This document shows, in pieces, positions 1 to 25,399 of a stretch of DNA of 25,399 nt. Position numbers and translations under genes: made by a program. The notes under the pieces were generated by a model. It searched no databases, was not told where the DNA came from, and saw only the letters and a list, made by a program, of their open reading frames with translations. Origin of the DNA: a virus (lineage: Duplodnaviria; Heunggongvirae; Uroviricota; Caudoviricetes); IMG/VR virus record IMGVR_UViG_3300005437_000011. One strand, written 5' to 3'. The number at the start of each line of letters is the position of its first letter. Within the stretch, counting starts at the first letter, position 1.

Positions 1-491
1 CGCGCAGCTCGCAGCATGCGGAGCCCATCCTCACGAAAGCGCGCGTGCGGGTCACCTACGGCCCGCAATAGGCCAGCTTCGATGTCCTCGCGGCCGGCAT
101 AGGGGTCAGCGAACGTGCCGGCGATTGGATCGTATGCGATCGCGTTGATCGTGAAGTCTCGACGCGACAAATCCTGCTCGATGGTATCCAGGAACGTGAC
201 CGAGTCCGGCCGCCGGCCGTCGGAATAGGCGCCGTCCCCGCGGAAGGTCGTCACCTCGAACGGCTCCCCGTCCAGGATGATGCTCACGGTGCCGTGTTTG
301 ATCCCCGTCTCCACTACCCGGTCGAATAGCCCCACCACGGCGTCAGGACGGGCGTCGGTGGCGATGTCCCAGTCGTGGGGCACGCGGCCCATGATTGAGT
401 CGCGGACTGCTCCACCGACCAGCCAGGCCTGGTATCCGGCGCGGCGCAGCCGATGGGAAATTTGAAGGACGTTTTCTGGGGGATGGATCAT
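1..491 (-). CDS. cca: Class II CCA-adding tRNA nucleotidyltransferase, N-terminal part (runs off the window edge)
   Basis: Not in the ORF track; translated by hand from ATG at 491: MIHPPENVLQISHRLRRAGYQAWLVGGAVRDSIMGRVPHDWDIATD...GIKHGTV...EVTTFRGDGAYSDGRRPDSV...DLSRRDFTINA...RFREDGLRMLRAA. Contains GGAVRD, DxD, RRDFTINA and EDxxR motifs. ATGA overlap with the upstream gene's stop. Confidence 0.93.
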   Translation of the reverse strand, partial: MIHPPENVLQISHRLRRAGYQAWLVGGAVRDSIMGRVPHDWDIATDARPDAVVGLFDRVVETGIKHGTVSIILDGEPFEVTTFRGDGAYSDGRRPDSVTFLDTIEQDLSRRDFTINAIAYDPIAGTFADPYAGREDIEAGLLRAVGDPHARFREDGLRMLRAA

Positions 492-1579
492 CGGATTGCC
501 TCGGATATAAGGTCGACGCACAGCCGGTCGATGGCTTCGAAGTCGGGGGTCTTGGGCAGAGGGCTGGTTTTGGCGACCTCCTCAAGGTCCGCGTTCTCGC
601 GCTCCGACCACTCGACGAGCTGCTCGTACGTCCAAGCCCCGGCACGAATGCTGAGCAGCTCGTCCGCGTCGGGTCGGCGTACGACCACCTTTCCTGTTTC
701 GAGGATCTCTCGACACATGCGGACCAAGCGCACGAGGTGCATCGCGTGCTTGGTATCGAATCCGTGTTTGGCCTCGAGCTCCGCGCGCGCTGGGTTGCGA
801 CCTTTCTTCCAGGTCTGGAAGTTATCCCACTCCCGCTTCTTGCCCGCGTAACGCCGTTCCTTGTCCAGTAGTTCGATGAAGTTCTCGCTGAACCCGATGG
901 TGCGCGCGGCGCCGCGCCAGAGTTCCTCACTGCTTGCCACCTGGATTTCGGCTAGGTGCTCGCTCATCTTCTGCAGAATCGCCTCGCGCACGTCGCGCTC
1001 AAGGTCGTCCAGGAAGTCAGCGCTCCAGCCGTCGAGCTTCTGGCGGATGCCGGCGTTGGCGGCGTCAAGCTGGTCCTGCGGTATGAGCGTACGCTCGGGA
1101 AGCGCGAATTCGGCGCGCGTCGGTGGCGCCGTCGGAGGACTGCGGAGCCACCGGTTGTGTCCTCTTATTCGGGACATCTGGGAAGCGGCATAACCGCTAA
1201 AGGTATGCTTGACGCGGCGCGAGATGAAGGCCTCGCGCGCCGCGAGCAGCCGTTCGCCGGCGGCCGACACCTGCAGCCGGTCGGCGTCATCGACGAACAA
1301 GATTTCAAGAATGTTCGGATTGGCCTGCGCTGCCAGTCCGATGAACTTGCGAAGGCAAAATATGGTGAGGTCAACCGGTACGTTGCACACTGCCTGCTCA
1401 AACCGATGCACGCCGCCGAGATAGTACTCGCGCGGTGCGATAGCCACGCCACGGAAGTCTTCGTCGCTCGACGGAAGCGACGTGCCATAGGCTTTACTGC
1501 CGTGGCGCGCCATGAAAATTGTGCGTTCGGGCAGCCAGGCGAGGTTGCCGTTGTAGAGCTTCCAGTCGAAGTTGTTCAT
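488..1579 (-). CDS. DNA polymerase beta-superfamily nucleotidyltransferase (PF10127 Nuc-transf/RlaP-like)
   Basis: HGSKAYGTSLPSSDEDFRGV (GS...DxD), NPNILEILF and C-terminal KHAMHLVRL...ELLSIRAG match this family as I recall it. 363 aa. Confidence 0.82.
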   Translation of the reverse strand: MNNFDWKLYNGNLAWLPERTIFMARHGSKAYGTSLPSSDEDFRGVAIAPREYYLGGVHRFEQAVCNVPVDLTIFCLRKFIGLAAQANPNILEILFVDDADRLQVSAAGERLLAAREAFISRRVKHTFSGYAASQMSRIRGHNRWLRSPPTAPPTRAEFALPERTLIPQDQLDAANAGIRQKLDGWSADFLDDLERDVREAILQKMSEHLAEIQVASSEELWRGAARTIGFSENFIELLDKERRYAGKKREWDNFQTWKKGRNPARAELEAKHGFDTKHAMHLVRLVRMCREILETGKVVVRRPDADELLSIRAGAWTYEQLVEWSERENADLEEVAKTSPLPKTPDFEAIDRLCVDLISEAIR

Positions 1580-1648
1580 GTTGCCATCAATTCCAAAAAG
1601 GGTCGTAGTACAGGTAGCTAAGCGCCACGGCGTCGGCGATTGGGTTCC

Positions 1649-1800
1649 TTAATCAGCCCAGCCCTAAAGGGGCAGAGCCTTTGAGAGATGAGCGCCGCGG
1701 AACACGCAGCTTCGTCTTCTCTTTCCTGCTTCGTCCGGTCGCCTCGAGCACGATCCCGTCCACAGGCTTCAGCGAGCGATTCGCACGCTGTTTCAAAACT
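1649..1800 (-). ncRNA. Probable TnpB omega-RNA scaffold / IS right end (5' extent approximate)
   Basis: Minus-strand hairpin GGCTC-T-GCCC-CTTTA-GGGC-T-GGGCT (1655-1679) followed by GATTAA, overlapping the last tnpB codons. Position and CTTTAGGGC-type loop resemble IS605-group right ends. Confidence 0.6.
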
Positions 1801-2855
1801 TTTGCTGCATTCAGGTCAGCATGATCAACGTAGCCACAGGCAACACAGCAGAAGCGGTCAGCCTTTCGCGACGCAGCGTCAACGACGCCGCACGCAGAAC
1901 ACGTTTGCGAACTGTACTGCGCAGGGACTTCGACAAGCGTCCCGCCGCTCCACGCGAGTTTGTAGCGGAGCATGTTCGCAAACATCGACCAGCCCGCGCT
2001 AGCGATGCTGCGTGACAAGCTCCGATTCCGTTGCATCCCAGCGACCTGAAGTTTCTCAATCACCACGACCCCGTTCGACTTGGCTATCGTCGACGAGAGG
2101 TCGTGGAGAAAATGTTCGCGCTGGCGCCGCACTTTGCGGTGGATGCGCATGACACGGAGCTTGGCCTTCTCGCGGTTCTTGGATCCTTTCTTCTTTCTGG
2201 AAACGGCGCGCTGCGCATGGGCGAGGCGTTTCAAGGCGTGATCGTAGTGCTTTGGGTTCGGCGTGAGATTGCCGTCGGAATCAGCGAGCAGGTTCGTGAT
2301 GCCGCGGTCGATCGCGAGGACTGGATGAGTTCGTGGCACTGGATCAGCGATCTGGACCTCGCAAACGATCGACGCAAACCATTGATCACCGTCACGCTTC
2401 AATGTGCAGGTTTTCGGCTTTCCTTCGATCGGTCGATGCATCACGGCGCGCAGATTTCCAAGTTTTGGAAAGCGAATATAATCACCGTTAAGTCTCCAGC
2501 ATTTGGAGTGTGACTCAGTGAAACTTAGTGGCTCTCCTCCCCGCTTCTTCCAGCGCGGCTCACGGCAAATACGCTTGAAGCAACGCGACCAGGCCTTATC
2601 CAGTTCGACAAGAAACTGGGCAGCAACGTCACGTGGGACATCCGCCAGCCAAGGGAGAACCTTGCGGAGTTGAGTCAGTTCGTTGATCTGATCAAATGCT
2701 GTCGGATAATATTTATCCGTACGCGATAAACCGAGGAGCCGCTGCTCATTGGCTAGATTCCACAGGAATCGCAATGCGCTGTCCCATCGCGCAAGTCTCT
2801 GCTCTTGCGCTTGCGTCGGATAAATCCGAAAACTGAATGCCTTATGGATGATCAT
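1653..2855 (-). CDS. tnpB: TnpB RNA-guided endonuclease
   Basis: N-terminal KAFSFRIYPT HTH; RuvC-I AIDRG, RuvC-II VVIEKL, Zn finger CSACG...CVACG, RuvC-III HADLNAA. All three acidic catalytic residues are present. Confidence 0.95.
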   Translation of the reverse strand: MIIHKAFSFRIYPTQAQEQRLARWDSALRFLWNLANEQRLLGLSRTDKYYPTAFDQINELTQLRKVLPWLADVPRDVAAQFLVELDKAWSRCFKRICREPRWKKRGGEPLSFTESHSKCWRLNGDYIRFPKLGNLRAVMHRPIEGKPKTCTLKRDGDQWFASIVCEVQIADPVPRTHPVLAIDRGITNLLADSDGNLTPNPKHYDHALKRLAHAQRAVSRKKKGSKNREKAKLRVMRIHRKVRRQREHFLHDLSSTIAKSNGVVVIEKLQVAGMQRNRSLSRSIASAGWSMFANMLRYKLAWSGGTLVEVPAQYSSQTCSACGVVDAASRKADRFCCVACGYVDHADLNAAKVLKQRANRSLKPVDGIVLEATGRSRKEKTKLRVPRRSSLKGSAPLGLG

Positions 2856-2949
2856 CGGCTAAGCTCACTGCGGCCCGCTCAAACGGGTCCAGCGCCCCGG
2901 TCGTGTCGCAGCGACGCGGGGTGCAACTCGTTCATAGCATGAGCGGCGG

Positions 2950-3306
2950 TCATCTGCCAACCGCAACAAGTTGCGTGGCGATTAGTTGTCGGAGCTGGCG
3001 CGCCGGAATCACCGGCCATCCGTGTTGCCACGGCCACACTTTCTTCCAGCCTTGTGGCGTGACAGTGAGCACCTGGTTCGGCGCTGGCGTTGCATCGCCA
3101 ACCATCCAGCCAAGGCGAATGAGCGGACCCGCGTTTACGTCCGTCACGTTGAGCAATTCCGCCGCGCGTTTGCGGGTCAATCCGCGCTTGAAGGTTCGTT
3201 CGTGGGCCATCACCGCCACGATCAGCTCGAGAGCATAGGGCGTGATCCCATACGCGATCCGGCAGCGACGGTGCCGCGCTTGCACTGAGTTATCCGGGTC
3301 GTTCAT
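2950..3306 (-). CDS. Hypothetical protein, possibly winged-helix
   Basis: Start moved to ATG 3306 (ATGA overlap with the upstream stop). LTRKRAAELL...LIRLGW...LTVTPQGW pattern. Confidence 0.6.
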   Translation of the reverse strand: MNDPDNSVQARHRRCRIAYGITPYALELIVAVMAHERTFKRGLTRKRAAELLNVTDVNAGPLIRLGWMVGDATPAPNQVLTVTPQGWKKVWPWQHGWPVIPARQLRQLIATQLVAVGR

Positions 3307-3875
3307 GGCCCGCGCCAGCCTTGCTCGCGTAGCAGCCGGCCGACGTCCGGAGCCGTCCACCCGACGGGCTTCTCGACCTTACCGTCCTCCCGGACTCCAC
3401 CGCCGAGCTTCGACATATTTGCGGCGTGAACAGCGCGCGCGAGCGGCTTCAGGTCCACGCCGAACTCGATGGCCGAACCTTGATGGATGTAGTTCATGTC
3501 GAGCCACGAATCGACGAGTGCCGGAAGGTCGACGTGTGCCTTACAGAGCTTGATCAGGAACATCACCTCGGATTCGAGCCTTGCGATCCAACCACGCTGC
3601 GCCCCGTCGTTGTCACCGGACTCCGCGAAGCATGCGGTGAGTTGCTCGAAGAATTCCTCAGCGGACAGGCGCAGCCGAAGCTTTACCCGCTCTTCGTCCG
3701 GAGTCAGCGGCGGTCCGGAGAAGCACGGGATCTTCATCGCGCTCTGAAACTCCCAGACCTGGCAGAACAGGTCGTCCGCCTGCCGGTTCAGGTGCAGCCG
3801 GGTCATCGTTTCCTGCAGCTCGGTCACCTGCTGGCGCAGGCGCGCATTCTCAGCCTCTAGCTCTTCAGTGGTCAC
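3303..3875 (-). CDS. MazG-like (PRA-PH/DR2231-type) nucleoside triphosphate pyrophosphohydrolase with N-terminal coiled coil
   Basis: LRLRLSAEEFFEQ, DSWLD, VHAANMSK...REDGKVEKPVGWTAPD are characteristic of this all-alpha NTP-PPase family. GTGA-coupled. Confidence 0.85.
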   Translation of the reverse strand: MTTEELEAENARLRQQVTELQETMTRLHLNRQADDLFCQVWEFQSAMKIPCFSGPPLTPDEERVKLRLRLSAEEFFEQLTACFAESGDNDGAQRGWIARLESEVMFLIKLCKAHVDLPALVDSWLDMNYIHQGSAIEFGVDLKPLARAVHAANMSKLGGGVREDGKVEKPVGWTAPDVGRLLREQGWRGP

Positions 3876-4153
3876 TTGACATCCTTACCGCCGCAGGGCG
3901 GCGCGATCTTGTCAGCCATCCTCTTCACCCGGAGCGCTAAGTTGCGCAACTTTCGCATTTGATTCTGACCGTAGGCGAATGCCGGTCGTGCTTCCTGCAT
4001 TTGGTAATAATCGATCTCGCGGCGAATGTGTCGGAGAATAGCTTCGTCGTTCGGAAGCGCGTCGCCAAGGCGCATTCGGCTTAGAATCGGGTGCCGCTCG
4101 TCGCACAGCTCCTGCAGCTTCAGACTCCGCCATAATGGGTCCGTGCTCATCAA
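3872..4153 (-). CDS. Hypothetical protein
   Basis: 93 aa, coupled on both sides by 4-nt overlaps. Confidence 0.7.
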   Translation of the reverse strand: MMSTDPLWRSLKLQELCDERHPILSRMRLGDALPNDEAILRHIRREIDYYQMQEARPAFAYGQNQMRKLRNLALRVKRMADKIAPPCGGKDVK

Positions 4154-4428
4154 TCCCCCTTCGCTTCGGCGTCGGGGGCCTTTTCAGCTTTGTCCTTCCG
4201 CCACCGATGCCCACCCGCCACGCACCAAACGGCAACACGCTCGCCGCGCACGAAACACTCGGTCAGGGGGCGCGTTTTGCAGCCGTCTACGTTGCACACG
4301 GTGCCGGCTGGAGCTCGGCGACAGTGCGACGCCCCCGCCGTCTTCCATGGCAGGCCGCACTCGGGGCACGGCTTGTCCTCACCCGCGGGCACTGGATAGC
4401 TGACCATTGGACGGTTGTCGTCGGACAT
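4150..4428 (-). CDS. Cys-rich (putative Zn-binding) hypothetical protein
   Basis: CPECG, CNVDGC and further Cys/His. ATGA overlap downstream. Confidence 0.65.
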   Translation of the reverse strand: MSDDNRPMVSYPVPAGEDKPCPECGLPWKTAGASHCRRAPAGTVCNVDGCKTRPLTECFVRGERVAVWCVAGGHRWRKDKAEKAPDAEAKGD

Positions 4429-4433
4429 GGGGC

Positions 4434-4676
4434 TTACTTCACTCGCACAACGATGTCGCCGGCTGAGGATGCCGGAACATGCGCACCATCGACGACAATC
4501 GGCGGCCTCGCGCGAGCAACGTGAAACACGTGCGCGACGGTGTACTGGATTTCGTCCAGCTCCAGCGTCTCACCGATGCGCGGGACGCACTGGGCGCCAT
4601 CAACAATAACTTCGCCGTCGAACCACCCTGAGTTGTCAGTGGCGCGTGAGTCGGCGTGCTGAACTAGATATCTCAT
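4434..4676 (-). CDS. Hypothetical protein
   Basis: 80 aa, fills the gap in the operon; VPRIGETLEL beta-rich pattern. Confidence 0.7.
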   Translation of the reverse strand: MRYLVQHADSRATDNSGWFDGEVIVDGAQCVPRIGETLELDEIQYTVAHVFHVARARPPIVVDGAHVPASSAGDIVVRVK

Positions 4677-4688
4677 GGAGATACTTTA

Positions 4689-4952
4689 TCAGGTGCCGGC
4701 GTTGGGGGATTTCGTCGTTTGTTTTCGGGCGCGCTCTGCCGTTATCCAGTCGTGGTATCGACTTGAATATTCGTGGAAATTGACCTTTTCAAACGGGACT
4801 TGATTGGACCGCAGCAGCCGAGACCCTTCCTCAAGGTGCTCGCGGTCTTTGAGAGCGGCGGCGATGCGGTCGAGTGCGGAGCTGCACGACGGACAAGTGC
4901 ACAGCTTGCGCCGCACGAAAGCAAGATCGTCTTCGAGAGTCGGGTTAGCCAT
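4689..4952 (-). CDS. Hypothetical protein with CxCxxC motif
   Basis: Start moved to ATG 4952 (overlaps the DUF4326 stop): MANPTLEDDLAFVRRKLCTCPSC... Confidence 0.65.
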   Translation of the reverse strand: MANPTLEDDLAFVRRKLCTCPSCSSALDRIAAALKDREHLEEGSRLLRSNQVPFEKVNFHEYSSRYHDWITAERARKQTTKSPNAGT

Positions 4953-5292
4953 TCGCAATCTCCAGCAGCACGTCAGCGTGGCAAATGTCGCCGCTTTTGC
5001 ACCAACAGGCCAAGTTCTTGCCGGCAAGCTCGTGCCTCGCTTCCTCGGCACTCGGGACGCGGAATAGGGGCTCACTGACCTGCCCGAGCATGTTCTTTCG
5101 ATAGTTCTCGACGGCTGTCCGACGCTGAATCTCAGTGGCCTCCGCGCCGAAACCCGCGCGGATGTCGACCACGTACGGGTTCCCCCACTTCGTGCCGCGG
5201 GTGACACACACCACGGGTAGGCCATTCGGGCTCGTGAGCTTTGAGCCGCGCGCTCGGCTGCGCTGTAGGCGCACTGGGGTAGGGTCAGCCAC
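4945..5292 (-). CDS. DUF4326 family protein
   Basis: VTRGTKWGNPY and ELAGKNLACWC...CHADVLLEIAN are the family hallmarks. Confidence 0.9.
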   Translation of the reverse strand: MADPTPVRLQRSRARGSKLTSPNGLPVVCVTRGTKWGNPYVVDIRAGFGAEATEIQRRTAVENYRKNMLGQVSEPLFRVPSAEEARHELAGKNLACWCKSGDICHADVLLEIANG

Positions 5293-5713
5293 CGCTCACC
5301 TCCTTGCTGGTGGGGGCGTACTTGGCTTCCAGCGCGTTCGCTTGTTGCTCCAGCAGCGCGACCTCTCTAGCGAATGCCTCTTCACGAGCGCGATACTGGG
5401 CAATTCGCTTGTCCAGGTCTGCCCCGCTGAGATGCGCAGGACGCGGGCGTTTGCGCAGCAGCTCACACTCGCTGATGTCCTGTTGGCATTGCTGCCCAAG
5501 AGCGCGAGCGCTGCCGATGCGCATCTTGAGATGCTGCCACTCGACACCCGCTAGCCACCCTTCGAACTTTGTCGCTGCCCGGATGGCGGCGTCGCGGGCC
5601 TCAACAGCCGCCAGCGCGTCAAGGTAGTCCTGACCGCTCATGTGCACGCCGCGGTTTAGATGCACGTTGAGCAAGTCGCTTGAGAACTTCGCGGCACTCT
5701 CAATTTCAGCCAT
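5285..5713 (-). CDS. Hypothetical coiled-coil protein
   Basis: ATG 5713 has AGGAG at suitable spacing. Alternative GTG start at 5740 is coupled to the upstream stop. Confidence 0.7.
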   Translation of the reverse strand: MAEIESAAKFSSDLLNVHLNRGVHMSGQDYLDALAAVEARDAAIRAATKFEGWLAGVEWQHLKMRIGSARALGQQCQQDISECELLRKRPRPAHLSGADLDKRIAQYRAREEAFAREVALLEQQANALEAKYAPTSKEVSGG

Positions 5714-5736
5714 TGGTACTCCTAGGGTTGGGTGGG

Positions 5737-5994
5737 TCACTTGCTGGCCGCCCGCTTGACTGCACGAGCTTCGCGGCGCGCAATTATTCTCCGGGTGATG
5801 CGATCGTCCCAGGCCTCGTCATTCGGGCCATCTTTCCAGCAGCCGCTGCAAATCTCGAACTCGCCACGATGGCCAGGTCTATCCACCAAGAACGTTGTTT
5901 TAGCGCGATCCGTGGGTGTCCCACACGCGGCGCAGCGTAGCGGGCGCTTGCTCACTTCCGGGCTTTCCTTGCGAGCGTCTGATTGGGGCCACAT
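5737..5994 (-). CDS. Small Zn-finger-like hypothetical protein
   Basis: CAACG...CSGC pair. Confidence 0.6.
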   Translation of the reverse strand: MWPQSDARKESPEVSKRPLRCAACGTPTDRAKTTFLVDRPGHRGEFEICSGCWKDGPNDEAWDDRITRRIIARREARAVKRAASK

Positions 5995-6215
5995 AGTGTT
6001 TTCGCCAATCGCTCAGCCTTAGGCGGGATCTTGTTGAGCTTGTCGATGGCGCGAGCCTCGCCAAGGAACCACATTCTCGCCGCCTCAGCCTCTTCTGCCC
6101 GCCCGGTCCAATAGGAGGGCTGGAGACTTATCTTGGCGCAGCGCGCGAACTCCTCGCGTCTCTTGAGCAGCACCCTCGCGCAGTAGCGAAGGGTTCGGGG
6201 GTCGTAGGGCTTCAT
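5952..6215 (-). CDS. Hypothetical protein
   Basis: Start moved to ATG 6215 (ATGA overlap): MKPYDPRTLRYCARVLL... Its 3' end overlaps the next gene by 43 nt. Confidence 0.55.
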   Translation of the reverse strand: MKPYDPRTLRYCARVLLKRREEFARCAKISLQPSYWTGRAEEAEAARMWFLGEARAIDKLNKIPPKAERLAKTLCGPNQTLARKARK

Positions 6216-6664
6216 TTCGCCATCTCTCCGCGACACCATTCGGCAGCCGCTTCGAGGGCTTCCGCGTGCGATGCGCCTGCGAACGTCAGCCACTTCAGCC
6301 CGGAGTGCACCTCAACGCGATAGCTGCAAACGCGCAGGCTGGGTGCCCCCATTCGCCAAGCCTCAATCGCCTCCCAAGCCGCACTCTCGCGCGCCGCTAG
6401 CTCGAGGGCGTCGCGAATGACATTGAACCAGCCGACCTGACCGAACCTGGCCTGTGCCGCGTCCAGCGCCACCAGCGCCTCTTTGAGTTGCGCGCTCACG
6501 GCTGCTCCTTTGCTGGAGCGCTGAGGGGCTCGCACGGTGGGCTTCATTGGTTTCTCAATTGGCAACAGACGCATGCGCAGATCGAATCGACGTTGCCAGC
6601 CTAGTGCGCCGCGAACGGGTAGCTTGTCGGTCCAATTCCAGAGAAACTCAGCGACGTCCTTCAC
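6212..6664 (-). CDS. Hypothetical protein
   Basis: 150 aa, GTGA-coupled to the upstream gene. Confidence 0.6.
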   Translation of the reverse strand: MKDVAEFLWNWTDKLPVRGALGWQRRFDLRMRLLPIEKPMKPTVRAPQRSSKGAAVSAQLKEALVALDAAQARFGQVGWFNVIRDALELAARESAAWEAIEAWRMGAPSLRVCSYRVEVHSGLKWLTFAGASHAEALEAAAEWCRGEMAK

Positions 6665-8943
6665 TGCTTTCCCTCGCTACCCAGCTCTTGGGGTGCTGGT
6701 GGGTCCAGACCGGCCACCAGCCGATCATCTCCGGCGAGCATGCTGTAATAGGCGTCGCGCCCTCCTTCGTCCCACGGCAACTCAGCAAGGCGTTCGCGTT
6801 CGGCGGTGACCCACGGGTCCAACTCGCGCACTGGCGCCAGAGTCGGCAACATGAGCAAGCGCGCGCCTTCCAGCAAGTGCGGACGTTCACGCTCCAGTTC
6901 CGCCACTCTCCCCTCCGCTGCCTCGGCTCGGGAGGTGGCGGCGGTGAGGGTCTTCTGCAATTGCTCCCACTCGTAAAGCGTGTCGGACTTCGCCCGCTTA
7001 GTCGTTGCGAGTTCGCCCTTCAGCCCCTCCACCTTCGCCAGCGCCTCGTCTCGCTCCTTGATAGCGCGATTGCGGGCCTCCTCCGCGCGCCTCAGGTCTG
7101 CTCGCCACCGGAGCGCGCAGTCTTCGCAGAGGTGTTCCGTGCATGGCGCCTCGTCACCGTTTCGCCCGCACAGGTGGCAGCCTGGCGAGGCGTCGTCCTC
7201 CGCTTGCTCTAGGCGTCTCTGGAGTTCCGCGACCTTCGCCAGCGCCGTATCTCTCGCCTCTGCCAGGCTTGCGTTCGCGGATAGGGCGGCGTCGCGCTCC
7301 AGGTTTGCGTTGGTGACGTGCCCGCGAACGGCCTCTAGTTGGGCTACAACTCGGCCTTCCGCGTTTTGAGCAGCGTTGAGCTCCTCTTTGAGTTGTTCGA
7401 CGCGGGCTAGGGCTTCGTCATGTGCAGCAGCCAGCAGTGCCAGCTGATGCTCGCATTGGTATTGGTGACACTCGGCGCGCGCCAAGGCCCCGTCTCCACG
7501 TCGGAGCATGGGGCAGTCCGTGCGCCCGCAGCCTCCGCACGTGGCCGCTTCCGGGGCTGGTGGCTCTGACGGGGCAGCGTCCGCCTTGTCGTCGTTGTCT
7601 GCGATTTCGACATCGACTAGCGCATGGTTGTATCCAGCAATGAAACCTCGTCGCTGGAACAGACTGGCGATGTCCAGCGGGAGGCCACGCCACGCGGTTT
7701 CACCGTCGAGTTCGCCGCGCTTAGTAGGAGGCTCTACCGGTGGCTCGGCAATGGGGGCGGGCTCCACGTGGATTCTGTGCGGCCCAGCGTGCCCTGCTCG
7801 GAGGTGGCATCCGTAGGTGCCGCCCGAAGCGCCAACTGAGGACCGACATGGCTCCGCCGCGCCCTCTCGGCTACCAAGCGCTGGCTCGCTTTCGTTTCGG
7901 ACCTGAGCAAAGCTCACGCCGTCCAGCGTCTCCAGGTAGTCGGCGCATGCTCGAGCCTTCGCCGCTTCGGTTGAGTGAGCAACGACGACGCGCTGATTAA
8001 TGCTCTCGAAAAACGCGCTCACCTCGTAGCGAAAGCTGATGAGCGGCTCGCTTGCTTCGTCCGCCCAGCGCGCAGGCTCGGCCGGTGGCTCGGCAATGGG
8101 GGTGGCTTCGGGTAGCCATTGCCCGCACGCGCGACACCATGGCCCCATGCTTGATGGGTTCGGTTCGGCGCATTTGCAACGCACGGCACCGGCCCTAAAC
8201 CCTTGCCCCTCTCGGCTACCAGGCGCTGGCTCGGGTGGGGCTCCTTCTGCCCACCTGCGCCCAGCGTCGGACGGGTGGTTGCGCCCCTCTGGCTCGGTCG
8301 ACGGCTCAACCGTGAACCTGTCGATACCCAAAACCTTGCAGCGCGCGCAGTCGGCCCCCGTTGTCGTGGCCGCAAGCTGGCAAGTATGCACCGTCTCGCT
8401 TGTATTTCGTTTATCAGACGCTTGTTCTGTATAAACGTTCCCGGCAATGGGAGCGGGTACATTGGGACACGTCCCTGGTGGACACGGTACTCCGCCACTC
8501 GTGATGTCAGAGCAGTAGCAAGCGGGTGGGTATCCTATCCGCCCCTCCCGCTGATGCTCAGCCAGCCCCTCGAAAAATGGTTTCGCGGTGATCGGGGGTG
8601 ACTTCTCTTGCCCAACCTCCAACGCCTTGAAGGCCCATGTAGGGTGCACGTATTCCAAGTTGCACGCGCGCTTGACCGCGGTCGTTTCAGAAAATGGCCC
8701 ATCGTACAGGGACCAGTTCATGTCCGAGCCACCACGGCGAGCGTATACGTTCCAGCGCTCGTCGGTGTCTGCGGGCGCGGCGGCTGCGGTGTGCCGCTCG
8801 TCGAGGATGGCCGCAGTGAGGCTAAGGAGCGCGCTCTGTATCAGGGTCGCGCCGCACCCGTCAGCTACCCGCGTGGCTACTTCGAAGCATTCGCGCCCAA
8901 ACTTCGGGAGTGGGGGCTTCTCTGATTTCGTTGAGTCAGTCAT
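6661..8943 (-). CDS. Large mosaic protein (760 aa): Cys/His mini-domains between Pro-rich linkers, then a long coiled coil
   Basis: Start moved to ATG 8943 (ATGA overlap with 8940..9143): MTDSTKSEK... Repeated EPA(P/L)GSREG and PIAEPP linkers; several CxxC motifs; heptad-rich C-terminal third. Confidence 0.75.
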   Translation of the reverse strand: MTDSTKSEKPPLPKFGRECFEVATRVADGCGATLIQSALLSLTAAILDERHTAAAAPADTDERWNVYARRGGSDMNWSLYDGPFSETTAVKRACNLEYVHPTWAFKALEVGQEKSPPITAKPFFEGLAEHQREGRIGYPPACYCSDITSGGVPCPPGTCPNVPAPIAGNVYTEQASDKRNTSETVHTCQLAATTTGADCARCKVLGIDRFTVEPSTEPEGRNHPSDAGRRWAEGAPPEPAPGSREGQGFRAGAVRCKCAEPNPSSMGPWCRACGQWLPEATPIAEPPAEPARWADEASEPLISFRYEVSAFFESINQRVVVAHSTEAAKARACADYLETLDGVSFAQVRNESEPALGSREGAAEPCRSSVGASGGTYGCHLRAGHAGPHRIHVEPAPIAEPPVEPPTKRGELDGETAWRGLPLDIASLFQRRGFIAGYNHALVDVEIADNDDKADAAPSEPPAPEAATCGGCGRTDCPMLRRGDGALARAECHQYQCEHQLALLAAAHDEALARVEQLKEELNAAQNAEGRVVAQLEAVRGHVTNANLERDAALSANASLAEARDTALAKVAELQRRLEQAEDDASPGCHLCGRNGDEAPCTEHLCEDCALRWRADLRRAEEARNRAIKERDEALAKVEGLKGELATTKRAKSDTLYEWEQLQKTLTAATSRAEAAEGRVAELERERPHLLEGARLLMLPTLAPVRELDPWVTAERERLAELPWDEGGRDAYYSMLAGDDRLVAGLDPPAPQELGSEGKQ
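7737..8457. repeat. In-frame direct repeats with 345-nt period inside the 760-aa gene
   Basis: ccggtggctcggcaatggggg identical at 7737-7757 and 8082-8102. ccctctcggctacca(a/g)gcgctggctcg at 7862-7888 and 8207-8233 (26/27). Partial third copy cggcaatgggagcggg at 8442-8457. Confidence 0.9.
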
Positions 8944-9143
8944 CGTGGCTTCGCTTTCGTGAGTGTGCGCTGACATAGGACAATCGCGTGGCACAGTTTC
9001 TCTTCTGTGAGCGTGCTGATCCCGCCAGGGAACAGCCGAGCAAAGAACGCTTGCTGCTTCTCCGTGCACTCAGCCAAAAGCAGGGCGCACTCGTCGCGCA
9101 AGGCCTTGAGCTTGATGTCGTCGACGGTTCGGATCGCAACCAT
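8940..9143 (-). CDS. Hypothetical protein
   Basis: 67 aa; its ATG abuts the upstream TGA and its stop overlaps the next start. Confidence 0.7.
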   Translation of the reverse strand: MVAIRTVDDIKLKALRDECALLLAECTEKQQAFFARLFPGGISTLTEEKLCHAIVLCQRTLTKAKPR

Positions 9144-9500
9144 TCACCCCTCGCCTTCTGCCGCACTCGGCTTTGCCGCTCGGTACCAAGACCGCCAAAT
9201 CGGATAACCGAGAAACAGCGCGCAACCGGTCAGGGCGGCGTACGAGTGGTGCGCCACGAAGTACGCGACCCAGAGCAATTCCTTGCCAGCGAAGTACACG
9301 CGCGACCAACGCCAACAGTGAACCTCTGGCGTCGCTAACTTCGCTTGGCGTTCGACCAAGCGATCGGACACTTGCCCGTGCATGAACGAGAGCCAAACCG
9401 CGCCGACGCCCAGCCATTCCGCCGCGTGGTTTCCGCCAATGACTGCAACCAGAGACAGGACGGAGAGAGCGAAGACGGACTCGAGTTGCCAGGTCCTCAC
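9144..9500 (-). CDS. Small integral membrane protein
   Basis: About four hydrophobic, Trp/Tyr-rich segments. GTGA-coupled. Confidence 0.75.
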   Translation of the reverse strand: MRTWQLESVFALSVLSLVAVIGGNHAAEWLGVGAVWLSFMHGQVSDRLVERQAKLATPEVHCWRWSRVYFAGKELLWVAYFVAHHSYAALTGCALFLGYPIWRSWYRAAKPSAAEGEG

Positions 9501-10471
9501 GCTCCACCCTCCGGCTTCTCTGCCGCCCGGAGAGCTAGGAGGGCGTCAAGCTTCACCCATGCCTCAAAGCAACCGAGCTTATAGCCGACGCCTGCGTTTG
9601 AACCGTACCCGTCGTACGTGAGGATTGTCTTATCCCTGACCGAGGAGACAGCATCGACCAGTTGCTGAGCGGCTGCCGTGGAGAGCCCGGAGGCGGCTTT
9701 GGCGGCTGCTAGCTGGGATTCGGCGGACTGGAGCGCGACGCGAATGGAGTCGCGCGCGTTCCGTAATTCGCTTTGAGAATAAAGACTCGGTCCGTCGTCC
9801 GCGAAGTACGTGGCAAGCGTTTCCAGGGCACACTCGCAGTCCATAGGGACCGTTGCGGGTTGCGCGGCCAGCACGGGAACCCCGTAGACAACTCCACATG
9901 CGAAGGCGTGCCGGAATATCTCTCGCGCTTGATCCCCGCTGAATGCACTGTTTTTAAAAGCTTGCTCGACGGCCTCCTCGTTGCTCGGCGCCACACTAGA
10001 CAGTGGCGACATGTCCCGCGGCGGGACAGCGCAGTATGGGTTTGCCGGCTCCGGCAGGGCACTAATTAGCTCTACGCTGCGCTTTCGCTCGGCCGCCGCC
10101 ATCTCAGCGATGCCGCTGGCGAACTCGGCCGCGAACGCCCGCGTCATCTTCAGGGCGACCGCGTTGTCTCCGGCAAACTCGCTCGCCGTTTTTGCTAGTA
10201 GTTTGCCTGTGCCCTCCAGAGCCAGGGCGAGCCAATGCGCTTCGGCCGCCCTGTGCACAGGGCTCTCCTTGTCGAGCGCAGCGTCATACCCCTCACGCCA
10301 AGAGGCGGCCTTCGCCTCTGCTAGCTCGAGGCGGAGACGGTCCAGCGTCAGCGCCATGCAATCGTCAGCGCCAACGGGGTGCCAATTTCTGGCGCATGGC
10401 CCTTTCGGGCTGATGGCGCATGGCATTCGGGTGGCGATGGGGCTCCCGCAATCAGGGCAATGGTCGGTCAT
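9497..10471 (-). CDS. Mosaic hypothetical protein with N-terminal CPDC Zn module and helical segments
   Basis: 324 aa, ATGA-coupled. N-terminus is paralogous to 18161..18502. Confidence 0.75.
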   Translation of the reverse strand: MTDHCPDCGSPIATRMPCAISPKGPCARNWHPVGADDCMALTLDRLRLELAEAKAASWREGYDAALDKESPVHRAAEAHWLALALEGTGKLLAKTASEFAGDNAVALKMTRAFAAEFASGIAEMAAAERKRSVELISALPEPANPYCAVPPRDMSPLSSVAPSNEEAVEQAFKNSAFSGDQAREIFRHAFACGVVYGVPVLAAQPATVPMDCECALETLATYFADDGPSLYSQSELRNARDSIRVALQSAESQLAAAKAASGLSTAAAQQLVDAVSSVRDKTILTYDGYGSNAGVGYKLGCFEAWVKLDALLALRAAEKPEGGA

Positions 10472-10665
10472 GAATTACCTTTAGCGAACCGGCGCGCGCG
10501 CTTGGCTGCCCAGGTTACGGATGCCAGGATGGTCCCGTCGTCGCGGGCGATGGCTCGGTCGTAGCTCGCTCGGCAGTCGTCGCACCACCCGATTACGGAG
10601 CGCTTCCTGCCGCAGATAGCGCAGACCTTGCGACCGCGTCCCAGCTTCGGAGTGAGGCCGCTCAC
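10468..10665 (-). CDS. Small basic Zn-finger protein
   Basis: CAICG...WCDDC; coupled on both sides. Confidence 0.7.
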   Translation of the reverse strand: MSGLTPKLGRGRKVCAICGRKRSVIGWCDDCRASYDRAIARDDGTILASVTWAAKRARRFAKGNS

Positions 10666-10853
10666 GCTACCACCTTCACCAGTCGCGCCGTTTCAACCAA
10701 CGCCGCTTGATGCTCTACTGCATTCATCTCAGCTCCTATGTGGACCAGTGCCACGGCGGTGTTCAGGTACGCGGCGAGCCGGTTGCCTGATTGGAGTTTT
10801 GCGAGCGCGAAGGTCAGGTCTTTCTCGGCGTCTCGGAGGCGGGAGTGCTTCAT
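10662..10853 (-). CDS. Hypothetical protein
   Basis: 63 aa, coupled on both sides. Confidence 0.65.
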   Translation of the reverse strand: MKHSRLRDAEKDLTFALAKLQSGNRLAAYLNTAVALVHIGAEMNAVEHQAALVETARLVKVVA

Positions 10854-11134
10854 GGTTTCTCCTTATCGCGAGCGAGGTAGCCGGCTTTCCACGACGGCCC
10901 GGCGAGCTTGATTTGCTCAAGCTCAGGGATGGCTTCCCACGCCCGCTCGGCTCGTTCCTCTGGTGAGAGCGGAGGAGCTGAGACGGGTTCCGTCGCTTCG
11001 TCTTCTTGGCCCCGCGTTTTCGCGCAAAGCTCGATTGCGGCATCTAGCCCATGCTTCTGGATGAGTCGCAGAGCCGTTGAATAGGCGACGCCATAGTTAT
11101 CGCGCAGCCGTTTCGCGTCCTTATTAAGGCTCAT
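10850..11134 (-). CDS. Hypothetical protein
   Basis: 94 aa, coupled on both sides; N-terminal AKRLRDNYGVAYSTALR helical motif. Confidence 0.7.
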   Translation of the reverse strand: MSLNKDAKRLRDNYGVAYSTALRLIQKHGLDAAIELCAKTRGQEDEATEPVSAPPLSPEERAERAWEAIPELEQIKLAGPSWKAGYLARDKEKP

Positions 11135-11316
11135 TCTTCCTCGAAAAGCAGCTCAAGTTCGCCGACGTCACCGTCGACCTCGTCACATCGCCACTCGCAG
11201 TCGCCGCGCTTGATCATTGCCCGCGCCTTGGCTTCCGAAGAGGCTTCCACGTTGCACGTCACCGACACGGTCGCTGTGCCGCCAAACGTGAACACCTTCT
11301 TGCCCTCGGCGCTCAC
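11131..11316 (-). CDS. Small acidic hypothetical protein
   Basis: Start moved to GTG 11316 (GTGA overlap); VTCNVEASSEAKARAMI pattern. Confidence 0.65.
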   Translation of the reverse strand: MSAEGKKVFTFGGTATVSVTCNVEASSEAKARAMIKRGDCEWRCDEVDGDVGELELLFEEE

Positions 11317-11801
11317 GTCTGCACCACGGGAGGCGATGGCACCGCTTCGCGATAATGCGTCACATTCGAAATTGACCACCCGTGCGCGCCGTCGCGCCAG
11401 TCAGCTTCGGTCTCGGCGTCCCAAACGATGGCATCGGTGAAAATGTCGTAGGTGTCGTCGCTGAGCGGGACAGCGAACAGGTAGATTTGCCCTTCCTTGA
11501 TTGGGGTAGCGTCGTCGAAAAAGAACGGCTTCCACTCCCCCGCAGCCCGTAGGCTTCGAAGCTCTGCCAGTAGCGACTCGAAGCTGTTGCGCATAGCGAC
11601 GATGAGCGCCGCGTCCGCCTCAAGCCAGACGATTGCCTCATCGTCAGCGGTTAACCCGAGCAGACTGCCTTGACCGTCAGCATCGCTGATAAGGCTAGGC
11701 TCGTCCTGGATTGGGCGCCGCCACGGCCCAGGCGTAGCAGCTCGAGCCACTTGCTCAAGGGCGTCCAGGTCTAGCGGGGTGGGGTCAGTCAGGTCAGGCA
11801 T
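11313..11801 (-). CDS. Ead/Ea22-like phage protein with extra C-terminal domain
   Basis: LDALEQVARAATPGPW...DAALIVAMRN...LLAELRSLR is the Ead/Ea22-type signature. Start at ATG 11801 overlaps the upstream stop. Confidence 0.75.
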   Translation of the reverse strand: MPDLTDPTPLDLDALEQVARAATPGPWRRPIQDEPSLISDADGQGSLLGLTADDEAIVWLEADAALIVAMRNSFESLLAELRSLRAAGEWKPFFFDDATPIKEGQIYLFAVPLSDDTYDIFTDAIVWDAETEADWRDGAHGWSISNVTHYREAVPSPPVVQT

Positions 11802-12168
11802 TGGCCCCTCGGATGCGCTGAAGGCTGGCAATGGGCGACTCTGTTCGGCCCGTGGCTCCCTTCGCGATGCTCAGCGACTCGCCGAACCTGGCAATCGCGC
11901 GGGCCACATACTCGGGCAGGTACACCTCGATCGCCGCATCGCCACGTTCGAACTCTTCAGCTTCACGCAGCTGCGGGTGTTGCGCGAAGACAGCCTCTGA
12001 CAGCTCGCGCCAGAGCGCCTTGTCCGCGAATTCGTGGGTCCAGATTGAGCTGCCTCTCACGTGCTCCGCTAGCTCGTGCATGTCGCCGAATCCACCCGCT
12101 TTCAGCAGAACGCCGGTTGTCAGCGAGAGCACGATTTCGGTCGGGAACGTTTTCGGGTCAGGCATCAT
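11794..12168 (-). CDS. Phage hypothetical protein
   Basis: Start moved to ATG 12168 (TAATG overlap with the micro-ORF). LSLTTGVLL...GDMHELAEH...IWTHE...QHPQL. Confidence 0.75.
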   Translation of the reverse strand: MMPDPKTFPTEIVLSLTTGVLLKAGGFGDMHELAEHVRGSSIWTHEFADKALWRELSEAVFAQHPQLREAEEFERGDAAIEVYLPEYVARAIARFGESLSIAKGATGRTESPIASLQRIRGANA

Positions 12169-12239
12169 TAGCTCACTTTCGGATAGCAACAACGCATCGG
12201 GCATGTGCAGCGCCGGTATCGGCAAACGGGGCAAATCAC
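12168..12239 (-). CDS. 23-aa Cys-rich microprotein (MICPVCRYRRCTCPMRCCYPKVS)
   Basis: Below the ORF-track cutoff. GTG overlaps the upstream TGA (GTGA), TAA overlaps the downstream ATG (TAATG), and it exactly fills the gap. 6 Cys. Confidence 0.55.
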   Translation of the reverse strand: MICPVCRYRRCTCPMRCCYPKVS

Positions 12240-12619
12240 AGCAGCGGCTCCACAGGATTCTTCACGTCTCGAATCCAATCCAGCACGCAAGCGACGGTCA
12301 TCTCAGGCGTCCCATGGGGCTCCCTCTTCCCGAGGGCGAAGTGCAGCGAGTCAATCAGCTCGCAGAGCCGCACGACGCGGGCTTCGAGCTTTGCGGTGTA
12401 GTCGGCTGATTCGCGCTTCGCGTTATGCTCAGCGGTGGCGAGGGCCTTTGCGATGGCGTCCAGCGAGCGGACGAAGTCACCTGTTTCTGCCGCTACACCA
12501 GTCTCAATCCATTGGCGCGCCCACGCTCGCGGCGTGGACACCCACGGGCTTCTAGCGAACAGCGCCACAGCTCGGTGATCTCGCGTCACCACTGGCTCGG
12601 CTTCTGAGGATTCGGTCAC
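12236..12619 (-). CDS. Hypothetical protein with coiled-coil segment
   Basis: 127 aa, GTGA-coupled. Confidence 0.7.
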   Translation of the reverse strand: MTESSEAEPVVTRDHRAVALFARSPWVSTPRAWARQWIETGVAAETGDFVRSLDAIAKALATAEHNAKRESADYTAKLEARVVRLCELIDSLHFALGKREPHGTPEMTVACVLDWIRDVKNPVEPLL

Positions 12620-12879
12620 AGCGACCCCGCCACATAAACCTGGTGCTGCGTCGCGAGCCGAGTATCAGGGATGCGCCGAATCTCCCCAAGTTCTTCGAGC
12701 CGGTCAACGCAGGCGAGCATCGCCCAAGAGCTCCCGCCGCAGCCCTCCCAAAGCTTTTCCATTTGGACGGCGCCAGCAATGGCGAGCAGACGCTTGGCAT
12801 TGTCGCGGATTTTCAAGAACATCACCTGGCCCGCTTCGGTGAAGACTGCTGAGCGTTCGGTGGCGTAGGAGTAGCTCAC
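12616..12879 (-). CDS. Hypothetical protein, possibly winged-helix
   Basis: 87 aa; SWAMLACVDRLEELGEIRRI pattern. Confidence 0.7.
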   Translation of the reverse strand: MSYSYATERSAVFTEAGQVMFLKIRDNAKRLLAIAGAVQMEKLWEGCGGSSWAMLACVDRLEELGEIRRIPDTRLATQHQVYVAGSL

Positions 12880-13052
12880 GTGTAGTGTCCCTTCGCTTGT
12901 TCACGAGCGGCGTTTAGCTCGACCAATAGAACCCCACCCACCCCACCGGGGCGTCCAACCAACGCCGCTGGAGAGCATCCCCCGCGGCGCTTTCCGGCTG
13001 TCACCATCCCAGCTGCCGGTCCGATGGAATGGGTGGGAGAGTTTGCTTTCAC
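12876..13052 (-). CDS. Possible 58-aa ORF overlapping a structured RNA-like segment
   Basis: GTG 13052 and TGA 12876 overlap both neighbours by 4 nt, but the product (MKANSPTHSIGPAAG...GHYT) is Gly-rich and featureless. Confidence 0.3.
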   Translation of the reverse strand: MKANSPTHSIGPAAGMVTAGKRRGGCSPAALVGRPGGVGGVLLVELNAAREQAKGHYT

Positions 13053-13801
13053 CGGGCGTTGCCCTTGGTGTCGACTCGGACGCTGCGGCCCGAGCTCATG
13101 TCGAACACACCGATGGTGGGCTCCAGAGCGCGTCTGAAGTCGGGCGAAAGCTGCACCGCGGAGCCAGGCCCGGTGACGAGCTGCATCCTACGCAGGTCGG
13201 CGAGCGCCTGCCCGACTGTGCCTGAGCCGCGCGAGACGCCGAGCGCATCCGCAATGTCTGCGCTCGACACGGGATGATGGAGTGGCCGAAGGTACCGAAG
13301 CACGCGTTCGGCGCCACCGCCGAGCTTTTGGCACCAGAAGAGGAAGAGCGCCTGCCCGGCGGGTAGCGCCGCATACTCGCCTAGCGCTTCGAGCCCCGCC
13401 CCATTGATTGTAACAGCAGAGCCAGGGCCGTTGATGAGGCCGTCGCGACGCAGGTCCGCCAGTCCTTGACCAATGGTTCCCGAGCCCTTGCTCACACCAA
13501 GCCAGAACGCGAGTTGCGCGGAACTCAACGGGCGAGCGAGCTGAGCGAGCGCAACAAGGATCTTGCGCTGCGTCTTTGTGAGGCCTTCGGACTGCGCCTC
13601 GGCGTCCACCACGGCGAGCGGCTTCTGTTTTCGTGCCTTGGGCATAGGCTTCGCGAATGGCGCAGGAAACTCGATACCCGAGTCATCACGGAGCAAGTTT
13701 TTCTTGTCGCCCGTCAGCCGCAGCGCAGCCGCTACCACCTGGCAGGCCCGCCCGAGTTCATCGAAGGCGTGAGCCAGAACCTCTTCGTGCTCCGTGCTCA
13801 T
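13049..13801 (-). CDS. Protein with two tandem winged-helix DNA-binding domains
   Basis: RPLSSAQLAFWLGVSKGSGTIGQGLADLRRDGLINGPGSAV repeated 86 aa later as HPVSSADIADALGVSRGSGTVGQALADLRRMQLVTGPGSAV. Confidence 0.8.
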   Translation of the reverse strand: MSTEHEEVLAHAFDELGRACQVVAAALRLTGDKKNLLRDDSGIEFPAPFAKPMPKARKQKPLAVVDAEAQSEGLTKTQRKILVALAQLARPLSSAQLAFWLGVSKGSGTIGQGLADLRRDGLINGPGSAVTINGAGLEALGEYAALPAGQALFLFWCQKLGGGAERVLRYLRPLHHPVSSADIADALGVSRGSGTVGQALADLRRMQLVTGPGSAVQLSPDFRRALEPTIGVFDMSSGRSVRVDTKGNAR

Positions 13802-14328
13802 TACGGGATCGTCACCCCGAGCGCCTTACGCGCCCGTGCTGTGCTCGTGAGGCGAATGGGTCTCCCCTCGCCCTTCAGCCATCCCTTGCGCACTAGGGGA
13901 GCGGTGTCGGGGGTGCCGCTGCACTTGCCTTCGAGTTCGAGACGGAGCGGCCCGAAGCCAAAGGCTCTCTCGTGCGAGAGAACCCAAAGCATGGCCGAAA
14001 GCTGTTCCGCGCTGATGCCGAGTTCGTCCTTCACGGCAGCGGAGCGAAACCCTCCCACCTCGCACCGGCATGGGCGAAGGCGCCCATCGTCTCGGCCGTC
14101 AAACAACGCGTTGAGCACCGAGGAATTCACCGGCTTTTTCTGCTCACACTTCGGGCACACGAGCTCCCATCGACGGTGGCTATCCACCGCGGCGAGCGGG
14201 CGAGTGATTCGGTAACCGAGCACCTCTCCGCCGGCATAGTTCACGTACTCAAGCTTCCGGACTGGCGCGTAGCGGGAGCCGGGGACGATTGCTGTGCGTC
14301 GGGAGTCGTAGCGGGCGGTGGCGCTCAT
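13801..14328 (-). CDS. Zn-binding + helix-turn-helix hypothetical protein
   Basis: Start moved to ATG 14328 (GGAG upstream). CPKC...CRC, then ELGISAEQL...LVRKGWL. Confidence 0.65.
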   Translation of the reverse strand: MSATARYDSRRTAIVPGSRYAPVRKLEYVNYAGGEVLGYRITRPLAAVDSHRRWELVCPKCEQKKPVNSSVLNALFDGRDDGRLRPCRCEVGGFRSAAVKDELGISAEQLSAMLWVLSHERAFGFGPLRLELEGKCSGTPDTAPLVRKGWLKGEGRPIRLTSTARARKALGVTIP

Positions 14329-14353
14329 AGTGAACTCCGCGGGTAACCTGTTG

Positions 14354-15442
14354 TCATTTGACCACCGCAGGCAAGTGAAATTCTCGGTAAGTCGGTGGGC
14401 CAACGAGCTTCTGCAACAGCTCAGAGAACTCATCGCGCAACGCCCACGCGTCATTGGGACGGCGCCCAGGCGCAATCATCAGGCATCCTCCTAGGAAATT
14501 GCGAAATCGCACCGGTGCCGCATGCAGACCGACTAGCGCCAAGCCAACTCGTGCCCACATGTACACGTCCGTCGCGGCGGTTACGGGTTGCTTGGTGAGC
14601 ACCTCTGGCGGGTACCAGTGCCGGTAGTCAACACTGATCGCGCGCACGACGCCCTTCCCAAGCGGTGCCGCGCAGCCCCAGCCAATGAGCTTCGCCCCGT
14701 GCTCGGTCGGGTGGACCATCACGTGCTCGGGTAGGATCGCGCCGTGCACGTATCCGAGCTGGTGGACGTGACCAAGCCCCTCAAGCATTCGCTTGAGCAT
14801 CCACGCCGCGTCTCGGAAGTCGATGTAGTTCGGGTAGGCGTCGATCACCTGCCGGAGTGAGACGTGCTCCGGATAGAACGGGATGACATTCACACGACGG
14901 ACGGTCTTGGTTGCTCCGTGCAGGGTGAATGAGCCGTGTAGCGTGGGCAGGTAGCGCGCGTGGTTGTGCCCCTTGGACTTCTCGTTCAGCGCCTTGAGCA
15001 CCGCGGCCTCGTTCTCCACGAGATCGTTGTCGCTTGGGTGCTGCGCGATCTTGACGACGGCCGCGCCGACGCCGACTTGACCGACGTAAAGATCGCATAT
15101 GTCGCCCTTGCATAGTTCGCGCTCGATCGCGATCGTCTGCCGACCGACCTTGATCGTGACCGGTGTGAACGCTGGCTTAGCCGCCGGCGCAACGGTCTTC
15201 GTCCCGTAGATCCCGATCCGGATCCGTTCCTCCGCCTCGGCGTGGAGCGCTCCGAGCCGGGTGAAGGCGTCTTTCGCTACCTGCGAGGCGCTCGGATCCG
15301 ATGCAAATCGGTCAGGGTGTACCGCGGCCGCCATGCGCCGGAAGAGAACGCCAAGGGACGCGCAGGGCACACCGAATAGCTCCTCCGGCGTGGCCGAGTC
15401 TCGAATTTTAGACGCTTGTTCTTTGAGTGCTGTTACGTCCAT
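14354..15442 (-). CDS. N-terminal DnaJ-type J-domain fused to a Ser/Thr-kinase-like (probably pseudokinase) domain
   Basis: Start moved to ATG 15442 (overlaps the PurA-like stop). FRRMAAAVHPD gives the J-domain HPD. VVKIA and NEAAVL are kept; catalytic loop reads HGAILPEH and the DFG position reads GWG. Confidence 0.85.
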   Translation of the reverse strand: MDVTALKEQASKIRDSATPEELFGVPCASLGVLFRRMAAAVHPDRFASDPSASQVAKDAFTRLGALHAEAEERIRIGIYGTKTVAPAAKPAFTPVTIKVGRQTIAIERELCKGDICDLYVGQVGVGAAVVKIAQHPSDNDLVENEAAVLKALNEKSKGHNHARYLPTLHGSFTLHGATKTVRRVNVIPFYPEHVSLRQVIDAYPNYIDFRDAAWMLKRMLEGLGHVHQLGYVHGAILPEHVMVHPTEHGAKLIGWGCAAPLGKGVVRAISVDYRHWYPPEVLTKQPVTAATDVYMWARVGLALVGLHAAPVRFRNFLGGCLMIAPGRRPNDAWALRDEFSELLQKLVGPPTYREFHLPAVVK

Positions 15443-16641
15443 TGGCTTCGCTTTCGCTTGTCGCCCGTCTTCGGGCCCCAGGATGTGAGCGTGACTGGCG
15501 CGCCGAGTTCGCTCTGGATGATATCGAGCAGCTCGGCGTCGTTGTGAAACCGCAGACGGTGGTACACGGGGCGGCACGTCGCGAGGTAGGAGGCATCCGG
15601 CCGGAATGCCGTCGTGTAGTTCAAGCACACGTGTTCCGGGATGCGATCCATATGGGTCACCGCGATCTCATCCACTCCAGCCACGCAACGAATGGCGTAG
15701 GTCAAAGCCGGAAAGTCGAGCTCACCCGTTCGGAACTTTCCCTGGAACCCATCGTCGCCGTTGTGTGGCTCGGGGAACTTGAGACCGGACTCCGTCACCA
15801 TCGGACCGGCGCCGTGGCGAGTCATGTAGGAGCGCAGCACGCCGATGCGGCGGACGCTCGACACGTTCGGTAGAGCCTCTGCGATCAGAGTCTCGGCGTT
15901 CTCGAAAGTTGTCTTCGTCCAGGTATTGTGGGGCGCAAATCCGAAATCCTGATCCAGCAACACGCCCTGCGCGCCCTCAAAGATGACCGTGCCGTCACGC
16001 TCTAAGATCTTGCGGGTCTCCTCGCCGTCGACGATGCGTAGCTTGGAAGCGAGATCGATCCAGTGTTGGACGTGCGGTTCGCGATAGTGCTCAGCGGCAG
16101 AAAACTGCGCGATATAATTTTGCCGCAAGACGTCTAGCTTTGCGTCCAGAAGCTTGGGGTTCCCTAGATCGCGCACGCGAATGGCGCTGTCTGGATGCGC
16201 CTCGAAACAGGCAGCGGTCTCGCCGATTCCCATGCCACACGTCCCATGCTTGGCTTCGCCCCGCGCCTCTTCGCGCCAGCGATTGGCCATCATATGCCAG
16301 TGCGTCGTGACGAGTGCGTCTCCGTCGATCGTCATGCGCTCGTAGGCGTCGGTGACGCCGATCTCGCGAAGAGCTTTCTCTTCGTTAATCAGTGTCGTCG
16401 GGTTAACGAGCATGAAGCGGCTGAGATGTGTGCGCGCGCCATTGAACGTACCGCTTCCGAACTGCGCGAAGGTGTGGCGGCGACCGTCATCCTCAATAAC
16501 TGTATGCGCGGCCTGTCCACCACCGTTGAAGCGAATCACCGTGTGCGCCTGGGTTTCGCGCGCCAAATACGCGCAACTGGTGCCTTTTCCTTCGTCGCCG
16601 AAACCTAAACCGACCACGATTTTTACTCTGCTTCCCATCAC
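15433..16641 (-). CDS. purA: Divergent adenylosuccinate synthetase (PurA-family) protein
   Basis: GLGFGDEGKG, RFNGGGQAAHTV, GTCGMGIGE, FEGAQGVLLD, TRHGAGP, SWGP. Start GTG 16641 or ATG 16638. The substrate loop is atypical (see findings). Confidence 0.9.
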   Translation of the reverse strand: MMGSRVKIVVGLGFGDEGKGTSCAYLARETQAHTVIRFNGGGQAAHTVIEDDGRRHTFAQFGSGTFNGARTHLSRFMLVNPTTLINEEKALREIGVTDAYERMTIDGDALVTTHWHMMANRWREEARGEAKHGTCGMGIGETAACFEAHPDSAIRVRDLGNPKLLDAKLDVLRQNYIAQFSAAEHYREPHVQHWIDLASKLRIVDGEETRKILERDGTVIFEGAQGVLLDQDFGFAPHNTWTKTTFENAETLIAEALPNVSSVRRIGVLRSYMTRHGAGPMVTESGLKFPEPHNGDDGFQGKFRTGELDFPALTYAIRCVAGVDEIAVTHMDRIPEHVCLNYTTAFRPDASYLATCRPVYHRLRFHNDAELLDIIQSELGAPVTLTSWGPKTGDKRKRSQWT

Positions 16642-16658
16642 TGCACCGTTCCAAGTAG

Positions 16659-16693
16659 CTACGCAGAGGCGCCAGCGTAGCGCCCCTGCGTAG
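16659..16693. other. 14-bp intergenic hairpin between the vWA and PurA-like genes
   Basis: ctacgcagaggcgc (16659-16672) / gcgcccctgcgtag (16680-16693); fully paired on the minus strand with one G-U. No U-tract. Confidence 0.75.
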
Positions 16694-16700
16694 GCTGAGT

Positions 16701-17690
16701 TCAGATCCGCGCGCTCTTGTCGCTCTTCACGAGCGACTCAGGCAGCGAACCAGTGCCAGTCACCGCGAGCGAGGTGCTCTTGGCGAGGCCGTCGAGGCCG
16801 GAGACGACAGCGCTCGCCACCGATGCCGAAGCGCCAGCAGAAGCGAGATCGTCACCCATCGTGTGGAGGTCGGTGGTCCCTTCCACGAGTCCAATCGCGA
16901 CGCCGATCGTCTCGCAGACCGCCTCTGGGTTGTCGAGCGTGATCACGTTTTGCGGACCGAGCAACCCGCCCCACAAGCCCTTGAACTCGTGCTTGTGGCT
17001 CGTGTTGCCCGGAGTCAGGAAGAACACGTGGTAGCGCTCCTGGCACTCCGCGATCATCTCTTCCACGGTCAGGTCAGACTGAACCGTGTCACCAAAGATG
17101 CGCGCGATTTCCTCCTTGGAGCTCTTCGGATACGGCTTTTCGTCGCCGATTACGAACAAGAAGCCCTTGCGATTACGCTTCTCCCAAGCGTCGGACACAG
17201 TGTGCCGAGCGAAAAAGTAGAAGACGTTCTGGTAGGACTCCCGCGGTTCGCCACCGCCGCCGTTGCCTTCGAGGTAAAGCTTCGTCAGATCGTCGTCCAT
17301 CTCGATGCCGGACTCAAACTGTCCGACTTGGAGCGGGGCCTGGTCCGAATAGAAGTCGCCCACGGCGCCAAACAAGATCTGCGGATCTTGCACGTATCCC
17401 TTCCGTAGTAGAAGCCCCATCAGGTTTGGGATCTTCTTCTGCAGCGTGACGGGCACGCCGCCCATGGATCCCGTCACATCAAAGATGACGCCGATCGGGA
17501 CGGATTGCGGGTGGTCGGCGCTGTCACGAGCTTCGCGCGTGACGCCCTTCGGGTCGAGAGAGCTGTGCGTTTTTGCCGCCGCCTTGCCCTTCGAGATGTC
17601 GTCGGTATGCGCGAACGTCGGCACGCCGCGCGCTACGCGGTCTGCCGCTCGGGACTTGTAGTGGTCGTCGGAATAGCTTGAGCCACCCAT
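16701..17690 (-). CDS. von Willebrand factor A (vWA) domain protein
   Basis: MIDAS-like IFDVTGSMG, GAVGD, QVGQFES, GNGGG, FVIGDE; typical prokaryotic stand-alone vWA. Confidence 0.88.
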   Translation of the reverse strand: MGGSSYSDDHYKSRAADRVARGVPTFAHTDDISKGKAAAKTHSSLDPKGVTREARDSADHPQSVPIGVIFDVTGSMGGVPVTLQKKIPNLMGLLLRKGYVQDPQILFGAVGDFYSDQAPLQVGQFESGIEMDDDLTKLYLEGNGGGGEPRESYQNVFYFFARHTVSDAWEKRNRKGFLFVIGDEKPYPKSSKEEIARIFGDTVQSDLTVEEMIAECQERYHVFFLTPGNTSHKHEFKGLWGGLLGPQNVITLDNPEAVCETIGVAIGLVEGTTDLHTMGDDLASAGASASVASAVVSGLDGLAKSTSLAVTGTGSLPESLVKSDKSARI

Positions 17691-17764
17691 TTTTACTGTG
17701 CGCTTTCTACCGGCGTGGCCGGCTCTAATGTTTTGTGCTGTTGTTCATTCGAATCGCCGCAGAA

Positions 17765-17816
17765 GTGGACGACGGGAGGCTGAGGGGAGCAGCCCGCAGC
17801 CGTCGCCCGCTTCCAC
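17765..17816 (-). promoter_or_regulatory. Leader hairpin, copy A, with CTCCCCT loop
   Basis: Core GCTG-CTCCCCT-CAGC-CTC (17776-17793) inside an outer stem (cgacgg/ccgtcg, gtgga/tccac), upstream of the vWA gene. Homologous to 25247-25301. Confidence 0.55.
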
Positions 17817-17822
17817 GGCGGT

Positions 17823-18164
17823 TCACTCGTCTGTTGCCGTGGTCTCCTGGCGCGTTGCGGCCGCCGAACGCTCCACTTCCCAGTCTCGGAACGGCCTGTT
17901 CCATTGAGCGCGCCGCGCCAGCTCTTCCTGACGCTTCACCCGATCGCCAAAACACTCATCGCACAGCCGGACTTCGCGGTAGGAGGCCTGCCGGCGCACC
18001 GCATCCGCCTTCCGTTGTCGGCATTGGGAGCAGCGCGGCGGTTCGACTATTTTCGTGCTCTGGTAACGGCGAAGCTTCGGGCGCAGATGCGCGCAGTCAA
18101 CCGACTCGCAGAGGCCAGGCATGAAGCCGTGCGCGCAGCGCTTGCCGCGGAATGCTTCGGTCAT
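17823..18164 (-). CDS. Cys-rich basic hypothetical protein
   Basis: CAHG...CESVDC and CSQC...CDEC; ATGA-coupled. Confidence 0.7.
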   Translation of the reverse strand: MTEAFRGKRCAHGFMPGLCESVDCAHLRPKLRRYQSTKIVEPPRCSQCRQRKADAVRRQASYREVRLCDECFGDRVKRQEELARRAQWNRPFRDWEVERSAAATRQETTATDE

Positions 18165-18502
18165 GGGTATTCCCCGGACTGTGGATCGAATTCCCCAATC
18201 GTCGCGGTCCCGTCAATCTCGCGCATGGCCCCATATTTGAACGAAAGATTGTACAGTGCGGCTAGCGCTTCTCGCCGATGCGGCCCAGGCGCCATCAGAT
18301 CATGAAGTTCCAGCAGCGCATCTCGCTTCGCCGTAGCCAATTCGGACCGGAGCACATGGACGGCGACGCGCTTGCATTCCAGCTCATAATGCCGACTGAA
18401 GCGCGCGCCGCATGACATCTTGTCTACTCGTGCGGCTCGCGTTTTGCGCTCCACGGCCAGTGGTAATCGACAGTCCGGGCATGTTTCAGCGGTCGCTGTC
18501 AC
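18161..18502 (-). CDS. Hypothetical protein with CPDC Zn module
   Basis: Coupled on both sides; N-terminus paralogous to 9497..10471. Confidence 0.75.
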   Translation of the reverse strand: MTATAETCPDCRLPLAVERKTRAARVDKMSCGARFSRHYELECKRVAVHVLRSELATAKRDALLELHDLMAPGPHRREALAALYNLSFKYGAMREIDGTATIGEFDPQSGEYP

Positions 18503-19362
18503 TTGACCACCTTTCGTGCGAGCTTCGGGGCACTCACCAGGATTTCGCCGACTGCCCCGCGTTTGGCACCGTTCGAGTTCACGTTGCGGCGCGCCGAGAC
18601 TTCCTCAACCAGCCAGCCGCGTCTACCGAAGATGCGCCTCGACTCGGGCGTGTCGGAGTTCGATAGCAGTGCGCGAGCGCCTCGCTTGACTACCGACGCC
18701 ATGCAGTCGGCTAGTCGCTCGTGGTCTGCGACCTCGAAACCGTCAGCGCCGTAGGCGGTGAAGTTGGCAGTGATGGACGCGGGGAGATAGGGGCTGTCAA
18801 AATAAGTGAAGTCTCCGACGCCGGCCTTTTGCACGGAGCGTTCGAAGTCATCGCAGACAATCTCGACACCTTGGAGCGCTCGCGAGGCTGCCCTGATGGC
18901 CGGAGCGTTCACGATGGTCGGCTTCTTCGCGTGATGGCCCCAAGGGGTATTCATCATCCCATCTTGGTTCTCGCGCCATATGCCATTGAAACACGCCTTT
19001 AGCAGGTAGATGAAGCGTGCAGCGCCGGCTGGCCCGACCTGTCCGCCGCTACGCTGCTGATAGTAGTGCGCCTCCGAGTGCTTCGCGTCGTGTGAATGAA
19101 GATGCGTGATAACAGACGCTGGCTTGTCCCGGACTTGGATCAGCATATTGATCAGTGAAGCATTGTTATCCCCGAGCACCGCGCGCTTGAATCGGCCCTC
19201 GTTCGCCAAGGCGAAGAAGACTGCCGCGCCCCCGCAGAAAGGCTCGTAGTACGTGTCGATCTTGGCAGGAATACGCGGAAGGATCTCCGGTAGCAATTGC
19301 CTTTTCCCGCCGAGGTACTTGGTCAGCGGTGCGGCTTTGGTTTCGATCGCGAGTGTGCTCAT
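18499..19362 (-). CDS. dam: Dam-family DNA adenine methyltransferase
   Basis: KYLGGKRQL, YYEPFCGGAAVFF (motif I), CFNGIWREN..G.MNTPWG, FTYFDSPY (motif IV variant), LSNSD. No cognate endonuclease adjacent. Confidence 0.92.
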   Translation of the reverse strand: MSTLAIETKAAPLTKYLGGKRQLLPEILPRIPAKIDTYYEPFCGGAAVFFALANEGRFKRAVLGDNNASLINMLIQVRDKPASVITHLHSHDAKHSEAHYYQQRSGGQVGPAGAARFIYLLKACFNGIWRENQDGMMNTPWGHHAKKPTIVNAPAIRAASRALQGVEIVCDDFERSVQKAGVGDFTYFDSPYLPASITANFTAYGADGFEVADHERLADCMASVVKRGARALLSNSDTPESRRIFGRRGWLVEEVSARRNVNSNGAKRGAVGEILVSAPKLARKVVK

Positions 19363-19784
19363 TTGGATTCGTTCTCTTGCTTGTGCAGGCGCGCATGAGC
19401 AGCGCAGTAGTCCTGATCGGGCCCAACGCTAACCGAGCACTTGTGACACGTTGGTCTATCACAACTGGCTCGCGACTTGGCGAACCAATCGGCGACCGTT
19501 ACAGTTTGCGTGACACCACATCCGGAGCCAGCACCAGGATCGCGCTGACTGATCGTGATGCTCCCGCCTTCCACGCCCCAAACGTAGAACAGCAAGTTGT
19601 GCTCACGATGCAGCCGCGCATCGCCGCGCTTCGGCGGGTCGTTACGCTCAACCGGATAGTCGCACAATTTCCCAGCGTGATTGGAGCAGCCCGGCGTCGA
19701 GCACTTCCTGTGCGGTATGCGCCCGCACGCGATTCCGATCGGTCGCCCGTCTCTGTCGTGGATAGTCTGACTAAACCTAGGCAT
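19359..19784 (-). CDS. Cys/His-rich Zn-finger hypothetical protein
   Basis: CSTPGC...LCDYP...CDRPTCHKC...YCAAH; coupled on both sides. Confidence 0.75.
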   Translation of the reverse strand: MPRFSQTIHDRDGRPIGIACGRIPHRKCSTPGCSNHAGKLCDYPVERNDPPKRGDARLHREHNLLFYVWGVEGGSITISQRDPGAGSGCGVTQTVTVADWFAKSRASCDRPTCHKCSVSVGPDQDYCAAHARLHKQENESK

Positions 19785-20092
19785 CAGGCAGTCCTCCGTT
19801 CGCTCCGAAGCTCACCAAGCACTGAACGCGACAGCTCCGTGGAGCTCCAGCGCGCGAGCGTATGCCCAGCGATCGGTCCGACCTTTTTGCTCCTGAGCCA
19901 ACCGCGATTGATCAAATCGTAGCCCTTCGGCGCTGCGCCAAGGAACCGCCTCAGCTCCGCATGCGTCGGCCCATAGCCGAACACCACTTCATGGCTCATC
20001 ACGGCAACAACAACCCGAAGTTCCGCGGGTGCAATACCGAGCCTGCGCCGCGTATCTGTCGAGTGGCCGGGCGTGGCATGCTCGTCGCTCAT
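19784..20092 (-). CDS. LexA-N-terminal-like HTH protein
   Basis: Start moved to ATG 20092 (ATGA overlap). GYGPTHAELRRFLG...LINRGWLR resembles the LexA DNA-binding domain; no peptidase domain. Confidence 0.6.
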   Translation of the reverse strand: MSDEHATPGHSTDTRRRLGIAPAELRVVVAVMSHEVVFGYGPTHAELRRFLGAAPKGYDLINRGWLRSKKVGPIAGHTLARWSSTELSRSVLGELRSERRTA

Positions 20093-20277
20093 GCGGCCTG
20101 CCTGCGGGTGGCGGCTCGTCGCGTCTTCTGCTCGCGGGCGAAGTAGGCGAGGTGGCGCCGGCAACGGACGCGGCCGGGTAGCGCTGGGACGCTACAGCTG
20201 GTGCACAAGCCGCGCGCTCGCTGCTGGTCACGCCGAGCTTTTGCGTATGCAGCAGCGCTCATCGCTTGGTCGCTCAA
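20089..20277 (-). CDS. Small basic Zn-ribbon protein
   Basis: GLCTSC...RCRRH; coupled on both sides. Confidence 0.7.
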   Translation of the reverse strand: MSDQAMSAAAYAKARRDQQRARGLCTSCSVPALPGRVRCRRHLAYFAREQKTRRAATRRQAA

Positions 20278-22826
20278 GCTGCCTCCTGAGTCGGCAGCTC
20301 AATTCGAGCGTCCGCCAATGCGATAACCTCATCCGAGTGAGAGATAAAGACCATTCTGTCCGCGCCGGTGAACTCGATCGCGCGTCGACACATCGCCACC
20401 CACGCGCGAGCGTTCTCTGGGTCACACGCTGACGCCGACTCGTCACGGACCAGTGTGGGACGATCGAATCCAGCTCGCCTGCATGCCAACATCAGCATCG
20501 CGAACCCGACCGCTTCACCCAGCAGCGCGCGCTCTCCGCCGCTGTGCTCGCGGATCTCCTTATCAGTCCCGCGAACGTTGTCGATCACCTGGATTCGGCA
20601 TTCGTCCACCAGCTTATGCCCGGTCGAGTCGATGCGCTGGGTGTCCACCGACACCGTAAAGCGCGGACCGTGGCAATTGAGGAGAAGATCATTGATCAGC
20701 TCAGTGAGCTCGGGTCCGGCCGAGTCAACCTCAGCGCTCTGCAGGCCGGTCCGCCCGAAGTCGAGCGCGAGCCGCGTCCAGTCCGCCAGGTCGGCCTCAA
20801 TTCGGGCCCGGTCAGCCTCCAAGCCAGCGACCTTGGCGTCGACCGCCATCGCGTCAGCGAGCCGCTGGCGAGCCACGGCGACGGCCCCGTGAGCCTCCCT
20901 GGATTGGCGCTCCCAGTTCGCGGCTGACTGCCGGAAAGCCTCCACCCATGGCGGCGGCGGGGGTGTACTCGGCTCCTGCGCAACCGAGTCCAATTGAGCA
21001 AGGCGATCAAGCTCGGCTCGGGCGGTCACCAGTTGCGGCTCGAGTTCGGCGATCCGCGCGTGCGCGGCCACCAAGTGGTCGTATTTGGCCACTAGCGGGA
21101 CCAGTTCGGCCCGTCGCGCCGATGCCGCCTGAATCTTTGCTTCGATGGCGCTGCGGGCAGGCGGTTCCTCTTGGTTCCGGCGGGTTTGCTCCGCTATCTT
21201 GCGGGCCACGATTGCGGCTTGCATGGATCGCTCTAGACCGAGATCGATTGAGAGATCGGAGAGCGTGACTTCAGCCGCATCGCGCACCGACAGCGCTGTG
21301 GCCTCGGCGTCCGTTGCGGCTGCCAACTCAGAGCGAGCGGTTGCCATCTCTGGCGCGCGAGCCGCAAGCCGTTCGAGATCGGCAAGCATTCGCTCACATT
21401 CGCGTACGGCAGAGCGTTCACGCGCCAGCTGCGTTTCGAGTGCGGCGATTCGCTTCGGAACCTCCACGGCTTGGAGTTCAGCGGCGTCGTCAGCAATGAG
21501 GGTTGCCTTGGCGATATCACTGGCGTCCCCGTCTTCGGTATCGAATACCTGGCGCAAACCCGTACGGAGCCCAACTATTCGGTCCGTGGCTCCAGCCAGC
21601 GTCTTCCCGCGGGCCTCTGCGAGTTCGCGCTCAGTCTCCTCGACGGCCAGCTTCGCCGCTACCACGAGCGGACGGCTGGGCTCTGCTTGTGCAGCTGCCT
21701 CGGTTACTTTGGCCTCATCCGCCAGCCGCGCGCGAGCTCTCAGGACGCGCTGCTCCGCCGCGGCGACGGCGTTGCGCGCGGCTTGGAGGGTGGCGCCAGC
21801 GGCCCGGACGTTGGCCTCCGCCTGCGTTACCCGTTGTTGCTGCTCCGTCAACTCATCGCCGATCGTCTTGGCTGCGGCGTCGAACGGCTGGCCAACGGCA
21901 GCCAGCTCAAGCGCCAGCGCCGTATCCTGCTCGGCCAGAGCATCCAGTTCGACTCGAGCTGCGCGGATCGCGTCACCATTGGCGAGGATGTTCTGGTTGT
22001 TCGTGATCCGTAGCTCTAGCTTTGCGACTGCCTCACGTTGAGCCGCGAGTGACGCCTGAAGCTCAGCACGCTTCGTGATGGCTTCGTTGTACGCCTTGGT
22101 CAGGTCCGCTACCCGCCGCTCCTCGGCTTCCGCGGCGTCCACATCCTGACGCGCCTTGGTAAGTAGTCGGTCAGCGTCCAGCACGCCCTGCTCCGCGAGC
22201 GCGATAGCCTCCTCTGCTGCCTGCACGGTAAGCGCCCCGCCGCGCGCGTCGGCAATTCGGGTCAGGAGTGTCTCCAGCTCGGCGCTGGTCGAGTCGCGGC
22301 GTTTCCGAGCGGCCACGGCCATTCGTTCCAGGCGCGCGACTCCAAGCACCTTGAGGATCACGTCAATCCGCTCGGCGCTCCCCATCTTCACGAAGCCTTC
22401 TGACTGCTGCGCGGAGAAGATCGAGGCGAAGAACACTTCTTGGTCGGGCAGATTCTTCGCTGCCCAGGCTTCGAACTTGGTGACTGAGGTGGTTGGAAGA
22501 AGCGGCTGATCGAATTCGTTCGTGACGACGGCCTCGCTCTTGCCGGAGACGGCATCGACAAGGTGGCGGATCTTCAAGTCTTGACCGAAGTGAAAGCGAG
22601 ACTCGACCCACGAATCTCGAGCAGTTGCTCGCTTAACGAGCGTCCCGTTCGTTGGCATCTTCCGGTAGCAGATCCCGGGCATAGCGGTCTCGAGAGAAAA
22701 GCTCTTACCGGTTCCATTGGGCGCGACGAGCGCCACCAGCTTCACGTCAGGGCCAAGCCCTTCGAGATCAAGCGTGTAGTCGGCGAAGGGACCGAAATTA
22801 TGAAACGTGCAGGACTTGAGTCTCAT
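20274..22826 (-). CDS. sbcC: SbcC/Rad50-like SMC ATPase
   Basis: Walker A APNGTGKS, Q-loop FSAQQ, long coiled coil, signature HSGGE, Walker B LVRDES, H-loop ISH. Confidence 0.9.
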   Translation of the reverse strand: MRLKSCTFHNFGPFADYTLDLEGLGPDVKLVALVAPNGTGKSFSLETAMPGICYRKMPTNGTLVKRATARDSWVESRFHFGQDLKIRHLVDAVSGKSEAVVTNEFDQPLLPTTSVTKFEAWAAKNLPDQEVFFASIFSAQQSEGFVKMGSAERIDVILKVLGVARLERMAVAARKRRDSTSAELETLLTRIADARGGALTVQAAEEAIALAEQGVLDADRLLTKARQDVDAAEAEERRVADLTKAYNEAITKRAELQASLAAQREAVAKLELRITNNQNILANGDAIRAARVELDALAEQDTALALELAAVGQPFDAAAKTIGDELTEQQQRVTQAEANVRAAGATLQAARNAVAAAEQRVLRARARLADEAKVTEAAAQAEPSRPLVVAAKLAVEETERELAEARGKTLAGATDRIVGLRTGLRQVFDTEDGDASDIAKATLIADDAAELQAVEVPKRIAALETQLARERSAVRECERMLADLERLAARAPEMATARSELAAATDAEATALSVRDAAEVTLSDLSIDLGLERSMQAAIVARKIAEQTRRNQEEPPARSAIEAKIQAASARRAELVPLVAKYDHLVAAHARIAELEPQLVTARAELDRLAQLDSVAQEPSTPPPPPWVEAFRQSAANWERQSREAHGAVAVARQRLADAMAVDAKVAGLEADRARIEADLADWTRLALDFGRTGLQSAEVDSAGPELTELINDLLLNCHGPRFTVSVDTQRIDSTGHKLVDECRIQVIDNVRGTDKEIREHSGGERALLGEAVGFAMLMLACRRAGFDRPTLVRDESASACDPENARAWVAMCRRAIEFTGADRMVFISHSDEVIALADARIELPTQEAA

Positions 22827-22829
22827 GGA

Positions 22830-23981
22830 TCACGACGCGAGGCGCGCCTCCTCCTGAAGTAGAACGGCCTTCGAGATCAGTTCGGGTTCGCGTTCACCGG
22901 GTGAAAACCCAACAGCTTTCCAGTGCGCTGGTAGCTTTTGTTCGATGGTCGTGGCTCGGGCAACCTCTGGCGCGCGGGCACGCTTCGTCGTGTTCGGGAT
23001 CGGTTCGGGCTTCACCCAGTTGGCGCCCAGGTCATTCGCCATGTGATCGCACAAGGCCTGCGCTGCGTTGCGCGCCATCTCGCGCTCGTCGATCGGAAAG
23101 GTGTACCGCATTCGGACTTCACCGCCGCGAACGTTCGGGAGTGGAGCGTTCATCACCAGGGAGCCGTTCTCCCAACGCCCTTCGAGCAGGAACATCGGCG
23201 TTGCGGGCGTTGGGATGCGTTCCCAGGATACCAGGCGCTGGCCGTCGAATTCAGCGACCACGTAGCCCTTCGGACCGGGCTCGCCGAAGTTGTTGTGCTT
23301 CGGGGCGCCACCGAATAAGCACGGTGATCCCTCGATGCTCCACGCCTGCTGCGCATGGATGTGGCCGAGCAAGTAGAGGTCACAACGGAGTAGTCCAAGG
23401 TCAGCCAGCGACAGCGACATATCGCTGCCGACGAGCGGCTGATCATGATCGGTCTTTGCTCCGTCGATGTTGACGTGACCGAGCCCGACCCTTGGCATGC
23501 CCTCGTACTGGTCAAGCTCGCTCCCGAGTCCGCGCAGAATGTTCCGCAGGTGATGCTGTGCGGCGTTGTTCACGTCCGGAATGCCGGCGTCTCCGAGCGC
23601 TGCCAGCAAGTTTGCTTTGCGTGGCCACGGCAGGCACGCGATGGCGATGCCTTGCGACACGACGACTGCCGGACGGTCATGGAAGTAGATCGGGTGCGGA
23701 GCTTCCAGGAGATTAAAAATATCGAGATCCGAGTGGACTTCATGGTTTCCGTACACGCCGACCAGCGGCCCGAGCTGCGCCATTCGTAGGAGCCAGTCGG
23801 CAATCGCGTTTCGCTCCTCAGGTCGAGACTTCCCCTCCAGAATGTCGCCGCCGAGCAGCGTGAGCGTGCAGCCGCGCTCTGCTGCATCGTCGGCGATCCA
23901 GTTGTGGATGCGGACCGTTTCCTCAAACCTAGAATTTAGGTCGAAGTGGTTGTCCGTAACGAAAGCGAGGCGGACCATCAC
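22830..23981 (-). CDS. sbcD: SbcD/Mre11-like metallophosphoesterase nuclease
   Basis: TDNH, GGDILE, GNHE, GHV and GHIH motifs; directly upstream of the SbcC-like gene. Start GTG 23981 or ATG 23978. Confidence 0.9.
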   Translation of the reverse strand: MMVRLAFVTDNHFDLNSRFEETVRIHNWIADDAAERGCTLTLLGGDILEGKSRPEERNAIADWLLRMAQLGPLVGVYGNHEVHSDLDIFNLLEAPHPIYFHDRPAVVVSQGIAIACLPWPRKANLLAALGDAGIPDVNNAAQHHLRNILRGLGSELDQYEGMPRVGLGHVNIDGAKTDHDQPLVGSDMSLSLADLGLLRCDLYLLGHIHAQQAWSIEGSPCLFGGAPKHNNFGEPGPKGYVVAEFDGQRLVSWERIPTPATPMFLLEGRWENGSLVMNAPLPNVRGGEVRMRYTFPIDEREMARNAAQALCDHMANDLGANWVKPEPIPNTTKRARAPEVARATTIEQKLPAHWKAVGFSPGEREPELISKAVLLQEEARLAS

Positions 23982-25210
23982 AGATCCGTTTCGCCTTCGG
24001 CGTAGTTCGGCTTGCCCGACGCAGCAGCCTGAGCGCCAGGAACCGGCGTGGCGTTCGCCGCTTTGCCCTTCGGTTTCGGTTCCGATGCTGGAGCGCCGTC
24101 TCCGCCATCGAAGTCATAGTCGTCGAAGTTGTCGATCTCTTGCTGGGCTGGACCAACCGGTGGCGGAGCATGGCCGGAAAACTGCGGGACGTTCGTGGTG
24201 TCGAAGCGCTGCGGCGCCGGTTGTGCTGCGTGCGGGGCGGGCGCCGGTTGAGGCGAAGGCTTGCCGTACATGCTCGCCATGCCCCCAATCATCGCGTCCG
24301 CGGTCTTCTCCGCGAACATCTTGCGTTCAGCCGGGTCGTCTGATTGCCCAGTGAACATGAGGCGACACACCGCGAACGGCTTCTTGAGTTCATCCGGATT
24401 GTAGCTGCGCTTCAGCCCGCATCCCGACGCGATGGCGCGGTTCTTCGCCTTGCTCTCCGCGTGCCGCAGGAGGAACCTGCGCAACTCGAGAATCTGCTTG
24501 GCTGGATCGCGACCATCCGCCTGCGCCTTCGTTGTGATCTCGTCGAGCTGAGGAGAGCCAACGCGCGCATCGATCTCTACCTCCCCATCGATCGTGCGCT
24601 TGCTGCCGTCGAAATTACGCACATAGCCAACTGCACGATAGTGGCAGTAGTGCGGATCGCTGCCGTTATCGAGCCGCCCGCTCTTCTCCGGATCCCAGTC
24701 CACGCCGGCGGAGTTGCCAATCTTGGCGATCGTAACCCCTGACAGGCCGACTTTGCCGCCGCTCAACGCATAGACCTCGCCCGGCCCTTTCTTGTCCGTA
24801 CTTGGGTTCACCGTGACATACGAGACGGCGACACCGCAGCCCGGTGGCAGGCAGTCGACCGTCGAAGCACTCGACACGAGATGGTAGCTCTCGCTCAGCT
24901 TGGTCAGGTGAGCGGTGACCGCGACTGGGTCATTCATGGACGCGCCCAAAGCGGATGGCGGTTGACGCTGGATGGTCGCTGGAGATGCTGCCGGCGGAGC
25001 CTTTGCCAGTTGCGTGCCGCCATCAGCGCGGCGCTTCAACTCCGTTTTTGCAGCGGAGATCCAGGCGCGATCTCGGTCAGCCCATTGCTTGTTTGGATCT
25101 GCTTCGAGCTTCTCCTGAAGCGCGTCGATGACCCACCGCAGATTCGCTGGATCGGTTTCGGTAATCGTCTCGCCTTTTGCGCGTCCAAACGGAATCTTGA
25201 ATTCAGCCAT
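23978..25210 (-). CDS. Putative single-strand annealing/recombination protein with N-terminal DUF3820-like (PFGxxKG) module and acidic tail
   Basis: Start moved to ATG 25210 (AAGGGAG upstream). KIPFGRAKGETI...LRWV; central HAESKAKNRAI...KPF; Pro/Ala/Gln linker and acidic C-terminus. The SSAP role is inferred from its position before sbcDC. Confidence 0.55.
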   Translation of the reverse strand: MAEFKIPFGRAKGETITETDPANLRWVIDALQEKLEADPNKQWADRDRAWISAAKTELKRRADGGTQLAKAPPAASPATIQRQPPSALGASMNDPVAVTAHLTKLSESYHLVSSASTVDCLPPGCGVAVSYVTVNPSTDKKGPGEVYALSGGKVGLSGVTIAKIGNSAGVDWDPEKSGRLDNGSDPHYCHYRAVGYVRNFDGSKRTIDGEVEIDARVGSPQLDEITTKAQADGRDPAKQILELRRFLLRHAESKAKNRAIASGCGLKRSYNPDELKKPFAVCRLMFTGQSDDPAERKMFAEKTADAMIGGMASMYGKPSPQPAPAPHAAQPAPQRFDTTNVPQFSGHAPPPVGPAQQEIDNFDDYDFDGGDGAPASEPKPKGKAANATPVPGAQAAASGKPNYAEGETDL

Positions 25211-25246
25211 TGTCTGCATCTCCCTTATTGTTGGTTGAAAGCTGTA

Positions 25247-25301
25247 GCGTCGGATTGAAGGCAGAGGCCGAGGGGAGCGGCATGCATCTTCAATCCGACG
25301 C
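25247..25301 (-). promoter_or_regulatory. Leader hairpin, copy B, with CTCCCCT loop
   Basis: Perfect 14-bp inverted repeat gcgtcggattgaag (25247-25260) / cttcaatccgacgc (25288-25301) enclosing GCCG-CTCCCCT-CGGC-CTC (25264-25281). Confidence 0.65.
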
Positions 25302-25399
25302 GACAACCGTCTACCTAGCCGTCACGCGCGCGTCCTTTGCGATGCCGGCTTACCTCTGCACGTATCCAAGTGGATCGTGTGCGCCGGCTGAATCGTAAC

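Follow-up and report, generated by a model that had tools for sequence, protein, structure and literature searches.

The chemistry of adenylosuccinate synthetase (PurA) is supposed to have two uses, the synthesis of AMP and the PurZ route to 2-aminoadenine DNA. The enzyme of E. coli (EC 6.3.4.4; PDB 1ADE/1KJX) has the PF00709 fold, a GDxGKG P-loop, a catalytic His and Gln, and an Asp for guanine specificity. PurZ and PurZ0 of 2-aminoadenine (Z-genome) phages are PurA paralogues with altered substrate use; PurZ still uses aspartate and has the partner genes DatZ, MazZ and DpoZ. Further described systems that resemble parts of the present locus are the MoxR AAA+/vWA pairs (CbbQ-CbbO, NorQ-NorD), the TerY-P triad of a TerY vWA protein, a Ser/Thr kinase and a PP2C phosphatase, and the NrtR regulons together with the NARP1 and NARP2 phage NAD+ pathways. 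We know of no case in which a PurA-fold ligase, a MIDAS vWA protein and an Hsp70-recruiting pseudokinase work together. A 2026 survey of 481 phage PF00709 proteins assigned 147 phage sequences to the PurZ group (151 if four archaeal sequences are counted in), observed Ser in place of Asp13 in 100 % of the phage PurZ/PurZ0 sequences and did not discuss the remaining phage PF00709 proteins (PMC12884076). The module described here makes up a large share of this non-PurZ remainder, and literature searches found no paper describing a PurA-like/vWA/J-pseudokinase module.

Three co-oriented long open reading frames occupy the minus strand at 14354-17690 of the window, the phage DNA of 25,399 nucleotides analysed here, exactly where the sequence-only reading had placed three adjacent genes with an overlap. 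They encode a vWA/MIDAS partner protein (16701..17690, 329 amino acids), a predicted PurA-like GTP-dependent ligase (15433..16638, 401 amino acids from the ATG at 16638, with a GTG at 16641) and a J-domain and kinase-like protein (14354-15442, 362 amino acids). The last is composed of a helical J-domain with an HPD motif (15218..15442, about residues 1-75) and a Hanks-type pseudokinase domain with the C-terminus (14354..15160, domain about residues 95-347). Its ATG at 15442 and the stop of the PurA-like gene overlap by 10 nt (ATGGACGTAA). A GTG start at 15628, yielding an open reading frame of 424 amino acids, was rejected as over-extended, homologues aligning from the ATG at 15442; the start annotated by JGI, 15370, is shorter. 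Chance reading frames are excluded because each of the three genes has hundreds of homologues. The spacer of 59 nt between the vWA and PurA-like genes contains a strong RNA hairpin without U-tract (16657..16696, minus strand, -30.9 kcal/mol, z -3.1), which may adjust the expression ratio or the stability of the mRNA. The leader 5' of the vWA gene (17691..17822, minus strand) forms a long stem-loop and presented neither an NrtR-type operator nor a sigma-70-like promoter match. Neighbouring genes in the window code for SbcCD, a Dam-type N6-adenine methyltransferase about 0.8 kb upstream of the module, a MazG-like pyrophosphatase at 3303-3875 (11 kb from the module), RlaP and a CCA enzyme. Together with PHROG matches and the origin from a metagenomic contig they bear out the phage-like setting proposed before. 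No NAD gene was recognisable among the scanned reading frames of the window.

Gene neighbourhoods were compared for 80 bacterial loci spanning Actinomycetota, Chloroflexota, Planctomycetota and Myxococcota. The trio of kinase-like, vWA and PurA-like genes was found in one orientation in 67 of them, and nine more had the vWA and PurA-like genes only. Among 80 IMG/VR loci, 69 carried the trio and 7 the pair. In both sets the PurA-like and vWA genes were almost never apart, and the PurA-like gene never stood alongside purine genes. The linkage is clearly conserved, as the sequence-only reading had expected of a dedicated unit. The trio occurs in about 200 lytic mycobacteriophages of the Bxz1 type, the pair alone in Rhizobium and Vibrio jumbo phages, and the module exists in the genomes of at least 569 bacterial species. 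The trio of the window is a phage-borne copy of this widespread three-gene module.

A gene for an NrtR-like protein (Nudix plus NrtR_WHD domains) was located upstream of the module in 61 of the 80 bacterial loci, and operators of the type TCTCA-N3-NGAG were detected in 49 of 56 NrtR-bearing bacterial loci, whereas the control regions had none. Such a Nudix-wHTH gene with a palindromic operator is shared with NrtR regulons, while the trio has no homologue among the known NAD salvage enzymes. The unit in bacteria is predicted to form an operon of four genes, the first of which encodes an NrtR-type Nudix repressor, an arrangement missing from the sequence-only reading. Characterised NrtR proteins are ADP-ribose sensors. 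The operon points to a connection with ADP-ribose/NAD signalling, not with DNA modification, and by analogy the bacterial module would be repressed by the Nudix protein and probably switched on during NAD+ consumption. In Rhizobium phage RHph_TM2_3B a PRTase-like gene and an annotated NMN adenylyltransferase/Nudix gene precede the pair by about 3 kb on the same strand. The window copy has neither an NrtR gene nor an operator of the TCTCA-N3-NGAG type. The link to NAD and ADP-ribose comes from the bacterial relatives and the neighbourhood in this one Rhizobium phage, not from the window.

The PurA-like protein matched PF00709 (2e-57) and phrog_1211 (1.9e-73). In an alignment to E. coli PurA, the residues Asp13, Lys16, His41, Gln224 and Asp333 were retained, in the protein's own numbering the catalytic D16, K19, H46 and Q225 and the guanine-specificity residue D332. 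The P-loop GDEGKG, including the catalytic Asp, and the C-terminal S-x-G-P loop of PurA are also present. With these residues kept, GTP-driven activation of O6 is likely retained by analogy to PurA. Unlike in PurA, the aspartate loop (Thr300/Thr301-Gly-Arg303-Arg304-Arg305 in E. coli) is replaced, by F-Q-G-K-F-R here and by W-Q-G-x-F-R in the family consensus, and the family-specific residues H276, N294, Q300 and R304 take its place. The ligands of the IMP 5'-phosphate, Asn38/Thr129/Arg143'/Thr239, correspond to Gln/Cys/Asp/Thr, so that one of the four is unchanged; two of them are counted as lost, and the alignment places changes at Asn38, Thr129 and Arg143. This pattern of kept and changed residues does not vary among the members from bacteria and phages. 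With neutral residues (His/Asn/Gln) in place of the Arg/Thr pocket and a remodelled site for the 5'-phosphate, the enzyme is expected to take an uncharged nucleophile and to act on a substrate other than plain IMP.

These observations are best explained by a third-branch ligase of the PurA family that would operate with the vWA protein and a J-pseudokinase/Hsp70 partner and have an NAD-linked role in phages, a reading to which we assign a probability of roughly 0.45. Its catalytic subunit would represent the third branch of the adenylosuccinate synthetase family. It would bind GTP and a 6-oxopurine nucleotide, phosphorylate O6 with the aid of Asp, His, Gln and the P-loop Lys as PurA does, and then have the phosphate displaced by an amine other than aspartate, the last step being suggested by residue conservation and gene linkage. 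For every member of the family we infer substrate, nucleophile and product from the sequence. The phage copy, which lacks repressor and operator and lies among nucleotide, DNA and RNA-repair genes, fits an upkeep or reshaping of the adenine-nucleotide/NAD pool during infection. In a more specific form, which we consider doubtful, the enzyme would be an aspartate-independent purine aminase/ligase that converts 6-oxo (inosine-type) forms or ADP-ribose-derived intermediates in one GTP-driven step to adenine nucleotides or NAD-related dinucleotides. Bacteria would induce it via NrtR when NAD+ is burnt, large phages would use it to counter adenine-nucleotide deamination or NAD+ depletion (RADAR-, Kongming-, Thoeris- or SIR2-type), and loading or release of the tightly bound intermediate would require the vWA protein together with Hsp70 brought in by the J-pseudokinase.

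The vWA-like protein matched phrog_2971 (1.3e-63) and, in the profile searches, no Pfam or NCBIfam family. Its AlphaFold2 model (pLDDT 87.9) shows a predicted Rossmann-like vWA fold; Foldseek aligned it with integrin I-domains and the vWA domain of NorD at a probability of 1.0, and structural matches to PF00092 clusters in the Atlas reached TM values of 0.54-0.58 by query and 0.33-0.72 by match. The protein carries a MIDAS-type motif, D71-x-T73-x-S75, which with E151/S152 and D183 is invariant in 25 sequences and constitutes a predicted metal site. All 80 bacterial loci have Met-Gly at the N-terminus of the protein, with an ATG start codon and a Shine-Dalgarno sequence in every case; nearly all phage copies share this invariant dipeptide, and a conserved W/Y-S-x-D-x-Y motif comes after it. 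This start may be read as a substrate: in a protein-directed ligase, the activated purine nucleotide would be joined to the alpha-amine of the vWA glycine, or to another protein amine, and the J-pseudokinase with DnaK would handle the conjugate. The flexibility of residues 1-4 in the model, neutral residues in the former aspartate pocket that could take a peptide amine, and the near absence of separated enzyme and vWA genes are in line with such an acceptor. We nevertheless regard it as unlikely, because an invariant N-terminus is otherwise explicable, as a degron, by packing or by translation initiation, and because the nearly constant presence of the PurA-like gene leaves no contrast among loci. 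In the preferred reading of a third-branch ligase with a non-aspartate amine, the vWA protein is the obligate partner, the genes being linked and a contact of the proteins being predicted.

The tail of the vWA protein is disordered in the window copy and ends with SARI. A hydrophobic last residue was present in 133 of the 145 vWA proteins encoded beside the kinase-like gene versus 3 of the 13 others, an association that comprises no more than 5-6 independent contrasts in the tree and is not significant in a sign test. It is suggestive of a hydrophobic anchor that is all but confined to loci with the J-pseudokinase. The J-pseudokinase would most likely bring the host DnaK/Hsp70 to the vWA protein, probably by way of this anchor. 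The arrangement would resemble the MoxR-vWA remodelling pairs, in which, as here, the gene of a MIDAS vWA adaptor accompanies an enzyme and a protein supplying or recruiting an ATP-driven remodeller. The module differs by lacking an AAA+ gene; the J-domain pseudokinase stands in its place and would recruit Hsp70 as the motor.

The third protein matched Pkinase (1.3e-9) and phrog_3043 (7e-43), and its kinase fold was confirmed by the model (pLDDT 91.8) and by Foldseek, with alignments to VRK3, BubR1 and, over 405 columns, the DNAJB1-PRKACA chimera 4wb7. HGA replaces HRD and is invariant in the family, DFG is changed to GWG here and to DW in most relatives, and the Lys and Asn of the catalytic loop are Leu and His. 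To judge from these motifs the kinase is catalytically dead and cannot transfer phosphate; the conserved pair of the VAIK Lys and the alpha-C Glu is the sole hint of nucleotide binding. The HPD motif is situated in the N-terminal helical domain, residues 3-75 being helical in the model. H42-P43 is conserved to at least 90 %, most aligned sequences have Asp next, and two planctomycete copies have lost the motif. The match to Pfam DnaJ remained below threshold (E about 0.09), and the modelled helical J fold with HPD is consistent with a putative recruitment of Hsp70.

One operon coding for a cytoplasmic vWA protein together with a Hanks-type kinase fold, in bacteria and on mobile elements, recalls the TerY-P triads. 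By this comparison the module would be a device of signalling or conflict with vWA protein and pseudokinase as sensor and scaffold, and the PurA-like protein would act mainly as a GTP-binding switch or sensor or as an effector, e.g., in nucleotide depletion, instead of as a biosynthetic ligase. Weak matches of the kinase domain to the defence kinases MAD6 (7.8e-14), MkoA and PD-T4-6 in PADLOC and the predicted gating of the bacterial operon by a repressor would suit such a device. However, the kinase is dead (HGA), no PP2C phosphatase was found among the scanned reading frames of the window, no PADLOC model matched the vWA or PurA-like protein, and a PurA-like ligase takes the third position. 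The invariance of all ligase catalytic residues is unexpected in a mere switch, and the presence in about 200 lytic phages argues in the same direction, so that we hold this explanation to be improbable.

Databases label the PurA-like protein adenylosuccinate synthetase, and RefSeq and PHROGs give the family a PurZ-like label. An ordinary auxiliary metabolic gene, i.e., a divergent working adenylosuccinate synthetase that raises AMP during infection beside unrelated neighbours, would account for the first label, the PF00709 fold and every phosphotransfer residue. We consider it very unlikely: the protein scored 147.4 bits against the PurA equivalog NF002223 (cut-off 402) and 127.2 bits against TIGR00184 (cut-off 395.6), Thr301, Arg303, Arg305 and Arg143 are absent throughout the family, and the linkage to the vWA gene is all but obligatory in phages and across four phyla. 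Least probable of all is a PurZ-like pathway supplying the phage genome with a modified purine deoxynucleotide, e.g., 2-aminoadenine, a reading to which the PurA homology in a phage, the PurZ-like label and the MazG-like pyrophosphatase would conform, but the module family keeps the Asp13 equivalent that is Ser in all phage PurZ/PurZ0 (PMC12884076), has lost the aspartate pocket and is chromosomal in hundreds of bacteria, the score against the PurZ model NF038379 was 50.7 bits versus a cut-off of 300, the Dam-type methyltransferase implies ordinary adenine in the DNA, and no HD-type dATPase, PolA or Z-specific polymerase occurred among the scanned reading frames of the window, which is part of a genome. 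By these residues and scores the enzyme is neither a housekeeping PurA nor a PurZ. The altered PurA residues, the J-domain pseudokinase and a role apart from ordinary AMP biosynthesis had all been proposed from the sequence beforehand and agree with the alignment, the motifs and the bit scores. As a whole that interpretation is partly supported; the coupling of a purine nucleotide to a non-aspartate amine, the protein side chain as acceptor, and the scaffolding and substrate delivery by vWA protein and J-pseudokinase that it proposes are inferred from residue conservation and gene linkage.

The module unites a predicted PurA-fold ligase devoid of an aspartate site with a MIDAS vWA protein and a putative Hsp70-recruiting pseudokinase, in bacteria presumably wired to a sensor of the ADP-ribose type. 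Its product, once worked out, would disclose a new purine or NAD reaction and probably a new layer of the conflict between phage and host over nucleotide pools. The Bxz1-type phages of Mycobacterium smegmatis offer a tractable and non-pathogenic test system. In some mycobacteriophages, phage Sauce being an example, an intein interrupts the vWA protein at its MIDAS strand; this insertion is a new observation, as are the invariant vWA Met-Gly and the association of the tail anchor with the J-pseudokinase.

The interval 14354-17690 encloses three long ORFs, all on the minus strand of the window, and the adjacency and common orientation of three genes described in the sequence-only reading were confirmed. 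Gene 1 (16701-17690, minus strand, 329 aa) codes for the vWA protein and matched phrog_2971 (1.3e-63); gene 2 (15433-16638, minus strand, 401 aa) codes for the PurA-like enzyme, with matches to PF00709 (2e-57) and phrog_1211 (1.9e-73). Gene 3, also on the minus strand, codes for a J-domain joined to a pseudokinase, 362 aa from the ATG at 15442. This start was preferred because the homologue alignments begin there; its ATG lies in a 10-nt overlap with the PurA-like stop, the overlap that had been claimed. A 424-aa ORF from GTG 15628 was rejected as over-extended, since homologues begin at ATG 15442, and the JGI start at 15370 was rejected as too short. Hairpins were located in the spacer between the vWA and PurA-like genes (16657-16696, minus strand; -30.9 kcal/mol, z -3.1) and in the vWA leader (17756-17821, minus strand; z -3.7), the latter being the repeated CUCCCCU-loop hairpin noted separately before; a U-tract was absent after either stem. 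The window corresponds to a 39.3-kb contig of JGI metagenome 3300025898. Its 25 kb yielded zero megablast matches to phage and plasmid records, so it does not represent a sequenced isolate. A syntenic relative of 66-72 % identity was present on a 128-kb Logan contig.

The vWA, PurA-like and kinase genes constitute a real, conserved system. A conserved linkage to vWA and kinase genes, expected from similar neighbourhoods in other bacteria, was borne out by the survey in bacteria as well as in viruses. A scan with the vWA alignment of one genome per prokaryotic species detected at least 569 genomes. The best 80 bacterial loci, from Actinomycetota, Chloroflexota, Planctomycetota and Myxococcota, presented the order kinase, vWA, PurA-like on one strand in 67 cases and the vWA and PurA-like genes in nine; of the last four, most reach contig ends. 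The vWA protein is encoded on 358 IMG/VR stretches, and the best 80 loci comprised 69 trios and seven vWA-PurA-like pairs. A viral_contigs search with a single PurA-like sequence found no relative, the search there with the vWA alignment succeeded. Of 50,697 phage records, 241 gave a tblastn match to the PurA-like protein, 220 to the vWA protein and 203 to the kinase, with Bxz1-type (cluster C) mycobacteriophages accounting for 201 records of each. Phage Rizal has the order kinase, vWA, small ORF, PurA-like. In Rhizobium phage RHph_TM2_3B and Vibrio phage SRILMA the module consists of the vWA-PurA pair only, and no kinase homologue was detected by tblastn in the Rhizobium or Vibrio phage records of this set. 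The order of the window, vWA, PurA-like, kinase, is common to five of the best 80 IMG/VR loci. The window is a phage-borne member of the module with a minority gene order and without the repressor found in bacteria. The literature searched contained no description of the module; genome papers on cluster C phages give gene names only.

Directly supported are the folds of the three proteins, the pattern of residues, a near-obligate linkage and, in bacteria, a repressor with its operator. The function that we propose on this basis is tentative, with a probability of roughly 45 % for the composite: the PurA-like enzyme would activate the O6 of a 6-oxopurine nucleotide with GTP, a neutral, non-aspartate amine would displace the activated group, the vWA protein would be the physical partner of the enzyme, the J-domain would recruit Hsp70 with the vWA tail as docking point, and the module would be induced when ADP-ribose rises.

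The vWA protein has no family in Pfam, NCBIfam or PADLOC. Its AlphaFold2 model, built on 25 homologues (mean pLDDT 87.9), matched integrin I-domains and the vWA domain of NorD in Foldseek with a probability of 1.0; in agreement, residues ~61-308 aligned with PF00092 clusters of the ESM Atlas. The MIDAS-type residues D71, T73, S75, E151/S152 and D183 are invariant in the family alignment. Mycobacterium phage Sauce (2501-4288 of its locus L167) carries in its vWA gene an in-frame intein of ~257 aa, starting with Cys1, containing a LAG-x2-DGEG block of the LAGLIDADG type and ending with Asn followed by Cys+1, immediately before the MIDAS strand I-F-I-G-D-E. Inteins favour indispensable sites, and this position fits a functional MIDAS. 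The whole intein-bearing gene is annotated as 'HNH endonuclease'; the intein is noted likewise for other cluster C phages, in which the match is limited to vWA residues 1-178.

New observations on this partner are, besides the Sauce intein, an invariant N-terminal Met-Gly in bacteria and a hydrophobic tail anchor. Each of the 80 bacterial vWA genes opens with ATG-Gly behind a Shine-Dalgarno sequence and continues with x3-W/Y-S-x-D-x-Y, and the start of the phage copies is nearly the same. A ligation of the nucleotide to this N-terminal glycine by the enzyme would give the conserved residue a role, but we consider it unlikely. A complex prediction for the PurA-like and vWA proteins with custom alignments scored 0.00, which reads neither for nor against a contact.

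The C-terminal vWA tail (16701-16730 of the window) is disordered and variable, with a hydrophobic anchor at its end: x-R-L in actinomycetes, SARI in the window and G-V-I-x-L in many phages. In 158 loci the presence of the kinase could be judged; a hydrophobic end (L/I/V/F/M) was found in 133 of 145 loci with the kinase against 3 of 13 without it (Fisher 7e-8), and another raw Fisher test of tail versus kinase presence gave 3e-6. Placed on the tree, the association reduces to only four to six independent contrasts, none in the wrong direction but too few for the sign test to reach significance. As a lead, this suggests that the tail may be a handle, a docking motif, for the J-pseudokinase or for DnaK.

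In the gene 3 model (pLDDT 91.8), residues 3-75 form a helical N-terminal domain and residues 95-347 adopt a kinase fold. The pseudokinases VRK3 and BubR1 were among the best Foldseek matches of the model, and the DNAJB1-PRKACA chimera of J-domain and kinase (4wb7) aligned over 405 columns. In 24 family members the VAIK Lys and the alpha-C Glu are invariant, while HRD is always replaced by HGA, Lys and Asn of the catalytic loop by Leu and His, and DFG by DW or GW. His and Pro of the HPD motif are conserved to at least 90 %, the Asp is present in most rows, and only two planctomycete copies have lost the motif. The earlier assignment of an HPD J-domain joined to a pseudokinase was thereby corroborated, and from its residues the kinase is predicted to be catalytically dead. 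A signalling device resembling TerY-P, with the enzyme as GTP switch, would likewise accommodate a vWA protein beside a kinase; we regard it as improbable, to the same degree as the glycine ligation.

The proposed induction by ADP-ribose draws on a further conserved gene, which a clustering of all neighbouring ORFs revealed directly upstream of the module in 61 of the 80 bacterial loci. Its product has a Nudix and an NrtR_WHD domain and belongs to the NrtR family; actinomycete copies retain an intact Nudix box, which is degenerate in the other groups. Those NrtR proteins that have been characterised repress NAD genes in an ADP-ribose-responsive manner. Between a promoter-like element (-10-like TAAGTT box) and the NrtR-like start codon, 49 of 56 bacterial loci carry two TCTCA-N3-TGAGA-type palindromes (e.g., positions 4172-4210 of locus L079 and 4224-4262 of L014), which occur in 0 matched control regions. 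The double palindrome is probably an autoregulatory operator of the NrtR-like gene. This gene is present at six IMG/VR loci; in the window neither an NrtR gene nor, on both strands, an NrtR-type operator was found. Two genes downstream of the pseudokinase, a 250-aa protein (13049-13801, minus strand) with two winged-helix regions (ArsR/MarR/Crp-like matches) might be a candidate local regulator in place of the absent NrtR.

In alignment with E. coli PurA, the enzyme keeps Asp13, Lys16, His41 and Gln224 as well as the Asp of the guanine-specificity motif and the C-terminal S-x-G-P loop, whereas Asn38 is changed to Gln, Thr129 to Cys and Arg143 to Asp, and the aspartate loop Thr300-Thr301-Gly-Arg303-305 reads F-Q-G-K-F-R in the window. 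The aligned bacterial and phage members share as invariant residues D16, K19, H46 and Q225 and the family-specific H276, N294 and Q300; R304 is nearly invariant. The changes are a property of the family and not private to the window copy. A Zn-type site of His132, Cys135, His276 and Cys339 in the pocket was rejected, as His132 and Cys135 are not universal among phage members. Despite the kept residues, ordinary AMP synthesis is very improbable, since the aspartate loop is replaced and the enzyme scored 147 bits in the PurA equivalog model with a cut-off of 402. Still less probable is a DNA-base pathway like that of PurZ, the enzyme scoring 50.7 bits in the PurZ model with a cut-off of 300, and a Dam-type N6-adenine methyltransferase gene ~0.8 kb upstream speaks against a genome lacking adenine. 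According to a 2026 survey (PMC12884076), position 13 is Ser in every phage PurZ/PurZ0, whereas the PurA-like family keeps Asp. The enzyme is hence predicted to be neither PurA nor PurZ.

In phages, genes of the RNA-repair type are found repeatedly a few kb or less from the module: CCA enzyme and RlaP in the window (3-1579), RtcB, HAD_SAK_2 and R2K ATP-grasp at IMG/VR loci (L126:818-1993, L143:555-1148, L164:4226-4996) and PnK in Bxz1-type phages (L001:2292-2813). They were set aside as functional evidence, as the recurrence may reflect one or few phage lineages. A TnpB/IS605 OrfB-type gene (1653-2855, minus strand; OrfB_IS605, Cas12f1-like TNB, HTH) is inserted in the window between the RNA-repair genes and a MazG-like gene. 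In several IMG/VR phages (L137:3014-4009, L157:9592-10422), the module neighbourhood is interrupted by free-standing genes for LAGLIDADG and GIY-YIG homing endonucleases, located either between the vWA and PurA-like genes or next to them.
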